In this document: positions 1-57,632 of the stretch, in pieces
Layout: each line of letters opens with the position of its first letter
Numbering within the stretch: the first letter of the stretch is position 1
From: a virus
Lineage: Duplodnaviria > Caudoviricetes
Virus record (IMG/VR): IMGVR_UViG_3300028596_000014
Span: 1 to 57,632 of that record
Length of the DNA stretch: 57,632 nucleotides
Strand: one strand, 5' to 3'
The notes under the pieces: generated by a model
Told to the model about the DNA's origin: nothing
What the model saw: only the letters and a program-made list of their open reading frames with translations
Database searches by the model: none
Program-made: the position numbers and the translations under genes

Positions 1-11
1 GGGCGAGTACC

Positions 12-137
12 GCGCCGTCGTCGGCGCGGTACTCGCCCCGGTTGATGTCGTCGATGAGCGCCTGCGCGAACCGGCCGGGGCACGCCGTCTGCGCGCCCGG
101 GGCGTCCTGGTGGCCGCCCGCGAGCCGGGCCGACTTC
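12..137. repeat. 126-bp terminal overlap identical to 57507..57632 (circular assembly overlap)
   Basis: Direct comparison of both ends. The repeat falls inside a CDS. Confidence 0.95.
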
Positions 138-541
138 CACCAGCCCCGGGCGACGCCGAGCCGCAGCAGGCCGTCCACGGCCTCCAGCATGGGGCGCGGC
201 GGGGTGACCTTGTCGTAGTTGCCCACGAGCACGATGTTGACCGTCGGCGTGTTGTACCCAGCGATCGCAGCGCCCACGCGGTCGATGCTGACGCCCTCGA
301 ACACGAGGCCCACCGGGGTGATCGGGAAGTGGTACGACACGCCTGCGCCGAACCGCTTCTGGCCGATGTCCTCCAGCGTGCGGATCGCTGCGTAGTCGTC
401 GGTGAACGGCGGCAGCAGGTCGGGCGCAACCGTCACCGAGTGGTGGAGGTAGACGTCCAGGTCGCCCACGGGCCGGTACCCGAACCCGTCGGCGTAACGC
501 GCGCCCCAGTCGGGCCGCTGGATGATGTTGGGGGTGCTCAT
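12..541 (-). CDS. Endolysin, N-terminal part (Amidase_2/PGRP-like N-acetylmuramoyl-L-alanine amidase); continues across the circular junction into 57506..57107
   Basis: Missing from the ORF track. Manual translation from ATG 541 gives MSTPNIIQRPDWGAR...VYLHHS...SYHF...GGHQD...TACPG, the Zn-amidase His/His/Cys pattern. It joins in frame to the end of the window, 309 aa in total. Confidence 0.9.
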
Positions 542-560
542 GTACGCATCGTAACTTGCC

Positions 561-622
561 CGTTCTTCTCTCATCACGTTATGCTCGCGCCGCAGGCGCG
601 CATAAGTGATGATGGAAGAACG
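561..622. repeat. Long palindrome family, copy P1
   Basis: cgttcttc-tc-tcatcac...gtgatga-tg-gaagaacg with a self-complementary core. Lies just upstream of the lysin -10 box TACGAT (553..548). Confidence 0.8.
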
Positions 623-630
623 AACTACGC

Positions 631-660
631 AAAGAGCCCCGGCCGGTTGGCCGGGGCTCT
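631..660 (-). terminator. Intrinsic terminator after the DUF932 gene
   Basis: 12-bp stem agagccccggcc/ggccggggctct followed by a short T run on the minus strand. Confidence 0.7.
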
Positions 661-674
661 CGTCTTGCGGAGGG

Positions 675-1694
675 TCAGACGCTGACCGCGATGTCCTGCG
701 CCATGCGGGAGGCCGAGGCCACCAGGCGATCACGGTCCAGGAACGACCGGCGGAACAGGTTCTCGGCCCGGTCGGCGTCGGTCTTGCCGCGCGTCGAGCG
801 GAAGTGCTGGCTGTACTCGACCGCACCCTGGACCAGGCCGTAGGCCGTGTTCTTCACGCCCTCGCTGGTCTCGCTGGCGAAGATCGTGCGCAGGTCGGCC
901 CGCGCCGTCTCGATGTTGGTCAGGACGCGCTTGCTGACGATCTGCGCCTCCGGCGCCGGGACGAAGCGCTCGATGAACTCCTCGCGCTGCGCGTCGGTGA
1001 TCCGCATGGTCAGCAGGTGCTCGTTGAACACCTTCCACTCCTCGACGGAGACCCGCCACATGGCGAGCGCCTGCTTGGCCTCCTCGATGCGGTCCTTCAC
1101 GTTCTTCGTGTGCCGGAAGACAATCTCCGTGCCGTGCGCCTTGGCGGACATGTCGGCCATCCGCGAGGTGTTGGCGCAGACGATGCGCGTGTTGATCGCC
1201 TGGCCCCGGAACGAGCCGCCGCCGTCGTGGCTGTTCTGGAGGGCGAAGTACTGGAGCGTCGCGCCGTTCGGGTCGCCCTTGAGGGTCAGGGGCTCGTCGA
1301 GGCGGAGCAGCAGCCACACCTGGCGGCCACCGCGCAGCGTGCCGCCGGTCTCGTAGCGGACGTCGCCGCCGAGCCCGGCCACGGCCTCCGCGATGTCGTA
1401 CATCTCGGAGTTGGTGACGATGCCGAGCGTGTCGTTCGTGACGCCGATGTGCCCGCCGTTGTCGCTGCGGACGACCTCCTGCTGGCCCTCGATGGGCTCG
1501 TAGGTGACCGTCGGCATCCCGTCCGGGCCGAAGCCGGGCACCTGCCGGAAGACCGGGGCGGTGATCGGCTCCCACGGGTGGGCGATCTGCTGCGCCTCCT
1601 CGCGGGTCGGGTACTCGCTGAGCACCGTGCCCAGGCCGTGCCACGGCATCTCGCGGACGGAGAACATGTTGTCGGTGCTGGTGATCTCGTGCAT
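675..1694 (-). CDS. DUF932-family phage/plasmid protein
   Basis: MFSVREMPWHGLG, NSHDG, RIVCANT, FRHT and TAYGLVQGAVEY motifs. Start moved to ATG 1694, which has an RBS (AAGGGAG). Confidence 0.85.
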   Translation of the reverse strand: MHEITSTDNMFSVREMPWHGLGTVLSEYPTREEAQQIAHPWEPITAPVFRQVPGFGPDGMPTVTYEPIEGQQEVVRSDNGGHIGVTNDTLGIVTNSEMYDIAEAVAGLGGDVRYETGGTLRGGRQVWLLLRLDEPLTLKGDPNGATLQYFALQNSHDGGGSFRGQAINTRIVCANTSRMADMSAKAHGTEIVFRHTKNVKDRIEEAKQALAMWRVSVEEWKVFNEHLLTMRITDAQREEFIERFVPAPEAQIVSKRVLTNIETARADLRTIFASETSEGVKNTAYGLVQGAVEYSQHFRSTRGKTDADRAENLFRRSFLDRDRLVASASRMAQDIAVSV

Positions 1695-1722
1695 GGGGTG
1701 CTCCCTTGGGGTGGTGTTGCTT

Positions 1723-1740
1723 TGTGCTGACATACGTAAC
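1723..1740 (-). promoter_or_regulatory. 18-bp motif GTTACGTATGTCAGCACA copy 1 (TTGCCC-N17-TAGTGT promoter)
   Basis: Exact motif overlapping the -10 box, upstream of the 1694 start. Confidence 0.9.
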
Positions 1741-1793
1741 ACTACCCCCATCAGTAAGACGGGGCAACTCCAAACGATAACGGTCATGTTACG

Positions 1794-1828
1794 AAAAAGC
1801 GGCCCGACCTCCACAGAGGCCGGGCCGC
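1794..1828 (-). terminator. Intrinsic terminator
   Basis: gcggcccggcctc...gaggtcgggccgc followed by TTTTT on the minus strand. Confidence 0.7.
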
Positions 1829-1830
1829 CA

Positions 1831-1995
1831 TCACGCCTTGCTGATGCGGTCGTTGCTGATCAGGAACGGCACGCCGCGCACGCGGACGATCGTGAAGCCG
1901 CCCTTGCTGTCGGCGTCTGCGACGCCCGCGTGCGGCGGGCTGCCGGGGTTGTCGGCCTGCACCCACACCAGGTCGCCCTTGCTGAACGAGGCCAT
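1831..1995 (-). CDS. Hypothetical protein, 54 aa (MASFSKGDLVWV...)
   Basis: Manual translation. Starts immediately after the stop of the upstream gene. Confidence 0.65.
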   Translation of the reverse strand: MASFSKGDLVWVQADNPGSPPHAGVADADSKGGFTIVRVRGVPFLISNDRISKA

Positions 1996-1996
1996 C

Positions 1997-2317
1997 TCAC
2001 ACGCCTTCGTCGATCAGGACGCGCAGCGTGGCGCAGGGCCACTGCCCGCCGCACTCCCCGCAGCGGCGCAGGTCGCGCGGCTCCCGAGACTCGACGACCT
2101 CGTCCGAGAAGGTGTGCACCGTCCAGCAGCAGATGCCGTCCCGGTGCTCGCTCGGCAGGTGCCCGTTCGGCTCCGTGCAGAACAGCCGGGCCTCGTGGGT
2201 GCCGCTGCCGAGGGAGTGCTTCACCGACAGCGTGGCGCGGGCGCCGCACTGGATCGTGCCGGTGGGCTGGTGGATCGTGCGCAGGGCGGCGGAGATGGCC
2301 GTCAGAGTGCCGGTCAT
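1997..2317 (-). CDS. Hypothetical Cys/His-rich protein
   Basis: ATGA overlap with the upstream gene. C-terminal CGECGGQWPC motif. Confidence 0.65.
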   Translation of the reverse strand: MTGTLTAISAALRTIHQPTGTIQCGARATLSVKHSLGSGTHEARLFCTEPNGHLPSEHRDGICCWTVHTFSDEVVESREPRDLRRCGECGGQWPCATLRVLIDEGV

Positions 2318-2958
2318 GACCGGGCCTCGTACTCGTCTGCCAGCATGTCCTGCGCAGCGCGCCCGACCTCGGCCAGGCCGAGCAGCGCCTCCAGCGTGTC
2401 CGCCTTGATGGTCAGCACGTCGGTGTCTCGGCTCATGCGGCTGCGCTCCACCCGGAACGACGTCAGGATGCCTAGGTCCCGCACCCGCTCGTTGATCCGG
2501 CCCTCGCGCTCTCGGAGCCGCGCCTTCTCGGCGTTGGCCGCCTTGCGCTCCTCGGCCTTCCGGTCGCGGACCGCCTGCATCTTGTCCTCGGCGTCCTCCC
2601 AGGTCGTCACGAGCATCCTGGTCTCGGTGACCTCGGGGTCGCCCCAATGCCCCGGAACGTGGTCCTGCGGCTTGATCCACGAGCGGATCAGGACGAGGTT
2701 GCCCTTGTCACGGTAGCCCCGGCTCTTGTCCCGGCGCCGGTAGCGCTTCGGGACGATCAGGTGCGGGGCCTCGGGGCTGCCCGGGTCCGGCACGGTGTCC
2801 GGGTCGGACTCGTCGTGCGTGGCCTGCCAGTGCGCCTGGACGAGCCACGGCTCGGCGTCGAGCACCTGCACCCGGGTGACGTAGGACGGGTACTCGGCCC
2901 AGTCCTTCACGCGGGACTCGGCGTACTCGACGCCGACCTGGATCTTGCTGCGCTGCAT
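2314..2958 (-). CDS. Hypothetical protein, 214 aa
   Basis: RBS GGAGAA, phage-like codon usage. Confidence 0.7.
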   Translation of the reverse strand: MQRSKIQVGVEYAESRVKDWAEYPSYVTRVQVLDAEPWLVQAHWQATHDESDPDTVPDPGSPEAPHLIVPKRYRRRDKSRGYRDKGNLVLIRSWIKPQDHVPGHWGDPEVTETRMLVTTWEDAEDKMQAVRDRKAEERKAANAEKARLREREGRINERVRDLGILTSFRVERSRMSRDTDVLTIKADTLEALLGLAEVGRAAQDMLADEYEARS

Positions 2959-3013
2959 GGTGTTCTCCCTGGGGGACGGGGCGGGCCGCCGGTCGACGGC
3001 CCGCCGGAGTGGT

Positions 3014-3550
3014 TCAGGAGTGCGAGAGGACGGTGACCTTGCCGGGGTGGACGCCGAACCGCGCCGTCGAGCGCTTGCTGTGCCCGAGCAGGTCGAGCGT
3101 GAGGGTGCCGTCGCTCGGGTCCACGTACCGGACCGACCACTTGGCCGCCTCGCCCTTGGCGAGGAACGGCTTGGTGTAGGACACGACGTCGCCGCGCTGC
3201 GGGCCGGTCGGGGCCGGGGCGTCGGGCACCTCCGCCTTGCCGCAGTCCATGCACACGCTGACGCCGTCGAGACCGGGGATGGCCGCCATCTCGTGGCCGC
3301 TCTCGCAGAGGTCCGGCAGGTCGGACAGCGCCTTGACCTGGCCGCCCGCCTTCTTGATCAGCGTGGCGAGGCCGAAGCCGTTCTTGAGGTTGTGGTCGCC
3401 CCGGACGCCGACGCGGGCGTCCGTCATGTGGTACGCCTCGTGGCTCGTGACGAACGACGGCGTCCCGGCGCGGCGGAGCGCGGCGTAGGTGTGCGTCATG
3501 TTGTCGACGTGGGCGTGGCGGCGGGCGCGGCGGGTGGTGTTGCGGCTCAT
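3014..3550 (-). CDS. Hypothetical protein, 178 aa (MSRNTTRR...)
   Basis: RBS AGGAGG before ATG 3550. First gene after motif copy 2. Confidence 0.75.
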   Translation of the reverse strand: MSRNTTRRARRHAHVDNMTHTYAALRRAGTPSFVTSHEAYHMTDARVGVRGDHNLKNGFGLATLIKKAGGQVKALSDLPDLCESGHEMAAIPGLDGVSVCMDCGKAEVPDAPAPTGPQRGDVVSYTKPFLAKGEAAKWSVRYVDPSDGTLTLDLLGHSKRSTARFGVHPGKVTVLSHS

Positions 3551-3578
3551 GGTGTTCCTCCTGGTTTGGGTGCTGCGT

Positions 3579-3596
3579 TGTGCTGACATACGTAAC
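3579..3596 (-). promoter_or_regulatory. 18-bp motif copy 2 (TTGCCC-N16-TAATGT)
   Basis: Exact motif. Confidence 0.9.
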
Positions 3597-3644
3597 ATTA
3601 GCACGTCAGCAAGGGAGGGCAACACCAAACATGTTACGAACAGG

Positions 3645-3959
3645 TTACGACTCCGGCAGGAGCGCGAGCGCCTCCTCGACGCTGAGCACGACGTCAGCCA
3701 CGGCGCCTGCCGCCCGCAGGTCCGCGATGCGCTTGCGCTGCCGGACCGTCGCGCGGTCGCGCGCGTGCGCCTCGCTCTCGCCGGTGCGCCGCTTCTTCAC
3801 CTCGAAGCCGTAGTACCGGCCGCGCAGGATCACGGCCATGTCCGGCAGCCCGCCGGACTGGTACGGGCCGCCTGCGATCTTGACGACGTAGGCGTCCGGG
3901 AACCGGCGCAGGATCGCGCGGGTGATGCTCGCGGTGAGCGTGCCCTCGGGCTGGCCCAT
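3645..3959 (-). CDS. VRR-NUC domain nuclease (Holliday-junction resolvase-like)
   Basis: GLPD...GFEVK PD-(D/E)XK pattern and Q..RI..L..AG. RBS AGGAGG. Confidence 0.85.
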   Translation of the reverse strand: MGQPEGTLTASITRAILRRFPDAYVVKIAGGPYQSGGLPDMAVILRGRYYGFEVKKRRTGESEAHARDRATVRQRKRIADLRAAGAVADVVLSVEEALALLPES

Positions 3960-4043
3960 GGGTCCTCCTGGAGACGAGAGTGGCCCGCCCCGGAGTGAGT
4001 GCGGGGCGGGCCGTGCGGCAGCCGGTGAAGGGCGGCCGACGCG

Positions 4044-4114
4044 AGGCGCTGGCGGGAGTTGAACCCGCTTGTCCGGCTTTGCAGGCCGTTCCCTGGCCGT
4101 TCGGGCACAGCGCC
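4044..4114 (-). tRNA. tRNA-Cys(GCA)
   Basis: Acceptor stem GGCGCTG/CAGCGCC, anticodon loop CTGCAAA, T arm GCGGG-TTCAACT-CCCGC, U73 discriminator. Confidence 0.85.
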
Positions 4115-4115
4115 T

Positions 4116-4191
4116 TGGCTGGCCGCTCAGGATTTGAACCTGAACCTCCCTGGGTAACAACCAGGTGCGCTGCCAGTTACGCCAGCGGCCA
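4116..4191 (-). tRNA. tRNA-Asn(GTT) with encoded CCA
   Basis: Acceptor stem TGGCCGC/GCGGCCA, anticodon arm CCTGG-TTGTTAC-CCAGG, T arm TCAGG-TTCAAAT-CCTGA, G73 then CCA. Confidence 0.9.
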
Positions 4192-4192
4192 T

Positions 4193-4335
4193 AAAACGTG
4201 ACCCCGGGCCGCTATCTGGACCCGGGGCCACGCTGGTACAGGCGGTCGGTGGTCCGCCTGGACTGAGGCCGGGACGGGGAGAACCAGAAGGTTGAGTGTC
4301 AGCACAACCACCATCTCTACCCGCCCCGGCGGTCT
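4193..4335 (-). ncRNA. Putative structured sRNA / 3' UTR element with three hairpins, antisense to the motif-derived leaders
   Basis: Stems 4268-4330, 4239-4260 and 4197-4232, the last followed by TTTT. Several mismatches are G-U only on the minus strand. The first hairpin apex reads GUUGUGCUGACA. Confidence 0.4.
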
Positions 4336-4345
4336 GAACCCTACC

Positions 4346-4996
4346 TCAGAGGCTGATGTCGGAGAGCGACAGCGTCTCCGGCTCGGCAGCCTGCGGGCGG
4401 GCGGTGGCCGGGGCGTCGTCCTCGGCCGGGGTCTCGGCGGCCCCCTGCGCCGTCGTGAACTCCTTGACCGGCTCGGCGGCGACCTCGGCCACCTCGGGCT
4501 CGGCCATCTCGTTCTCGATCGAGTTGGCCTCGTCGTAGGGCACCTCGGCGGGCTCCTCGACGACCACGTCCTGCACCTCCTCGACGGCGGTGCCGGAAGC
4601 GGCGGCGTCGGCCACGTAACGGCTGTAGCCGTCGACCTGGCTGTTGGCCGGGCGGCCCCGGTACGGCTCGCCCAGCGAGACGTCGATGAGCACCTTGCGG
4701 CGCATCCACTGGTCGGGGTTGATCGAGAGCCGCTTCTTCGGCGTGGGCAGGCCCAGGCCGTTGAGGAAGCCGACGATCTTGAAGAGGCCCTTGCCGTTGG
4801 TGACGAGCCGGTCGATGAGCACGCTGCCCGCGTACGGCCCCTCCATGATCCGGAGCCAGACGGTGAACATGTCCGCCCCGGAGGCCTTCGACTTGCCGAG
4901 TTCGTAGTCGTCGACCTGCACGAGGTACTTACCGTCCGGGACGGTGTCACCGATCATCGGCTTGTAGCCGGACAGGTCCAGGGTGTATGCACCCAT
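4346..4996 (-). CDS. DUF669-like / ssDNA-binding protein with acidic tail
   Basis: VPDGKYLVQV..ELGKSK.SG..M..V.LRI.EGPYAG pattern, long acidic C-terminus, adjacent to the AAA ATPase. Confidence 0.7.
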   Translation of the reverse strand: MGAYTLDLSGYKPMIGDTVPDGKYLVQVDDYELGKSKASGADMFTVWLRIMEGPYAGSVLIDRLVTNGKGLFKIVGFLNGLGLPTPKKRLSINPDQWMRRKVLIDVSLGEPYRGRPANSQVDGYSRYVADAAASGTAVEEVQDVVVEEPAEVPYDEANSIENEMAEPEVAEVAAEPVKEFTTAQGAAETPAEDDAPATARPQAAEPETLSLSDISL

Positions 4997-5033
4997 TTGT
5001 TTCTCTTTTCTGTGAGGGTTGTTGCTGTTTGTG

Positions 5034-5876
5034 CTACTTGCTTGCGGCCTTGGCCGCAGGCATACCGCCGATGCCGAGCGTCGTCCCGAGGGAGACGAGC
5101 GACAGCGGGGCCTTCCGACCCAGCACGGGCGGGATCCGACCGTGCAGGTGCGCCGGGACGCGCGCCTTGATGCGGTAGTCGATGTCGTTGCCGAACCGAG
5201 CGACGTGCCGCTCCTTGGGGTTGCCGTCCTCGTCGCTCTGGTCGAAGTCGGCCTCGGCCTCGCAGAACATCACGTAGTCCGGGGCGGCCAGGGTGATCGA
5301 CTGCGCACCCTTCTGCACGTCCACGGTGCGCGTGATGGTGTTGTTGACCTCGTCCTGCGTGACCTTCGTCTGCGCCGTCAGGATGACGTGCATCGGGTTG
5401 GGCCGCTCGGCGTCGGCCAGCGAGTACCAGAACGTCGGGATGTCGCTCATGATGTCGAGCGCCTGGCCCCAGGTGCGCTGGTCGGCCGGGGCGGTGCCCT
5501 GCCCGATTTCACGCACTGCCGTCTCGCTGTGGCCCAGCAGGAACCGCATCGTGGCCTTCTGGACGCCGGTCAGGGAGTCGAGGATGACCGCCTTGAAGCC
5601 GCCCTCGCCCTTGTCCAGCGCGTAGAAAATCTCGTCCAACTGCTTGATGGACTTGGGCCGGACGATGGTGATGTTCTTCGCCCACGGCGTCCCGACGAAC
5701 GACCGGGTGCCGCGCTCGCCGCGCATGTCCACCAGCAGCGTCTTGCCGAGGGCTGCGATCGTGCTCGCGAGGTACGTCTTGCCGCTGCCCTGGCTGCCGT
5801 GCAGCAGGAAGCGACCGTAGTCCTCACCGATGTCCTCGACGCCGTACAGCGTGAGGCCCGCGATCGTGTTGCTCAT
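5034..5876 (-). CDS. AAA_24 / Sak4-like ATPase (recombination)
   Basis: Walker A GSQGSGKT, Walker B VILDSLT. Start ATG 5876. Confidence 0.85.
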   Translation of the reverse strand: MSNTIAGLTLYGVEDIGEDYGRFLLHGSQGSGKTYLASTIAALGKTLLVDMRGERGTRSFVGTPWAKNITIVRPKSIKQLDEIFYALDKGEGGFKAVILDSLTGVQKATMRFLLGHSETAVREIGQGTAPADQRTWGQALDIMSDIPTFWYSLADAERPNPMHVILTAQTKVTQDEVNNTITRTVDVQKGAQSITLAAPDYVMFCEAEADFDQSDEDGNPKERHVARFGNDIDYRIKARVPAHLHGRIPPVLGRKAPLSLVSLGTTLGIGGMPAAKAASK

Positions 5877-5956
5877 CTGTCTCCAGTTGTTCGTGGGTGA
5901 GGTCCCTCTGACCTTGACCCTACATACGTAAGCATACGCTACCCGGCGAGGGTCGG

Positions 5957-6154
5957 CTACTCGGCCTCCGGCGGGAGCGCTGCGCGCACCGCTGCGTCCT
6001 TGGATTCGAGCAGTTTGCGCAGCGCCACGGTCCTCTCGGGGCTGCGCGGCAGGCTCGCCACCAGGCCGTGAGCGAGCGTGTGGAACGGCTCGCTCACGGC
6101 CCGGAGCGGCTGCGGCAGGTGGTCGAACGCGAAGTACCTCAGGATCGGTTCCAT
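5957..6154 (-). CDS. Small helical-hairpin protein (possibly Acb2/Tad1-like fold)
   Basis: ILRYFAFDHLP...LPRSPERTVALRKLLESKDAAVRA, recognised as a widespread phage protein pattern. Confidence 0.7.
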   Translation of the reverse strand: MEPILRYFAFDHLPQPLRAVSEPFHTLAHGLVASLPRSPERTVALRKLLESKDAAVRAALPPEAE

Positions 6155-6163
6155 CCAGGCAGG

Positions 6164-7297
6164 CTACGCCTTCTCGGCCAGGCCGTAGGAGGCGGGCTCC
6201 AGCCGCCGGTTGGTGCGCATCTCGTCGAGGCAGAGGTGCACGAAGTCGCAGCCCTTGCAGCCGGTGCGCGACAGGTTCCGGGCGACCGGCCCGCGCGTCG
6301 GGTCGTTGAACCGGCGCGACGCCTCCGCCTGGCCCTCGGCCGTGGCAACGGCCTCCTGGAGGTGGCCGCGCACCATGCGCGGGTTCACCGGGTCGAGCGT
6401 GCGCCGGTTCCACTTGTCGCGCTCGCCGGGCGCCTGCAACTTCTCGACCACCTTCGGGTCGCGCAGGTACTCGCCCGCCCCGCTGCCGTCCTTCTTGAGG
6501 CCCGGGAACGGCACCGGCTCCTCGGTGAAGTCGAGGTACTTGTCCAGGTCGTAGTCCGTGACGGACGCCGACAACTTGCCCGCCTTGGTGACGGCGGGCT
6601 GCGCGGCAGGCTTGCTGCGGGCACGGTCGTAGCCGACGGCCTTCACGTCGATCTTGAGGTGCACCGACACGCCCCAGGCGTAGAGGTGCAACTGCGAGTC
6701 GAGCAGGTCGTCCAGGGACTCGGTGGTGGCGATGGTGCCGTTGGTCTTGTGGTCGCGGACGACGACGAGCCCCAGGCGCTTGTCGTAGTAGACCTCGTCC
6801 ACGCGGCCCCGCAGCACGACGCCGGTGTCCGCGATCGGCACCTCGAACTGAACCTCGACCGCGAGAACCACCTCGTTCTCGCGGGACTCCCGGCCCCAGG
6901 CCGCCTCCCACCTGCGGTCCATCTCCGCGAGGTGCTCAGGCAGCGGCGCGCCCATCTTGTCCAGCCACCGCTCCTGGTCGTCGGCGGGCATCGCCTGCCA
7001 GTAGCGCGCGGCGGCGAGCAGCACGTCCGAGCCGGTGAGCGTGTCGGTGACCGGCAGGACCGGCCCCTTGTCGCCCGTGGAGACCTCGTCCGGCAGGTAC
7101 ATCGGCTCCTTGCCCTGGACCCGGCTGCGGGCGATGGCGTCGGCCGCGCGCAGCGCGTGCCACCACGAGCCGAACTCGCGGGTGATCAGATCGGTGACGG
7201 CGGCGGGCCGCAGGCGGCGGAGGCTGCTGTACTCGTACTTCTTGGGGCAGGCTCGGTAGGTGCCGAGGCTGCTCGGGGAGACTGCGATCGTGGGCAT
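6164..7297 (-). CDS. Cas4/RecB-like PD-(D/E)XK exonuclease
   Basis: SPSSL..Y..CP..Y, LRGRVD, VRDHKT, QL.LY and C-terminal CKGCDFVHLC (Fe-S-type Cys cluster). RBS AAGGAG. Confidence 0.88.
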   Translation of the reverse strand: MPTIAVSPSSLGTYRACPKKYEYSSLRRLRPAAVTDLITREFGSWWHALRAADAIARSRVQGKEPMYLPDEVSTGDKGPVLPVTDTLTGSDVLLAAARYWQAMPADDQERWLDKMGAPLPEHLAEMDRRWEAAWGRESRENEVVLAVEVQFEVPIADTGVVLRGRVDEVYYDKRLGLVVVRDHKTNGTIATTESLDDLLDSQLHLYAWGVSVHLKIDVKAVGYDRARSKPAAQPAVTKAGKLSASVTDYDLDKYLDFTEEPVPFPGLKKDGSGAGEYLRDPKVVEKLQAPGERDKWNRRTLDPVNPRMVRGHLQEAVATAEGQAEASRRFNDPTRGPVARNLSRTGCKGCDFVHLCLDEMRTNRRLEPASYGLAEKA

Positions 7298-7317
7298 GGG
7301 GCTCCTTGGGTGGGGTC

Positions 7318-7375
7318 GTTCTTCTTTCATCATCACCACACCCCCTACGGGGGAGGGTGATGATGAAAGAAGAAC
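7318..7375. repeat. Long palindrome family, copy P2 (perfect 20-bp arms)
   Basis: gttcttctttcatcatcacc (7318-7337) and ggtgatgatgaaagaagaac (7356-7375), core ccccc-tac-ggggg. Confidence 0.9.
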
Positions 7376-7630
7376 AGAGACGGTACAGAGGGCGGTACAA
7401 ACCGGCAGGTCAGGGCTGGAGGTAGGGTTCTGGAACCGTCCCGCCGTGCCCTCGCTGGAGGTGCGCACCGCGCCGTGTGTTGACTAAAGTATCATGTGCT
7501 CGGCCCCTCCACGGGGCCTCGGTGAAAGGAACCACATGACCCTGGAAATGCCGAAGGGCTGCGCCCCCAGACGCAGCCCTTCACGTAACAGCAACCCCAC
7601 CCCGACCGTGTGCGATGAAAGGACGGCGGG

Positions 7631-9841
7631 ATGAACCTCAGCCGCGAGACTACCATCAAGAGCGCGGTAGAGGCATACGAACGTGGGTATACGCCCGTGC
7701 CGGTCCGGCCGGGCACCAAGCGCCCCTTCGACTCCGCGTGGACCGCGCTGCACTACGACTCCGCCGAGCAGGTGCGCACGGCGTTCGGTGCGGAGGACTC
7801 TTCTCTGGGGATCGCCCTCGGCTCGCCGTCGGGCGGCCTGGTGGACGTCGACATCGACCACCCGAAGGCGCTCACGGCAGCGCAGATCTTCCTCCGGGGG
7901 ACGACGGCGGCCGTCAGCGGCCGGGCCTCGCGGCCGGGCAGCCACTACTGGTACGTGGTGCGCGACGGGCTGCCCGAGGGCACCACGCGGTGGCAGCACA
8001 GCGACCCGAAGCACCCGAAGCGGACCCTGGTCGAACTGCGGTCCACCGGCGGGCAGACGGTCATCGCGCCGTCTGTCCACCCCGACGGCGACGCCTACCT
8101 GTGGGACAGCGAGCCGTGGGGCGGCCCGGAGGGACCTGCCGTGATCGACGGCGGGGAACTGCGCAGCCGGGTCGGATGCATCGCACTCGGCACGCTGCTG
8201 GCCGTCGAGTGGCCCACGCGCGGCGGCCGTCACGACGCCTACCTGGCGCTCGCGGGGGCGCTGCTGGCGGAGGGCTACGACTCCACCCGCCGCGTCTCGC
8301 CGGTGTGGCGCAACCTCGCGCCGGGCATCGTCGCGGTGATCGCCCAGGCGACGCACGACGAGGAGGGGATGCAGACCCGCATCGAGCAGTCGATCGAGTC
8401 CACGCTCCAGAAGATCGCCCGGGGCAAGCCCACGCAGGGCTGGCCGACCCTGGCCCAGCACCTCCCGGAGGAGGTGGTGGACCGCTGCAAGGACTTCGTG
8501 TTCGGCATCGAGGAGGCCGAGGGCCACACCCGGCCGCCGACGGTCTCGTCTGACGACGCGTACGACCCGTACAGCGACGTTCAGACGCTCGGGGCAGCCG
8601 GGTCCGTCGAGGTGGATCTGAGCGCCTACAGCGACCAGGAGGACGACGAGGAGGACGACGGCACGCAGGACGCCGCGCAGTCCATCGCGTTCGAGCGGAT
8701 GGTCCAGCACGAGGTACTCCGGATGGAGGTCCGCGAGGTGGCGCGCGAGCGCTACGCCGAGGTCCGGGCCGAGAAGCAGTTGGCCGACAACCCGGAACTG
8801 GAGGCCCCAATCCGGACGGCGGCCGACGTGCTCACCGACGAACCGCCGGAGCCCGGCCGGATCGACCGGCTGCTGCCCTGGAACTCGTCGATGCTGCTCG
8901 TCGCACAGCGCAAGACGGGCAAGACGATCTGGCTCTGCAACCTGGCGCACTCGCTGCTCACCGGGGAGAAGTTCCTCAACGAGTTCGCGGTGCGCGCGCT
9001 GGAGCCGACGCAGAAGGTCGCGTTCCTCAACTTCGAGGTGAACGGCCCGATGCTCGCGGACGACCTGAGCAGGCGCGGCGTGCCGCTGGACCGCGTGCTC
9101 CAGGTGGACCTGCGCGGGCGGCTGAACCCGTTCAAGCACAAGTCCGTCCGGGCCAAGTTGACCAAGGCCCTGGTCAGCCACAACGTCGGGGCGATCTTCG
9201 TCGACACGTTCGCACAGGCGTTCACCGGTGAGTCCCAGAACGACACGGCCGACGTCGGCAACTGGCTGCGCGAACTCAACGAGTGGGTCCGGGCCGAGGT
9301 CGGTGCGATCGACCTGGTGCTTACGGCGCACGCAGGGTGGGACGGAGACCGGGCGCGCGGCTCGTCGGCGCTGGAGGACTGGGCCGACTCCATCGTGCAC
9401 CTGCGCCGCACGGACAAGGACGACATGACGTCCATGCGACAGATGCGGGCCACCGGCCGCGAGGACGTCCACCTGGAGTGGGGCAACCTGCCGTTCGACC
9501 AGGAGGAGCGTCGTACCTGGTACGAGGAGGCCGAGCAGGTGGACAAGGTCCAGGAGCAGTTGGACCGGATGAACGCGGCTGACGAGGCGATCCGCGACGC
9601 GCTGCGGATCGCCACCGAGCCCCTGCGGGCGCAGGAACTCTGCGACGCCGCCGGAGCACTCCCCGCCGGTCGGGGGATCAGCAACCGGGCACTCGACCAG
9701 GCGCGGCAGCGGCTCGTCACCCTGGGCGAAATTATGACGACGCGCGGCACCGGCCGGGGCTCGCCCCTGCTGCACGCGCTGGACCCGGACTACACCGAGG
9801 ACTACGGCCCGGACGAGCAGCCGGGCGAATCGGGCGAATAG
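7631..9841 (+). CDS. Bifunctional primase-polymerase (Prim-Pol) fused to an AAA_25/RecA-type helicase
   Basis: N-terminal PVRPGTKRP, GLVDVDID, H.WY, APSVHP. C-terminal Walker A AQRKTGKT, Walker B IFVDT, RGSSAL. Confidence 0.9.
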   Translation: MNLSRETTIKSAVEAYERGYTPVPVRPGTKRPFDSAWTALHYDSAEQVRTAFGAEDSSLGIALGSPSGGLVDVDIDHPKALTAAQIFLRGTTAAVSGRASRPGSHYWYVVRDGLPEGTTRWQHSDPKHPKRTLVELRSTGGQTVIAPSVHPDGDAYLWDSEPWGGPEGPAVIDGGELRSRVGCIALGTLLAVEWPTRGGRHDAYLALAGALLAEGYDSTRRVSPVWRNLAPGIVAVIAQATHDEEGMQTRIEQSIESTLQKIARGKPTQGWPTLAQHLPEEVVDRCKDFVFGIEEAEGHTRPPTVSSDDAYDPYSDVQTLGAAGSVEVDLSAYSDQEDDEEDDGTQDAAQSIAFERMVQHEVLRMEVREVARERYAEVRAEKQLADNPELEAPIRTAADVLTDEPPEPGRIDRLLPWNSSMLLVAQRKTGKTIWLCNLAHSLLTGEKFLNEFAVRALEPTQKVAFLNFEVNGPMLADDLSRRGVPLDRVLQVDLRGRLNPFKHKSVRAKLTKALVSHNVGAIFVDTFAQAFTGESQNDTADVGNWLRELNEWVRAEVGAIDLVLTAHAGWDGDRARGSSALEDWADSIVHLRRTDKDDMTSMRQMRATGREDVHLEWGNLPFDQEERRTWYEEAEQVDKVQEQLDRMNAADEAIRDALRIATEPLRAQELCDAAGALPAGRGISNRALDQARQRLVTLGEIMTTRGTGRGSPLLHALDPDYTEDYGPDEQPGESGE

Positions 9842-9849
9842 GTCTCGTC

Positions 9850-9901
9850 TTTATTCCTCATCACCGCACTACCCCTTAGGTAGTGCGGTGATGAAGATAA
9901 A
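9850..9901. repeat. Long palindrome family, copy P3
   Basis: tcatcaccgcactacc-cctta-ggtagtgcggtgatga (16-bp perfect arms, 9858-9894) with degenerate outer arms. Confidence 0.8.
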
Positions 9902-9929
9902 TACACACGTAACATGTAAACTGAGAGGC

Positions 9930-10136
9930 ATGAGCATGGACAGCAACCTCCGAGCCCTCCTGTACGGCAACCCGGCAACCTCGCCGTCTTCCTGGACCAA
10001 CGGTCGCGTCACGGTGCGCTACCGGGCCAGCGACGACGTGTGGACCTGGAGCACGAACGACGGGAAGAAGGGCTCCTCCGACATGGCCGAGACGGTCCTC
10101 AAGGCCATCGCCCCCTACCTGCGGAAGAACCCGTGA
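9930..10136 (+). CDS. Hypothetical protein, 68 aa
   Basis: TAAACT -10-like box 7 nt before the ATG. GTGA overlap with the helicase. Confidence 0.6.
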   Translation: MSMDSNLRALLYGNPATSPSSWTNGRVTVRYRASDDVWTWSTNDGKKGSSDMAETVLKAIAPYLRKNP

Positions 10137-11755
10137 CGATCAACTTCAAGCCGCGCGGGGAGCCCCGCTACGAGCACCAGCGCCGGGTGCTGCGGCGCAT
10201 CATCGAGACGCGCGGCGTGTGCGCGCTGCTGTGCGACCCGGGCACCGGCAAGACGGCCGCCACCGTCGACTACATCAGCGCGCTCGCGCTCAAGACCGAC
10301 CGCACGGTGCGCGTGCTCGTGCTCGCACCGCTCGTCGCCCTGGACTCCTGGGTCGGGCAAACGGCGAAGTATGCGGCCGAAGGCGTGGCCGTGTGGGCGG
10401 AGGCCCTGGGCGGCTCCGTGACGCAGCGCGCCGAGGTGCTCGCCGCGCGCGGGCAGCGGTTCGATGCCCGGCTCGGGCACCGGCGCTCCATCGCCTGGGC
10501 CGGGCTCAACGTGGACGCCTACCAGTTCCGCGACAACCTGCCCGGCCGGACCAACCTGTGGGCCGACATGATCGGCGGCGGGCCGGGCATCGTGCTGGAG
10601 GTGCTGTCTCTCGACTCGCTGAGCCAGCGCCGCGAGGTGAGCCGCAGCAAGACCGTGGCCGACGTGCTGCACAAGGCGGTCGAGCGGTTCGGGCCGGACG
10701 TGATCGTGGTGGACGAGAGCCACCGCATCAAGTCCGCGAGCGCCAACGTGAGCCGGATGGCCGCCCGGCTGAGCAAGATGGCACCCCGGCGCCTGATCCT
10801 GACCGGGACCGTGATGCCGCACAGCCCGATGGACGTGTGGGCGCAGTGGCGGTTCCTGGAGCCGATGGCGTTCAACGTCCCGGACCCGAAGCGGCCCGGC
10901 GAGATGAAGGCGATGCCGTTCGGCCAGTTCCAGGAGCGCTACGGCGTGTTCGGCGGCTGGCAGGGGCGGCAGATCATCGGGTACCAGAACCTCGGTGAGA
11001 TGCAGCGCGTCATGGACCAGAACAGCATCGTCGTCCGCAAGGAGGACGCGCTGGACCTGCCCGAGACCGTCGACATCACGGTGCCGGTGCACCTGTCGCC
11101 CAAGGAGCAGACGGCCTACGACCAGATGAAGGACCAGTTGGCCGCTGTGCTCGGCGGCGGCGCCGTCGCCACGGTGCCGAACCGGCTCGCGCAGATGATG
11201 CGCCTGCGGCAGATCACGAGCGGCTACCTGCCCGACGACGCCGGGGTGACCCGGACCATTGGGGACTCGAAGGTGGCGGCGGCCCGGGGCATCGTGTGCA
11301 CGACGCTCGCCGGGGAGAAGCGCGTGGTGGTTTTCGCGCACTTCCGGCAGGAGATTGCCGACCTGGAGGCGGCGATCGGGGCGGCCGAGGGCAAGGACAC
11401 CGTGCTCATGACGATCACCGGCGACACGGCCCCGGCCGAGCGCGAGCGGCTGCGCAAGCGGTTCGGCTCGGACGAGGACGTGCGGATCGTGCTGATCGCC
11501 CAGATGCGCACGCTGTCGCTCGCGGTGAACGAACTGGTCACGGCGTCGCACGCCGTCTACACGTCGATCAGCGAGCGCCGGGACGATTGGGTGCAGAGCC
11601 GCGACCGGCTGCACCGGATCGGCCAGAAGCGGTCGGTCACGTTCTGGAACGTGATGGTGCCGCGCTCGGTGGATGAGGCGATCTACCAGGCGCACCTGAC
11701 GCGCGAGTCCGTCGAGAACGCGGTACTGCGCTACATCGAGAAGGGCGAGGACTAG
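10133..11755 (+). CDS. SNF2-family (SF2) DNA helicase
   Basis: DPGTGKT, VVDESH, LTGT and QSRDRLHRIGQ motifs. Confidence 0.92.
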   Translation: MTINFKPRGEPRYEHQRRVLRRIIETRGVCALLCDPGTGKTAATVDYISALALKTDRTVRVLVLAPLVALDSWVGQTAKYAAEGVAVWAEALGGSVTQRAEVLAARGQRFDARLGHRRSIAWAGLNVDAYQFRDNLPGRTNLWADMIGGGPGIVLEVLSLDSLSQRREVSRSKTVADVLHKAVERFGPDVIVVDESHRIKSASANVSRMAARLSKMAPRRLILTGTVMPHSPMDVWAQWRFLEPMAFNVPDPKRPGEMKAMPFGQFQERYGVFGGWQGRQIIGYQNLGEMQRVMDQNSIVVRKEDALDLPETVDITVPVHLSPKEQTAYDQMKDQLAAVLGGGAVATVPNRLAQMMRLRQITSGYLPDDAGVTRTIGDSKVAAARGIVCTTLAGEKRVVVFAHFRQEIADLEAAIGAAEGKDTVLMTITGDTAPAERERLRKRFGSDEDVRIVLIAQMRTLSLAVNELVTASHAVYTSISERRDDWVQSRDRLHRIGQKRSVTFWNVMVPRSVDEAIYQAHLTRESVENAVLRYIEKGED

Positions 11756-11822
11756 CCGCCGCGCGACTCCCCGGAGATTAGTTATCCCGGGGAGTTGCAC
11801 GGTCCCGGTGGGCGATGCTAAT

Positions 11823-11840
11823 GTTACGTATGTCAGCACA
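11823..11840 (+). promoter_or_regulatory. 18-bp motif copy 3 (TTGCAC-N18-TAATGT, with upstream stem-loop)
   Basis: Exact motif. Confidence 0.9.
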
Positions 11841-11871
11841 ACGCAGGCACCTAACCGACCGGGAGGTCACC

Positions 11872-12213
11872 ATGTTCGGCAACACGGTTCACACCCTCAG
11901 CAACGGCTTCTGCACCGTGTGCGGCGAGACCGAAGAGTGGATCCGCTCTTCCGGGGCCAAGTTCACCGAGGTCCAGGCTGCCGGGCGCACCTTCACCGAG
12001 GACGGCGCCGAGAAGGTCATGGCCGCCGACCTCGCCAAGGGCGACGTGATCCGGTACGACGAGCGGAACGTCTGGAAGATCGTCGAGGTGCTCAAGGAGA
12101 CCGCCGCGATGATCACCTACTCGTTCGAGTACGTCCGCACGCAGGACTCGGACCGGGTCGGCCTGGTCCGCTCCAAGACGTCGCGTAAGTCGACCAAGTT
12201 CCTCCTGGTCTGA
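11872..12213 (+). CDS. Hypothetical protein, 113 aa
   Basis: RBS GGGAGG. First gene after motif copy 3. Confidence 0.75.
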   Translation: MFGNTVHTLSNGFCTVCGETEEWIRSSGAKFTEVQAAGRTFTEDGAEKVMAADLAKGDVIRYDERNVWKIVEVLKETAAMITYSFEYVRTQDSDRVGLVRSKTSRKSTKFLLV

Positions 12214-12279
12214 CCGGCCGCAACTCCCCTGGAATTAGTTATCCGGGGGAGTTGCACCCGCCCCGGGCGGGATGCTAAT

Positions 12280-12297
12280 GTTACGTATGTCAGCACA
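12280..12297 (+). promoter_or_regulatory. 18-bp motif copy 4 (TTGCAC-N18-TAATGT, with upstream stem-loop)
   Basis: Exact motif. Confidence 0.9.
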
Positions 12298-12325
12298 GCA
12301 GGTCACCAAAACCGGAGGTAACACC

Positions 12326-12544
12326 ATGAACACCACGCCCGCCGCCATCGAGACCGTCACCGTCGGCCAGACCATCGTCTCCCGCAAGTACGGCTCGCTC
12401 CGGGTGACCCGGTCTGCTGTGGCCCGCAACCCGCGCAACGGCTACATCGACCCCACCAAGTGGGCGCTCCAGGTGCGCGACGCCAAGGGCGAGACGCGGT
12501 TCTTCAAGGCGGCCTTCGGCTTCCAGGTCCGCGTCGCCTCCTGA
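12326..12544 (+). CDS. Hypothetical protein, 72 aa
   Basis: RBS GGAGG. First gene after motif copy 4. Confidence 0.75.
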   Translation: MNTTPAAIETVTVGQTIVSRKYGSLRVTRSAVARNPRNGYIDPTKWALQVRDAKGETRFFKAAFGFQVRVAS

Positions 12545-12592
12545 CCCCACCCCGGGCGGGGCTCCGGCCCCGCCCCTCCCCGAAGGAGCAAC

Positions 12593-12829
12593 ATGAGCCG
12601 CACCATGAGCCAGTTCGTGGTCCTGACCGACGACGGCGGCGCGCAGGCGTCCAAGGGCTACCTGCGCGAGAGCGAGGCGTGGGCCGAGTTCTGGGCCGAG
12701 GTCGCTCGGCAGCCGGACGACGGCGTGGCGCTGACCGGCTTCGACACGAAGCGCGTTCTCGCGTCCCGTACCGGTCTCGACTCGGCCGGTGTCCGCTGGT
12801 ACGCCCACCTGATGGTGGAGGTGCCGTAG
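12593..12829 (+). CDS. Hypothetical protein, 78 aa
   Basis: RBS AAGGAG. Confidence 0.7.
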   Translation: MSRTMSQFVVLTDDGGAQASKGYLRESEAWAEFWAEVARQPDDGVALTGFDTKRVLASRTGLDSAGVRWYAHLMVEVP

Positions 12830-13071
12830 TGGCCCGCCGGTTCGACCTCGACAACCCGCCCGCCGGGTACGAGTGGGTCTCGTGCAACGCACGGGACTAC
12901 GGCTCGGCCGGGTTCAGCATCCACCTGATCGCCACCGAGACGCGCAAGCGGCACTGGCAGACGACCGTCTGCGGCGCCACGGCCAGCGGGCCGGGCATCT
13001 GGCGGCGGCCCGCCTGGAACAGCACCAAGAGCAAGTGCCACTCCTGCTACGAGAAGGGAAAGACCCTGTGA
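12829..13071 (+). CDS. Hypothetical Cys-containing protein, 80 aa
   Basis: TAGTG coupling, RBS GGAGG, VCG...CHSC motif. Confidence 0.65.
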   Translation: MARRFDLDNPPAGYEWVSCNARDYGSAGFSIHLIATETRKRHWQTTVCGATASGPGIWRRPAWNSTKSKCHSCYEKGKTL

Positions 13072-13397
13072 CCACGGTCAAGTACATCGACGTCGTCCCC
13101 CACGCCCAGGACCCGGAGGTGCTGCGGCACGCCGTCCAGATCTTCCAGGACAGCCGCCGCACCGGCCTCTCCTGGATGCAGGGCAATGCGACGCTCCAAC
13201 ACTGCGAGAACGTCGCGGTGACCCTCGTCCGGACGTACGTCCTGATGGGCAACCAGGGCGGCTTCGAGAACGCCGTGCTCTACGCCAAGGTGGCCGACCT
13301 ATTCGGCGCGCTGTCGTACTACTCCAGCGGGGCGCAGCGGCGGATCGAGTACCGCCACCTCCAGGAGCGGATCTTCCCGGCGGCGGTGGCCTCGTGA
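13068..13397 (+). CDS. Hypothetical protein, 109 aa
   Basis: GTGA overlap. Confidence 0.65.
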   Translation: MTTVKYIDVVPHAQDPEVLRHAVQIFQDSRRTGLSWMQGNATLQHCENVAVTLVRTYVLMGNQGGFENAVLYAKVADLFGALSYYSSGAQRRIEYRHLQERIFPAAVAS

Positions 13398-13609
13398 GCC
13401 TCTTCCAGAACAGCCAGCGGCTCGTCTCCGCCGAGGGCGTCGGCACGACGGCCAGCGGCAACGTCACCTACCGCCTGCGGTTCGAGGACGGCAGCGTGTA
13501 CCTCACCGAGCCGGACTCGCAGGTCGGCAGCGCGGTGACGAACTACGTCGGCAAGATCGTCACGATCCGCCTGCGGCACAACCGCGTCACCCACGTCACG
13601 CCGCTGTGA
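13394..13609 (+). CDS. Hypothetical protein, 71 aa
   Basis: GTGA overlap. Confidence 0.65.
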   Translation: MSLFQNSQRLVSAEGVGTTASGNVTYRLRFEDGSVYLTEPDSQVGSAVTNYVGKIVTIRLRHNRVTHVTPL

Positions 13610-13680
13610 GGTAGGCTGCACACATACGTAACTAGCGCGGGGCCGTCCACACGGGCGGCCCCGCTTCGTCAGGAGGACGA

Positions 13681-15690
13681 ATGACCACCACCCCGGACCC
13701 TTTCACCCAGGGGGACCTGTTCGACGTCACACGGGTCGCCTGGCTCTGGGATGAGGACGACCTGGACACGCTGCTCCGGCAGATCCACGCGCATCCGTTC
13801 ATCACCTGGGACCTGGAGAACACCGGTCTCGACGAGCACGCCTACGAGGGCGGCCCGACCAACGGCGGCTACCCGGCGCGGATCGTGCTGCTGTCGCTCA
13901 CGCTCGCCAAGTCCCTCGACGACATGGACCCGGTGACCTGGCTCGTGCCGCTCAGCCACAAGGGAGCGTCGCTGTTCCCGCGCTGGGTCGCGATCATCAC
14001 GGCCATCGCGACCGCGCTGCGCGACTCCGGCGCCGACCTGACGGCGCACAACGGGCGCTACGACTGCCGGTGGATCTTCGCGCACACGGGCGTCGACCTG
14101 ACGGGGCACCTGTCGTGGGACACGATGATCGTCGAGCACCTGCTCGACGAGAACCTGTCCACCAAGTTGAAGGTCCGCGCGCCGCGCCGGTTCGCGGTGC
14201 CGTCCTGGGCCGACGTCGACCTGTCGTCGCCGGGCGCCGCCGAGCGCGTGCCGCTGCTGGACCTGGGCTACTACGCCGCGCGCGACACGTACTGGACGTG
14301 GCGCCTGCGCATGGTGCAGCAGCGCGAACTCTGGCTGATGCCCGACAACGAGCCGGACGGCACCGAGGACGCCGACGAGCGCGAGATGATCCGGCTCGGC
14401 AGCCACGCGGAGTTCTGCGTGATGCCGATGGCCCGCAACCTCGCCGCCGTCGAGCAGCGCGGGTTCCGCCTGGATCAGGAGTGGGTCGCCCGCGAACTCG
14501 CGGAGGTGGACGGCATCGTCGCGGCGGCGTCCGCCGAACTGGTGACGCTGTTCACCGACACCGAGGAGATGACGGCCGCCGACGTGTCGTGGGCGCCGAC
14601 GAGCAACTGGTTCCGCGCGTGGTCCGACCAGCAGGTCGAGGCCGGGCGGCTGCGGGTCGACGCGATGACCGGCAAGGGTCGCCCGCAGTGGAACAGCGCG
14701 GTGCTCAAGCGGCAGACCCGCGAGGGCAACCAGGTGGCCGAGCGCCTGCTCGAACTGCGCCAGGCCGCCAAGAAGGCCGAGTTCCTGCGGTCGTGGCAGG
14801 AACTCGTCACGCCCGACTCCCGTATCCACGCCTCTTACAACGTGGGCCGGGTGAGCACCGGCCGCCTGTCGTCGTCCGAGCCGAACCTCCAGCAGGTCAC
14901 CAAGACGCTCAAGCCTGCGTTCGTGCCCGACCCGGGGATGCTCGTGGTCGAAATCGACTACAGCCAGATCGAACTGCGGGCCGCCGCGTTCATCGCGCGC
15001 TGCGAGCCGATGATCGAGGCGTACCAGCGCGGCGACGACCTGCACCGGCTCATGGCCGCGCAGATCACCAAGAAGGACCCGGCCGACGTCACCCCCGACG
15101 AGCGGCAGCGGGCCAAGGCGTCCAACTTCGGGCTGCTCTACATGCAGACCCCGGAGGGCTTCCAGACGTACGCCGAGACGGCCTACGGCGTCGTCCTGAC
15201 GCTGGAGGAGGCCTACGAGTCCTACACGGCGTTCTTCTCGCTGTGGGACGGCATGTCGCAGTGGCACCAGCAGATCATCAACACCGTGGTCCGCGAGGGC
15301 CAGGTGGTCTCGCCGCTCGGCCGGGTGCGCCGCACGCCGAACGCCATGACGGGCGACCCGTACCTGGTCAGCGAGGCGGCCCGGCAGGCGTGCAACGCGC
15401 CGGTGCAGTCGTTCGCCAGCGACATCATGCAGATGGTCGCGGCGGACATCTCCGGGGTGTTCGGCAACCCCGTGCCGGACGTGCAGATGGTCTCGACGGT
15501 GCACGACTCGATCGTGCTCCAGATCCCGGCCGACAACTGGAAGCGCCCGCTCGCGGCGACGATGCGCCGCATGATCGAGCCGCACCACCTGCTCGAACCG
15601 ATGGGTTGCTTCCTGGACGTGCCGCTCGCCGTCGAGGCGACGGTGGGCACGCGGTGGGGCAAGGGCGACGTGGCCGTTGTCGTATCCTGA
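13681..15690 (+). CDS. polA: Family A DNA polymerase with 3'-5' exonuclease domain
   Basis: Exo motifs WDLENTG, HNGRYD and YAARD. TGRLSSSEPNLQQ, motif A DYSQIELR, motif B RQRAKASNFG, motif C VHDS. RBS AGGAGG. Confidence 0.95.
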   Translation: MTTTPDPFTQGDLFDVTRVAWLWDEDDLDTLLRQIHAHPFITWDLENTGLDEHAYEGGPTNGGYPARIVLLSLTLAKSLDDMDPVTWLVPLSHKGASLFPRWVAIITAIATALRDSGADLTAHNGRYDCRWIFAHTGVDLTGHLSWDTMIVEHLLDENLSTKLKVRAPRRFAVPSWADVDLSSPGAAERVPLLDLGYYAARDTYWTWRLRMVQQRELWLMPDNEPDGTEDADEREMIRLGSHAEFCVMPMARNLAAVEQRGFRLDQEWVARELAEVDGIVAAASAELVTLFTDTEEMTAADVSWAPTSNWFRAWSDQQVEAGRLRVDAMTGKGRPQWNSAVLKRQTREGNQVAERLLELRQAAKKAEFLRSWQELVTPDSRIHASYNVGRVSTGRLSSSEPNLQQVTKTLKPAFVPDPGMLVVEIDYSQIELRAAAFIARCEPMIEAYQRGDDLHRLMAAQITKKDPADVTPDERQRAKASNFGLLYMQTPEGFQTYAETAYGVVLTLEEAYESYTAFFSLWDGMSQWHQQIINTVVREGQVVSPLGRVRRTPNAMTGDPYLVSEAARQACNAPVQSFASDIMQMVAADISGVFGNPVPDVQMVSTVHDSIVLQIPADNWKRPLAATMRRMIEPHHLLEPMGCFLDVPLAVEATVGTRWGKGDVAVVVS

Positions 15691-15726
15691 TACCCTACGT
15701 ACGTAATATCTACCGGAAGGAGGACC

Positions 15727-16059
15727 ATGGCAGCCAACGGCAAGGGGCGCGCGATCCGCGTCCCTGAGGCGCTGTGGGAGACAGCCAAGGCGAAGGCGGC
15801 CCAGCGGGGCGCCAAGTCCCTGGGCGACGCCATCAGGACGTTCCTGGAGGCGTACGTGAAGTCCAGCCAGCCCGCCGTGAAGGACGGCGTCGGCGTGATG
15901 CGGGCGCGCACCGGCGCCGAGAAGCGGGTGGTGTGCACGTTCTACGTGTCCAACGACCTGTGGCAGACGGCGCACGACAAGGCGGAGAGCGTTGACGAGA
16001 CGCTTTCCGCCGCGATCCTCACGTTTCTCATCGCCTACGCGAAGGACAGCGAGGCGTGA
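15727..16059 (+). CDS. Tandem ribbon-helix-helix DNA-binding protein
   Basis: Two RHH-like repeats: RAIRVPEALWETAKAKA..SLGDAIRTFLEAYV and CTFYVSNDLWQTAHDKA..TLSAAILTFLIAYA. Confidence 0.75.
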   Translation: MAANGKGRAIRVPEALWETAKAKAAQRGAKSLGDAIRTFLEAYVKSSQPAVKDGVGVMRARTGAEKRVVCTFYVSNDLWQTAHDKAESVDETLSAAILTFLIAYAKDSEA

Positions 16060-16250
16060 GCAGCAGCCCCACCCCCACCTTTCCCGAAGACCCCGAGTGG
16101 GACTCGCACATCGAGACCGACCCGGAAAAGCGCGCAGCAGCGGCGCGCCGCCTGCGTCATTGGCAGCCGCTGCTCGCGGCCCGGAATAGCCGGGCATTCA
16201 TGGACGAACAACTCCAGGCAATAGAGGAATACGCAAACACGAGAGGCTAG
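16056..16250 (+). CDS. Hypothetical protein, 64 aa
   Basis: GTGA overlap. Confidence 0.55.
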   Translation: MSSSPTPTFPEDPEWDSHIETDPEKRAAAARRLRHWQPLLAARNSRAFMDEQLQAIEEYANTRG

Positions 16251-16254
16251 AAGA

Positions 16255-16674
16255 ATGGCAACCCTGATCCTCAAAAGCACCTCCGGAATTGCTCTCCCCC
16301 AGGAGCCTTTCCCCACCGAGTACGCCTACCTGACGTGGGAGGAGCCCCCGCGCCTCGCCGGGGCGGCCGACGTGCCACTGTGGTTCGACTCGCCGGACCG
16401 GGGCAGCCGCCCGCTGTTCCTGCGCGACTTCCACCGGAACTACATCACCGAGCGCGGCCTGATGCCGCAGGCGGCCGAGCGCGACCTTGTGCCGTTCTTC
16501 ACAGGCGTCCGCGAGGCGAGCGCGCTGCTCGGGCTCCAGCGGGCCGCGCAGTCGATCACGTACGACGGCCGCCCGCTCGGGGCGCGCCGCGCGGGCCGGG
16601 CACGCTGGCTGCGCAGCATGGCGGACCGGTACCTCGAACTCACAGATCAGCGACCAGTTCCGCTCGCGGAGTAG
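16255..16674 (+). CDS. Hypothetical protein, 139 aa
   Basis: Follows in the operon. Confidence 0.65.
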   Translation: MATLILKSTSGIALPQEPFPTEYAYLTWEEPPRLAGAADVPLWFDSPDRGSRPLFLRDFHRNYITERGLMPQAAERDLVPFFTGVREASALLGLQRAAQSITYDGRPLGARRAGRARWLRSMADRYLELTDQRPVPLAE

Positions 16675-16698
16675 TAATCCGCCTGGCTTGGGTGTAGT

Positions 16699-16716
16699 GT
16701 TACGTATGTCAGCACA
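16699..16716 (+). promoter_or_regulatory. 18-bp motif copy 5 (-10 TAGTGT)
   Basis: Exact motif. Confidence 0.9.
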
Positions 16717-16743
16717 ACGCACCACAAACCAGGAGGTTCCACC

Positions 16744-17130
16744 ATGGCACGCACCGTCCGCAACATCACCACGACGCTCACCGCACCGGGCGAGCGCGTC
16801 GTCAAGGTGAACGGCGAGTACGTCGGCCTCGTCGTCCGAGAGAAGGACGGCTGGCACCGGCTCGGCAAGGGCAGCCGGATCGCGTACCGCACCTTCACCG
16901 AAGCGGCTCAGGCCCTCGTCAAGCGCCAGGAGCGCACGGCCCTGCACCTGCCGGTCCGGGCCGGGCAGATCGTGACCCTCCGGAACCGGCAGGACGGCAT
17001 CACGACGCGGCACTACGTCCAGGCCGTCTCTCAGTTCTCCAACAACCGCTGGACGATGTTCTGCGGCGGCATCGGCGTCCCGTACCGCTCCGACGACTAC
17101 GAGTTCGTCTCGGTCAGCGACACCTGGTGA
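16744..17130 (+). CDS. Hypothetical protein, 128 aa
   Basis: RBS AGGAGG. N-terminus resembles the 43249 and 43488 proteins. Confidence 0.75.
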   Translation: MARTVRNITTTLTAPGERVVKVNGEYVGLVVREKDGWHRLGKGSRIAYRTFTEAAQALVKRQERTALHLPVRAGQIVTLRNRQDGITTRHYVQAVSQFSNNRWTMFCGGIGVPYRSDDYEFVSVSDTW

Positions 17131-17197
17131 CAACCCTGGCCCGGCCCCTCGCGGGCCGGGCCACCCCTCCCCGTCATTCCCCCAGAAAGAGGACATC

Positions 17198-17560
17198 ATG
17201 AGCAACTTCGCCATCCTGTCAGCCGCTCACCACCGCAACGGCTCGGGAGGGCGCGGCTTCTACGTCGGCGTCATCCGCAAGAAGGTCGACATCAGCGGCC
17301 CCGAACTGCTGTTCCAGGTCATCGCGCTGCCGACCAACGACGACACCGACTACACCGACCTGTCCCTCGTGTCGTTCCGGGGCTACGACGGTCTCGTGGA
17401 GATCTTCGTGACGAACATCGAGCGCACCATCGAGAACGAGACCGTGCAGTTCGGGGTCAACTCGTGGCGCGGCGAGTCGTTCCACGCCGAGGCCATCGCC
17501 ATCATCGCCGCCGTCCGCGAGCAGTGGGACTCCGACCTGCGAGGGTTGCCCCATGTATGA
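17198..17560 (+). CDS. Hypothetical protein, 120 aa
   Basis: RBS GAGGA. Confidence 0.7.
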   Translation: MSNFAILSAAHHRNGSGGRGFYVGVIRKKVDISGPELLFQVIALPTNDDTDYTDLSLVSFRGYDGLVEIFVTNIERTIENETVQFGVNSWRGESFHAEAIAIIAAVREQWDSDLRGLPHV

Positions 17561-17720
17561 CACGCAGATGAACCGCATGACCGCCCAGGTGTCGTTCGGC
17601 CGCGACTACAGCGGCCGGACGGCGCCCGGCGTCGTCGAGCACGTCCCGACGGCCGACGAGGCCGCAGCCCTGTACCCGCGCCGCCCGAAGCGGCGCTCCT
17701 TCTGGAAGAGGAACCGATGA
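17553..17720 (+). CDS. Hypothetical protein, 55 aa (MYDTQMNR...)
   Basis: Manual translation, overlaps both neighbours. Confidence 0.55.
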   Translation: MYDTQMNRMTAQVSFGRDYSGRTAPGVVEHVPTADEAAALYPRRPKRRSFWKRNR

Positions 17721-18331
17721 CGACCACCACCCACGCGCACGAGGACTGGCAGATCAGCAAGGACGCGGCCGAGCAGCCGTACTGCACCGTCTGCGGCGAG
17801 CACCCGGACCCGGTGCGGGCGGCCCTGGCCGCGTACCGCGCCGCGCAGGACGAGGTCCGCCGCGCCGAGCACCAGCGGCAGAAGGCCGCGCAGGCGCTCT
17901 ACGAGGCCAGGCAGCGGGCCGGGCAGCAGGGCTCCGTCGAGGAGCCGATGCCGAACTACGCCTTCCGAGCGCGTATCGCCTACGTGGAGGAGCCGACCGT
18001 GGACGGCCGCGTCATCAAGCCGGGCTCCGTCGACTGGCAGTTCGGTCAGCGCATCCCGGTCACGGCCGAGTTCGAGGGCGGCAACGTCATCGGCCACGCG
18101 ATCCCCTCCCACATCGACCCCAGCGGCGCCGTCATGGCGACCATCTGCGTGGAGCGTGATCTGTTCCAGGACGCCCCTCTCGGTTTCTCTCTCGGCGTCG
18201 GCCTGGACTCCATCGAGGCGGACATCGACGAGGTGACGCAGGCCATGACCATCAAGAGCGGGCGCCTGCGGCAGGTCGCAGCGCAGGCGCCGCAGAAGGC
18301 CTCGTGGCCCGGCTGCGTGGTCACGCGCTGA
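17717..18331 (+). CDS. Protein with a C-terminal prohead-protease-like domain (paralog of the 38037..39599 N-domain); possible internal start at 17948
   Basis: EPTVDGRVIKPGSVDW versus RPTGDGRLIEANALSW of the protease. GAGGAG RBS before ATG 17948. Confidence 0.65.
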   Translation: MTTTTHAHEDWQISKDAAEQPYCTVCGEHPDPVRAALAAYRAAQDEVRRAEHQRQKAAQALYEARQRAGQQGSVEEPMPNYAFRARIAYVEEPTVDGRVIKPGSVDWQFGQRIPVTAEFEGGNVIGHAIPSHIDPSGAVMATICVERDLFQDAPLGFSLGVGLDSIEADIDEVTQAMTIKSGRLRQVAAQAPQKASWPGCVVTR

Positions 18332-18531
18332 TGGAGTGGAAGGCGATCAAGCGCGTGACGGGCGTCGGCCCGGCGCACGCGATGAGGGAGCCCGGCAAGA
18401 CGTGGTGCGGGCGCGTCGACGAGACGCGCGGCAACCGGTTCAGCGAGGTCTGGATCACCGTGCCTGAGCCGGAGTCCGGCAAGAAGTGCATCCACTGCAA
18501 GGCGGCTCTGGGAAGGGGCAACCGTGGCTGA
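18331..18531 (+). CDS. Hypothetical Zn-finger-like protein
   Basis: AH..TWCG...CIHC, TGATG coupling. Confidence 0.6.
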   Translation: MEWKAIKRVTGVGPAHAMREPGKTWCGRVDETRGNRFSEVWITVPEPESGKKCIHCKAALGRGNRG

Positions 18532-18784
18532 GAACGCTACCGAGCCGGACGCGAACGGTCCGTGCCCGACGTGCGACTTCATCGGGCCGGACCAGTTGCC
18601 GATGACCAGTGCCGTTCGCGATCTGCACCGTGCATTCCACGACGTGTGGCGAACGGCAGTGGTCGCGTTCGGCCCGCTGGTCGCCATGATGCAGGAGGCG
18701 GCCGACCGCGAACGGCAGGCGACCAAGGACGCTTACGTCCTGGTCAACGAGTCGTACGCGGCGCACCTGCGCGGCGAACGTTAG
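18524..18784 (+). CDS. Hypothetical protein, 86 aa
   Basis: Overlapping operon position. Confidence 0.55.
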   Translation: MAENATEPDANGPCPTCDFIGPDQLPMTSAVRDLHRAFHDVWRTAVVAFGPLVAMMQEAADRERQATKDAYVLVNESYAAHLRGER

Positions 18785-19014
18785 TGCCCACCATCACGGC
18801 GGCTGACGTCCGGGACGCAGCCGTTCGCATCTGCGAACGCGACGGGATTTCCCTCGCTGACCTGCGCGAACGGGTGCGTCTCGGCGGCATCGCCGCCCGA
18901 ACGAAACCGTGCCAGCAGTGCGGCACGGTCTGGACGGCCGCCCGCGAGGGCGCACGTTTCTGCTCCGGCGGCTGCCGGTCGCAGTGGAACCGAGAGAACG
19001 GGAACGAATCGTGA
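18784..19014 (+). CDS. Small Zn-finger protein
   Basis: CQQCG...ARFCSGGCR. Confidence 0.65.
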   Translation: MPTITAADVRDAAVRICERDGISLADLRERVRLGGIAARTKPCQQCGTVWTAAREGARFCSGGCRSQWNRENGNES

Positions 19015-20087
19015 AGGTCGCAGTAATCCCATCCGATACGGGAGCGTGCGGATACTTCCGTCTCATCTGGCCCGCCGAGGCGGTCCGTAGCGTCCGGCCC
19101 GACTGGACCGTGAACGTTTACCGCCCGCAGGACGTGAAGGTCGGCATGGGTCCCCGGGGCGTATCCGTTCGCGGCCTGGACCTGACCGACCTGGACATGG
19201 TCGTGATGCAGCGCGTCGGCACGCCCCGGCAGGTCGACATGGCACGCGCGCTCCAGGCGGCCGGTATCGCCGTCGTCATCGACGTGGACGACGCGCTGTA
19301 CGCCATCGACCCGGACAGCGGCTCGTACGCGGCGTGGAACGACCGCCGCTCCGCGACGCACTGGTCCAACCTGGAGGAGGCCTGCCGTCGGGCGGACCTG
19401 GTCACGGTGACCACCGACGCGCTCGCGCGGCACTACGCGCGGCACAGCCGGGTCGAGCGCATCCCGAACGGGCTGCCCGACGGCGCCTACGAGGAGCCGG
19501 TGGCGCTCTCCGGGCTGACGGACCACGTCGTGCTCGGCTGGTCCGGGGTGGCCGTGTCGCACCCGCACGACCTGGAGGTCGTGGGCGCCGCTGTGGCGAA
19601 CGTTCTCGCGTCCGACCCCCAGGTGTCCGTCAAGGTCGTGGGAGACGCTGCGTGGGCCGCAGGCGTGCTCCAGGTGCCCGAGGACCGGCTCATCGACGGA
19701 GGCCTGCACCCGCTGAACTACTACCACGCCGCGCTGGCGGGTACCGACGTGGGTATGGTGCCGCTCGCGAACACCAAGTTCAACGAGGCCAAGTCGGCGC
19801 TCAAGGCGCTGGAGTACCTCGGCGTCGGTGCTCGCGTCGTCGCGAGCCGCACCCCGGCCAACGTCGAGTTGACGCTGAGCGCGGGCACGGACGCCATGTC
19901 CATCTGCACGACGCCCGAAGGGTGGGAGCGCGCGCTGCGGCAGCAGATCGCCGCCGTGCGCTGGCACCGCGAGCACGGCACGAACCCCGGACGTGACGTC
20001 TGGTACATGAGCATCCTCGGAAGGGCCGAGGAGTGGGCGGCTGCGTGGGAACGCGCGGCGGCCCGGCGGAAGAACCTGACCCGGTAG
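19011..20087 (+). CDS. GT-B (GT4-like) glycosyltransferase
   Basis: GACGYFRLIWP, VIDVDD, ADLVTVTT, IPNG, GWSG..SH..DL, FNEAKSALKALEY. Confidence 0.85.
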   Translation: MKVAVIPSDTGACGYFRLIWPAEAVRSVRPDWTVNVYRPQDVKVGMGPRGVSVRGLDLTDLDMVVMQRVGTPRQVDMARALQAAGIAVVIDVDDALYAIDPDSGSYAAWNDRRSATHWSNLEEACRRADLVTVTTDALARHYARHSRVERIPNGLPDGAYEEPVALSGLTDHVVLGWSGVAVSHPHDLEVVGAAVANVLASDPQVSVKVVGDAAWAAGVLQVPEDRLIDGGLHPLNYYHAALAGTDVGMVPLANTKFNEAKSALKALEYLGVGARVVASRTPANVELTLSAGTDAMSICTTPEGWERALRQQIAAVRWHREHGTNPGRDVWYMSILGRAEEWAAAWERAAARRKNLTR

Positions 20088-20106
20088 GGCCAGGGGAGAG
20101 GCAGGC

Positions 20107-20259
20107 ATGGCGAAGTTGGGGGACATCTGGGGCAGCCCGGGACGGGACTGCGGTACGTGCGGCGGCGACGGGGTGGTGCTCGGCGGTAGCCGGGCCAACC
20201 CGCAGGAGCGCCCCTGCCCGGACTGCAATCCGGACAAGCAGCAGGGAGCGTGGCTATGA
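20107..20259 (+). CDS. DnaJ-type Zn-finger peptide, 50 aa
   Basis: CGTCGGDG...CPDC, manual translation. Confidence 0.55.
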   Translation: MAKLGDIWGSPGRDCGTCGGDGVVLGGSRANPQERPCPDCNPDKQQGAWL

Positions 20260-20426
20260 GCGTCGTGATCAGGAAGGTCGGCGGCGCGGCACAGTGGACG
20301 TGCACGGTGCTCACGAACAAGGGCGGCCTCAAGAAGAAGGTCCCGTGCGGTCACATGGCCGTCGCGGACTCCGAGCAGAGCGCCCGCGTGGCGTACGAGG
20401 CCCACAAGAGCGAGGTGCACCGGTGA
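20256..20426 (+). CDS. Hypothetical protein, 56 aa
   Basis: ATGA overlap, RBS GGGAG. Confidence 0.55.
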   Translation: MSVVIRKVGGAAQWTCTVLTNKGGLKKKVPCGHMAVADSEQSARVAYEAHKSEVHR

Positions 20427-20581
20427 CCCGAGCGCAGCGCGTGTGGCGCATGGAGGCCCGTGACTCCGAGCACGAGCCGATCATCGGCCCGTGGGAGACG
20501 AAGGCCGAGGCCGAGCAGCGCAAGACGGACGTGGTCGACGGCCACTTCATCCTGAGCGCGAAGGTCGTCCGGCAGAAGTAG
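20423..20581 (+). CDS. Hypothetical protein, 52 aa
   Basis: GTGA overlap. Confidence 0.5.
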   Translation: MTRAQRVWRMEARDSEHEPIIGPWETKAEAEQRKTDVVDGHFILSAKVVRQK

Positions 20582-20593
20582 CCCGAACACAGG

Positions 20594-20635
20594 AAGACCC
20601 CCACCGAATGACGGAGACGGTGGGGGTCTTTCTCT
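20594..20635. terminator. Terminator at the convergence of the rightward arm and the virion operon
   Basis: 13-bp stem aagacccccaccg/cggtgggggtctt with pyrimidine tails. Confidence 0.75.
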
Positions 20636-20662
20636 GAGGCGGCCCGGTGGCCTGCTGCCAGC

Positions 20663-21064
20663 CTACGACGGGTCCGGTGGCTGTGCCTGCTGAGCCGCGC
20701 TGGCGGCGATGTGCAGGTCCACACGCTGCGCGACGGCCCGCAGGTCCGCCCGCACCCCCTCCGTCTCCGTACGAGACGCCTGGCGATCCTCAGCGACCGT
20801 CTTCGCCAACTGCCCGACGGCCGCCGCCGTCTCCTTGCCCGCCTTCGCGCTCTCCTCCTGGAGCAGGCGGATCGCGGTGATTTCGTCCCGCATGTTGGGG
20901 TACTCGGTGTCCTGGTGGCTGTTCTCGGTCTGCCCGAGCACGCGCTCCAGCCGCCCCTTGATCGAGCGCCAGATGAACACCAGCAGCAGGAAGAGCGCCG
21001 CCCCGAGGATCGAGGAGACGAGCCCTTCCCATGTGGTGAGGTCGAACATCTTGGTCAGGTCCAT
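20663..21064 (-). CDS. Membrane protein (one TM plus coiled coil; DUF2746-like lysis accessory)
   Basis: TM segment LVSSILGAALFLLLVFIW, NSH..NMRDEI. TAGCCT-N6-ATG leaderless start. Confidence 0.7.
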   Translation of the reverse strand: MDLTKMFDLTTWEGLVSSILGAALFLLLVFIWRSIKGRLERVLGQTENSHQDTEYPNMRDEITAIRLLQEESAKAGKETAAAVGQLAKTVAEDRQASRTETEGVRADLRAVAQRVDLHIAASAAQQAQPPDPS

Positions 21065-21136
21065 GTTCCGAGGCTAGTTACTGCGGGCCGGTGCGCCTGC
21101 CCAGGCAGCGGGTGAAATTTCTCCCGCCTGACCTGG

Positions 21137-21598
21137 TCAGTTGTCCATGTTGGAGAAGTTGATGCTGCACGAGTTCGTGTGCGTCGCCGTGTTGCAACGC
21201 ACCTGGATGCCGCCGTTCGACTGGATCGCGACGCGGAACAGGTTGGCCGCCGAGGTGGCTCCGGATGCCCCAATCCAAATCAGGGAGACAGGGAACCGGA
21301 ATTCCGCAGGGATTCCGCCGACGGCGACGGGCATCTGCAACGAGTTCGCCGCGCCCCAATTGGTCGTCGGGGAAAGCGTGCCTCGGTATATCACCAAGTG
21401 CCCAATACGCCGCACTTCCAGAGCGGAAGTGAAACCGGCTGCCGCCGGGACGGTTACCCACCCCGTGTCATATACCTGACCCGGGGTGAAGATGATCCGT
21501 AGTTGAAGGATCAACCGCTCCAGCGCGGAAATGCGCTGACCGTAATCCTGGATCGTCTTGAAAATGTCAAAGTCGCGCCGCAGCGTATTCGTCGCCAT
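21137..21598 (-). CDS. Minor tail protein / receptor-binding tip
   Basis: Short coiled coil RISALER then DTGW...RRIG..V..RG...IPAEFR head. Visibly lower GC than its neighbours. Confidence 0.75.
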   Translation of the reverse strand: MATNTLRRDFDIFKTIQDYGQRISALERLILQLRIIFTPGQVYDTGWVTVPAAAGFTSALEVRRIGHLVIYRGTLSPTTNWGAANSLQMPVAVGGIPAEFRFPVSLIWIGASGATSAANLFRVAIQSNGGIQVRCNTATHTNSCSINFSNMDN

Positions 21599-22848
21599 CA
21601 GCAGTCCTCGCAATTCTCGAACAGGCCAGACGAGAGCATGCTCGTGGGGTATTCGTTCACGATTGTCTGGACGGTTACCTGCTCCGGCCCTTCCAGGTTG
21701 ACGGCCACCGAGACGCGGCCGATGGTCGGGATGTTCGAGCCGGGGAACGACGGGCCGCCCTGGATCTGCCAGTAGGGCGCCTTGATGTCGACGTCCACGA
21801 TGTAGCCGGGCACGAGGTCATCGAGGAACAGCGTCGGATCGCCGCCAACGTCGCCGTACTCCAGCCCGGAGAGGTTGAACTGGAGGTTCATCGCCGGGTC
21901 CATGTGGTCCTGCTGGTAGCCGAACGCCTGCTGCCCCAGCGCGATGAGTCCCTGCACGCCGGAGAACGACGGCGCCGCATCCCAGCGCGGCTGGTCGGAG
22001 AACGGCGAGTTGGCCGTTCCGATCGTCGGCGTGCCGTCGTCGAGCGGGTCACCGAAGGCGTCCACCTGGTTGGCGAGTTCGTTGCCGTCGAGGTTGACGG
22101 TGAAGTCGTTCACCGTGTCCCAGGTGATCTTGGGCGGCGTCGCGGGCTGCGTCAGGTCGTCGAAGAACCCCATCTCGCTGTACCACTTCTCGGTCAGCCC
22201 CGGGATCGGGCCGGTGCGGTAGTGGAACATCTGGTAGACCGGCCCGTTGATGACGCCGGTCAGTTGCCGCAGCATCTCCCCGATGAACGGGCGCTCGGCC
22301 GCGAGGTAGGTGCGGTCGCGGTTGAACGCCGACGCGCCGACGCCGCCGATGAGCGGGATGCCGAGCGCGGGCGACGGGTCGATGCTGCCGCCGTTGATGT
22401 TCTCGCCCCGGGCGTACATCACCAGGTCACGGGCGATGAAGTTCTGGCTCAGCCCGGTGAACGTCAGGTCAGAGCGGATCATGCGGAAGTCGAGGTACTT
22501 CTGCATCTCCGCGAAGCCGAGCGTCACCGAGCCGTCGCTGTTGCCCTGCATCGTCTCGACGTAGCCACCGAACATGTTGATCGGGTTGTTCGGCGTCGCC
22601 GCGCCGCCCCGGATCCGCTGGAAGAAGATGCCGACGGCGCCGGGGAACGTATCGACCGCGTCCACGAAGCCCGCGCTCATCTGCGCCTCCGTGCCGAAGC
22701 GGTGGAACGTGATCGAGCCCCGGCCCGGGTCCATGAAGCCGGTCTCGAACTCGAAGGACATCGGGGTGATCGCGTGCGTCACAGCCCCGGTGAACAGGTT
22801 GGTCAGTTCCACGCGCCAGTTCGGCGCGCACTCGCACACATCCACCAT
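21598..22848 (-). CDS. Minor tail protein (baseplate hub / Tal-like)
   Basis: Second gene after the tape measure, 416 aa. Confidence 0.75.
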   Translation of the reverse strand: MVDVCECAPNWRVELTNLFTGAVTHAITPMSFEFETGFMDPGRGSITFHRFGTEAQMSAGFVDAVDTFPGAVGIFFQRIRGGAATPNNPINMFGGYVETMQGNSDGSVTLGFAEMQKYLDFRMIRSDLTFTGLSQNFIARDLVMYARGENINGGSIDPSPALGIPLIGGVGASAFNRDRTYLAAERPFIGEMLRQLTGVINGPVYQMFHYRTGPIPGLTEKWYSEMGFFDDLTQPATPPKITWDTVNDFTVNLDGNELANQVDAFGDPLDDGTPTIGTANSPFSDQPRWDAAPSFSGVQGLIALGQQAFGYQQDHMDPAMNLQFNLSGLEYGDVGGDPTLFLDDLVPGYIVDVDIKAPYWQIQGGPSFPGSNIPTIGRVSVAVNLEGPEQVTVQTIVNEYPTSMLSSGLFENCEDC

Positions 22849-24968
22849 CAGCCGCTCACCACCGCGTTCTGCCAGACGACGTTGACGAACCCGGTGTCCG
22901 CCAGGTCACCAGTCTGCACCGTGATGTCGTGCACGCCCGGCGCCAGCGGCGAGTCGAAGTCCCCCTCCAGGTTGTCCGTGACGTCCACGAAACCGTCGGA
23001 CGCCCGGCCCCAGCGCGTGTCGATGGTGATGACGGTGCCGATCGGCACGTCCTCGGTGTAGGTGAACTGGTGGTTGCCGTACGTGACCACGATCGGCGCG
23101 GTCAGTTCCGGGAACAGCGTGATGACCGGGTAGGCACACAGCGTCCCGGCCACCTCCATGGTGTCCGGCGCCGTCGAGGCCGCCCCCTCGTTGATCCACA
23201 CCTGCCCGAAGTCGAGCACCTGGTCAGCGAGAGCCGTGCCGGTCCACACCAGCCGCCACTGCACGAACTCCGCGAGCGCAGGCGCGACGATGTTCTGCTG
23301 GAGCACGCGCTGCCACGTCGAACCCACCGACGGCGCCGTGCCGCTGTGGTTGCTGATCAGCGTGCCCGCAGCGTTGTACCAGGACCAGTCCAGGCGCGGC
23401 GCCGGGCCGCCGGGGATGTCCTTCCGCGCCCAGAACGCCACGCTGAACACGTCGGCGGGGTCAACAGGGTCCCCGGCCAGGCCCGTGCCGGACAGCGCCA
23501 TCGCCATGGGGGAGGTGGTGTTCGGCGCGATGATGCGGCGCCGGAAGTACGGGCCGCCGTCCGGCCCGCTCGGGCCGCCTGACTGCGGGTACGAGTCGTC
23601 CACGGTGGCGCCGTTGAGCGTCATCGTCAGCCCGGCCAGCGTCGGGTCCGAGGCGAGGTTCTGGCTGATCGCGAGCACGGACTGCACCTGGTCCAGGTCC
23701 CAGAACGTGCCCGGCGTCAGGTCGTCCGGCAGGATCAGCCGGGCGTCCGCCGCGTCGAAGCGCAGCAGCACCGTGGCGCCGCCGATGTCGGACCGACGCC
23801 ACGTCACCTCCGCCACGCGGGGCCGCCCGTGTACGGCGTACGGGCCGTTGTAGATCTTCTCCTCGTCGGTGGCGTCGGGGTTGTGGCAGTCCGTGAACAG
23901 CACCAGCGTGGCGCCGGTGCAGTTCCGGCTCCACTCCTGCGTCAGCCGGGCCACCGCCTGCCGAGCCGACAGCGGGGCCGGGCCGGGTGTAGCCGCGAGA
24001 ACCCCGGGCGCGACGACGCGCCAGACGTTGCTCTGGGCATCGTCGAAGACGCGCGTGCCCGCACCCTCTTCCACGAAGTCCGGGCTCGCCACGACGGTGC
24101 CGTCGATCCCCCGGCGCACCTCGACGTAGAAGACCTTCCCCGCGATGCGCTCCGAGCCCCCGTCGTTGTACGCGCCGACGGCCAGTTCCGGCCCGGCCGC
24201 GCCCGGCGCCGGTGCCCACACCGACGTCACGCCTGCGGTGGTCACGGTCGCGCCGAGTTGCGTCCACGTCTCGCCGTCGGTGCTCGTGTAGAACCGCACA
24301 TCGTGCCCGCCAGCGCCGTTGTCGACGTCGAGCGTGTAGCGCAGCCACAGGTCGACCCCGTTGGCGATCACCGGCGCCGCCGTCGAGGCGCGGGACTGCA
24401 CCGTGGCGTTCGTGCCGTCGATGGACCAGAACAGCGCGAGCGTGCCCGAGGTGTTGATGCGCGTCGTGAACGCGCGCTGGTCGACCCCGACCGTGCGCCA
24501 CCGGCTCACCGGTGCGCTGGAGGCGGCCGGAGTCCAGTCGTCCATAGCCAGGTGGATACGCACGTCCAGGTCACCGGTGATGTTCAGCGCGTCGCGGTGC
24601 GCCGTCTGCGCCCGGCCCGGCGAGATGCCGTCGAGCAGCAGGTAGCCCTCCGGCTGCCCGAGCGGGGAGCAGCCGGGGCACCCGACGTTCGGGATGTCGA
24701 CCTGGAACGTGATCTGGCGCGGCTCGTAGTAGTCCGCGAACTGCACGACACCGTCTCGCTGAGCGAACGCAACGTCGCCGCTGCGCACCGGGGGCACCCC
24801 CAGGCCCGCAGGCGGCTCTGTGAGGAAGCCCAGGGGGATCGTGGGCAGGTAGGCGTTCACGGCGTCCCCGCCGGACAGGCTGATGCCCTGCTCCTGCTCC
24901 GGGCCGTCGATCTGGTTGTACCCATCCCGCCACATGGCGAGACCCCACGCGCCGCTGTTGCCGCTCAT
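22848..24968 (-). CDS. Distal tail (Dit-like) protein with inserted LamG-like and CBM-like domains
   Basis: First gene after the TMP. GLG.PPVRSGD....RDG Dit-like N-terminus with beta-rich inserts. Confidence 0.75.
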   Translation of the reverse strand: MSGNSGAWGLAMWRDGYNQIDGPEQEQGISLSGGDAVNAYLPTIPLGFLTEPPAGLGVPPVRSGDVAFAQRDGVVQFADYYEPRQITFQVDIPNVGCPGCSPLGQPEGYLLLDGISPGRAQTAHRDALNITGDLDVRIHLAMDDWTPAASSAPVSRWRTVGVDQRAFTTRINTSGTLALFWSIDGTNATVQSRASTAAPVIANGVDLWLRYTLDVDNGAGGHDVRFYTSTDGETWTQLGATVTTAGVTSVWAPAPGAAGPELAVGAYNDGGSERIAGKVFYVEVRRGIDGTVVASPDFVEEGAGTRVFDDAQSNVWRVVAPGVLAATPGPAPLSARQAVARLTQEWSRNCTGATLVLFTDCHNPDATDEEKIYNGPYAVHGRPRVAEVTWRRSDIGGATVLLRFDAADARLILPDDLTPGTFWDLDQVQSVLAISQNLASDPTLAGLTMTLNGATVDDSYPQSGGPSGPDGGPYFRRRIIAPNTTSPMAMALSGTGLAGDPVDPADVFSVAFWARKDIPGGPAPRLDWSWYNAAGTLISNHSGTAPSVGSTWQRVLQQNIVAPALAEFVQWRLVWTGTALADQVLDFGQVWINEGAASTAPDTMEVAGTLCAYPVITLFPELTAPIVVTYGNHQFTYTEDVPIGTVITIDTRWGRASDGFVDVTDNLEGDFDSPLAPGVHDITVQTGDLADTGFVNVVWQNAVVSG

Positions 24969-27496
24969 CGCGCCACCCCTCCGATGACCTCGCGCCGCGC
25001 CTGCGTCGCATAACGGATGTTCCAGTTGATTTCCTGCAAGCGTCCCCCGCTCGTGGTCGGGCCGTTGAAGATCTGCTGCACCGTGACGTCCCCGACGCCC
25101 GCCATCGGCGTCGAGGCGGCGGCGGTCGCCACGTTCGAGCCGGTCGCCTGCGCCGTGCGCCGCAGCGGGGCCAGCGCCCGGCCGCCCGGTGCGATCGGCG
25201 CGAGCGCGCGCTGCATGGCCGAGGCAGGCACGTTGACGTTCTGGACGATGCCGTCCCCGACCATCTCCGCGATCTTGCGGCCGGACTGCTCCGGGTTGCC
25301 GAGGCCCGACAGCGGCCCCTCCTTGGCCGGGGAGAACGGCAGGTAGGCGCGGATCGTGCCCGCGAGGTTGCCCGCCGCCGACGCCACCCGGCCGATCATG
25401 GCGTTGATGCCGTCGATGAGCCCCTGCACGACGTTCCGGCCCGCGTTGTAGAGCAGCCCGCCGAGGTTGCCCACGGCTCGGCTGATCTGCCCCGGTAGCC
25501 GGGTGAAGTACCCCAGCGCCCGGCCGAGGCCGCTGGCGACGTAGTTGCCCAGGCGGTTCACCCCGCTACGGAACAGCGTGCCCGCCGTCGACCACAGCGC
25601 CCGCACGAACGCGAGCGCTCGGTTGCGCAGGTTGAGGAAGCCGTTGACCACCCGCGTGACCCACGAGAGCACGCCGACGATGACGCGCGTCTGCGCCTGG
25701 ACGAACGAGGACACGACGCCGTTCCACCACGAGCGCACGGCGTTCAGCACCTGCTGGCCGCCGTTCTTGAAGTAGTTCTGGATCGTCTTCCACAGGAACT
25801 GCACAACCCCTTCCAGGATCGCCACAACCCCGTCGGCAATCTGCACCAGGCCGGACCACGCCTTGTCCCAATCTCCGGTAAAGACACCGGTCAGGAAGGT
25901 AATGAGGCCGCCGAGGATATCGAACACTCCGCCGATTACGTCCACAATCAGGTTGATTGCGTTCATTACCTGCGCGCCAAAGACCGTCAGGAAGATGTCA
26001 AGGATCGGCAGCAGCACCGGGATCAGCCCGGAGATGGCTGGGTAGAGGTTCGTCATGAACAGACCGGCGATGCGCTCGATGGCGGCGCCGAGCCCGGTCA
26101 CGAGCGTGGTCACGAGCGGGGCCAGCGCGGACACCAACTGGAGCACCAGCCCGATGACGGCGCCGAGCACGGGCGCGAGCGCCGTGAGCGCCCCGCCGAT
26201 GGCCTGCCCGAGGGCGGTCGCGATCGGCAGCAGGATCGAGCGCAGCGTCTCGAACTGCGGCAGCAGCGCGCCGATGATCGAGAAGATGCCCTGGAAGATG
26301 GGCACGGCGACGCCGCCCAACTGCCGGATGGCGAGGCCGGACTGCTGGATCAGGCCAAAGAACTGCTGGAGGCCGCCCTGCGCCTCCGCCGTCTTGAGGA
26401 AGTCGGCCAGTTGCCCGGTCGCCTGCTCGAAGACGTTGAGCAGCGTGGCCCCCTGCTCCGCCCCGGCGCCGAACACGCTGATGAGGATGGAGCCGACGTT
26501 GCTGACGATGCCCACGAGCGTGCCGAGGATCGCGTTGCTGCCGCGCAGGAAGGCGTTCAACTGCCCGCTCTGCGCGACCCCCTCGGCCCAGCCCGCGAAG
26601 CCCTCCGAGGCGTCGCTGATCGCCCGCGCCATCTCGGTGGCCGGGCCGATGCTGCCCCCGAACAGCGCGAACAGCCCCCGGCCGATGTTGCCGACCGACG
26701 GCAGGATTGCCTCCAGCGTGTCGTTGAGGCCGCCCAGGATCGCGTCGACCTGCCGCACGCGCTCGCCCTCGGTGGCCCACGCGGTGAAGCCCCGGATCGT
26801 GCTGTTGAGGATGCCTGCCGTCTCCGTCAGCGAGGACTGGAGCACGGGCAGGAACGACTCCCCCAGGGCCGAGATGTCCTCGCCTACGCCCCGGAAGAAC
26901 CGCCCCTGGACCGCGCGCTGTACGTCCTGCCAGGCCGGGCCGAGCGCCGTGACAGCGTTGACCACCTGCCGGGCCGACGGCGCGAGGTCCTTCATCCCGG
27001 CGTCGAGTTCCTTCTGCGTCTCGGCCGACACGGCGCCGGTCTTGGCGAGTTCCTCCTGCGCCTTGCTCTGCGCGTCGAAGGCCTCCGTCAGGCCCTGGCT
27101 CGCGACCTGCACCGTGGCCGAGGCGAGCCCGAGCGAGGCGAAGATCGTGCCCGCCGAGAGGGCGCCACCGGCCGCCTGCCCGAGCGCGCCGCCGACGGCG
27201 ACCGCCCCGGCCACGATGCCGCCGAGCAGGGCCGGGATCGGGACGATGGCGCCGATGAGCCCAGCCCCGGCGGTGCCGACCTTCGCCAGGGAGAACTCCA
27301 ACTGGCCGAAGGTGCCGATGGCGGCCTCGTTGCTGGAGGCGCCCCGGGAGATGCCCCGGGACAGCCCCCGGCCGATGCTGTCGCCCTCGCGCTCAGCGTT
27401 GCGGGCGGCCCGGCGCACCCCGCGCGACAGGTCGCCGTCCAGGTCGTCGAGGTCGGCACCAACCTCGATGACCGCCTCGCCCAGGGACTGCACCAC
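24965..27496 (-). CDS. Tape measure protein, 843 aa
   Basis: Ala/Gly-rich helical repeats, VFTGDWDKAW and LPFSPAKEGPL motifs, follows the chaperones. Confidence 0.92.
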   Translation of the reverse strand: MVQSLGEAVIEVGADLDDLDGDLSRGVRRAARNAEREGDSIGRGLSRGISRGASSNEAAIGTFGQLEFSLAKVGTAGAGLIGAIVPIPALLGGIVAGAVAVGGALGQAAGGALSAGTIFASLGLASATVQVASQGLTEAFDAQSKAQEELAKTGAVSAETQKELDAGMKDLAPSARQVVNAVTALGPAWQDVQRAVQGRFFRGVGEDISALGESFLPVLQSSLTETAGILNSTIRGFTAWATEGERVRQVDAILGGLNDTLEAILPSVGNIGRGLFALFGGSIGPATEMARAISDASEGFAGWAEGVAQSGQLNAFLRGSNAILGTLVGIVSNVGSILISVFGAGAEQGATLLNVFEQATGQLADFLKTAEAQGGLQQFFGLIQQSGLAIRQLGGVAVPIFQGIFSIIGALLPQFETLRSILLPIATALGQAIGGALTALAPVLGAVIGLVLQLVSALAPLVTTLVTGLGAAIERIAGLFMTNLYPAISGLIPVLLPILDIFLTVFGAQVMNAINLIVDVIGGVFDILGGLITFLTGVFTGDWDKAWSGLVQIADGVVAILEGVVQFLWKTIQNYFKNGGQQVLNAVRSWWNGVVSSFVQAQTRVIVGVLSWVTRVVNGFLNLRNRALAFVRALWSTAGTLFRSGVNRLGNYVASGLGRALGYFTRLPGQISRAVGNLGGLLYNAGRNVVQGLIDGINAMIGRVASAAGNLAGTIRAYLPFSPAKEGPLSGLGNPEQSGRKIAEMVGDGIVQNVNVPASAMQRALAPIAPGGRALAPLRRTAQATGSNVATAAASTPMAGVGDVTVQQIFNGPTTSGGRLQEINWNIRYATQARREVIGGVAR

Positions 27497-27502
27497 CCCG
27501 GA

Positions 27503-27907
27503 TCACCTCCCGCGTGCTGGTCGGCCGCGCGATCCGGGCGTGCCGTTGCTGTTCTTCGCCAGGTTACCGCGCCGACCGGGCTGTTCCCGGGTCGTGGTCG
27601 GCTTGGCGTCCGGCTGCGGCGGTCCGTCTGGCTGGAGCGCCGCCTTGAGCGCCTTGAACGCGCTCGTCTCGTTGGCTGCCGACCACGGCGACTCGGCCGG
27701 GGGTTCCTCGCCCTTGGGCGGCATCCACAACTTCCGGTCGAACTTTGCCAGCGCCTGCTCATCCGGGGCATTTCGTGTCGCCCAGAAGTAGATCAGGTTG
27801 AGCATTCGGTCGATCGGAAGGTCCATGATGTCCGTGTTACGTGACGTTGCCCAGCCCTCCAGCGTCGGCCAGTTCTCCGACGCCAGGTGCAACAGGCGAA
27901 ACGTCAC
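27503..27907 (-). CDS. Tail assembly chaperone, downstream (-1 frame) part
   Basis: Lies between the chaperone and the TMP, in the -1 frame relative to 27904..28239. Confidence 0.7.
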   Translation of the reverse strand: MTFRLLHLASENWPTLEGWATSRNTDIMDLPIDRMLNLIYFWATRNAPDEQALAKFDRKLWMPPKGEEPPAESPWSAANETSAFKALKAALQPDGPPQPDAKPTTTREQPGRRGNLAKNSNGTPGSRGRPARGR

Positions 27908-28239
27908 GTAGTAGGGCGGCCAGCGACCTTCTTCTGGAGCCAGTTGAGGATGCTCTCCAGGTCGGGGACGTCGAAGTCGTCGTCCTTGTCCTTGAGCCGG
28001 TTGACGAAGTAGGCCGACGGCGGTTCGGTGCCCTCGTCCGCAACGAAGTCCGTGTCCAGCCCCTCCTGGAGCCAGTCGAACGTCTCGCGCGTCAGCGAGA
28101 GCACCGTGCCGCCGTTGACCGTCTCCAGGAAGATGGCCGACTGCTTGGGCGGGATGAACTTGAACGGCGTGCCGTCCACGGTGAACTCGATCGGCTTCTT
28201 GTTCCGGGTGCCTGTGGTGAAGGCCATGGTTGCGCTCAT
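27904..28239 (-). CDS. Tail assembly chaperone
   Basis: PIEFTVDG..F, ends in GRPTT, position before the TMP. Confidence 0.8.
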   Translation of the reverse strand: MSATMAFTTGTRNKKPIEFTVDGTPFKFIPPKQSAIFLETVNGGTVLSLTRETFDWLQEGLDTDFVADEGTEPPSAYFVNRLKDKDDDFDVPDLESILNWLQKKVAGRPTT

Positions 28240-28270
28240 GGTCACGAGACTACCCGACCTAGGTCACACG

Positions 28271-28672
28271 TCAGATCTTGAGCGTCGCGAGCACCCGGCT
28301 GAGCCACCGCGTGGCCTTGATGCCCTTGACCCGCTTCGCGAAGACGAACGCCCCGTTGCGGCCCCGGAACCGCAGCACCTTCGCCGTGCGCGGGCCGTGG
28401 TCGCGGGTGCCGCGCTCCAGGAAGATGCCGTAGTCCACGTTCGTGCCGACCTGGTAGTTGATCGGCCGCCGCGACGACGGGAAGCGCTGGTACTGCACCG
28501 AGTTCCGCAGGCGGCCCGTGTCCACCGAGCCGTCCGCCGTGAGGTTCAACTTGGCCCGGTCGCGCGCCTGCGCGGCGACGCGCCGCACCTCGTTGTCGAC
28601 GGCGCCGCCTGGCCCCTTGAGCCGGGCCACTGCCTTCCTGTCGAGGGTGATACGGACGCGCGTGCGGGCCAT
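28271..28672 (-). CDS. HK97 gp10-like neck / tail completion protein
   Basis: VDTGRLRNS, VGTNVDYG..LE.GT. Confidence 0.85.
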   Translation of the reverse strand: MARTRVRITLDRKAVARLKGPGGAVDNEVRRVAAQARDRAKLNLTADGSVDTGRLRNSVQYQRFPSSRRPINYQVGTNVDYGIFLERGTRDHGPRTAKVLRFRGRNGAFVFAKRVKGIKATRWLSRVLATLKI

Positions 28673-29232
28673 CAGCGGCTCGCCTCCGGCAGGTCGTAGG
28701 GCAGGTCCGGCAGCGGGTGCGGGTCGGGGCAGGCGCACGACGGCAGCGCGAAGTACACGCGCCACTCCCCGCCCATGCAGCCGCCCTCGGTCTCCAGCGG
28801 GTTCCACTGCTGGATCATCTTCTTACCCAGACCGCGCGGCACCCAGCAGCAGCGGATCGCGGTCTCCAGCAGGGCGGCGTCCTCGTTGATGCCGCGCGCG
28901 TCGGCGGTCATCTCCTCCGCCGTGGGGAAGTTCTCGTGGTCGTCCACGGTGTGCGCGCAGCGGCGCACCGCGACCCCCAACTGTACGGCCCAGAACAGCG
29001 GATTGCAGTTGCTCGCCGTCGTGTCGATGGTCGGGAAGGTGCGGCTCGGGAACCGCTCGATGATCCGGATGGACAACTGGCCGCCGCCCGCGCAGCAGTC
29101 GTCGTCGGGCACGGTGAGGCCGGGGTTGAGGAACGCCTTGCCGACGGGTCGGCCGCCCTCCTGGAGCGCGCCGTTGGCACACGCCAGCAGCGCCCACATC
29201 TCGGGGGTCAGGTTGTCGGGGATCGTCGCCAT
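28672..29232 (-). CDS. Putative tail terminator / head-tail connector
   Basis: Position, DDCC..GQL, GV.RC, EGGCMGG. TACTCT-N6-ATG start. Confidence 0.65.
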   Translation of the reverse strand: MATIPDNLTPEMWALLACANGALQEGGRPVGKAFLNPGLTVPDDDCCAGGGQLSIRIIERFPSRTFPTIDTTASNCNPLFWAVQLGVAVRRCAHTVDDHENFPTAEEMTADARGINEDAALLETAIRCCWVPRGLGKKMIQQWNPLETEGGCMGGEWRVYFALPSCACPDPHPLPDLPYDLPEASR

Positions 29233-29283
29233 GGGGAAAGAGTAATCCCTGGGGGTTGCGCGGCTTCGGGCGGTGGGTCTAAT

Positions 29284-29301
29284 GTTACGTATGTCAGCAC
29301 A
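29284..29301 (+). promoter_or_regulatory. 18-bp motif copy 6 (TTGCGC-N18-TAATGT), back-to-back with a leftward promoter at 29244
   Basis: Exact motif. Confidence 0.9.
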
Positions 29302-29322
29302 GCCCGAGACCAGGAGGTCATC

Positions 29323-29868
29323 ATGAACACCGTCACCGAAGCCCAGGTCAACTTCATCCAGCGGCTCCAGGCCGAGCGCATCCCCGACAAGGCGGCCAAC
29401 GGCGGTCTGGAAGCCCTGCGCATGATGTGGACGGAGAAGCGGGCCACCCGACAGGGCGCCTCGCTGGTGATCGACTTCTTGCTCGCCTGCCCGGTCCGCG
29501 AGGTCGCGCCGGTCATCGACGAGGTGAGCATCGAGGGGATGCACCGGCTGGACGGCCAGATCTACAAGGTCCAGGTCGCCGTGCACGGCTCCGGCCGCCC
29601 GTACGCCAAGCGCCTGGTCACCGAGCAGGTCGGCACCTGCGGCGGCTGCGAGAAGTGCGACGGCGAGGACCGCTGCCCGGTCTACACCTCGCGGTTCGAC
29701 TACGCGGCGGGCGTCGTGCGGCGGCTGAGCCTGGAGACGCGGCTCTCGCTGGAAGAGGCCAAGGAGTTCGGGGCTGTCTACGGCACCTGCTGCGTGTGCA
29801 GCCGCACGCTGACGAAGGAGTCCAGCATCGAGGCGGGCATTGGCCCGATCTGCGCTGGCAAGTTCTGA
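29323..29868 (+). CDS. DUF6011-like protein
   Basis: C-terminal CCVCSRTLT..SIEAGIGPICA. RBS AGGAGG. Confidence 0.8.
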   Translation: MNTVTEAQVNFIQRLQAERIPDKAANGGLEALRMMWTEKRATRQGASLVIDFLLACPVREVAPVIDEVSIEGMHRLDGQIYKVQVAVHGSGRPYAKRLVTEQVGTCGGCEKCDGEDRCPVYTSRFDYAAGVVRRLSLETRLSLEEAKEFGAVYGTCCVCSRTLTKESSIEAGIGPICAGKF

Positions 29869-29919
29869 CCCACCCCGGCGGGGCGCTCCGGCGCCCCGCC
29901 ACCACGAGAGGAGAGCAAG

Positions 29920-30138
29920 ATGGCAGTCACCCTGGTGACCGAGCCGGTCAACGAGTACACCTGCGATGGATGCGGCAAGTCGTCCATCGCCACAGAGAGC
30001 GAGGACCCGCCCAAGGGCATCACCGGCAACGTGTTCGAGGTGACCGACTTCGGCGGCGACGGCGGCGACTTCTGGGCCTGCTCGCGCAAGTGCCTGCGCG
30101 CGGCCGTCTTCACCACCCTGGACAGGGGGAGCCGATGA
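29920..30138 (+). CDS. Hypothetical Zn-finger-like protein, 72 aa
   Basis: CDGCG...CSRKC, RBS GAGGAG. Confidence 0.7.
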   Translation: MAVTLVTEPVNEYTCDGCGKSSIATESEDPPKGITGNVFEVTDFGGDGGDFWACSRKCLRAAVFTTLDRGSR

Positions 30139-30554
30139 GCGCCGCGAGCCTGCCCGCGTGGGTCGAGGTCGGCGCGCCTGCGCTGGTCACCTGGGGCATC
30201 CGGGACGAGCACGTCGAGAAGGTGGTGGTCACCAAGATCACCCCGACGGGCCAGGTCGTCACAAACGGCGGCCAACGTAACGAGCGCCGGTTCATGGCCC
30301 GGGACTTCCGACCCGACGGCACGGCTCACAAGTGGAGCACTGGCACCTTCGGCACGGCGTACGACCTGTTCCCGGTCGACCACGAGAAGGCCCCGCTCAT
30401 CCTGGCGCAGCAGGAGGTCAACCAGACCTGGGGCCGGGTCCGGCGCGACATCGACGTGCTGGAGAAGGCCAAGACGCTCAACGACGCCGCCGCGCTGGTG
30501 CAGTCGCTCTCGAACTGGCGCCGGGCCAAGGAGAACCTGGACGCTTTGTCCTGA
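30135..30554 (+). CDS. Hypothetical protein, 139 aa
   Basis: ATGA overlap, RBS GGGGAG. Confidence 0.7.
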   Translation: MSAASLPAWVEVGAPALVTWGIRDEHVEKVVVTKITPTGQVVTNGGQRNERRFMARDFRPDGTAHKWSTGTFGTAYDLFPVDHEKAPLILAQQEVNQTWGRVRRDIDVLEKAKTLNDAAALVQSLSNWRRAKENLDALS

Positions 30555-30555
30555 T

Positions 30556-30614
30556 CGTTCTTCGTTCATCACCCACCCTCCTATAAGGAGGGTGGGTGAT
30601 GATGAAAGAAGAAC
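30556..30614. repeat. Long palindrome family, copy P4
   Basis: cgttcttcgttcatca-cccaccctcc-tataa-ggagggtggg-tgatgatgaaagaagaac, at a convergent gene junction. Confidence 0.9.
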
Positions 30615-30618
30615 ACGA

Positions 30619-31512
30619 CTAGACAGGCCAGGTGGTCTGCCGGTTGCGAGGCGGCATCCGGTCCGGGCTGAGCACGCGCATCCGGCGCGGCCGACGCACC
30701 ACAGAGGCCACCCACGAGTCGATCAACCAGATACCGGTGTGCCCCTCGTCGATGTCGTCGAAGGCGTCCAGGACGGCCACCGTGACCCCCTGCCGGGTGA
30801 TCGACTGCACCCGCTGCGGCAGCCCGCACGAGCGGTCGTTGCACGCGGCCTTGGCGAGTTCGTTGGCGAGCAGCCCTGCGGCCACCTGCCCGCCTGACGG
30901 CACCGGGTAGCCCCGGGTGTACGTCACGCCCCAGGTGTCCGCCTCACCGAGGTCAGCGGACATGTCCTGGCAGGTGGGCCACCGGCCGCCGTCCGTGCGC
31001 ACCAGGAGCCGCGCGTTGTCGACGCGGTACGAGCCGAACGGCAGCGTCTCGCCGTCGATCTGCACCGAGTCCACCGAGAGCACCGGCCCCGGCAGCCGGA
31101 GCGCCGGTGTCGAGCCGCAGCCGCACGAGTCGCCACACTGCCCGCACCCGATGTTGTACCACTGCCCCTGGATGATAACGGGCGTGAACGGGCGCTGGCC
31201 GGGCAACTGCCCGCCGCCGCCCCAGAACGTGCTCTGCCCCTGCCAGCACTCCTGACGGCACGGGCGCAGCGTCAGGTCGCAGGTGCCGTACTTCCGGCCG
31301 GTCCAGTTCCAGAGGTAGGTCGCGGCCATCTCCTCGAAGACCGCCACGCCGGACGCGGGCAGCGACGCGAGCGGCTCGGGCAGCCCGCCGCCGCACGCGC
31401 TGTAGTCCACCGGCCAGTTGCACGGCACCTCCGCCGTCGGCGTGCCCGGCAGCGGCAGGACGGCCGCGTCGAACGCGGTGGAGAAGGCGTCGCTGAACTC
31501 GTTCTCAGCCAT
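30619..31512 (-). CDS. Head-to-tail adaptor
   Basis: Cys-rich, LW.WTGR.YG.C, LP.PV.SV, LPQRVQSITRQGV, TGI..ID.W. Confidence 0.8.
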   Translation of the reverse strand: MAENEFSDAFSTAFDAAVLPLPGTPTAEVPCNWPVDYSACGGGLPEPLASLPASGVAVFEEMAATYLWNWTGRKYGTCDLTLRPCRQECWQGQSTFWGGGGQLPGQRPFTPVIIQGQWYNIGCGQCGDSCGCGSTPALRLPGPVLSVDSVQIDGETLPFGSYRVDNARLLVRTDGGRWPTCQDMSADLGEADTWGVTYTRGYPVPSGGQVAAGLLANELAKAACNDRSCGLPQRVQSITRQGVTVAVLDAFDDIDEGHTGIWLIDSWVASVVRRPRRMRVLSPDRMPPRNRQTTWPV

Positions 31513-32237
31513 CAGACCACCGTCCCGGCGCCGTCGACCCAGGCCGCCCCACGCCACCAGATGTTCCGGCCCAGGGTCGTGTCGAAGTAGGAGAAGCCGA
31601 TCGGGCGCACGCCCGGCCGCTGCGCCGTCGTGCCCGCCGCGCCGAGCGTACGGAACGGGCGCACCAGCAGCGCGCCCATGCTGACGTGCGAGTCGAGCAC
31701 GATGCCCGCCACCGACGCGGACACGGCCGTCGTCAGGGCACCGGCTGCGCTGCTGTAGACCGTCGACCCGGCCGCGAAGCCGGACGTGTCGATGTCCCGC
31801 ACCAGGCCGAACACCGTGATGTGCCCGTTCGTGTTGTTCGGGATGTCCTCCGTGGTCAGGCCCCGGATCATGCCCTGGCCGTCGTCGAGCGCGACCGTGG
31901 GCAGGTTGCCGACGTTGCCCGTGATGCGCACCGGCCGACCGTTGACGATCGTGGCGCCGGAGTTGTTGCGCACGTTGATCCGGGACTCGAAACCGACCTG
32001 GAGTGCGGACGTGGGGCTGGTGTCCACCTCCAGCGTCTCGTCCTCCGCGTTCCAGTGCAGGCGCCCGGCCGTCTGCGCGAGTTCGGTCGCCGTCGGGTCG
32101 AGGTACAGCCCCTCGATGGGCTCGGTGCCGTCGGTGCGGTGCCACAGCGCGGTGACCGCTGCGCGCACGTCGGCCGCGTCGATCAGGCCGGTGGCGTTGT
32201 CGGGCAGCAGGTCCAGAATCTCGTCCAGCGTAGCCAT
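31512..32237 (-). CDS. Putative virion fibre / decoration protein
   Basis: Between the major tail and adaptor genes. C-terminal GTTAQRP..G..YFDTTLG..IWW fibre-type motif. Confidence 0.55.
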   Translation of the reverse strand: MATLDEILDLLPDNATGLIDAADVRAAVTALWHRTDGTEPIEGLYLDPTATELAQTAGRLHWNAEDETLEVDTSPTSALQVGFESRINVRNNSGATIVNGRPVRITGNVGNLPTVALDDGQGMIRGLTTEDIPNNTNGHITVFGLVRDIDTSGFAAGSTVYSSAAGALTTAVSASVAGIVLDSHVSMGALLVRPFRTLGAAGTTAQRPGVRPIGFSYFDTTLGRNIWWRGAAWVDGAGTVV

Positions 32238-32322
32238 GGGGTCTTCCTCGTCTCGGTCGGGTCCAGCGTAACGACAGGCGGCCCCGCCCCGTGAGGAGCG
32301 AGGCCGCCTGGTGTTCGTCCGA

Positions 32323-33018
32323 TCAGGGAGCGACCGGCAGGTACGGCACGAAGCCGCAGGCCGACGGCGGCGGGGCCACGCCGGTCTCCACCAGGAGCAG
32401 GTGGTCCAGCGGGTCGAGCGCCGTCGGCAGCACCGAGGGGACGCCCGCGTCCATGAGCACGTTGAACGGGCCGACGCCCCACGCGTTGCCGCCGCGCGTG
32501 AACGCGCCGGTCATCGAGAACGTGATGGCGTCCTCACCGGTCACCTCCACGTCACCGAGCACGCCTGCGTTGACGAACGGGAGCAGCATGTAGCCGCTCG
32601 CCTCCTCGTCGCCCGGCTCGCAGGCGCGGCCGGAGAGCCCCGTCCACAGTTCGAGCGAGAACTTCTTGTCGATGGTGCCCTCGGCCACCGTGATGCCCGC
32701 GTTCTCCAGGTCGTAGTCCTGGTAGGGCTCGGCGTTGGTGGTCAGTGACATCAGGTCGGGGTCGACGCCGCAGAACTCCATCTCCAGCGTGAAGCGCTTG
32801 AACGAGTCGCTGGTGCGCTCGTTCACGCACAGCGAGCCGTCCGCCTTGCGGGTGATGATTTCCGTGCCCTCCTCGATTTCCGAGGTGAGCGTCAGCGAGA
32901 TGAAGCCGTCCGTGGCGACGACGGCGTCCGTTGCCCCGGACGCAGGCAGGTTGCCGCACTCGTCGAGCGCGACAGCCCGGATGCGCTTCCCGAGGACCGG
33001 GATGAAGCACTTGGTCAT
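32323..33018 (-). CDS. Major tail protein
   Basis: GKRIR...LDECG, EEGTEI..KADG.LC, FCGVDP, FSLELW, GYMLLPF. Confidence 0.85.
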   Translation of the reverse strand: MTKCFIPVLGKRIRAVALDECGNLPASGATDAVVATDGFISLTLTSEIEEGTEIITRKADGSLCVNERTSDSFKRFTLEMEFCGVDPDLMSLTTNAEPYQDYDLENAGITVAEGTIDKKFSLELWTGLSGRACEPGDEEASGYMLLPFVNAGVLGDVEVTGEDAITFSMTGAFTRGGNAWGVGPFNVLMDAGVPSVLPTALDPLDHLLLVETGVAPPPSACGFVPYLPVAP

Positions 33019-33081
33019 GGCGGAATCCTCCGTTGAGAGGCCCGGCCCAATAGCCAGCGACGTACATCTGTGCCCAGGTTA
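33019..33081 (-). promoter_or_regulatory. Late promoter (TAACCT) plus conserved structured leader L2
   Basis: AGATGTACGTCGCTGGC-TATT-GGGCCGGG-CCTC-tcaacg-GAGG. Confidence 0.6.
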
Positions 33082-33094
33082 TCTGCCTGGCTTG

Positions 33095-33472
33095 CTACCC
33101 GAGAACAGCAGCGATCGGGTCGTAGTCCTTCTCGGGCTGTGCAGCCTCCGCCGGGGCGTCGGGCACGGTGTCCTCGTTCTCGTCCGCAGGCGTCTCGTCA
33201 GCGGCCTCCGAGGACTCCTCCGGGCCGTTCTCGCCGGTGGCCTCCTGCGGCTGCTCCTGGGCCTCCTGCGAGCCCTCGTCGAGCGGCTTCGAGAGGATCT
33301 CCAGCGCCTGCTGCACCAGGGGGTCGTCAGCCGGGTCGGTGGGCACCGGCTCCGGGTTGACCGGCGGCTGCGTCGCGGCGAACTGCTCCACGAGCGCGAG
33401 CCGGGCGTCCGGCTCCGGGGCCGCAGCCCGCTTGATGCGACGGAAGCCGCCGTCCATCACCAGACGTCCCAT
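33095..33472 (-). CDS. Acidic, low-complexity hypothetical protein
   Basis: TGATG coupling with the pentamer gene. Confidence 0.65.
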   Translation of the reverse strand: MGRLVMDGGFRRIKRAAAPEPDARLALVEQFAATQPPVNPEPVPTDPADDPLVQQALEILSKPLDEGSQEAQEQPQEATGENGPEESSEAADETPADENEDTVPDAPAEAAQPEKDYDPIAAVLG

Positions 33473-34299
33473 CAGACGACCTCCACTTCCACCGGGATGA
33501 TGAGCACCGGCGGGCACTCGTCCCAGCCGACCAGGTAGCGGCGCTCCGCCACCCCGTACAGGTTGTTGTTCGCCCGGTCGAGCAGGTCGCCCGCCCGGTT
33601 GGTCGGCGTGAAGACCTCCGACCGGTACGCCATGAGCGCGGGGCTCGCGACGATCCACTCGCCCTCCTGCACGCCATCCGGGTGCGAACCGGGGTAGCCC
33701 GCGCCCGCGATGACGGGCGTGCCCAACTTGGTGAACAGCCGGTTGCCGCGCACCTCCAGCGCGTCCTCCGAGAGGAGGATCGACGCCACCAGGCGCGACA
33801 TGTGGATGACGCCGAGCGAGCCGTAGCCCGTGGCGATGTACTGCTCCGCCTCGGCCAGAGCCAGGTGCGGCAGCCGAGCAGCGCCCGCCGCCGTCGCGCC
33901 CTCGGAGAAGTTCGGCGTGTTGCCCAGGTCACCAGTCCAGATGGCCTGCTCAGCGCGAGCCTCCTCGCGGGCGATCAGGTGCTCGGTGGCGCGGTCCTGC
34001 GCGTACTCCAGCGTGTGGCCGATCGGGCTGCACTCGTACGAGCCGTAGACCGTGAACGGCACGGCGTCGTCGGTGCCCGCCGCCTCGGCCATGACCTTGG
34101 GCAGGCCGATGACCGGCTCCTCCGGGTCGCAGTCGACCGGGCCGATGCCGGACGCGGGGCCGCAGGTCAGCGGCTCCCAGACGACGCCGTTCTCCCAGCG
34201 GGAGTTCCCCACGGGGCGCGGGGTGACGACGGACAGCAGCCCGAACGGCAGGGCCGTGCGAGCGATCGGGTCGACGACCGTCGGCGGTGCGAAAGCCAT
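33472..34299 (-). CDS. Major capsid pentamer-like protein
   Basis: Directly after the capsid gene. PFGL.S, W..GV, PF.VY, E...E..IW, T.LGT.V..G.GY, AER.Y.V..EC. Confidence 0.7.
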   Translation of the reverse strand: MAFAPPTVVDPIARTALPFGLLSVVTPRPVGNSRWENGVVWEPLTCGPASGIGPVDCDPEEPVIGLPKVMAEAAGTDDAVPFTVYGSYECSPIGHTLEYAQDRATEHLIAREEARAEQAIWTGDLGNTPNFSEGATAAGAARLPHLALAEAEQYIATGYGSLGVIHMSRLVASILLSEDALEVRGNRLFTKLGTPVIAGAGYPGSHPDGVQEGEWIVASPALMAYRSEVFTPTNRAGDLLDRANNNLYGVAERRYLVGWDECPPVLIIPVEVEVV

Positions 34300-34335
34300 G
34301 CGGGTTGTCCCTCCTGGTCAGGTGCGGACCCAGCA

Positions 34336-34363
34336 GCGGGCGGCCTCCGAAGAGGCCGCCCGC
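34336..34363 (-). other. 12-bp stem with a C(UUCG)G tetraloop after the capsid gene (stabiliser or attenuator)
   Basis: gcgggcggcctc-ttcg-gaggccgcccgc on the minus strand. Confidence 0.65.
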
Positions 34364-34372
34364 CAGAAGGGA

Positions 34373-36208
34373 TCAGGCTGCGGCGGTGCCGTCGCAGTCG
34401 ATGTCGACGCCAGCGCCGGTCGCGCCCGACGGGCAGATGGAGACGGTGACCACGCGCGAGTCGTGGCACATCTTCGCCATCAGGTAGCCCTCCTCGGTGA
34501 AGAGCGCCGTGTAGTTGTTCTCGCCCAGCCCGACGGAGTCGTAGATGGTGTCGAGGGTGATGACGTCCGCCGCACCCTTGACCCAGGTACCCGCCGGGTA
34601 CAGCAGGAAGTCCACCGTGGTGGGCCACGCGCCGAACCCGGAGGCCGGGGTCGTCGCGATGTCCTGCCAGTCGTAGACGAACTGCGGGGCGACGCCGCGC
34701 TGACGGAACCAGCCGTTGATCTGCTCGTTCGTCACCGACAGCATGTCGACGCCGAGGCGGCGCGACAGGTCGGAGCGGATGACGCCGTGGACCCACATGG
34801 GGAACACGGCCTCCAGCGTGGCCGACCGCGACATGCGGTTGACCGTGCGGAGGTGCTCCACCTGGAGTTCGATCGCCGTCAGCAGCGGCGCCGTGGCGCC
34901 GACCTGCGGCGACGGCATGATGACGGCCGTCGAGCCAGCGACCATCTTGGCGATGACGTTGGCGTTCAGGCGGTGGTCGTGGCCGATCAGCGCGCCGCGC
35001 AGCACGCGGGCGATGACCTCGGGGTAGCCGCGCGCCTGGAGCAGGCCCGCCGTCAGGCAGAGGCCGCAGACGTCGAGACGCTCCTCGTCGAACTCGGGGC
35101 ACTCGATGTGGTAGCAGGGCTTCGGCCCCTCCACGTTCGGGTCCTCCGGGGTCGCGCCGGGCGCGTACGTGCCGTCGATGTCGTCCTGCTCGGTGAAGCA
35201 GAAGCCCGTGGCCGAGTAGATGGACGCGAAGTCCGGACCCTGGGTGAAGTTGATGCCACCCCGGTTGATGGTGATTTCCGGGACGGAGAGCAGACCGTCG
35301 CGCGACTCCAGTTCGCACAGGTCGTAGATCGTCTCCGACGGCGCGCACCAGCCACCGGCCGCGAGCAGGGAGCCCGAGCCGCCCTGGCCGTTGTCGAGCA
35401 GGGCCTCGTTGCGGGCCGCGTCGATGACGGACTGGATGTGCTCCGGGTCCTTGTTCTTGACCAGGAACCGCTCGTCGGTCGGCTTCTGGATGACCGCCAG
35501 GTTGTGCTGCTGGCGCAGGCGGCGGCCCGAGCGCGCGGCCCGGATGTAGTCCTGCTCCGGGAAGGTCCGCAGCAGGTCGTCCACGCGACCGGCCGTGGTG
35601 GACCAGTCGGTGCCCGCGTTGGTGTCAGGCGTGCGCAGGATGTCCCGGATGGTCCGGTTGCCGTAGCGGTCGGCCGGGGTCTCCTCGCGGCGCGGGGCCG
35701 CAGCGCGCGGGCGGCGCACGGAGTTGAGCGGCACGCGGCGGGCGCCGGTGCCGGACGCGACGAGCGCCGGGTCAGCGGCAGGCTCCTCGACGACGGGCTC
35801 CGTCTCCTCGACGACGGGCGCGTCCACGACGTCGGCCGGGGCGGCGGGCTCGCCCGCACCGGCGCCGGTGTCGCCGCCGAGCGTGATGCCCGCAGCCTCC
35901 GCGAGGGACGCGGCCTCGGCGGCACGCGCTGCGGCGGCCTCGGCGCGGCCGTCCTTCTCGCCCTTGACGCGGGTGATGCCCTCGGTCAGCGCCGAGAGCG
36001 CGTCGACCTGCTCGGAGGTCAGGCCGGTGCCGTCGCCGTAGATGTCCTGGAAGGCGCCGAGCGAGTCGTTGAGCAGGGTCTCGACGTCCGCGTCCGAGAG
36101 GGCCGAAAGGTCCTCCGGGAACTCGATGGCGTCGTCCGTGCCCTGGTCCTCGTAGTTGGTCGCCAGCGGGAACAGCGACTCGCGCCGCCCGCCGAAGATC
36201 TTCGCCAT
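34373..36208 (-). CDS. Major capsid (hexamer-type) protein with N-terminal scaffold-like region, 611 aa
   Basis: AAGGWCAPSETIYD, PEI...RGG, KPC..I.CP.F.E.RL, GYPE, LFTEEG. RBS AGGAGG. Confidence 0.88.
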   Translation of the reverse strand: MAKIFGGRRESLFPLATNYEDQGTDDAIEFPEDLSALSDADVETLLNDSLGAFQDIYGDGTGLTSEQVDALSALTEGITRVKGEKDGRAEAAAARAAEAASLAEAAGITLGGDTGAGAGEPAAPADVVDAPVVEETEPVVEEPAADPALVASGTGARRVPLNSVRRPRAAAPRREETPADRYGNRTIRDILRTPDTNAGTDWSTTAGRVDDLLRTFPEQDYIRAARSGRRLRQQHNLAVIQKPTDERFLVKNKDPEHIQSVIDAARNEALLDNGQGGSGSLLAAGGWCAPSETIYDLCELESRDGLLSVPEITINRGGINFTQGPDFASIYSATGFCFTEQDDIDGTYAPGATPEDPNVEGPKPCYHIECPEFDEERLDVCGLCLTAGLLQARGYPEVIARVLRGALIGHDHRLNANVIAKMVAGSTAVIMPSPQVGATAPLLTAIELQVEHLRTVNRMSRSATLEAVFPMWVHGVIRSDLSRRLGVDMLSVTNEQINGWFRQRGVAPQFVYDWQDIATTPASGFGAWPTTVDFLLYPAGTWVKGAADVITLDTIYDSVGLGENNYTALFTEEGYLMAKMCHDSRVVTVSICPSGATGAGVDIDCDGTAAA

Positions 36209-36274
36209 GGGGTAATCCTCCTGTGAGGGAGGTCCGGCCCTGCGCGCCAGCGACGTATCTCTATCGGGAGGGTA
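36209..36274 (-). promoter_or_regulatory. Late promoter (TACCCT) plus conserved structured leader L1
   Basis: AGAGATACGTCGCTGGC-GCGCA-GGGCCGGA-CCTCC-ctcaca-GGAGG. Confidence 0.6.
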
Positions 36275-36345
36275 GCACCCGTGTACGCACAAACGAGCCC
36301 CGGCCGCTGCACAGATGCAGCAACCGGGGCTCGTATCGGGATGAA

Positions 36346-36603
36346 CTACTCCTTGATGTCGAGGATGCGCCCGTCCGAGGTCAGGCAGTAGTTCGTGTAG
36401 TTGACCCACGTGTTCCGGCCGCCTCCGGCCAGTTCGCTCGTGCGGTCGATGTGCCCGCCCTGAGCGTGGCACCAGGTCTCCCACTCCTCCAGGTCATTGG
36501 CAGACCAGATGATCAGGAAGACGGCAGCGAACACCATGACCACCGCCACCAGCCCGACCGCCGCAGGGGCGACCGGGCCGACGGGGTGGCGGTGGTGCCT
36601 CAC
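36346..36603 (-). CDS. Small membrane protein
   Basis: Hydrophobic stretch AAVGLVAVVMVFAAVFLIIW, GTGA overlap. Confidence 0.65.
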   Translation of the reverse strand: MRHHRHPVGPVAPAAVGLVAVVMVFAAVFLIIWSANDLEEWETWCHAQGGHIDRTSELAGGGRNTWVNYTNYCLTSDGRILDIKE

Positions 36604-36947
36604 GAGCACTTCCCGTCGCGGTAGTACTCGCCCTCGGCGCAGGCCATGTAGACCTGCTCCCCGACGGAGCGCCAGCCCGCCTCCGGCTCGTGCTTGCCGG
36701 GCGCCCCGCCCGTTTCCTCCCGGAGGTACAGGCTGTAGGACGCGGGCCGGTGCTGCTGGCAGGAGTACGGGACCGTCCGCGTGGAGGTCGTCTTGCCGTT
36801 GTAGTACGGGACCGACCGGTAGCAGGTCGTCCAGTACCACTCGGCCGGGCGGTAGTCCTTCTGGACGACCGTCCCCTCCGCCGGGCCGCACCCGGCGAGG
36901 GCCACCGCCGCCACGAGGGCGACGGCGGCCACACGCAGGCGGCGCAT
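36600..36947 (-). CDS. Lipoprotein
   Basis: Signal peptide MRRLRVAAVALVAAVA followed by the lipobox LAGC. Confidence 0.8.
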   Translation of the reverse strand: MRRLRVAAVALVAAVALAGCGPAEGTVVQKDYRPAEWYWTTCYRSVPYYNGKTTSTRTVPYSCQQHRPASYSLYLREETGGAPGKHEPEAGWRSVGEQVYMACAEGEYYRDGKCS

Positions 36948-37201
36948 CAGGCGGCGCGCCGGATGTAGGTGGCGGAGGTGTCCACCGTCGAGCGGCGGAA
37001 GATGCTCGGGGCGCCCGCCGGGCGCTGCACCAGCCACTCGCCCTCGATCTGCGTGATCCGCCGACCGGTGAGCCGGGTGCGCGCCCGGGTGACGAGCACC
37101 AGCGGCGTGCCCTGCTCGCTGAGCAGGATGTCGCCCGGCAGGACGCGGCGCGCCGTCGTGACGAACTCGGCGGCCGGGGCGGGAGCGGTGAGCGTGTTCA
37201 T
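36947..37201 (-). CDS. Hypothetical protein, 84 aa
   Basis: RBS AGGAGG. Confidence 0.7.
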   Translation of the reverse strand: MNTLTAPAPAAEFVTTARRVLPGDILLSEQGTPLVLVTRARTRLTGRRITQIEGEWLVQRPAGAPSIFRRSTVDTSATYIRRAA

Positions 37202-37234
37202 GATTCCTCCTGGTTAGGGATGCTGCGGGGTGGA

Positions 37235-37252
37235 TGTGCTGACTTGCGTCAC
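37235..37252 (-). promoter_or_regulatory. Degenerate motif copy GTGACGCAAGTCAGCACA (15/18)
   Basis: Keeps the 3' half GTCAGCACA. No -10 box in front. Lies upstream of the 37201 start. Confidence 0.55.
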
Positions 37253-37346
37253 CCGCTCCGGACTTGCACCGGAGGCGCCTACGCGCTGCGGGCGGTGACC
37301 CAGGGTGCGGCCCGGGGGTGTCCCCAAGCCGGGCCGCACCGGGAAC

Positions 37347-37760
37347 TCAGATGGCCGAGAAGGCGGCCAGGATGTCCTCGCTGGAGGCGAGGCCCGCGCG
37401 CTCGGCCTGCTCCTCCTCGATGACGCCGATGATGAGGTCCGTCTCCGCGATGCGCTCCTTGCGGTCGTCCCCGATGTAGAGGTTGACCAGGTTGCGGCGG
37501 TCCTTGTGCAGCGACTCACGCAGCAGGTCGAGCACGGTGCTGTCCATCTCGGCCACCTGCTGGGCGACCTGCTCCTTGGCGGCCATGCGGCTCCGGGAGG
37601 CCCAGGCAGCGTCCTCCTCGGCGCGGCGAGCGGCCTCGGCGGCGTCAGCCTCGGGAGCCTCGACCGTGACCTCCTCGACGAGGCAGGTGCCGCAGAACTG
37701 GTCGCTGTCGTGCTCGCACTCAGCGGTGCGGGTGACGTCGGTGCGGGTGACGGTGCTCAT
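37347..37760 (-). CDS. Hypothetical protein, 137 aa
   Basis: RBS GGAGG. First gene after motif copy 7. Confidence 0.75.
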   Translation of the reverse strand: MSTVTRTDVTRTAECEHDSDQFCGTCLVEEVTVEAPEADAAEAARRAEEDAAWASRSRMAAKEQVAQQVAEMDSTVLDLLRESLHKDRRNLVNLYIGDDRKERIAETDLIIGVIEEEQAERAGLASSEDILAAFSAI

Positions 37761-37784
37761 GATGACCTCCGGTTTGTGTTGCGT

Positions 37785-37802
37785 TGTGCTGACATACGTA
37801 AC
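37785..37802 (-). promoter_or_regulatory. 18-bp motif copy 7 (TTGCAC-N17-TAATGT)
   Basis: Exact motif. Confidence 0.9.
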
Positions 37803-37839
37803 ATTAGCCTCCGCGCAGACAGCGTGCAACCCCTGGGGA

Positions 37840-37881
37840 TAAGAAAGTCCCTGACCCGAGGCATCGCCTCAGGTCAGGGAC
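37840..37881 (-). terminator. Intrinsic terminator ending the protease transcript
   Basis: gtccctgacc..gaggc/gcctc..ggtcagggac followed by TTTCTT on the minus strand. Confidence 0.75.
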
Positions 37882-37891
37882 CAGAAATTGC

Positions 37892-38008
37892 TCAGGAAGC
37901 CGGAGCGGGCTGCGGCTTCGGTGCGGGCTTCGGGGCGACCTTGGCCGCCGTCTTGGCCGCGCTGGTGGCCGCCGGGTTCTTCCGGGGCCGCTTGTTACAT
38001 GCGCACAT
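37892..38008 (-). CDS. Small basic peptide MCACNK..., 38 aa
   Basis: RBS AGGAGG, located after the protease gene. Confidence 0.6.
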   Translation of the reverse strand: MCACNKRPRKNPAATSAAKTAAKVAPKPAPKPQPAPAS

Positions 38009-38036
38009 GGAGCCTCCTACGTGGGTGACATGTCCC

Positions 38037-39599
38037 CTACAGCGTACCGAGCGACTGAGCGAACGCCAGCACCTTGACGCGCTTCGCCATCTCGGCCGCC
38101 TCCGCGAGCCGCTCGTCCGACGCCGGGGCGACGCGCGCCTGCCGCTGCCGCTCCGCGTCCGCGAGGTGCTTGAGGTAGCGCAGGTCGTCCACCGACAGCG
38201 CACCGGGCAGCCCCGGGCGCAGCACCTCGCGAGGGGCGAGCATCCCCGCCGCCACGAGGGACTGCATGGCGCCGCCCGCCACGAGCGCGCGCGTGCGCGG
38301 GACCGGGAAGCCGGGCACGTTGACGCCGAGCGCCGCGACCAGTTCCATCCCGGCGCCGATGCGACGCCAGTCGCCGGAGATGGGCGAGGCGCGTAGCGCG
38401 CGCACCTGCTCCGGGGTGGCGTTCGGCCGGACGACGCCCGCCACCCAGATGCCGAACGAGTCCTCGCCCGCCCGCACGTAGGCCACCGCCGTGCCGGTGT
38501 TGTCGTAGTGCGCCAGCGCCTCGGGCGAGCGCAGGTTCGCCTCGGCGTGGCCGGTGTCGATGGTCAGGTGCCCCACCGCCACCTCGCTGCCGTCGTCGAC
38601 CTGCACGGCGCCCGTGTGGAAGAAGGCGTAGCCGCTCGGGGACGACGGCGGGGTGACGCACTGCCCCGGGTAGCCGATGTGGCAGGTGTCCCAGGTGGCG
38701 ATGTGGCCGAACACGCGGCCGGTGTCGCTGACCGTGAGCGGCGTCGGGCCGTCCAGGTCCGGCGCGTCGAAGGCAGCGCGCGGCGGCGCGACGCGCTCGG
38801 TGACCGTGGCAGCCGCCGTCAGCGCGGGCAGCAGTTCGGCGGCGAGCGCGTCGCCGTCGATCAGGGCGACCAGTGCCTCCGCGAAGGCGGGCGTCGCCAC
38901 GAGCGTGGCCGCGCGCACGCGCGCCGACGTGGTGACCATCATCTCGTCGTCGCTGGACATCGACAGGACGGTCACGTAGCCGCGCTCGTCGGTGGCGCGG
39001 GCCTCGCTCTCCGGCCAGATGGGAGCGCCCGTCTCCGGGTCGTAGCCGGTCGGCTGCATGGCCTCGTCCATCTGGGGCTCCAGCAGTTCGGCCTTCACCC
39101 GAATCTCGAACGACACGTCGTCCAGGTCCATCGAGATGCCGGGCGTCAGGCCCTCCTGGACCTGCCGGTAGGCCTCCCGGCCGATGTCGCTGCCGAGGTC
39201 GAACGCGCCCGAGCCGATGATGGCCCCGTTCTCGCCGCGCGTGATGTCGCTGATCCACCCGACGACGCGAGCGCCCTGGTGGCCGCCGTTGTTCTCGGGC
39301 GCCCACAGCAGCGGCACGGGCACGGACCACGACAGCGCGTTCGCCTCGATGAGGCGGCCGTCGCCGGTGGGGCGCGTCTCGTAGCCGATCGGGCCGGTCC
39401 ACTGCGCGGCCGGGGTGCCTGCGGCGATCAGGGTCTGGATCTGCTCCAGGTAGGCGCCGTCCTCGAAGCCGACGGCGGTAGCGGCGGCCGAGCACGGCGC
39501 GCAGTCGGCGTCCGTGGATGCGGCGCGGGCGGCTGCGTCGGCAACGGCGATGGGCGCGTAGGTGGTCAGGGCCAGGGGGTCGAGCGGTCGGTGCTGCAC
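38037..39599 (-). CDS. Capsid maturation (prohead) protease
   Basis: TGDGR, GGH..A.VVG.I, GISMDLD, ATLVATPAF. Second domain GHIA.W..CH, SGDWR. Confidence 0.8.
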   Translation of the reverse strand: MQHRPLDPLALTTYAPIAVADAAARAASTDADCAPCSAAATAVGFEDGAYLEQIQTLIAAGTPAAQWTGPIGYETRPTGDGRLIEANALSWSVPVPLLWAPENNGGHQGARVVGWISDITRGENGAIIGSGAFDLGSDIGREAYRQVQEGLTPGISMDLDDVSFEIRVKAELLEPQMDEAMQPTGYDPETGAPIWPESEARATDERGYVTVLSMSSDDEMMVTTSARVRAATLVATPAFAEALVALIDGDALAAELLPALTAAATVTERVAPPRAAFDAPDLDGPTPLTVSDTGRVFGHIATWDTCHIGYPGQCVTPPSSPSGYAFFHTGAVQVDDGSEVAVGHLTIDTGHAEANLRSPEALAHYDNTGTAVAYVRAGEDSFGIWVAGVVRPNATPEQVRALRASPISGDWRRIGAGMELVAALGVNVPGFPVPRTRALVAGGAMQSLVAAGMLAPREVLRPGLPGALSVDDLRYLKHLADAERQRQARVAPASDERLAEAAEMAKRVKVLAFAQSLGTL

Positions 39600-39662
39600 A
39601 GGAACCTCCGTAGGTCCCGTGCGGCCCGAACGCCAGCCACGTACGTATCTCCCGCCAGGGTA
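39600..39662 (-). promoter_or_regulatory. Late promoter (TACCCT) plus conserved structured leader L3
   Basis: AGATACGTACGTGGCTGGC-GTTC-GGGCCG...GGGACCT-acgg-AGGTTCC. Confidence 0.6.
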
Positions 39663-39664
39663 GC

Positions 39665-39726
39665 CGTTCTTCTTTCATCATCACCCCCTCCCTTATAGGG
39701 GAGGGGGTGATGAACGAAGAACGATC
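39665..39726. repeat. Long palindrome family, copy P5 (inverted relative to P4)
   Basis: Reverse complement shares both arms and the TATAA loop with P4, with a different but still pairing core. Confidence 0.9.
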
Positions 39727-39729
39727 CGC

Positions 39730-40710
39730 TCAGAACAGGACAGATGCGCCGATGAGCGTGCACCGGCAGTTGATGGTCTCTTCGGCCGGGCCGGACGGGT
39801 CCCCGGGCATGAGAAGCGGCGCCCCACCGACGTCGAACGGGGCCGTCAACGGGACCACCTGCCGGTCCGCGAGGACGTGGCTCGGCCGGGTGCGGCTGTC
39901 GCGCGTGGCAATCCACGCCTTCTGGTCCTCGCCCTCGTCGCTGAGCGCGGCGAGCCCGGCTGCGTTGTAGGCCCCGGTCGACTCCGTGCGGGCGATGCGC
40001 TGCGCGCGCGTGTTCCAGTACGACTGCTCGGCGTCGAGCGCGAGCCGCGCGCGGGTGCGGTCGGCCTGCAACTGCGCCACCACCGGGTCGTTCTCGCGAG
40101 CGGCCTCGCGCGCCGGGGTGCCGGGCGGCCCGAGCGGGTCGAGGATCGCCTCGATGTCCGTCGTCAGGCGCTCGTACTCGCTGCGCCAGTACGCGCCGTC
40201 CACCTCCCAATCCAGGTCAGCAGCAATCCGGGCGGACAGTTCGTTGTTCGTCCAGCCGAACGACGCGGCCAGCGTCACCGCGACGCGCACCAGGTCGAAG
40301 GCGGCGTCGGGCAGGGGCGGCGTCAGCCCGCGCACGAGCCGGTCCGACACGCGGGCCAGGTACTCGTCCAGATTGTCCAGGCTGGACAGCGTCTCCTCGC
40401 CGTCGGACGTGGCCCCGTACCCGGCCCGCCACGCGCGGCGCACGGCGTCGATGACGTAGTCCGCCACGAACGTCTCCCACCAGCCGGTGAGCGTGCCGAG
40501 CGTCAGCGGCCACACCCGGGTCGCGCCCGGGGTGAGCGCCGCCACGAGCGACTGCGGGTTGGGCGCCTGCCGAACGCCGTAGTCGGCGGCCTCCGTGACG
40601 GCGCTCAGGAAGGCGCGGACGGCCCGGTCGACTGCCGGGCCGACCACGTCCTCCTCGATGCGGTCCAAGTCGGCCAGGAGGCCGCTGGCCGACCGCTGCC
40701 GGAGCGTCAC
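39730..40710 (-). CDS. MuF-like minor head protein
   Basis: RAQRIARTE, KAWIAT.D.RTR.SH, PGDP...E.INCRC. Confidence 0.9.
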   Translation of the reverse strand: MTLRQRSASGLLADLDRIEEDVVGPAVDRAVRAFLSAVTEAADYGVRQAPNPQSLVAALTPGATRVWPLTLGTLTGWWETFVADYVIDAVRRAWRAGYGATSDGEETLSSLDNLDEYLARVSDRLVRGLTPPLPDAAFDLVRVAVTLAASFGWTNNELSARIAADLDWEVDGAYWRSEYERLTTDIEAILDPLGPPGTPAREAARENDPVVAQLQADRTRARLALDAEQSYWNTRAQRIARTESTGAYNAAGLAALSDEGEDQKAWIATRDSRTRPSHVLADRQVVPLTAPFDVGGAPLLMPGDPSGPAEETINCRCTLIGASVLF

Positions 40711-41165
40711 GGGGTCACGTCCGGCAGGGTGAGGCCGATCTTGCCGACGAGCCAGTACCGCAGCGACACGGTCTCGTGCTCCAGGCTGCGCTCCAGCAGC
40801 AGCCGGACGTACTCGTCCAGGCACTTGGTCAGCACCTCGGCCGAGACGCCGAGCGCGTCGGCGCGGCGTGTGGTCAGCAGCGCGGGCAGCACGTCCCACG
40901 CGGAGTCCAGCGTGCGGTCGACGTCCTTGCTGTCGGCGTGCCACAGCGTGTGCGCGACGTGCCACGGCCGCCCGTCGAACTCCTTGAAGCGGCTGCGCGG
41001 CTGCCGGACGATCTTCCGGCCGAGCGAGTCGAGCGCCTTGATGACGAGCACGTCGCACACGTCGAGCAGGGCGGAGCGCTCCGCGAGCGCGGGCAGCGAC
41101 CAGGCGCCGCAGGCGGGACACGGCGAGACGGGCGACTGCCCGGCGGACGGGGTCATGGCGGTCAC
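40707..41165 (-). CDS. Hypothetical protein after the portal gene
   Basis: GTGA overlaps at both ends. Confidence 0.7.
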   Translation of the reverse strand: MTAMTPSAGQSPVSPCPACGAWSLPALAERSALLDVCDVLVIKALDSLGRKIVRQPRSRFKEFDGRPWHVAHTLWHADSKDVDRTLDSAWDVLPALLTTRRADALGVSAEVLTKCLDEYVRLLLERSLEHETVSLRYWLVGKIGLTLPDVTP

Positions 41166-42814
41166 TCGGTGGCTCCTTCATCGATCGGGGCGGGGTCGTT
41201 GGCCGTGTCGGGCAGGCCGTCGGCGGCGGGCTCCGGGTCCGGCTCGGGCTCCGGCTCGGCCTGGCCGACCGGCTCGCCGGTGCGCCCGGCCAGCACCTCG
41301 CGGATCTGCCCGAGCAGCGCGGGCATCCCGGGGTTGGCCGCGAGCGCGGGCGTCTGCTGCACCATCGCGAGCACCATGGCGACGGCGGCGTCCATCCCGC
41401 CGTCCTCCGGAGCGTCCTCGTCGGTGAAGCCGGTCTCGCGCCGCAGTGCGTCGTCGTTGATGACGCCGCGCTCGTGCGCGGTGAAGGCGTCCGCCGTGTT
41501 GTTCGGGCGGCTGATCAGGTGCTGCACCGAGTAGTGCACCACGTAGTCCGCCGCCTGCTCCTCGGTGAAGCCGCCCCGCGCCTCCAGCATGGGGTGGAGG
41601 AACTGCGTGGTCAGCGCGTCGCAGAAGCGCGCCAGCGGCGGCTCCACGTGCGTGGTGATCGTGTCCTCCTTGACCAGCCACGCGCCCCAGTGGTTCATCG
41701 AGCCGACGCCGAGCAGCAGTTCCGGCGGGGCGTCCTGCCCGAGCGCGAGGCGGCGGATGGCCTCGTCCCGCAGTTCGCGGGTCTCCTCGTCGAACGGGGT
41801 CGAGAACGACTGGAAGTGCACGTAGTCGGCGGCGGCCCGGCCGGTCCCGTCGTCGGGGATGGGGACGGTGAGCGGGACGACGGCGGCGGCCGACGCGCGG
41901 TCGCGGATCGGGGTGAGCATGGCGTCCATGAACGCCTCGTCGAAGTCGACGTCCTCCGCGTCCTCGCCCTCCCCGGCGATCTTCGCCTTGGCGCTCTGCA
42001 TCAGGAACAGCACACCGGCGCCCGCGAGGCGGCTGTCCGTCTGCGCGGAGATGTGCATGGTCAGGCCGACGAGTTCGCGCAGCACCGGCAGCGAGGCCCG
42101 CGTGGGGCTGTTCGCGTCGCGACGGCGGCGCGGGTGGCTGTTCCACACGCGGATCAGGTAGATGTCCCGCTGCGAGACGTGGATCTTGCCGTCCGTGTCG
42201 GCGGCGTCGGCGTCGGCCCACTCCAACTGCACGCTGGAGCCGTCGATCAGCACCTCGTCGACGGACATGTAGCGCCACACCAGGTCGTCCACGGCAATCT
42301 CCGTGGGCTCGGGGGTCACCTCCGGCGCGATGCGGAACTCCAGGTCCGACTCCGGGTCCACCTGCGCGGCGAGGAACTGCTTGGGCACGCCGACCAGGTA
42401 GCCCTCCCCCGCGACGCGGTCGTTCGCGCCGTAGCGCTCCAGCATCTGCGAGCGCTCGGACTCCGTGCCGAGCAGGTCGAGCACGTCGGCCGGGTCGCCC
42501 TCCTCGACGGGGACGGGCGCGCCGAGTTCGTCCTGATCGCTGACGCGGCCGACGTACAGCCGGGCGCGGCCGATCGTGTTGGCGATCGTGTCGACGATGT
42601 AGCGCTGCTCGCCCACGAGGTCGTACATGTCCCACGCCTCGCCCTGCCAGCCGGTGTTGGTGCCCTTGAGCACGAACGACCGGTCGACGTTGCGCTCCTT
42701 GAGCCGGGCGGCGGACGCGCGGATGGACTTGACCATCCACCCCCAGGGCGTCTTCGGGGTCTTGTCAGGGAGCGCGCGGCGCGTCGAGCGCACCGGCGGG
42801 GCGGTAAGGGTCAT
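41162..42814 (-). CDS. Portal protein
   Basis: WQ.EAW.MYD.VGE, SRLAGAGV, RRLALGQD.PPE.LLG..NHW.AW. Confidence 0.88.
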   Translation of the reverse strand: MTLTAPPVRSTRRALPDKTPKTPWGWMVKSIRASAARLKERNVDRSFVLKGTNTGWQGEAWDMYDLVGEQRYIVDTIANTIGRARLYVGRVSDQDELGAPVPVEEGDPADVLDLLGTESERSQMLERYGANDRVAGEGYLVGVPKQFLAAQVDPESDLEFRIAPEVTPEPTEIAVDDLVWRYMSVDEVLIDGSSVQLEWADADAADTDGKIHVSQRDIYLIRVWNSHPRRRRDANSPTRASLPVLRELVGLTMHISAQTDSRLAGAGVLFLMQSAKAKIAGEGEDAEDVDFDEAFMDAMLTPIRDRASAAAVVPLTVPIPDDGTGRAAADYVHFQSFSTPFDEETRELRDEAIRRLALGQDAPPELLLGVGSMNHWGAWLVKEDTITTHVEPPLARFCDALTTQFLHPMLEARGGFTEEQAADYVVHYSVQHLISRPNNTADAFTAHERGVINDDALRRETGFTDEDAPEDGGMDAAVAMVLAMVQQTPALAANPGMPALLGQIREVLAGRTGEPVGQAEPEPEPDPEPAADGLPDTANDPAPIDEGATE

Positions 42815-43179
42815 CGGTCGTCCTCCTGGTCGTCTCCGCCATCGTAGATGTCCAGGCGGGCCGCGAGGTGAGCGACGACGTAGTTCAGGGCGAGCGCACC
42901 GACGAGCAGGCGCCAGGCGATCAGCCACCAGCCGCCCGCGAGGTCGGCGCCGTACCACAGCAGCAGGGAGCCGAGGCCGATCCACATACCGATGCAGAAC
43001 GGGCAGATGAACCCGTCGGCCAGCCACTGCTTCCCCTCGCTGAGCCGCCCGCGCAGGCGGGACTCCAGCGGGATGAGCAGGCGGCGGCCGAGGTCGTCCA
43101 CGATGAACAGGCGCACGAGGCGCAGCGTGCCGACGGCGAGGATCAGGCCGTCCAGGAGAACGAGCAGTAGGGGAGACAT
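42811..43179 (-). CDS. DUF1360-like membrane protein
   Basis: RL.RL...D, CPFC.G.W, TM helices. TACGCT-N6-ATG start. Confidence 0.75.
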   Translation of the reverse strand: MSPLLLVLLDGLILAVGTLRLVRLFIVDDLGRRLLIPLESRLRGRLSEGKQWLADGFICPFCIGMWIGLGSLLLWYGADLAGGWWLIAWRLLVGALALNYVVAHLAARLDIYDGGDDQEDDR

Positions 43180-43248
43180 GTGACGAGCGTACACAGACGG
43201 ACGCCCCGCCCTCCCGGCAGGGGGAGAACGGGGCGCCTGGTGGAGAGG

Positions 43249-43449
43249 CTACCGACGTGCGGCGGCAGCCTTCACCGCGTCGATCGCGGCGGCGCGGGTG
43301 TTGGTGGAGGCCACCCGCTGACTGCCGGACTTGCCCTTGTTGTCGAGGTAGGCGTGCCACTTACCGCCCACCTGTGACGGGGCGACGATGAAGCCCACCG
43401 TCTCGCCCTTCACCTCGACGTCGGTCCAGCCGTTGCCGATGCGTGCCAT
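43249..43449 (-). CDS. Hypothetical protein, 66 aa (paralog of 43488..43679)
   Basis: TDVEVKGETVGFI..WHAYLD. Confidence 0.7.
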   Translation of the reverse strand: MARIGNGWTDVEVKGETVGFIVAPSQVGGKWHAYLDNKGKSGSQRVASTNTRAAAIDAVKAAAARR

Positions 43450-43487
43450 CGGTCCTGCCTTTCTGTTGGGGTGGATTGCTGTTGCGC

Positions 43488-43679
43488 TCAGCCGAACGCG
43501 GCGTGCTGCACCATGCCCATGGCCTGGGCCTTGGTGATGCACTTGCCGAGCAGGGTGCTGCCCGCCTTGCGCTGGTAGTCCATGTAGGCGTCCCAGAACC
43601 CGTCCTCGGCGTTCCGCTTCACGTACCCGATGACCTGGCCCTTGACCCGGACATCGGTGTACGCGCCGCTGCGGGTCAC
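43488..43679 (-). CDS. Hypothetical protein, 63 aa (paralog of 43249..43449)
   Basis: TDVRVKGQVIGYV..WDAYMD. RBS GGAGG. Confidence 0.7.
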   Translation of the reverse strand: MTRSGAYTDVRVKGQVIGYVKRNAEDGFWDAYMDYQRKAGSTLLGKCITKAQAMGMVQHAAFG

Positions 43680-43843
43680 CCGTTCCTCCGGACGAACCGG
43701 ATGTGGGCCTCGCAGTGCGACCGCCACGGGCCGCCGGTGAGGCCGGAGACGTACCGCTCCGCCCACTCCAGCCACTCGGCCGTCGAGACGGCGCCGCTGG
43801 TGCGCTTCTTGCGCCAGGCCTCCCACTCCTGCGCCGGGCTCAC
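43676..43843 (-). CDS. Hypothetical protein, 55 aa
   Basis: Manual translation, GTGA overlaps. Confidence 0.55.
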   Translation of the reverse strand: MSPAQEWEAWRKKRTSGAVSTAEWLEWAERYVSGLTGGPWRSHCEAHIRFVRRNG

Positions 43844-44037
43844 CGGGTCACCTCGACGAGGCGGATGATGATGCCCGCGATGTCGGCGTCCCGGCCGTGC
43901 ATCAGCAGGTTGGTTGCCCGCAGGCGCTGCTCGGCGGTGGTCTCGCGCCGCCCCTGGTCCGCCAGCGCTGCGCCGACGGCGCCCCGGTAGGACGGCTCCT
44001 CGTAGGTCTTGCTCCCGACCTTGACCTTGACCTTCAC
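43840..44037 (-). CDS. Hypothetical protein, 65 aa
   Basis: RBS AAGGAG. Confidence 0.65.
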   Translation of the reverse strand: MKVKVKVGSKTYEEPSYRGAVGAALADQGRRETTAEQRLRATNLLMHGRDADIAGIIIRLVEVTR

Positions 44038-44225
44038 TCGCGTGCTCCTTCTGGCTTGATCTGGATGCCGCCGATGATGACGGTCACCCCGCGACCGAGC
44101 GCATTGCGCGCGCTCCGCCGCTCATCGGACGTGGTTACGGCTGCGTGCTCGCCGCGCAGTGCGGCGGAGAGCACGTCAGCCCAGGACCGGCCCACGTAGA
44201 CGCGGCCCTGGACTGACGCCTGCAC
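44034..44225 (-). CDS. Hypothetical protein, 63 aa
   Basis: Coupled to both neighbours. Confidence 0.55.
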   Translation of the reverse strand: MQASVQGRVYVGRSWADVLSAALRGEHAAVTTSDERRSARNALGRGVTVIIGGIQIKPEGARE

Positions 44226-44395
44226 TATGGCCGCCGCTTCGGGTTGGCCGTGTGGCCGTCACCCTTGGTCTTCGCGTCCTGCATGGTGCGGACGCGGTTC
44301 GCCGTCCAGCGGCACCCGGCGACGGTGCACCAGACGAAGAACGTCTTGGTCACCTTGTCGTAGTCGAAGTCGGTGCGGTGGACCGGCTCGCTCAT
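44225..44395 (-). CDS. Hypothetical protein, 56 aa
   Basis: RBS GAGGAGG. First gene after motif copy 8. Confidence 0.7.
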   Translation of the reverse strand: MSEPVHRTDFDYDKVTKTFFVWCTVAGCRWTANRVRTMQDAKTKGDGHTANPKRRP

Positions 44396-44416
44396 GTTGA
44401 CCTCCTCGGTAGGGGT

Positions 44417-44434
44417 TGTGCTGACATACGTAAC
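44417..44434 (-). promoter_or_regulatory. 18-bp motif copy 8 (TTGCGC-N17-TAATGT)
   Basis: Exact motif. Confidence 0.9.
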
Positions 44435-44478
44435 ATTACCCCCACCGACGGGGACGCGCAACCCCGTATCGGGATGAA

Positions 44479-46083
44479 TTACCGGCCGGGGATGCGGCGC
44501 GACGTCACGCGGGCGCTGCCGGTCCGGGCGCGCTCGGGCTTCCGGGCCGCAGCCGGGTTGCCCAACTTCATCACCGCGTCGCCCTTGAGCCGCGTCTGCG
44601 CCTGCGTGTGGGCGTCCACCATGTCGTCGTGCGCGCCGGTCGGGAAGTTGCGGTGCTCGGTGAGGAACTCCGTCACCCACTCGTAGCCGGGCTCGGACGG
44701 GTGCGGGATGAGCGTGTTGCGCGCCTCCAGCGTCGGAGTGATCGCGCGGGCGCGCACCTCCTTGCCGTCGCGCGGGCTGACCGGAATCAGGCCGTCGATC
44801 TTGCGGCGCATCGTGTCGATGACCGCCGTGCCGTTGGCCTTGTCCTCGACGAGCCGAGCCGGGACGTACGGCGCGGCGAAGGCGAGCATCTCGGCCAGCG
44901 TCTGTGTGAACGTCCACCGGCCGCGCACCTGCGCCGTGAGGATCCGGTTCGGCCCGCGCCGGACCCACCGCTGCCCCACCACGTAGTCGCTGTCGCTGTT
45001 GCCCTTGAACGCGCAGTCCCACGACTCCACCCAGGTGTCGCCCGCGTGCGGGGCGATGTCGAGCAGCACGATGTCCTCGCCGTTGGCGAGCGCGGGGTTG
45101 GTCGTCCAGTAGCGCCACCACGCCATGTCGAAGATCGCTCCCCGGCTCGGAGCGGGCCGCTGCTGGTACAGCGCGGACCACACGTACGAGCCGACGTCGC
45201 GCTTGACCCCCTCCCACCGGGCCAGGGCCTCCTCAGGCGTCTCGTCCACGAGCGGGGTCAGCAGCGGCTCGCCCTCGGCTCGGCCGAGCACGTCGTCCTC
45301 CTCAGCGAGCGCCGGGAACGAGATGACCTCCCACTCGTCCGGGTCGCCCTCGTGCTCGGCCGACAGCAGCCGCCCGATGAAGTCGTCCTCGTGCCAGCGC
45401 GTGCCGATGGCGATCACCAGCGCGGGCGGCTCCAGGCGGGTGCTCGCCGTCGAGAGCCACCAGTCCCAGACGGACTGCCGCAGCACCTCGGAGTGGGCCG
45501 CCCCGAAGTCCTTGATCAGGTCGTCCAGCAGCAGCACCTTGAAGCCACGGCCGGTGATCGAGCCGCCGACGGACCGCGACAGCACCCCGCCGCCCTCGGC
45601 CGTCTCCCACTCCTGCGCGGCCCCGGCGTCGGGCGCGATGCGGATACCGAGTTCGGGGTGCTCCGTGACCCACCGGCGCACGGCGCGGCCCCACGCGGTA
45701 GACAGGCTGGCCTCATGCGAGACCATGCCGATCTTCCACTCGGGGTGGCGCCGTAGCAGCCACAGCGGCAGGTACTGGCTCGCCAGCGTGGACTTGCCCG
45801 CGCGGGGCGGCATCGAGATGGCGATGCGCCGGTTGCCGCCCGCCTCCACGTCCTTGACCGCCTGCTCCAGCCGGGCGGCGAGGTAGTCGAGGTGCGGGCG
45901 GCTGCGGTACCCGTCGTCCAACTCCTGGGCCTGCTCCAGCGGGTTGGCAGGCAGGTTGACCTGGCTCGCCGGGAGCGCGTCGAGCAGCGCGCGGGCAGCG
46001 GGCTCGGGCAGGCCGTCGAGCAGGTCGTACACCTGCTCTTCGGTGAGCCCGGCCAGCAGGCGGGTCAGTTCGTCGTCGGACAA
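44479..46083 (-). CDS. terL: Terminase large subunit
   Basis: MPPRAGKS, ITGRG..LLLDD, TRWHEDD, SALYQQRP, SWD, VEDKANG, HDDMVDA. Confidence 0.95.
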   Translation of the reverse strand: MSDDELTRLLAGLTEEQVYDLLDGLPEPAARALLDALPASQVNLPANPLEQAQELDDGYRSRPHLDYLAARLEQAVKDVEAGGNRRIAISMPPRAGKSTLASQYLPLWLLRRHPEWKIGMVSHEASLSTAWGRAVRRWVTEHPELGIRIAPDAGAAQEWETAEGGGVLSRSVGGSITGRGFKVLLLDDLIKDFGAAHSEVLRQSVWDWWLSTASTRLEPPALVIAIGTRWHEDDFIGRLLSAEHEGDPDEWEVISFPALAEEDDVLGRAEGEPLLTPLVDETPEEALARWEGVKRDVGSYVWSALYQQRPAPSRGAIFDMAWWRYWTTNPALANGEDIVLLDIAPHAGDTWVESWDCAFKGNSDSDYVVGQRWVRRGPNRILTAQVRGRWTFTQTLAEMLAFAAPYVPARLVEDKANGTAVIDTMRRKIDGLIPVSPRDGKEVRARAITPTLEARNTLIPHPSEPGYEWVTEFLTEHRNFPTGAHDDMVDAHTQAQTRLKGDAVMKLGNPAAARKPERARTGSARVTSRRIPGR

Positions 46084-46092
46084 CGGGTCTCC

Positions 46093-46881
46093 TCAGCGGA
46101 CGGGGACGGGCGGCAGATCGAGGCCGGGCAGGCGCCGCAGGGTGACCTCGGCGGTGCCCTTCGCGGCCGACCGGCGGTTGGTCAGCAGGTCGGGCCACTC
46201 TGCCACGAGTCGGTGCGTGCCTTCCTCCTGGTAGGCGGCGTCGCGGTAGACCTGCATCCCGCCCGGCTCGGTGTAGAAGCGGGTCTTGAGCGTCACGTTG
46301 TCGAGGCGGAGCACCGCGCCGTCGCGCAGGAAGTGCCGGATCGTGCGCTCGTAGTCCTCCTTCTCGTCGAAGTTCAGCACCTCGGTGGGGTCGTGGCGCA
46401 GGGTCATCCCCCAGAACGTGCCGACGATGTGCCGGAACCCGAGGTGCGCCCGGTTCGCCATGAAGTACCCGTTCCGCACGGGGTACACGCCCCACAGCGA
46501 CACACCCTGCTGCCCGGCCATGAGAAACGCACCCTGGATCAGGCCGTCCACGTTGGTCACCGACACGAGCCGCCCGGCGTCGAGCCGCTCGATGGCCCGG
46601 ATGTCGTCGTCCGCCTGCACGAGCCGGGTGCCACGCGGGTACTGCGGCTGGATCACGTTGCGGGCGCCGCGCAGGCCCGACCGGCTGCCGTGCCCGTACA
46701 CGGCGATGTCGGCGTAGCCCGCGTCGTCGAGCGCGGCGCGGTACGTGGCGACCTCCTCGTGCAGGACCCAGACGTGCACGGCACCCCGGGGCACCCCGCC
46801 GTCGAGCAGGACCGGCAGCGTGCACTTGACCAGCAGTGGCGACCGCTCCCGCGAGGGGATCGCCACGTAGTAGCCCGTCAC
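46093..46881 (-). CDS. TET-associated glycosyltransferase (TAGT-like, GT-A)
   Basis: VAIPSR.R, DDDI, WGVYP..N, EKEDYERT, PGGM. Directly downstream of the TET/JBP gene. Confidence 0.8.
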   Translation of the reverse strand: MTGYYVAIPSRERSPLLVKCTLPVLLDGGVPRGAVHVWVLHEEVATYRAALDDAGYADIAVYGHGSRSGLRGARNVIQPQYPRGTRLVQADDDIRAIERLDAGRLVSVTNVDGLIQGAFLMAGQQGVSLWGVYPVRNGYFMANRAHLGFRHIVGTFWGMTLRHDPTEVLNFDEKEDYERTIRHFLRDGAVLRLDNVTLKTRFYTEPGGMQVYRDAAYQEEGTHRLVAEWPDLLTNRRSAAKGTAEVTLRRLPGLDLPPVPVR

Positions 46882-47798
46882 GACTCGGCTGCGTTCTCGT
46901 TGCGGATCGCCGCATTGATGCGCGGCTGCCCGGTGCGCTTGCCCTGCATCAGCCGCTCTGGCTTGTAGCCGGGCGCGGCCATGCGCTCCTCCCGCTCGGT
47001 GCGCTTCCGCCGGGCGAGCGCCGTCTCAGCGGCGTAGGTGTGGCAGTCCTTGAGGCCCTGGAGCGCGTAGTAGACCACGCTGATTCGGTAGCCGCCCGGC
47101 ACGACGACGCGCATCGGGGTGACGCCGTGCACGAGCCCCTTGCCGTAGAACATCACGGCGTAGCCGTCGCGGCAGGGCACCACCATGTCGTACTCGGGGA
47201 TGTGCAGGTGCCCGCCCGCCACGCCCCGGCGCATCACGGGCATGGCCGACCACGCCTCGAAGTTGTTGCCGTCGCGGTGGTAGGGCAGCGCGGACTCGCT
47301 GTTGATGACGCCGCTGGTCCACAGGGACTCGTCGCTCAGGCGCCACTCGGGCAGCACCTTCTCGATCGTCTCCCTGTCGGCCAGTTCGATCTCCGGGAAC
47401 GCCTCACCGAGGGCCGCCCCCATCGTCTCGCTGTAGGAGACCAGGTAGGCGTGTACGTCGGGCTGCTCGTCGGCGAGCCGGGCGAGCATGCACGCCTCCT
47501 GGCCCATCATCGGCTTGCGCGGCCGGTTGCCGAACGTCCGCGACGTGTTGCGCACGCCGGACGCGCGCGGCGTCGGGCTGGAGCCGCCCATCTTCACCTG
47601 GAGGATGTTGCGCCGGAAGGCGGCCCGGTCGGGCATGGCGAGGTTGGCGAGCACGGGCGCGCCGGTGTCGGCGTCCACGTACAGCACCTCTTCGCGGAAG
47701 GTCGGGTCGAGCGCGGGCGCCTGCGTGCCGACCAGCGCGCCCGCCTCCTCGTAGGAGAGGACGCGCTGCACCGGCACGCGCGGGATGTCGCTACGCAT
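46878..47798 (-). CDS. TET/JBP-family 2OG-Fe(II) dioxygenase
   Basis: WTSGVIN..ALPYHRD (HxD), GGHL.IPE, LVHGVTP (His), YRISVVYY (2OG Arg). Confidence 0.88.
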   Translation of the reverse strand: MRSDIPRVPVQRVLSYEEAGALVGTQAPALDPTFREEVLYVDADTGAPVLANLAMPDRAAFRRNILQVKMGGSSPTPRASGVRNTSRTFGNRPRKPMMGQEACMLARLADEQPDVHAYLVSYSETMGAALGEAFPEIELADRETIEKVLPEWRLSDESLWTSGVINSESALPYHRDGNNFEAWSAMPVMRRGVAGGHLHIPEYDMVVPCRDGYAVMFYGKGLVHGVTPMRVVVPGGYRISVVYYALQGLKDCHTYAAETALARRKRTEREERMAAPGYKPERLMQGKRTGQPRINAAIRNENAAES

Positions 47799-48561
47799 CG
47801 AACGTCTCCACGCCCAGCGCCTCGCTGATCGGGTCGAAGTCGGCCGCGTCCGGCTCGGCCTCGTCGGCGGGCGCCTCAACACCGGGGAACTCCTGAGCCA
47901 GCCAGATCTGCACAGCGCCCGCGTTGTTGTCGACGCCGTAGCGCTCGCGCAGCGCCTTGAGCCGCGCCTGGATGACGGGGTACTCGCTGACGGCGTAGTC
48001 CAGGATGACGAGCCGCCGCCCCTCGGCTGCGTACGTGTCGCTGTCCTTCTTGGTCGGCACGTCGTCCTTCTTGGTGACCTTCGGCGCGGGGGTGGCGTCC
48101 AGTTCCTCCAGCCGGGCGCGCAGGTCGTCGGTGTCGTTCTCGGAGAAGCCGACGCCGGTGTAGTCGCCCAGGTTGTCGAGCAGGTCGAGCAGGCTCTCGT
48201 CCACCCAGCCGCCGAGTTCGGTGGTGCGGTTCAGCGCGATCAGCGCGGCGCGCGCCTCCGCGTCGTCCTTGGACGCCCACCCCACGATGACCGGCACGAG
48301 CCAGTGGCCGCCCGCGTCCACGCGCACGCCCTCGGGCGGAGCGTCGCCCCGGTCGCGCCGGGCCACGAGCGACTTCTTCCGCCCGTGCCCGCTGATGATG
48401 TAGCCGGTGCGGTCGTCCCGGGCGATCTGGTCGATCACGCCGAAGCGCTCCAGCGAGGCGTCGATGGTCTCCACGCTGTGGGACTTGGGGTTGGCCGGGT
48501 CCTCCAGCAGGTGGTCGAGCGGGATGTACTCCGTGCGGCGGGGAGCGGTCTCGGTCGTCAT
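47791..48561 (-). CDS. ParB/Srx-like protein
   Basis: PANPKSH, SLERFG, IISGHGR, VPV, A.AALIALNR..ELGGW. Confidence 0.88.
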   Translation of the reverse strand: MTTETAPRRTEYIPLDHLLEDPANPKSHSVETIDASLERFGVIDQIARDDRTGYIISGHGRKKSLVARRDRGDAPPEGVRVDAGGHWLVPVIVGWASKDDAEARAALIALNRTTELGGWVDESLLDLLDNLGDYTGVGFSENDTDDLRARLEELDATPAPKVTKKDDVPTKKDSDTYAAEGRRLVILDYAVSEYPVIQARLKALRERYGVDNNAGAVQIWLAQEFPGVEAPADEAEPDAADFDPISEALGVETFDA

Positions 48562-49217
48562 GCGGTGCCTCCGTAGATCTGGGCCGCCCGGTCGGGTCGG
48601 CCGCTGGTGTTCTTGCCGTGCCAGTGCCACGTCCAGGTCCGGCGGTTGAGGTGCTCGAACTTGGCCCCCAGGCCGAGCAGCCGCAGCCACAGCGCCCAGT
48701 CCTCGCAGTCGGGGTGGGGCCACGTCTCGCTGTTCGGCTCCGGGAAGCCGCCCGCCTGCACGAACAGGTCGGTGCGGACCAGCGCTGTGACCGGCACGAA
48801 GTTGGCGCTCAGCAGCCGCTCCGGGTCGAAGGGGCGGCCCTCGGCGCCGAGCGGGTCCCGGCTGTTGTCCAGGACGCCGCCCACGTTCAGGTGGAACCAC
48901 GGGTAGACGACGTCGGCCCCGGTCGCGTCGGCGTGCTCGATGAGCGCCTGGACGTGCCCCGGGTCGAACTCGTCGTCGTCGTCGAGGAAGGCGATCCACG
49001 GCGGCCGGAGGCCCGCGTTCAGGCTGTTGACCACGGCGAGGTTGCGCATGGCCGCAGGCCCCTTGCCGTCCGTGTCCACCTCGATAGCCCCGGCAACGAG
49101 CACGTCCTCGCGGATCGACTTGCACGCGCGCTTGAGCAGCGCGTCGCGGCCGGGGATGGTCGGGATGACGACGAGCGCCTGCACGTCGTCCATGGAGAGC
49201 CGCTTCGCCTCAGCCAC
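48558..49217 (-). CDS. GT2-family glycosyltransferase
   Basis: VVIPT, G.AA.RN, WIAFLDDDD, GGF, EDW.LW.RL. Confidence 0.88.
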   Translation of the reverse strand: MAEAKRLSMDDVQALVVIPTIPGRDALLKRACKSIREDVLVAGAIEVDTDGKGPAAMRNLAVVNSLNAGLRPPWIAFLDDDDEFDPGHVQALIEHADATGADVVYPWFHLNVGGVLDNSRDPLGAEGRPFDPERLLSANFVPVTALVRTDLFVQAGGFPEPNSETWPHPDCEDWALWLRLLGLGAKFEHLNRRTWTWHWHGKNTSGRPDRAAQIYGGTA

Positions 49218-49809
49218 GGAGCCGTCCTCCCTTCCACTGGAGGAACGTCACGCCGCGCGGCGTCGGCAGGCTGAGCCGGTTGAAGCCCATCTCCGCCGCC
49301 GCGTCCGCGACCTCGCGTGCGAACTGCGGGTACTTGGTCCCGGCCGGGTCGCCGCAGTCGTGCACGCCGACGATCGCGCCCGGGGTGAGCAGCGGGCGGA
49401 TGGCGCGCAGTTCGGGCACGCGCAACTCGAACAGCGAGTCGAGCCAGGCGAAGCCGACCTCGCCCGGGTTGCGCTGCTGGAGGGCCGCGAGGCCGGGCAG
49501 GCTCTCCATCTGGACCACCTGCACCGGCAGCCCTGCCACGCGGTCGGCCGTCGCGGCGACGCGCGCCGTGTCCACCTCGAACGTGACCAGGTGCCCGACG
49601 CCTGCGGTGAACAGCACCTGCCCGATCAGTTCGGCCGTCTGCCCGAAGGCGGAGCCGGTCTCGATGACCAGGTCCGGCCGCAGCGCCTCGACGAACGCGG
49701 CAGCGAGGCGGCTGACCTCAATCTCGGTCGAGTCGCTGTCCGGGCTGTGCCAGCGCTCGGGGTGCGGGCAGTCGCGACGGGACGGGGTGAAGCGGGATTC
49801 GAGTTCCAT
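49210..49809 (-). CDS. Class I SAM-dependent methyltransferase (Methyltransf_24-like, O-methyltransferase type)
   Basis: VIETGSAFG, TFEVD, FAWLDS, LTPGAIVGVHD. Confidence 0.8.
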   Translation of the reverse strand: MELESRFTPSRRDCPHPERWHSPDSDSTEIEVSRLAAAFVEALRPDLVIETGSAFGQTAELIGQVLFTAGVGHLVTFEVDTARVAATADRVAGLPVQVVQMESLPGLAALQQRNPGEVGFAWLDSLFELRVPELRAIRPLLTPGAIVGVHDCGDPAGTKYPQFAREVADAAAEMGFNRLSLPTPRGVTFLQWKGGRLRG

Positions 49810-49816
49810 GGGTTCC

Positions 49817-49999
49817 TCAGTCGTCGGTGTCAGGGGCGTCAGCCAGGTCTTCGGCCGTCGCGTCGCTGACGATGATGTGGATGACGGTGCGGCGCGGGTT
49901 GGCGAGCGAGCCGGAGGCCAGCCCCTTGGGCGGGCGCCCCGGGTCGTTGCTCGGCGGGCGCTTGCGCTTGCGCTTGCCCGTGCCCCAGCCGCCGGTCAC
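49817..49999 (-). CDS. Hypothetical protein, 60 aa
   Basis: GTGA overlap. Confidence 0.5.
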   Translation of the reverse strand: MTGGWGTGKRKRKRPPSNDPGRPPKGLASGSLANPRRTVIHIIVSDATAEDLADAPDTDD

Positions 50000-50226
50000 G
50001 GCTTCGCCCGCAACGTGAGCACGGTCATGGCCGGGACGCCGATCGTGAAGGCGCTACCCGGCCACGCGGGCTGGTGCTCCTCGATGACCTCGCCGTCGGC
50101 CACGAGCCCCAGGTCACCGAGCGCCTGGTGCAGCGAGCGCACAGCGGCCTCGCGGAACAGCGGGTCGGCCAGGAAGTCCGTGCGGTGCCGGAACGAGACC
50201 TCGCGGATCGGGGCGGCGGCCGTCAC
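49996..50226 (-). CDS. Hypothetical protein, 76 aa
   Basis: GTGA overlaps. Confidence 0.55.
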   Translation of the reverse strand: MTAAAPIREVSFRHRTDFLADPLFREAAVRSLHQALGDLGLVADGEVIEEHQPAWPGSAFTIGVPAMTVLTLRAKP

Positions 50227-50474
50227 GAGTGCATCTCGTAGTAGGTGTAGGCGCGCTCCTCCTCGGGCACGGACTCGTCGTCGGCAAGGTCGCGCCGCGT
50301 GAACGTGTCCGGGTTGACGTCGATGCCGAACTCGTTGGGGAAGAACTCCTCCAGGATGCGCTTGTAGACGCCGTCCATCTCGGGGTGCTCGTTGACGGGC
50401 TCGGTCAGGGTACGCACGCGGCCGACGGACCAGCCGTTCTCCTCGTCGTACCAGCCCCAGATCTTGTACGTCAT
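50223..50474 (-). CDS. Hypothetical acidic protein, 83 aa
   Basis: RBS GAGGAA, ATGA overlap. Confidence 0.65.
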   Translation of the reverse strand: MTYKIWGWYDEENGWSVGRVRTLTEPVNEHPEMDGVYKRILEEFFPNEFGIDVNPDTFTRRDLADDESVPEEERAYTYYEMHS

Positions 50475-50623
50475 GCGGGCTTCCTCTCGTTCCAGTAGAT
50501 GCGCCGGTCACGCACCGGGCACTCCCAGCCCTTCGCGCCGTCGAAGATGACGATGCTGCGCTTGAACGGGTCGATGTCCACCTCGCGGCCGTCCTCCGGT
50601 CCGCCGACCACCTGCGCCTTCAC
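50471..50623 (-). CDS. Hypothetical protein, 50 aa (VVGGPEDG)
   Basis: Manual translation, overlaps both neighbours. Confidence 0.55.
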   Translation of the reverse strand: MKAQVVGGPEDGREVDIDPFKRSIVIFDGAKGWECPVRDRRIYWNERKPA

Positions 50624-51018
50624 AGCGCGGCCTCCTCGTCGTCGGTCATCTCGGGCAGGTCAGCCTCGTCGCGCAGCGCGTTGATCCGCTCCACGAGCAG
50701 CGCCTTGGCGCTCTCGCCGTCGATCACGGTCGCCGTGCGCGGCACGCCTGCGCGGTCGAGCAGGCTGTTGGCGGCCCGCTGCCGGTCGGCGCTCTTGTCC
50801 GCCTGGACCATCTCGCGGGCGAGCGTGCTGATCGCCGGGTCCACCAGTTCCAGCAGCCGCAGAGCCGCCTTCCGCCGCACCTGCGGGGCGCTGCCGCCGT
50901 GCGTGGCGCACACCGTCCCGCCCTTGATCGGCGGCCGTCCGCAGGGCTGCCCGTTGGTCCGCTTGGCACTGCACAGCCTCTTTGCAGAGGTCCCTACATC
51001 CATAGGTGCATCACTCAT
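50620..51018 (-). CDS. Putative terminase small subunit (HGG Zn-finger)
   Basis: CSAK...G.PC.......C..HGG and RAANSLLDRAG, upstream of TerL. Confidence 0.65.
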   Translation of the reverse strand: MSDAPMDVGTSAKRLCSAKRTNGQPCGRPPIKGGTVCATHGGSAPQVRRKAALRLLELVDPAISTLAREMVQADKSADRQRAANSLLDRAGVPRTATVIDGESAKALLVERINALRDEADLPEMTDDEEAAL

Positions 51019-51274
51019 CGGAAGTACCCCCTATACGAAACATGCTCCCCAGCACCTCGGTAAGGTGCGGATCTGGGGCCTGCCCTACCGGGTCATGGCT
51101 CCCATCGCCGTGGGAAAAGGCCAGGCGACTCGTCGAGTAGGCCTCTACAGAAGACCGCTCCAGCCTCAGCCGGTTGCGTACCCGGCTGGACATCTTCAAC
51201 TTGCCGGACTTCGCGAGATACCAGACACGCTGGCGGGACACGCCCAGGTATTCGGCAGCCTCTTTGACTTCCAC
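51011..51274 (-). CDS. MerR/excisionase-like HTH protein
   Basis: VKEAAEYLGVSRQRV..L..SGKL. RBS AGGAGG. Confidence 0.8.
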   Translation of the reverse strand: MEVKEAAEYLGVSRQRVWYLAKSGKLKMSSRVRNRLRLERSSVEAYSTSRLAFSHGDGSHDPVGQAPDPHLTEVLGSMFRIGGTSDE

Positions 51275-51490
51275 AGCGGGTACCTCCTATACGTAACATG
51301 CGGCCGGGGAGGAGCCGCTGTAAGGGATGATACACACGCGAGCGCCCCGCCCACGCCCGTGGCCCCTGTTGGTCAGGTGGCTTGGACTAGGACGGGGCGC
51401 TCGGCTTCCCCTGGTGCTCGGGCTGTGGCTCCCGGGCTCCTGCTGTGCAGGCTAGCACCTGCTGTCGCAGAACACTTGAAACCAGGGTAC

Positions 51491-51646
51491 TTAGTACGAG
51501 CGCCGGGTCGTGCGCCGCTTGCGGCACCGCGAGCAGATCTGCCGCGTGTGCCCCGTGTGCGCGGGCCAGACCATGTCGGTGATCGAGTACAGGCGCCACC
51601 GGTGCAGCCCCAGCCAGCAGGCGTACGCCCACGTCGGGCGGCGCAT
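51491..51646 (-). CDS. Small Cys/His protein
   Basis: C.LGLHRW...CSRC. Confidence 0.55.
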   Translation of the reverse strand: MRRPTWAYACWLGLHRWRLYSITDMVWPAHTGHTRQICSRCRKRRTTRRSY

Positions 51647-51828
51647 CAGTGCTGCCCGTGGCACTTGAAGCCCTCGCAGGCCGGGCACCAGTCCTCGGTC
51701 TTGGCGCGGTTCTGCGTCCACCCCTTGCGCGCGGCTGCGGCACGGGCGGTGGCCGCGTCGCGGGCCGCCGTCGGGATGCCCCGGCCGCAGCAGTCGCACC
51801 GCAGGTGCGTCGCCTTCCAGGCGGTCAT
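51646..51828 (-). CDS. Small Zn-finger protein
   Basis: CDCCG...GW...DWCPAC. Confidence 0.65.
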   Translation of the reverse strand: MTAWKATHLRCDCCGRGIPTAARDAATARAAAARKGWTQNRAKTEDWCPACEGFKCHGQH

Positions 51829-52031
51829 CGGAACCTCGCCTGCGGGTGGCTGTGCTCGCTCATCGGCTCCAGGTGGACCTGGAACGTGCCCGCCGCCAGG
51901 TGCAGCACGCGCTTGACCAGCCGGTGCGTGCGGTGCGCGGTAACCAGGCGCGCCTGCGTGGCGCCGTCGGCCCCGCGCACCTCCACCAGGTTCTCGTTGA
52001 TGAACTTGATACGGACCTCGGCGTTGCTCAC
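51825..52031 (-). CDS. Hypothetical protein, 68 aa
   Basis: RBS AGGAGG. Confidence 0.6.
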   Translation of the reverse strand: MSNAEVRIKFINENLVEVRGADGATQARLVTAHRTHRLVKRVLHLAAGTFQVHLEPMSEHSHPQARFR

Positions 52032-52252
52032 CGGTTCCTCCTGTCGTCGTTGGTGCCCCTGCGGCGTCGGTACGCGGCCAGCGACGCCCGCTCGATGTAG
52101 ACCCACCGGCCGCGCTGGAGGGTCCTCACCTCGCCTGAGGCGATGATCATGGTGATGCGCTCGCGGGTCAGCCCGGTCTCGGCCGCCGCTTCCTTGCGCG
52201 ACACCCACTTGCTCGGGTCCGGCTTGTCGGCCCCCTGGTAGGCCCTCACCAT
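52028..52252 (-). CDS. MerR/excisionase-like HTH protein
   Basis: VSRKEAAAETGLTRERI..II.SGEV...GR.VYI.R.SL. Confidence 0.75.
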   Translation of the reverse strand: MVRAYQGADKPDPSKWVSRKEAAAETGLTRERITMIIASGEVRTLQRGRWVYIERASLAAYRRRRGTNDDRRNR

Positions 52253-52407
52253 CCGGTCATCCGGTTCTTCGGGACCCAGGTGCGGATCTTGTTGACGCCG
52301 ACGAGGCGCAGCACCCACGTCCGGCCGCACACCGAGCAGTTGCGCTCGGTCTTGATGCGGTTGATGCCCGGGTGCGGCAGGTGCTCCTTGCAGTCGTGGT
52401 GGGTCAC
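52246..52407 (-). CDS. Small Zn-finger-like protein
   Basis: H.C...CSVCGRTW, manual translation. Confidence 0.5.
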   Translation of the reverse strand: MTHHDCKEHLPHPGINRIKTERNCSVCGRTWVLRLVGVNKIRTWVPKNRMTGW

Positions 52408-52565
52408 GGCAGGCTCCTAACTAGGATGAACAGTGCGAAACAGGCGACGATCAGGTACCCCGACCGAGGTGTGCGCTCTGCCCACCAGGCGATCCGGTGG
52501 CAGATCGAGACGACCACGTACAGCAGGCTCAGCACGAACGCCGCGACCGAGAAGGACTCGATCAT
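52404..52565 (-). CDS. Small two-TM membrane protein
   Basis: Manual translation MIESFSVAAFVLSLLYVVV... Confidence 0.5.
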   Translation of the reverse strand: MIESFSVAAFVLSLLYVVVSICHRIAWWAERTPRSGYLIVACFALFILVRSLP

Positions 52566-53125
52566 GCCCGCTCCTGCGGGTCGGTGAGGTGCTGGTGCTC
52601 GACCTTGCAGCCGTAGGGCACCGTCGGGTCGACGCGGGCCTCCGTGCGGGTCGGGTAGACGTCCACGCGCACGCCGTACTCGCCGCCCTGGAGCGCCTCC
52701 TCAGCGGCCCGCTCGACGACGGCATGGTGCTGGTCGGTGCGCTTCTGGAGCAGCGTCAGGTACGGGTTCGGCTCGCCGCTGTCGCCGCGCTCCGCCTCCC
52801 ACGAGGCAGCGAGCGCGGCATCGTCGATCGTGCGGCCCATCTCCCCGATCGCGTACGAGGTGCGGGCCGCGAGCCGGGACTGCTCCGCCGGAGTGCCGAG
52901 CGGGGTGCGCAGGGCCTCGGTCAGCCGCTGCTCGAAGTCGTCCGGCTTGTGCTGCTGCACCGGCGGAACGACGTCGAGGGTGACCCGGCAGCCGGGGTAG
53001 CGGCGCATCAGCCACTTGACCCGCTCCACGGCGGAGTCGAGGTTGCTGTACTCGCTGTCCTTGCTGCGTGAGCCCAGCGGCCCGCTCGTGACCAGGTGGA
53101 TACGGAAGACCGTCACGGCGCTCAC
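52562..53125 (-). CDS. Hypothetical protein, 187 aa
   Basis: GTGA overlap. Confidence 0.65.
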   Translation of the reverse strand: MSAVTVFRIHLVTSGPLGSRSKDSEYSNLDSAVERVKWLMRRYPGCRVTLDVVPPVQQHKPDDFEQRLTEALRTPLGTPAEQSRLAARTSYAIGEMGRTIDDAALAASWEAERGDSGEPNPYLTLLQKRTDQHHAVVERAAEEALQGGEYGVRVDVYPTRTEARVDPTVPYGCKVEHQHLTDPQERA

Positions 53126-53430
53126 TGCTGGTTCCCGAGCAGGTAGGCGCGCAGCCGGTCGCGGAGGCACGGCGAGCACGTGTCGTCGTAGTCGGGCTCG
53201 TCCCCCTGCGCGTGCTCGCGCGGGTTCAGGAGGCGGCTGTGCTCGCACGGCGTGTGCCGCCAGGTGCTCAGGCGCGGCCCCATGTCCACGTCATTGATGC
53301 GGTCGATGACCTGCTCCATCGTGCGAGCGCGGTCGGCCATCGCGATGATCTGGTGCTCCTGGCGCTGCGTCAGGTTGCGGGCCAGGGAGAGGGTGGTCAG
53401 CCGCTTGCTGACCGGCTTGCCCTTCGTCAT
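53122..53430 (-). CDS. Hypothetical protein, 102 aa
   Basis: RBS GAGAGG. Confidence 0.65.
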   Translation of the reverse strand: MTKGKPVSKRLTTLSLARNLTQRQEHQIIAMADRARTMEQVIDRINDVDMGPRLSTWRHTPCEHSRLLNPREHAQGDEPDYDDTCSPCLRDRLRAYLLGNQQ

Positions 53431-53497
53431 GGTGGTGCCTCTCTCGTGAGATGCGGAGGCGCCCCGCCCGGGTGGACGGGGCGCCGGTGCTACAGGG

Positions 53498-54091
53498 TCA
53501 CTCCCAGGAGCGCTTGCGACGAGCCGGGACCGTGACCTTGACGCAGTCGCTCGTGGTGCCGTCCCACTCGACGGCGAACCCCTGCGCCTTGAAGGCGTCG
53601 ACCACGGCCTGCGCCCCGCCGTTGGCGTGGTTGAAATAGACCGACTTGCTGGTCTCGCTGTAGCCGTACTCCTTCGGAGCGACGGCGAGCCCGTCCTCGT
53701 GCCACTTGATGCCCAGGTTCTGCGCGTAGATGAACCAGGCGGCCGGGGTGGACTCCTTGTCGAACTTCTTCACGCCCTTGAACGGCTCGGAGCAGCCGTT
53801 GCAGCAGCCCGAGATGTTCTGCTGCACCATCGTGCCCGCCGAGCGGACCGCCTTGATGGCTGCGTTCCAGCGCTGGCGCGGCGTCGGCGGCTTCGGGTCC
53901 TCCTCGACCTTGAGCAGGTCGACCGTGCCGATGCGAGCCAGCAGGTCGGCCTCCTGGCCGGAGACGCCGAGCACGACGCCCGCCGCCGTGCGGACGGCGA
54001 ACTGCGGACGCAGGAACTCGGCGTTCTGGCTGCGCTCGGTGACCTCGCTGCGGAGAACGGTGCCCGTGGCGGCGTCGGTGGTGATGTTCAT
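53498..54091 (-). CDS. Hypothetical protein, 197 aa
   Basis: RBS GGAGG. First gene after motif copy 9. Confidence 0.75.
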   Translation of the reverse strand: MNITTDAATGTVLRSEVTERSQNAEFLRPQFAVRTAAGVVLGVSGQEADLLARIGTVDLLKVEEDPKPPTPRQRWNAAIKAVRSAGTMVQQNISGCCNGCSEPFKGVKKFDKESTPAAWFIYAQNLGIKWHEDGLAVAPKEYGYSETSKSVYFNHANGGAQAVVDAFKAQGFAVEWDGTTSDCVKVTVPARRKRSWE

Positions 54092-54121
54092 GGTGAAACC
54101 CTCCGGTGTGTGGTGCTTCGT

Positions 54122-54139
54122 TGTGCTGACATACGTAAC
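54122..54139 (-). promoter_or_regulatory. 18-bp motif copy 9 (-10 TAGTGT, upstream stem-loop ~54151-54191)
   Basis: Exact motif. Confidence 0.9.
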
Positions 54140-54195
54140 ACTACACGCCAGTAAGCCACCCCGCTACCTAATTAGGTAACGGGGTGGTTACGGTC

Positions 54196-54708
54196 TCAGA
54201 CGAGCAGGGTGCCGTTCGGCAGCGGCTCGGGGTAGCCCTGCACCTTGGTCTTCTCGGCCGCCACCAGGGCCTCGCCCCAGGTGCGGGCCGTGTCCTGGTA
54301 GACCTGCGCCGCCGAGAACACGTCCACGGCCTCGGTCGTCAGGTCGAAGCCGGACAGTTCCCGCAGGCGCCGCAGGAACCAGGGCGAGCCGACGTTCGTC
54401 TCCCCGTGCTCCTCCTCGCACGCCTCGTCCGGGTCGCAGACGTGCGTGACCGCGAGGTCGTCTGACTCCCGCTCGATCTGCGCGAGCACGTCCAACGACA
54501 CGCCTTCCAGTGCCAGGGCCACCCCGACGAGGCAGTCGGCGCAGCCGTTGCGCACGTAGACGCACGACTTGGCACCGAGGGCCACGTTCGGCGGGAACCG
54601 CTCCTCGTCGGTCTTGTAGTTGTACTCGGGGCTGCGCGTCGCGACGGCGTCCTTGAGCATCCGGACGGCGCGCGACGCGTTGATGACGGTGGGGGTGGGG
54701 TTGCTCAT
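54196..54708 (-). CDS. Hypothetical protein, 170 aa
   Basis: CVY...CLVG and AQ..QD..TWGEA motifs. Confidence 0.7.
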   Translation of the reverse strand: MSNPTPTVINASRAVRMLKDAVATRSPEYNYKTDEERFPPNVALGAKSCVYVRNGCADCLVGVALALEGVSLDVLAQIERESDDLAVTHVCDPDEACEEEHGETNVGSPWFLRRLRELSGFDLTTEAVDVFSAAQVYQDTARTWGEALVAAEKTKVQGYPEPLPNGTLLV

Positions 54709-54884
54709 GCCAGGCCTCCGGGGCAGGTGTAGATGGCGGTGATGGCCCCGGCCGCGAAGCCGACGAGGCCGGACAGGGTGACCCAGCCGTTCCGCTCGAT
54801 CTTGGCGAGGTGACGGCGGTACAGCCGACGGCGCCGGTCGATGTCAGAGCGCAGCGGCGGGACCTTGGTCGGCGGCCAGGTCAC
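54705..54884 (-). CDS. Small membrane protein
   Basis: C-terminal hydrophobic helix. Confidence 0.55.
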   Translation of the reverse strand: MTWPPTKVPPLRSDIDRRRRLYRRHLAKIERNGWVTLSGLVGFAAGAITAIYTCPGGLA

Positions 54885-55063
54885 GCCTTGCCCTCGCTGC
54901 GCCGCAGCAGGGCCTCGACCTCGGACGCCTTGTACCGGCGGTGTCCGCCGAGGGTCCGGATGCTGGACAACTTCCCGCTCCGCGCCCAGCGGGTGACGGT
55001 CTTCGGGTCGACCTTGAACTTGGCCGCAACCTCGGCCGGGGTGAGCAGGTGCTCGTCGCTCAT
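54881..55063 (-). CDS. bldC: BldC-like MerR-family transcription factor
   Basis: LLTPAEVA..F.VDPKTVTRWA..GKL.SIRTLGGHRRY is the actinobacterial BldC signature. Confidence 0.88.
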   Translation of the reverse strand: MSDEHLLTPAEVAAKFKVDPKTVTRWARSGKLSSIRTLGGHRRYKASEVEALLRRSEGKA

Positions 55064-55123
55064 GGGTGGTGCCTTTCGTGAGGGTTGTGCCCGGCCGCCG
55101 GGATGGCGGCCGGGCGGGAACTG

Positions 55124-55279
55124 CTAGTCGTCGCTCTTGATGCAGGTAGCGACCTCGCCACAGTCGTGGCTGACCTGGTCCGAGCCGACGCCGGAGATGC
55201 CGATGAGGACCGCGAGGGCGAGCACGATGAAGAGAGCGCCGCCGCAGCCGATGCCCGCGTTGCCGTCCTTCGCGCTCAT
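55124..55279 (-). CDS. Small membrane protein, 51 aa
   Basis: Manual translation, single TM. Confidence 0.55.
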   Translation of the reverse strand: MSAKDGNAGIGCGGALFIVLALAVLIGISGVGSDQVSHDCGEVATCIKSDD

Positions 55280-55443
55280 GCCTTCCACTCCTCGCCGGTG
55301 ACCGAGTCGCGGTGCCAGGGGCCGGAGTGCTTGCGCTGGTCACAGATGCTGACCGCGAAGTTGCCCTTCGCCTCTCCGGTGCCCTTGAACGCTCCGTGCT
55401 TCTGGGCTCCGCAGATGGACTGCTTGGTGACCGACCTGATCAT
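55276..55443 (-). CDS. Small Cys/His protein, 55 aa
   Basis: RBS AAGGA. First gene after motif copy 10. Confidence 0.65.
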   Translation of the reverse strand: MIRSVTKQSICGAQKHGAFKGTGEAKGNFAVSICDQRKHSGPWHRDSVTGEEWKA

Positions 55444-55467
55444 GTGCTGATCCTTCCGTAGGTGGTT

Positions 55468-55485
55468 TGTGCTGACATACGTAAC
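55468..55485 (-). promoter_or_regulatory. 18-bp motif copy 10 (TG-n-TACGGT extended -10)
   Basis: Exact motif. Confidence 0.9.
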
Positions 55486-55510
55486 CGTAGCACATACCGC
55501 CCGATTCGCA

Positions 55511-55666
55511 CTACTTAGGCTGACCAAGCACCAGCAGGACGATGAACCCGACGAAGATGGAGAAAGCGGCCAGACGCCCGCGTACCGTGCCCGCCTTCCG
55601 GTCGAGGGCCATGCCGAGCGCGAGCACGGCGAGCACCGTGAAGAGGGTCCAGTGCATCCACGTCAT
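55511..55666 (-). CDS. Small two-TM membrane protein
   Basis: Two hydrophobic helices. Confidence 0.6.
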   Translation of the reverse strand: MTWMHWTLFTVLAVLALGMALDRKAGTVRGRLAAFSIFVGFIVLLVLGQPK

Positions 55667-55875
55667 GAGCCAGACCCCTCGGCCGCCAGGATGCGGCGCA
55701 GGTCCGCCTCGACGTCGGCCCACTGTGCGCGCGGCTCCGGCTGGTACTGCGCCCGGGTGCGGTAGTTGTCCGCCAGAGACCGGATCGCCCGCTCCAGGGC
55801 CGGTTCCTGCGGCGTGGCGGTACAGCCCGCCACCGCGTGCGGGCCGCCGCAGCGACCGCATTCCAGGTAGGTCAT
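55663..55875 (-). CDS. Hypothetical protein (CGRCGGPH)
   Basis: RBS AGGAGG. Confidence 0.6.
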   Translation of the reverse strand: MTYLECGRCGGPHAVAGCTATPQEPALERAIRSLADNYRTRAQYQPEPRAQWADVEADLRRILAAEGSGS

Positions 55876-56135
55876 CGAGCCTCCTGCATCTTGGTGGCGG
55901 CGGCCACGACGTGGCTGCACTGCGCGACGCCGAGCGCCGCCTTCCCGTGCCGACAGGTGCAGGTCCGGCTGACGACCTCGCCGTCCGGCCCGAGCACGAT
56001 CTGCACGCGGTACGGGGCGCCCTGGCGGCTGCCCTCGATCCACCAGACCGTCTCGTCCTGCGCGTCCTGCATCACCCGGCCCTCGGCCAGGTAGCGCTTC
56101 GCCTTGGCGATCACGCCGTCTGACAGCGTCACCAT
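55872..56135 (-). CDS. SWIM Zn-finger protein
   Basis: Y.V.....CTC.........CSH. RBS AGGAG. Confidence 0.8.
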   Translation of the reverse strand: MVTLSDGVIAKAKRYLAEGRVMQDAQDETVWWIEGSRQGAPYRVQIVLGPDGEVVSRTCTCRHGKAALGVAQCSHVVAAATKMQEAR

Positions 56136-56377
56136 CGCACTCCTCCTACGTACTCGGCCCCGAACTCGTTGGCCCGGGGCGTGAATCGGTTCTTCGGGTC
56201 ATACCCTGCCGGGATGCCCGCTGCCTGCCGGTCCCGGAGGACCGTCCGCCACGAGACGCTGAGGGCCTCAGCAATCTCGTGGTCGGTACGGCCCTCCCCG
56301 GCGAGCCGTCGGACCGCCTGGCGACGCCTGGCGATGTCCTCGGGGCTGTTGCGCGGGTGGGTCTGCCCGCGTCTCAC
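56129..56377 (-). CDS. HTH DNA-binding protein
   Basis: RR..V..L..EG.T..EIAEAL.VS.RTV.RD. Confidence 0.75.
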   Translation of the reverse strand: MRRGQTHPRNSPEDIARRRQAVRRLAGEGRTDHEIAEALSVSWRTVLRDRQAAGIPAGYDPKNRFTPRANEFGAEYVGGVRW

Positions 56378-56793
56378 CGCTCGGCAGCGGCCTCGGCCGC
56401 GACGTGCTGCGCGATGCAGTCGTCCCCTGCCATGCGGAACATCTCGCGGGCCGACTCGCGCGTGCTGCGCCAGCCCTCTTCCCGCTCGTTGTGCTTGGCG
56501 ATGGGGCTCAGCGCGGCCTCCATCGCGTCGGCGTCGCCGGAGACGACGGACAGCGTGACCTCGCCCGCGAGGGCGGCTGCCTTGTCCGCGTACTGCTCCA
56601 CGCGGCGCTCGGCGGAGATGGCCTCCGTGCCGGACTGGATGGCCTGCACGCAGACCTCGGGCACGGCCTCACTGACCGTGATGACCTCGGGCTCCGCGAG
56701 CGCCGAGACGGTCAGGCCGCCGCCGCAGTAGGCCGCGCCCGCCACGAGGACGAGCAGTGCCGCACGGGCTCGGGCCGGGGTGATGATCTTCAT
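56374..56793 (-). CDS. Secreted or membrane-anchored protein
   Basis: N-terminal hydrophobic segment. RBS AGGAGG after motif copy 11. Confidence 0.7.
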   Translation of the reverse strand: MKIITPARARAALLVLVAGAAYCGGGLTVSALAEPEVITVSEAVPEVCVQAIQSGTEAISAERRVEQYADKAAALAGEVTLSVVSGDADAMEAALSPIAKHNEREEGWRSTRESAREMFRMAGDDCIAQHVAAEAAAER

Positions 56794-56815
56794 GGTGCCT
56801 CCTGGATCGGTGAAT

Positions 56816-56833
56816 AGTGCTGACATACGTAAC
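56816..56833 (-). promoter_or_regulatory. 18-bp motif copy 11 (17/18; upstream stem-loop ~56850-56889)
   Basis: GTTACGTATGTCAGCACT. Confidence 0.85.
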
Positions 56834-56903
56834 ATACACCGATACGAAGAGAGGCGCTAACCGGGGCAATAGCCCTGGTCAGCGCCTCTCTAAACGGGAC
56901 GAA

Positions 56904-57107
56904 CTACTTGGGCCGGTTGGCCGGTGCGCCCCACGTCAGGCCGAACGCCCCGGCGAAGCCGAGCACGGTCGCCAGCGCGATGACCAGCCACTCCTCCTGC
57001 GTGATGCCGGGGGTCTGGGCCGCCGTGATCGTGCTGCCCAGGAACGCCACGATCGTGCCCGCGATGCCGCCCGCGATGGCCTTGGTGCTGGTGGTCTTGC
57101 CCTCCAT
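56904..57107 (-). CDS. Holin (two TM)
   Basis: KAIAGGIAG..., GIT..EW, two TM helices. TGATG-coupled to the endolysin. Confidence 0.8.
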   Translation of the reverse strand: MEGKTTSTKAIAGGIAGTIVAFLGSTITAAQTPGITQEEWLVIALATVLGFAGAFGLTWGAPANRPK

Positions 57108-57632
57108 CAGATCCTCTTCTCGTTGATGCGCCGCTGGAGCGCCATGATCGCCTTGGACTCTCGCGACAGTACCCCGTCGACCGGGGTACCCAGCCAGCGC
57201 TGGAGCGCGCGCACGGTGTCCTCACCGAGCAGCCCGTCCCGCTTGCTGACCGGCATCCCGATGCGCTCCTGGAGCGCCGTGATGACCCGGCTGCCCTCGG
57301 CCCGGTTGTCGGCCACCCACTGCCAGCCGGACGTGAGGCCGGGGTTGCCCGCCTTCCACGAGCGGGCCTGGCTGGAGACGACGCCGTCCGTCGGCGTGCC
57401 CAGCGCGCGCTGGAGGCGGCGCGTGGTGCTGCCGCCCCAGAACCCGTCCACCGCGATGCGCCCGGTCGAGGGCTTCGGCGGGGTGATGGGGTTGTCCACC
57501 TCCTCGGCGCCGTCGTCGGCGCGGTACTCGCCCCGGTTGATGTCGTCGATGAGCGCCTGCGCGAACCGGCCGGGGCACGCCGTCTGCGCGCCCGGGGCGT
57601 CCTGGTGGCCGCCCGCGAGCCGGGCCGACTTC
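57107..57632 (-). CDS. Endolysin, C-terminal part (peptidoglycan-binding repeats)
   Basis: Repeats DGFWGGSTTRRLQRALGTPTDG and DGLLGEDTVRALQRWLGTPVDG are PG_binding-like. In frame with the amidase domain through the terminal overlap. Confidence 0.88.
   Translation of the reverse strand, partial: KSARLAGGHQDAPGAQTACPGRFAQALIDDINRGEYRADDGAEEVDNPITPPKPSTGRIAVDGFWGGSTTRRLQRALGTPTDGVVSSQARSWKAGNPGLTSGWQWVADNRAEGSRVITALQERIGMPVSKRDGLLGEDTVRALQRWLGTPVDGVLSRESKAIMALQRRINEKRI
57507..57632. repeat. 126-bp terminal overlap identical to 12..137
   Basis: Direct comparison of both ends. Confidence 0.95.

Follow-up and report, generated by a model that had tools for sequence, protein, structure and literature searches.

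The tRNA cluster of phage T4 holds small stable RNAs, species 1 and 2, for which we know of no function and of no described complementarity to a shared mRNA tag. The phage antisense RNAs known to us each act on one message, and C4 targets the ribosome site of one downstream operon. Concerning DNA sites, the stoperators of cluster A mycobacteriophages are protein-bound and belong to temperate phages, where they have one orientation relative to transcription. The C4 antisense RNA of phages P1 and P7 is a substrate of RNase P (PMC4919922), and bacterial base-pairing small RNAs derived from 3'UTRs, e.g. SdhX, have been reviewed (PMC9438474). In Bacillus subtilis, as described for the RoxS-yflS pair, a small RNA acting on the 5' part of an mRNA affects its 5'-to-3' exonucleolytic decay and not ribosome binding (PMC5419742).

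The new aspect of the locus presented here would be its target, namely a 5'-terminal tag common to all the promoters of a genome. The reading that we favour, with a probability of roughly 45%, is that of a candidate structured RNA that would be at once the 3'UTR of an SSB-like gene and a pre-tRNA leader, and would pair with this common 5' tag. In the library searched with the motif strings and their complement, no paper was relevant by its title and abstract.

The window, i.e. the whole stretch of DNA that was analysed, is a 57.6-kb IMG/VR virus record with a G+C content of 70% and an estimated completeness of about 92%. PHROG and Pfam scans revealed a siphovirus-like gene set (tape measure, major tail, major head, portal and large terminase) as well as replication and recombination genes coding for a DNA polymerase, a primase, a helicase, an exonuclease, a Sak4-like protein, a DUF669/SSB-like protein and a resolvase-like endonuclease, while no integrase was found by the same scans in the window. 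As for named phages, a DNA search with the gap region gave tRNA matches only, and hence no close relative; the nearest SSB-like proteins in named phages are those of Microbacterium phages, which are distant (34-46% identity).

On the minus strand, the genes follow each other in the order exonuclease (from ~7296), a 65-aa gene, the Sak4-like gene, the SSB-like gene (4346-4996; Pfam DUF669, E = 2.9e-7, and PHROG SSB families), a 154-nt gap (4192-4345), tRNA-Asn (GUU) (4116-4191; ARAGORN, and Rfam tRNA with 59.1 bits), tRNA-Cys (GCA) (4043-4114; ARAGORN and Rfam) and the resolvase-like gene (3962 to 3645). The candidate structured RNA occupies the gap on the same strand, as indicated by its fold and by the homologous gaps of the two relatives presented below (G001 and G003). 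It lies on the coding strand between the SSB-like stop codon (4346-4348), which it abuts, and the terminal hairpin, hairpin 3, which together with its U run ends at 4193. Two divergent replication operons, starting near 7296 (minus strand) and 7631 (plus strand), are units devoid of the tag, and the candidate RNA is encoded in one of them. A promoter scan found no promoter-like site between 3500 and 8000. Since there is neither room nor a promoter-like site between hairpin 3 and tRNA-Asn, the gap would have to be transcribed if the tRNAs are made.

The tag itself is part of a repeated promoter architecture, in which a -35 region is followed by a spacer of 17-18 nt, TAATGT or TAGTGT, TACGTA and the tag TGTCAGCACAAC, and then by a CA-rich leader, a Shine-Dalgarno (SD) sequence and an ATG. 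Two upstream promoter types carry the tag in the window: seven have a GTTGC-type -35 region, with a TGCTAATGT-like -10 region, and four a GTAG-type -35 region, with TGTAGTGT. A motif search placed exact tag copies behind promoters at 3577-3588, 37783-37794, 44415-44426 (upstream of the portal gene block) and 54120-54131 on the minus strand, and at 11831-11842 and 16707-16718 on the plus strand. Copies with 11 of the 12 nucleotides are located at 1721-1732 (minus strand), ahead of a phrog_1221 gene and then an endolysin-like gene, at 12288-12299 (plus strand), where the change is an A-to-G that would form a G-U wobble with the anti-tag, at 29292-29303 (plus strand), ahead of a plus-strand island inside the tail genes, and at 55466-55477 (minus strand). 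The last copy (56814-56825, minus strand) keeps 10 of the 12 nucleotides and is the only exception to the statement, otherwise borne out together with the six exact matches, that the first 10 nt are conserved in ten of the 11 promoters. Apart from an A-to-G change at position 11, which would still allow wobble pairing (G-U) with the anti-tag, the tag varies only at positions 1 and 12, and this pattern is compatible with pairing.

A degenerate tag (10/12), with no recognisable -10, is found at 37233-37244 on the minus strand, after a structured element and ahead of the head gene block. The preliminary description held that this copy keeps only the tag half of the promoter core, which needs correcting: a diverged upstream half is kept as well (GTGACGCA vs. 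GTTACGTA). Tags without a -10, at the usual distance from SD and ATG, are present not only in the window (37244) but also at 55053 and 21835 in G001, at 45306 and 23418 in G003, and at 33332 in G004. Immediately before each of these promoterless tags there is a hairpin or an element resembling a three-way junction, for which neither a tRNA-like match nor a strand asymmetry in folding was found. Because the tag occurs behind two promoter types and in promoterless copies, and because its variation is limited, these data show it, at the level of sequence, to be a module separate from promoter recognition.

With the usual spacing of 6-8 nt between the -10 hexamer and the transcription start, the predicted start should be the A before the tag or one of the first two bases of the tag, so that complementarity would begin at the very 5' end of the mRNA. 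The tag lies about 10-25 nt upstream of the SD sequence. As for the other half of the promoter core, GTTACGTA, 13 copies were counted in the window, vs. 0.1 expected. Eleven of these are in the promoters and two are orphans, one being a promoter fragment at 13625 that adjoins a hairpin and the other, at 51290, adjoining the SD of an HTH_17 gene of low GC content on its upstream side. Since this half is upstream of the predicted start, its orphans must be DNA-level sites or relics. The promoter core is thus probably composed of a DNA operator (GTTACGTA) and of the tag, which may act at the level of either DNA or RNA.

In the gap, the plus strand reads TGTCAGCACAAC at 4297-4308, and the minus-strand RNA consequently carries its exact complement, the anti-tag GUUGUGCUGACA; the exact 12-nt complement of the promoter tag announced for the loop region is indeed there. 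The exact 12-mer is present seven times in the window, i.e. six times in promoters and once as the inverted copy of the gap, and 14 matches were obtained when up to two mismatches were allowed, vs. 3.0 expected. The probability of a chance 12-mer in the genome had been put at about 1%; under a first-order Markov model and for both strands, the expected number of copies is about 0.004. That the copy at 4297 is not a promoter, being without a -10 and without the TACGTA half, was confirmed: no -35, TAnnGT -10 or TACGTA was found upstream of it on the plus strand in the window, G001 or G003. The inverted copy occurs at the same place in G001 and G003, there is one such orphan per genome, and in all three genomes it opposes the local minus-strand operon. 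Position 1 of the tag varies (T, C or A) and the anti-tag shows no corresponding change, a point against the pairing.

Folding of the minus-strand RNA of 4185-4345 (161 nt) gave a structure of -88 kcal/mol with three hairpins. Dinucleotide shuffles of the same region had a mean of -68.3 kcal/mol (sd 4.3; z = -4.63) and none of the 200 folded as well, in agreement with the earlier claim of three minus-strand hairpins in the SSB-tRNA gap, the last of them U-tailed. A further detail, that three stem pairs are G-U on the minus strand only, did not hold, as the minimum free energy (MFE) fold contains seven G-U pairs. In the window, the MFE of the three hairpins is -86.8 kcal/mol for the minus strand vs. 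-74.4 kcal/mol for the plus strand. For the whole gap, the minus strand gives the more stable fold in two of the three genomes and the third (G003) gives a tie (-100.2 vs. -100.5 kcal/mol).

Hairpin 1 (4268-4330, minus strand), identified by covariation and by its strand-biased fold, is a long interrupted stem presenting the anti-tag in its 5' arm and loop. Its apex reads, in agreement with the preliminary description, GGUUG-UGCUGACACU-CAACC, spelled out GGUUG-U-G-CUGACA-C-U-CAACC, so that the 5' six nucleotides of the anti-tag are in the upper stem and the 3' six, CUGACA (4297-4302), form the apical loop. This hairpin is more stable as minus-strand RNA in the three genomes, with -36.4 vs. -30.5 kcal/mol for the plus strand in the window, -34.5 vs. 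-24.3 kcal/mol in G001, and -39.1 vs. -36.4 kcal/mol in G003. Two other identities were considered for it and rejected: a hidden tRNA, since it is called by neither ARAGORN nor Rfam, and a minus-strand promoter with an anti-tag-like -35, since no properly spaced -10 exists in three genomes.

Hairpin 2 (4239-4260, minus strand), supported by covariation, has a conserved loop, which is ACCACCGA in the window and ACUUCACCGA in L063 (a close variant of the window), G001 and G003. Hairpin 3 (4193-4234, minus strand), assigned by its fold, is terminator-like, with a GC-rich stem of 16 bp followed by a short U run (GUUUUA) that ends 1-2 nt before tRNA-Asn. It is absent from the consensus terminator scan, which requires five T in eight. 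A hairpin with a short U run directly before a tRNA is also present in G001, G003 and L063, with an unrelated sequence, and the U runs after the terminal hairpin in the relatives have only 2-3 U. Beyond the two tRNAs, no Rfam family reached its gathering score in the gap, and permissive Rfam scans of 3950-4400 gave only chance-level matches to unrelated families, C4 being below the permissive threshold.

The promoter core was found in five other viral contigs, and the five related virus records found all carry an identical tag. Two of these contigs, G001 (59 kb) and G003 (46 kb), have a homologous gap locus with the same succession of SSB - hairpins - tRNA(s) - resolvase, tRNA-Cys being the only tRNA in G003. 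Identity to the proteins of the window is 52% (G001) and 63% (G003) for the SSB-like protein, and 84% and 85%, respectively, for the Sak4-like protein. A Sak4 alignment search returned G001 and G003 only among viral contigs and seven loci among metagenome contigs. Two of the latter cover the site, i.e. L063 and L064, a G003-like partial copy that breaks off at the contig end just past the apex of hairpin 1; L066 and L067 correspond to the G001 and G003 contigs already found, whereas L065, L068 and L069, the last being more distant (59% identity), stop short of the site. A search of viral contigs with the SSB-like protein alone gave no match. Pattern scans returned G001 together with chance matches (14 of 15 matches for the 16-nt core pattern, 13 of 14 for the loop-free pattern), both scans missing G003, which contains both patterns. 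A scan of genome contigs for the element gave one chance match, in a coding region of a deltaproteobacterial MAG. As a whole, the gap element recurs in only four site-covering relatives (G001, G003, L063 and L064).

These four relatives and the window share the block GGGUAGAG-NN-GGUGGUUGUGCUGACAC-NN-AACCU, whose 17-nt core, GGUGGUUGUGCUGACAC, is invariant in all of them and contains the anti-tag. Next to an SSB-like protein of only 52-63% identity, this invariance points to selection on the sequence itself and not on the fold only. Outside this block, the gap is alignable only at the loop of hairpin 2. Gap-covering contigs from other soil runs (X6 and X13) display many substitutions and indels in 4192-4266 and none between 4267 and 4323 among the differences listed.

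The covariation figures, which rest on three independent lineages only, are modest in number and all go in the same direction: in hairpin 1 (four sequences), 95% of 100 pair cells are standard pairs and three of the 25 pairs are changed on both sides (C-G to U-A; G-U, A-U or C-G at one position; A-U to C-G), vs. 47-56% paired and no compensatory pair in six slid controls, and in hairpin 2 both partners are changed in four of the seven stem pairs, with 96% of 28 cells paired vs. 18-54% in slid controls. In the upper stem of hairpin 1, only the 3' arm varies between lineages (CUCAACC to CGUAACC), and its changes lead to G-U and U-G pairs, which are mismatches on the plus strand. From these comparisons, we consider that the transcribed strand of the gap encodes a conserved structured RNA, with two sequence-constrained loops and a variable terminal hairpin.

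The pairing between the anti-tag and the tagged leaders was estimated by combining accessibility and duplex energies for 12 leaders of 61 nt. Opening is predicted to cost 0.15 kcal/mol for the loop CUGACA and 6.2 kcal/mol for all 12 nucleotides of the anti-tag, and 0.3-3.5 kcal/mol for the tag in the 12 leaders. The predicted duplex energies range from -18.5 to -24.4 kcal/mol, so that, by this estimate of accessibility and duplex energies, the net energies are clearly favourable, as would be expected from the pairing put forward in the preliminary description. The loop begins with CUGA, which is of the YUNR type, and the YUNR U-turn motif has been described as a scaffold for fast antisense pairing (PMC6562991).

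In the mechanism that we propose, an RNA of about 150 nt would be transcribed with the recombination/replication operon (exonuclease, Sak4-like and SSB-like genes) and would serve both as the 3'UTR of the SSB mRNA and as the 5' leader in the precursor of tRNA-Asn and tRNA-Cys. Either termination at hairpin 3 or an RNase P cut at the 5' end of the tRNA would define the 3' end of this RNA. Such a cut would be expected at the 5' end of tRNA-Asn, since this tRNA starts 1 nt past the element, and it would leave hairpin 3 as the 3' end of the gap RNA. Pairing would be nucleated by the loop CUGACA at the first bases of the tag, (U)GUCAGCACAAC, and would extend from there into the upper stem, yielding a duplex of 11-12 bp. 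In every transcript from the 11 promoters, the tag would be at the 5' end or no more than 1-2 nt away from it, and it is also found inside at least one polycistronic leader. The RNA would have to be abundant to act on the transcripts of 11 promoters.

Because the duplex would form at the very beginning of the mRNA, before the ribosome site, an effect on mRNA fate appears more likely than ribosome occlusion, and the likely outcome of in vivo pairing would be either double-strand cleavage or protection from 5'-end-dependent decay. The idea of an sRNA antisense to the shared 5' tag was retained in part: the conserved structure, the predicted open loop and the invariant core speak for it, whereas the associated switch-off of an early regulon is not supported. 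The portal genes (44415), the phrog_1221/endolysin-like pair (1721) and numerous small genes are located behind tag promoters, and the head genes behind the degenerate tag copy at 37233, which does not fit an early regulon. As for switching off, it was a guess, as pairing upstream of the SD would spare the ribosome site and could equally stabilise the mRNA.

Three other explanations of the inverted copy were weighed against this antisense pairing. That a chance 12-mer would have fallen into an ordinary GC-rich intergenic hairpin is hardly credible: GC-rich intergenic regions do form folds easily, and part of the 12-mer is taken up in the upper stem, but some 0.004 copies are expected per genome and the copy is kept at the same place in diverged relatives, within an invariant 17-nt core; on conservation alone, this reading would be very unlikely. 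An unlikely but serious possibility, with more to be said for it, is that of an orphan DNA operator, in which a phage protein would bind double-stranded TGTCAGCACAAC after the promoters and modulate or repress initiation. The inverted gap copy would then be an extra site, e.g. a roadblock or a loop anchor before the tRNAs, and the surrounding RNA hairpin would have an unrelated purpose. Such an operator would explain the invariance of the site equally well, and the tag, at about +1 to +12 of the promoters, is at a classic repressor position. The same asymmetric motif is found at 11 promoters, in one degenerate sense copy and in one inverted orphan, the promoterless copies could serve as elongation blocks, and candidate proteins exist, i.e. 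HTH_17 (51011-51274 and 54881-55063) and Arc-like (15727-16059). Moreover, the GTTACGTA orphans, one directly before an HTH gene, point to regulation of the core at the DNA level. However, a DNA operator leaves unexplained why a conserved hairpin has this site in its loop and 5' arm, when the promoter copies are not embedded in hairpins, and why the complementarity of the 3' arm is kept through G-U-compatible changes. It would also have to accommodate a single orphan per genome, with no dispersed set, that is opposite to local transcription, unlike every promoterless sense copy.

The third explanation, a structured 3'UTR and pre-tRNA leader with a local role only, we regard as unlikely. The anti-tag would here derive from an inverted promoter fragment and would have been kept for a reason unrelated to the tag, e.g. 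as a protein-binding RNA loop, the local role being to stabilise the mRNA 3' end, to regulate read-through towards the tRNAs and the resolvase-like gene, or to act as a platform for processing. An invariant stretch of 17 nt amid changing stems is not what a relic would leave, and the exact 12-nt match to the commonest motif of the genome would be a coincidence of about 0.004. Descent from a promoter is nevertheless compatible with the 3' arm of G003, which resembles the promoter GTTACGT minus 2 nt, and other promoter fragments, such as that at 13625, adjoin hairpins. A local role would also suit the three hairpins, the last of them terminator-like, that stand directly before the tRNAs in all the relatives, as well as hairpin 2, whose own conserved loop has no obvious link to the tag.

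Extended to the whole genome, the antisense pairing would amount to a tag/anti-tag circuit of a lytic actinophage, in which an RNA derived from the SSB 3'UTR would set the stability or translation of all the tagged messages, a proposal that is possible but doubtful. Essentially every transcription unit outside the replication operons would start with the same 11-12-nt tag, which would be installed by two promoter classes and, for some operon-internal leaders, by processing beside a conserved three-way-junction element. One released RNA would present the anti-tag in a U-turn loop, and late and other gene expression would thereby be tied to the output of the replication operon.

If the antisense reading is true, one RNA acting on a tag shared by all the promoters of a phage would represent a novel, economical means of timing a viral programme, and a conserved "initial transcribed sequence" could be an RNA address label and not a part of the promoter. 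It would also give a function to structured non-tRNA RNAs located beside phage tRNA genes. Should the circuit be real, the output of the replication operon would be linked to nearly all the other messages of the phage. Should the site be a DNA operator instead, the two-part core (GTTACGTA and tag), with separate orphan halves, would still make a neat regulatory system that lends itself to testing, in a group of soil phages not yet in culture.

Compared with the stoperators, the motif is likewise short and asymmetric, and occurs both at promoters and at promoterless intergenic positions; it differs in that no integrase was found in the window and in that the one orphan per genome is inverted and inside a conserved RNA hairpin. 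Like species 1 and 2 of T4, the candidate would be a structured non-tRNA RNA co-transcribed and co-processed with phage tRNAs. With C4 of P1 and P7, as far as the cited work describes it, it would share the status of a phage antisense RNA cut from a longer operon transcript, with an end defined by RNase P (PMC4919922). Unlike C4, the candidate has no match to the Rfam C4 family and its RNase P role would follow from the adjacent tRNA only, and the element is complementary to a 5'-terminal tag on many transcripts. RoxS, as presented in the source cited, belongs to the host and activates one target only, and it is a precedent only for a possible protective sign of the pairing (PMC5419742).

The candidate would act in the manner of an antisense RNA derived from a 3'UTR or processed from an operon. 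As in the 3'UTR-derived small RNAs of the review cited above (PMC9438474), the candidate directly follows a stop codon and shares the terminal hairpin of the operon, and it has a short, conserved, single-stranded seed for mRNAs made elsewhere, the pairing being predicted in the present case. Unlike the small RNAs treated there, it is encoded by a phage and is followed at once by tRNA genes, so that it would also be a pre-tRNA leader. Its proposed target is the tag of all 11 motif promoters and not a few mRNAs, and the proposed pairing would take place at the extreme 5' end of the messages and not at the ribosome site.

The window promoters share a downstream part, TACGTA followed by the tag (the 12-nt sequence that lies behind all eleven of them), which is common to two distinct upstream architectures. 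Type A, found at 1721, 3577, 11831, 12288, 29292, 37783 and 44415, displays a GG.GTTGC.C -35 region with TGCTAATGT. Type B, at 16707, 54120, 55466 and 56814, combines a -35 region of the GTAG(C/T) type with either TGTAGTGT or TACGGT. The two types may correspond to two classes, distinguished by timing or by sigma factor. As for the -35 regions of type A, they are in general similar to the complement of the 3' half of the tag. In one promoter of the related 46-kb viral contig G003 (44679-44715), the -35 region, GGGGGTTGTGCTGAT, is nearly identical to the anti-tag, the exact complement of the tag carried by hairpin 1 of the candidate gap RNA, and together with the tag of the same promoter it makes up an inverted repeat.

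The promoterless tag copies, i.e. those with no recognisable -10, are immediately preceded by a conserved three-way-junction-like element (window 37245-37300, minus strand; positions 55053 and 21835 in G001, a related contig of 59 kb; 45306 and 23418 in G003). It consists of an outer stem of 6-7 bp and two hairpins, one small with a loop of the GUAG type, the other T-arm-like with a loop of 7 nt. The sequence of the outer stem is wholly different between the window and G003, yet its pairing is kept. No match to Rfam or to tRNA was obtained for this element, and neither strand was favoured in its folding. It may act as a processing site that generates a 5' end close to the tag. Concerning hairpin 2 of the gap RNA (4239-4260, minus strand), its loop AC(UU)CACCGA is conserved and its stem covaries. 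No target was found for this loop; the leader that follows promoter 56814 also contains its UUCACCGA string, in sense orientation.

The other promoter half, GTTACGTATGT, has an inverted orphan copy at 13625-13632 (minus strand), directly ahead of the DNA polymerase gene and flanked by the stop codon of a small gene and a terminator-like hairpin. This copy is kept in G001 at 31568 (minus strand). A low-GC gene coding for an 87-aa HTH_17 protein (51011-51297, minus strand) has TGTTACGTAT and then AGGAGG directly upstream; its product is a candidate for a protein that binds the GTTACGTA element and regulates its own gene. The composition around this gene (ca. 51000-52000) is atypical, and no confident frames were found there by GC3. 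The exonuclease operon has, in its 5' untranslated region (7320-7375, minus strand), a long inverted repeat that is close to perfect, with a partial TGTTACGT ahead of it; at the matching position, G001 carries TTACGTACGTAA, a perfect 12-bp palindrome.

Elsewhere in the window, genes for a queuine tRNA-ribosyltransferase-like protein, a ParB-like/methyltransferase-like protein and a glycosyltransferase (46878-49217, minus strand) likely constitute a DNA-modification module; a second glycosyltransferase is encoded at 18909-20087. Finally, tRNA-Cys and the SD of the resolvase-like gene are separated by a GC-rich hairpin devoid of a U run (3975-4012, minus strand), whose sequence also occurs in G001.

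Follow-up and report, generated by a model that had tools for sequence, protein, structure and literature searches.

A terminase-adjacent ParB-TET-TAGT locus in an uncultured actinobacterial phage: a putative thymine hypermodification module beside an apparently movable methyltransferase-glycosyltransferase cassette

The IMG/VR record IMGVR_UViG_3300028596_000014 comes from an uncultured actinobacterial phage and is 92% complete by CheckV; the window analysed here is the whole record, 57.6 kb in length. Directly upstream of its large terminase gene, a dioxygenase of the TET/JBP type is encoded together with a ParB-like protein, two glycosyltransferases and a methyltransferase. The question raised by this locus is what these five products would make, and whether they would make it in a single pathway. 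On balance, the locus probably joins two separable modules, adjacent and translationally coupled here: a ParB-TET-TAGT module for DNA hypermodification and an MT-GT2 glycan cassette.

Organisation of the locus

The five genes lie on the minus strand in the order given by the initial annotation, all directly upstream of terL. They encode a class I SAM-dependent O-methyltransferase-like protein (MT; 199 aa, positions 49210–49809), a family-2 (GT-A) glycosyltransferase (GT2; 219 aa, 48558–49217), a ParB-like partner protein (256 aa, 47791–48561), a TET/JBP-type 5-methylpyrimidine dioxygenase (5mYOX) that is predicted to hydroxylate thymine (TET; 306 aa, 46878–47798) and a glycosyltransferase of the TET-associated (TAGT) family with a DDD motif (262 aa, 46093–46881). 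Successive genes overlap by 8, 4, 8 and 4 nt, and 9 nt separate the end of TAGT from terL (44479–46083, minus strand), the product of which matches Terminase_6N/6C at 1e-10 and phrog_38 at 4e-93. The gene for a third, GT-B-like glycosyltransferase, g31, lies on the plus strand at 19011–20087 (phrog_7162, 4e-30; Glyco_trans_1_4, weak).

The cluster had been placed between TerS and TerL. It does adjoin terL, but the TerS label is unproven: the minus-strand gene at 50620–51018 encodes an HGGxSTG-domain protein (NF041373, 9e-7, just below the cut-off), and its PHROG matches are all to families of unknown function. Among the 38 phage-record matches listed, every homologue covering approximately 80% of this protein is annotated 'hypothetical protein', and the two matches labelled as small terminases share its N-terminal motif only (29–36% of the query). 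Four small ORFs separate it from the MT gene.

The dioxygenase and its ParB-like partner

The true start of TET is residue Met29 of a 334-aa open reading frame. The protein matches phrog_6059 at 4e-78; its match to PF12851 (E 0.0064, 16.2 bits) lies below the gathering cut-off of 34.9, and PF12851 is present in many TET homologues, for example at 82–85% identity. The HxD..H..R motif was initially described as intact, and residues His174, Asp176, His224 and Arg238, as well as Cys252, are indeed invariant in an alignment of 43 sequences; His224 and Arg238 also align with NgTET1 and TET2. When the AF2 model of TET (pLDDT 85.5) was compared with the PDB by Foldseek, the best 26 ranks (18 rows listed) were TET-family structures at 1e-11 to 6e-9, including NgTET1 (1e-11), CcTet, CMD1 and hTET2, and the next matches were AlkB/FTO at 3e-6. 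A further 54 residues, conserved helix included, follow Cys252. According to O'Toole et al. (PNAS 2026, PMC13229309), a C-terminal extension is confined to the ParB-dependent 5mYOX enzymes; the tail seen here conforms to that pattern and supports coupling to ParB.

Of 80 IMG/VR loci fetched among 371 relatives, 65 include 800 nt or more upstream of TET, and in every one of these a ParB-like gene stands directly before it. The ParB-like protein of the present locus matches PHROG ParB families at 1e-19 to 1e-22, and has no match in Pfam and none in the PDB by sequence. The structural model is confident for residues 1–155, falls below pLDDT 50 for residues 160–183 and is helical for residues 185–225, predicting a ParB/CTPase-like domain at the N terminus that a disordered linker joins to a small helical domain at the C terminus. 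The best Foldseek rows to rank 22 (15 listed) were ParB, Noc, KorB or PadC, all weak fold matches (E 1e-3 to 0.07, TM approximately 0.3). The predicted architecture resembles that of the ParB proteins described by O'Toole et al., with an N-terminal domain, a linker, a C-terminal domain and no evident DNA-binding domain. The initial annotation proposed that ParB targets the modification on DNA; this proposal fits poorly with the published 5mYOX partners, which are described as being without a DNA-binding domain (PMC13229309), and with the present model, in which no helix-turn-helix domain is seen and the 256 residues would leave no space for another.

Complex prediction for ParB and TET gave a score of 0.47, as against 0.00 for the best of three controls, with at least 30% of contacts agreeing between runs and a partner pLDDT of at least 69. 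Of 80 solved complexes, 58 attained the mark used for such predictions, as did 2 of 110 mismatched pairs; scores of 0.60 or less at the mark belonged to 7 of the 80 solved complexes and to both passing mismatches. The prediction weakly favours a partnership. As had been noted initially, ParB-TET pairs occur beside terminases in actinophages: in cultured phages of Microbacterium, Gordonia and Mycobacterium, gp1 is ParB and gp2 is TET, with the terminase coming after them.

Predicted substrate and product

Profile searches, in which the controls responded, returned no match to PF00145, PF00303, PF01555 or PF02086 in the 57.6-kb record. Its initially reported lack of a C5-cytosine methyltransferase and a dNMP hydroxymethylase was thereby borne out, including by the DNA methylase profile that had been suggested as a check (PF00145); no thymidylate-synthase homologue was found either. 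PF00145 is likewise unmatched in 28 of 28 ParB-TET-TAGT records, a set that includes seven with a completeness of 90% or more. In the survey of O'Toole et al. (PMC13229309; preprint 10.1101/2025.08.14.668559), a C5-methyltransferase occurred in only 6% of mined 5mYOX pathways, and glycosyltransferases, ParBs, terminases and O-methyltransferases were frequent 5mYOX neighbours. The same work describes ParB-dependent phage thymine dioxygenases in 5mYOX clade C1, such as 5mYOX176/ParB176. Phage enzymes of this arrangement make 5-hydroxymethyluracil (5hmU) from thymine post-replicatively, and the ParB-dependent enzymes did so in Escherichia coli only when ParB was co-expressed.

The present locus shares with these systems a C-terminally extended TET/JBP dioxygenase, an adjacent ParB-like gene, the absence of a C5-methyltransferase and the juxtaposition of terminase and hypermodification genes. 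As judged from sequence, ParB-TET-TAGT matches this already published class. Given that match, and with TAGT following TET in a ParB-coupled lineage free of C5-methyltransferases, the initial reading, in which thymine becomes 5hmU and this in turn glycosyl-5hmU, appears well supported. The novelty first claimed for the locus is not supported: the ParB-TET class was published in 2025–26, and labels such as 'thymidine hydroxylase' and 'Tet-like J-binding protein' are already found in the annotation of cultured actinophages.

TAGT matches phrog_25200 at 2e-36 and PF20691 over the full profile length at E 3e-4 (21.2 bits, below the cut-off of 27.5); PF20691 matches 40 of 40 aligned TAGT homologues, the best at 4.7e-16. 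Residues Asp91, Asp92 and Asp93, an acidic DxD-type motif of GT-A enzymes, are invariant among the aligned homologues, and a sequence search found no related solved structure. In 27 of 79 IMG/VR loci the gene after TET is of the TAGT type, a share of about one-third among the nearest ParB-TET loci; in this position TAGT alternates with kinase or transferase genes, types known from thymidine hypermodification. In 11 cultured phage records with both matches listed, 46–344 nt lie between the end of the TET match and the start of the TAGT match. With TAGT as the next enzyme, the locus departs from the ParB-dependent subclass as characterised by O'Toole et al. (PMC13229309), for which kinases, amidotransferases and amino-acid transferases are the main associates, glycosyltransferases being tied more to the ParB-independent clade.

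It is proposed that ParB-TET-TAGT most likely turns thymine in phage DNA into a sugar-capped base. The module would be expressed late and act post-replicatively: the ParB-like protein would activate the Fe(II)/2-oxoglutarate dioxygenase, which would convert thymine into 5hmU, an activity and a dependence taken from the literature on enzymes of this arrangement, and the TAGT-family GT-A transferase would add a sugar to the 5hmU hydroxyl. The resulting base-J-like glycosyl-5hmU would arise shortly before packaging or in the course of it, and would probably blunt host nucleases, serving as an anti-restriction measure.

In kinetoplastids, JBP1 and JBP2 hydroxylate DNA thymine post-replicatively, and the base-J glucosyltransferase then glycosylates the hydroxyl. 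The pathway proposed here, known from its genes, would follow the same order of thymine hydroxylation and glycosylation after replication; unlike the base J system, it has no J-binding or SWI2/SNF2 domains, and it employs a ParB-like helper and a phage TAGT-family transferase. A literature search found no paper identifying glycosyl-5hmU in phage DNA, and the literature identifies no natural end product for the branch of ParB-TET systems, themselves characterised only in 2025–26, that continues with a glycosyltransferase. Comparable cassettes occur in cultured actinophages: Arthrobacter phage Altadena (gp60/62/63), Mycobacterium phages Acadian and Baee (gp1–3) and Microbacterium phages MementoMori and Kozie carry homologous ParB and TET (44–61% identity) in the same order, mostly before the terminase. 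The TAGT proteins of Altadena and Acadian are 38–44% identical to that encoded here, whereas MementoMori, Kozie and Prince have kinase or transferase genes in its position. Altadena, Acadian and Baee are therefore tractable phages in which to seek a bacterial-virus counterpart of base J.

The dioxygenase could instead oxidise 5-methylcytosine (5mC) made by a host methyltransferase, yielding glycosyl-5hmC. Oxidation of 5mC is known for phage TETs of clades A/B, and phage C5-methyltransferase/TET/glycosyltransferase clusters make glucosylated 5hmC (Burke et al., PNAS 2021, PMC8256090), a scheme that resembles the present locus in that a TET-family oxygenase is followed by one or more glycosyltransferases acting on DNA after replication. 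Moreover, 5mC enzymes are the best structural matches of the TET model, and the characterised T-dioxygenases also act on 5mC in vitro (PMC13229309). However, the phage 5mC-type TETs described by Burke et al. accompany and need a co-encoded C5-methyltransferase, which this record and the 28 related ones lack, and the ParB-linked enzymes gave 5hmU from thymine in E. coli, leaving 5mC an improbable substrate. There is also a very small chance that the ParB-TET mark is confined to a handful of thymines and signals regulation or packaging, while the TAGT-like enzyme glycosylates a non-DNA target. The cluster abuts terL, and O'Toole et al. (PMC13229309) suggest epigenetic-like roles in connection with partial, sequence-selective oxidation; the alternation of TAGT-type genes with kinase and transferase hypermodification genes right after TET, and the match of all 40 TAGT homologues to the TET-associated family PF20691, both count against this reading.

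The methyltransferase-glycosyltransferase pair

GT2 matches PF00535 at 6e-9 and phrog_14775 at 5e-26. MT matches Methyltransf_24 at 5e-7, above the Pfam cut-off, and CmcI/rhamnosyl O-methyltransferases weakly (3e-4), and its nearest Atlas clusters are viral Methyltransf_24/Methyltransf_3. No MT homologue was found in 50,697 phage records; GT2 matched nine phage records (Streptomyces, four; Arthrobacter, four; other, one). Streptomyces phage KimJongPhill carries a GT-MT-GT trio, and there are no Streptomyces phages among the 100 TET matches listed.

The initial annotation proposed that all five enzymes act on DNA, glycosyl-5hmU being extended with a second sugar by GT2 and then O-methylated by MT. 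The genes overlap as one transcription unit, the order MT-GT2-ParB-TET recurs in the relative L003/G011, both modules are found in each of the three nearest relatives, and O-methyltransferases and secondary glycosyltransferases are listed in the literature near 5mYOX and DNA-glycosyltransferase pathways. The pair nevertheless dissociates from ParB-TET-TAGT in both directions. MT or GT2 homologues occur in only 2 of the 28 ParB-TET-TAGT records; MT-GT2 is missing from 26, including six of the seven that are at least 90% complete, and is adjacent to TET in only 1 of 80 loci, and the cultured cassettes have no such pair beside ParB. In the relative G010, ParB-TET-TAGT-TerL stands without MT-GT2, which lies 27 kb off as g31-MT-GT2-g32, the pair directly following the g31 homologue; g31 itself is present in G001, G002, G005, G010 and G011. 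Conversely, G002 (92% complete) carries MT and GT2 (79% and 55% identity) and G004 (100% complete) carries MT only, both without TET in a search whose positive control, G010, scored 1.5e-142, and both without a match to PF00303. The methylated-disaccharide extension is therefore unsupported and a five-enzyme DNA pathway unlikely; by this distribution MT-GT2 behaves as a separate, movable cassette.

Under the preferred two-module reading, MT-GT2 together with the distant g31 would build an O-methylated glycan on an acceptor independent of TET, virion proteins being the likeliest by analogy. Mycobacteriophage virion glycosylation operons, as described by Freeman et al. (2023, via PMC11600133), have an O-methyltransferase gene in tandem with glycosyltransferase genes. 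They serve as a model for MT-GT2-g31 in gene arrangement only, GT2 and MT having no detectable mycobacteriophage homologues in the phage-record search. The split cautions against assigning every neighbouring sugar gene to the DNA pathway.

In both the window and G011, the GT2 stop overlaps the ParB start, coupling MT-GT2 translationally to ParB. This coupling, and the presence of both modules in the three nearest relatives, leave some chance that the pair has been recruited functionally to the DNA pathway. It is conceivable, if doubtful, that MT-GT2 was captured into the ParB-TET-TAGT operon in this record and G011, and with g31 makes an O-methylated oligosaccharide on 5hmU. Such a DNA base would be one not described before, and its sugars would differ among sister phages, since G011 encodes a divergent TAGT alongside a UDP-galactopyranose mutase.

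Layout of the locus and identity of the dioxygenase

The record comprises 57,632 bases with approximately 70% G+C and a CheckV completeness of 92%, and its minus strand holds almost all genes from 51018 down to approximately 20663. The initial annotation described five overlapping genes at 46093–49809, directly ahead of terL, and all five proved to be real. On the minus strand they are MT, encoding a class I SAM-dependent methyltransferase (49210–49809; Methyltransf_24, 5e-7); GT2, encoding a family-2 glycosyltransferase (48558–49217; PF00535, 6e-9); a ParB-like gene (47791–48561; PHROG ParB families near 1e-22, no Pfam match); a TET/JBP dioxygenase gene (46878–47798; phrog_6059, 4e-78; PF12851, only 0.0064); and a TAGT-like (TET-associated glycosyltransferase) gene (46093–46881; phrog_25200, 2e-36; PF20691, 3e-4 over the full profile). 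The successive overlaps are 8, 4, 8 and 4 nt, and TAGT ends 9 nt before terL (44479–46083, minus strand). Pfam scores for TET and TAGT fall under the curated cut-offs, and an NCBIfam search returned no family for ParB, TET or TAGT.

A search at E ≤ 1e-5 gave 975 relatives of the dioxygenase. Across the 43 that were aligned, residues H174, D176, H224, R238 and C252 are invariant, and the helix following C252 is conserved. AlphaFold models the protein with confidence (pLDDT 85.5), and the model's PDB fold matches at ranks 1–26 are TET-family throughout (NgTET1 at 1e-11, CcTet, CMD1 and human TET2), followed by AlkB/FTO at 3e-6. The family is widely labelled 'queuine tRNA-ribosyltransferase' or 'DpdA-like', both in PHROGs (phrog_6059) and in sequence records, for example RefSeq NC_047987.1 gene 2. 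That label was rejected because fold and motif evidence contradicts it; it is probably a propagated misannotation.

The ParB-TET-TAGT core and its proposed product

A profile scan of IMG/VR yielded 371 dioxygenase relatives, and the best 80 loci were fetched and annotated with TET, ParB and TAGT profiles and single-protein queries. Among these best 80, a ParB-like gene directly precedes TET in each of the 65 whose upstream sequence spans 800 nt or more. The gene after TET was surveyed in the 79 loci whose downstream sequence spans 1000 nt or more: 27 have a TAGT-type gene there, 24 a homologue of Kozie gp2 or Prince gp3, 10 a kinase-like gene and 18 an unrecognised one. Prince gp3, from Mycobacterium phage Prince, is annotated 'DNA glycosylase' and has a kinase gene next to it. 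TerL lies near TET in at least 11 of 54 loci, a count that is too low since the search used just two terminase queries. The dioxygenase matches in cultured phages (100 records) are from phages of Mycobacterium (64), Microbacterium (15), Arthrobacter (8), Gordonia (7) and others, usually with ParB as gp1 and TET as gp2, both before the terminase; 'thymidine hydroxylase' and 'Tet-like J-binding protein' are among the annotations.

The absence of a C5-cytosine methyltransferase (C5-MT) from the genome, noted initially from the sequence, is borne out by profile searches. The record gave no match to PF00145 (DNA_methylase), PF00303 (Thymidylat_synt), PF01555 (N6_N4_Mtase) or PF02086 (MethyltransfD12), and control genomes responded each time; by these searches, neither 5-methylcytosine nor ready-made hydroxymethyl bases have a source in it. 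Likewise, no C5-MT was found in any of the 28 records in which TAGT follows TET, a comparison set that is partly incomplete (7 of the 28 reach 90% completeness or more).

O'Toole et al. (PNAS 2026, PMC13229309) describe phage 5-methylpyrimidine dioxygenases (5mYOXs) without a neighbouring C5-MT as thymine dioxygenases, and report a C5-MT in only 6% of 5mYOX pathways. Common 5mYOX neighbours in their account are glycosyltransferases (31%), ParBs (27%) and terminases (19%), and also O-methyltransferases. One 5mYOX subclass requires a co-encoded ParB-like protein with a nucleotide-binding and a C-terminal domain but no evident domain for DNA binding. A C-terminal extension is confined to this subclass, which the text links chiefly to kinases and transferases rather than glycosyltransferases. 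Pyle et al. (preprint 10.1101/2023.12.21.572611) had already proposed that many glycosyltransferase-linked 5mYOXs make 5-hydroxymethyluracil (5hmU), and Burke et al. 2021 (PMC8256090) showed 5mC-type phage TETs to travel with a methyltransferase of their own. In light of this literature, the central proposal of the initial annotation, thymine hydroxylation giving a glycosyl-5hmU, is already a published class, and the core of this phage is not a new kind.

It is proposed that a ParB-dependent thymine dioxygenase acts first and is followed by the TAGT transferase. The most likely product would be a base-J-like glycosyl-5hmU, formed late and encoded beside the packaging genes. The constant ParB partner, the lack of C5-MT and the published class all support hydroxylation followed by glycosylation. 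The literature search found no chemical identification of glycosyl-5hmU from a phage. A glycosyl-5-hydroxycytosine route, as described in PMC13326640, was rejected because it needs a thymidylate-synthase homologue; none was found here or in five other MT-GT2-bearing records, including two near-complete ones that lack TET.

The MT-GT2 pair as a separate cassette

The initial annotation also suggested that GT2 and MT extend the base to a methylated disaccharide, and this part is unsupported. All six genes occur in three close relatives, namely this record, G010 (the virus record of fetched locus L002) and G011 (that of L003), in differing order. G011 has MT-GT2-ParB-TET, as in the window. In G010, p132 and two small ORFs precede ParB-TET-TAGT-TerL with no MT-GT2 there, and the METHYLTRANSFERASE-GT2 pair lies approximately 27 kb away in the order g31-MT-GT2-g32. 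In the window, g31, a third glycosyltransferase gene (19011–20087, plus strand; phrog_7162, 4e-30), sits directly before g32 (from 20107) with a gap of only 19 nt; in G010 the pair fits exactly between them (L010:4928-7441). MT-GT2 therefore behaves as a cleanly relocated two-gene cassette. Distant matches to g31 occur in 60 Escherichia phage records (approximately 28% identity over 61% of its length), including phAPEC8 and three named Phapecoctavirus.

The pair and TET dissociate in both directions. No MT or GT2 homologue was found in the other 26 ParB-TET-TAGT records, and MT-GT2 adjoins the TET locus in only 1 of the best 80 of 371 loci. Conversely, virus record G002 (92% complete) carries MT (79% identity), GT2 (55%) and a g31-like glycosyltransferase, and G004 (100% complete) carries MT only; the TET profile found nothing in either (positive control G010, 1.5e-142), nor was a thymidylate-synthase homologue found in either. 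Among cultured phages, Streptomyces phage KimJongPhill has a GT2 homologue within a GT-MT-GT trio, and no Streptomyces phage is among the 100 TET matches; the MT protein matched nothing in the phage collection. This dissociation argues that the cassette's acceptor is independent of TET-made 5hmU.

The likeliest analogy may be with cluster O mycobacteriophages, in which tandem O-methyltransferase and glycosyltransferase genes are described as modifying capsid and tail-tube proteins (PMC11600133, citing Freeman et al. 2023). The likeness lies in the tandem gene arrangement, whereas the phage-collection search gave no sequence homology of MT or GT2 to those genes. The boldest reading remaining is capture of MT-GT2 into the DNA pathway, yielding a five-step methylated-disaccharide base. 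It retains some weight because in both this phage and G011 translation of the pair is coupled to that of ParB, but the two-way dissociation from TET makes it unlikely.

The ParB-like partner, the proposed DNA-linked sugar and the small terminase candidate

Searches with the ParB-like protein found no match in the PDB (by single sequence or profile) or in Pfam. In its model a confident N-terminal domain (residues 1–155) is followed by a disordered linker (160–183) and a small helical domain at the C terminus; the best fold matches, as far as rank 22, are the N-terminal domains of ParB, Noc, KorB and PadC, all weak (E of 1e-3 to 0.07). The predicted ParB-TET complex scored 0.47, against 0.00 for the best of three controls, with at least 30% of contacts in agreement between runs and a partner pLDDT of at least 69. 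Of 80 solved complexes, 58 pass the mark applied, as do 2 of 110 mismatched pairs; at scores of 0.60 or below, only 7 of the 80 pass, together with both of those mismatches. The prediction lends weak support to the pairing. Repeats in 44000–52000 were chance-like matches in GC-rich DNA, and no parS-like site stood out. Many relatives have two tandem ParB-like genes before TET (L039, L044-L047, L050, L057, L066, L070 and L073), and MementoMori has one at each genome end, gp97 and gp1 (L004, L005).

A PDB sequence search with the TAGT profile gave no match. Each of the 40 TAGT homologues in the alignment matches PF20691, and their acidic DDD motif is invariant. TAGT matches occur in 20 cultured-phage records; in the 11 with both matches listed, the TAGT match starts 46–344 nt past the end of the TET match. 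Arthrobacter phage Altadena (L008) has the order gp60 ParB, gp62 TET, gp63 glycosyltransferase and gp64 deacetylase. A 'glucosaminyl deacetylase' homologue follows TAGT in some relatives (Altadena gp63-64; L088:8913-10806), in L088 with a kinase as well, which hints at amino-sugar or mixed modifications. In G011, a UDP-galactopyranose mutase gene (GLF, 1e-68) lies between a divergent TAGT (33% identical to that of the window; PF20691, 7e-9) and terL (L003:8942-10887). This gene content points to galactofuranose on the DNA of the sister phage, and the sugar may thus differ between close relatives. The window has no homologues of the relatives' kinase, amino-acid-transferase-like, deacetylase or galactopyranose-mutase genes.

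Upstream of MT, beyond four small ORFs, lies the gene initially labelled TerS (50620–51018, minus strand). The only matches of its product are to an HGGxSTG domain and to PHROGs without an assigned function, and nearly all its phage homologues are annotated hypothetical; the label is unproven but plausible, and the protein is a possible small terminase. It is kept in Microbacterium phages, and a homologue is the first gene in some Arthrobacter and Bacillus phage genomes.
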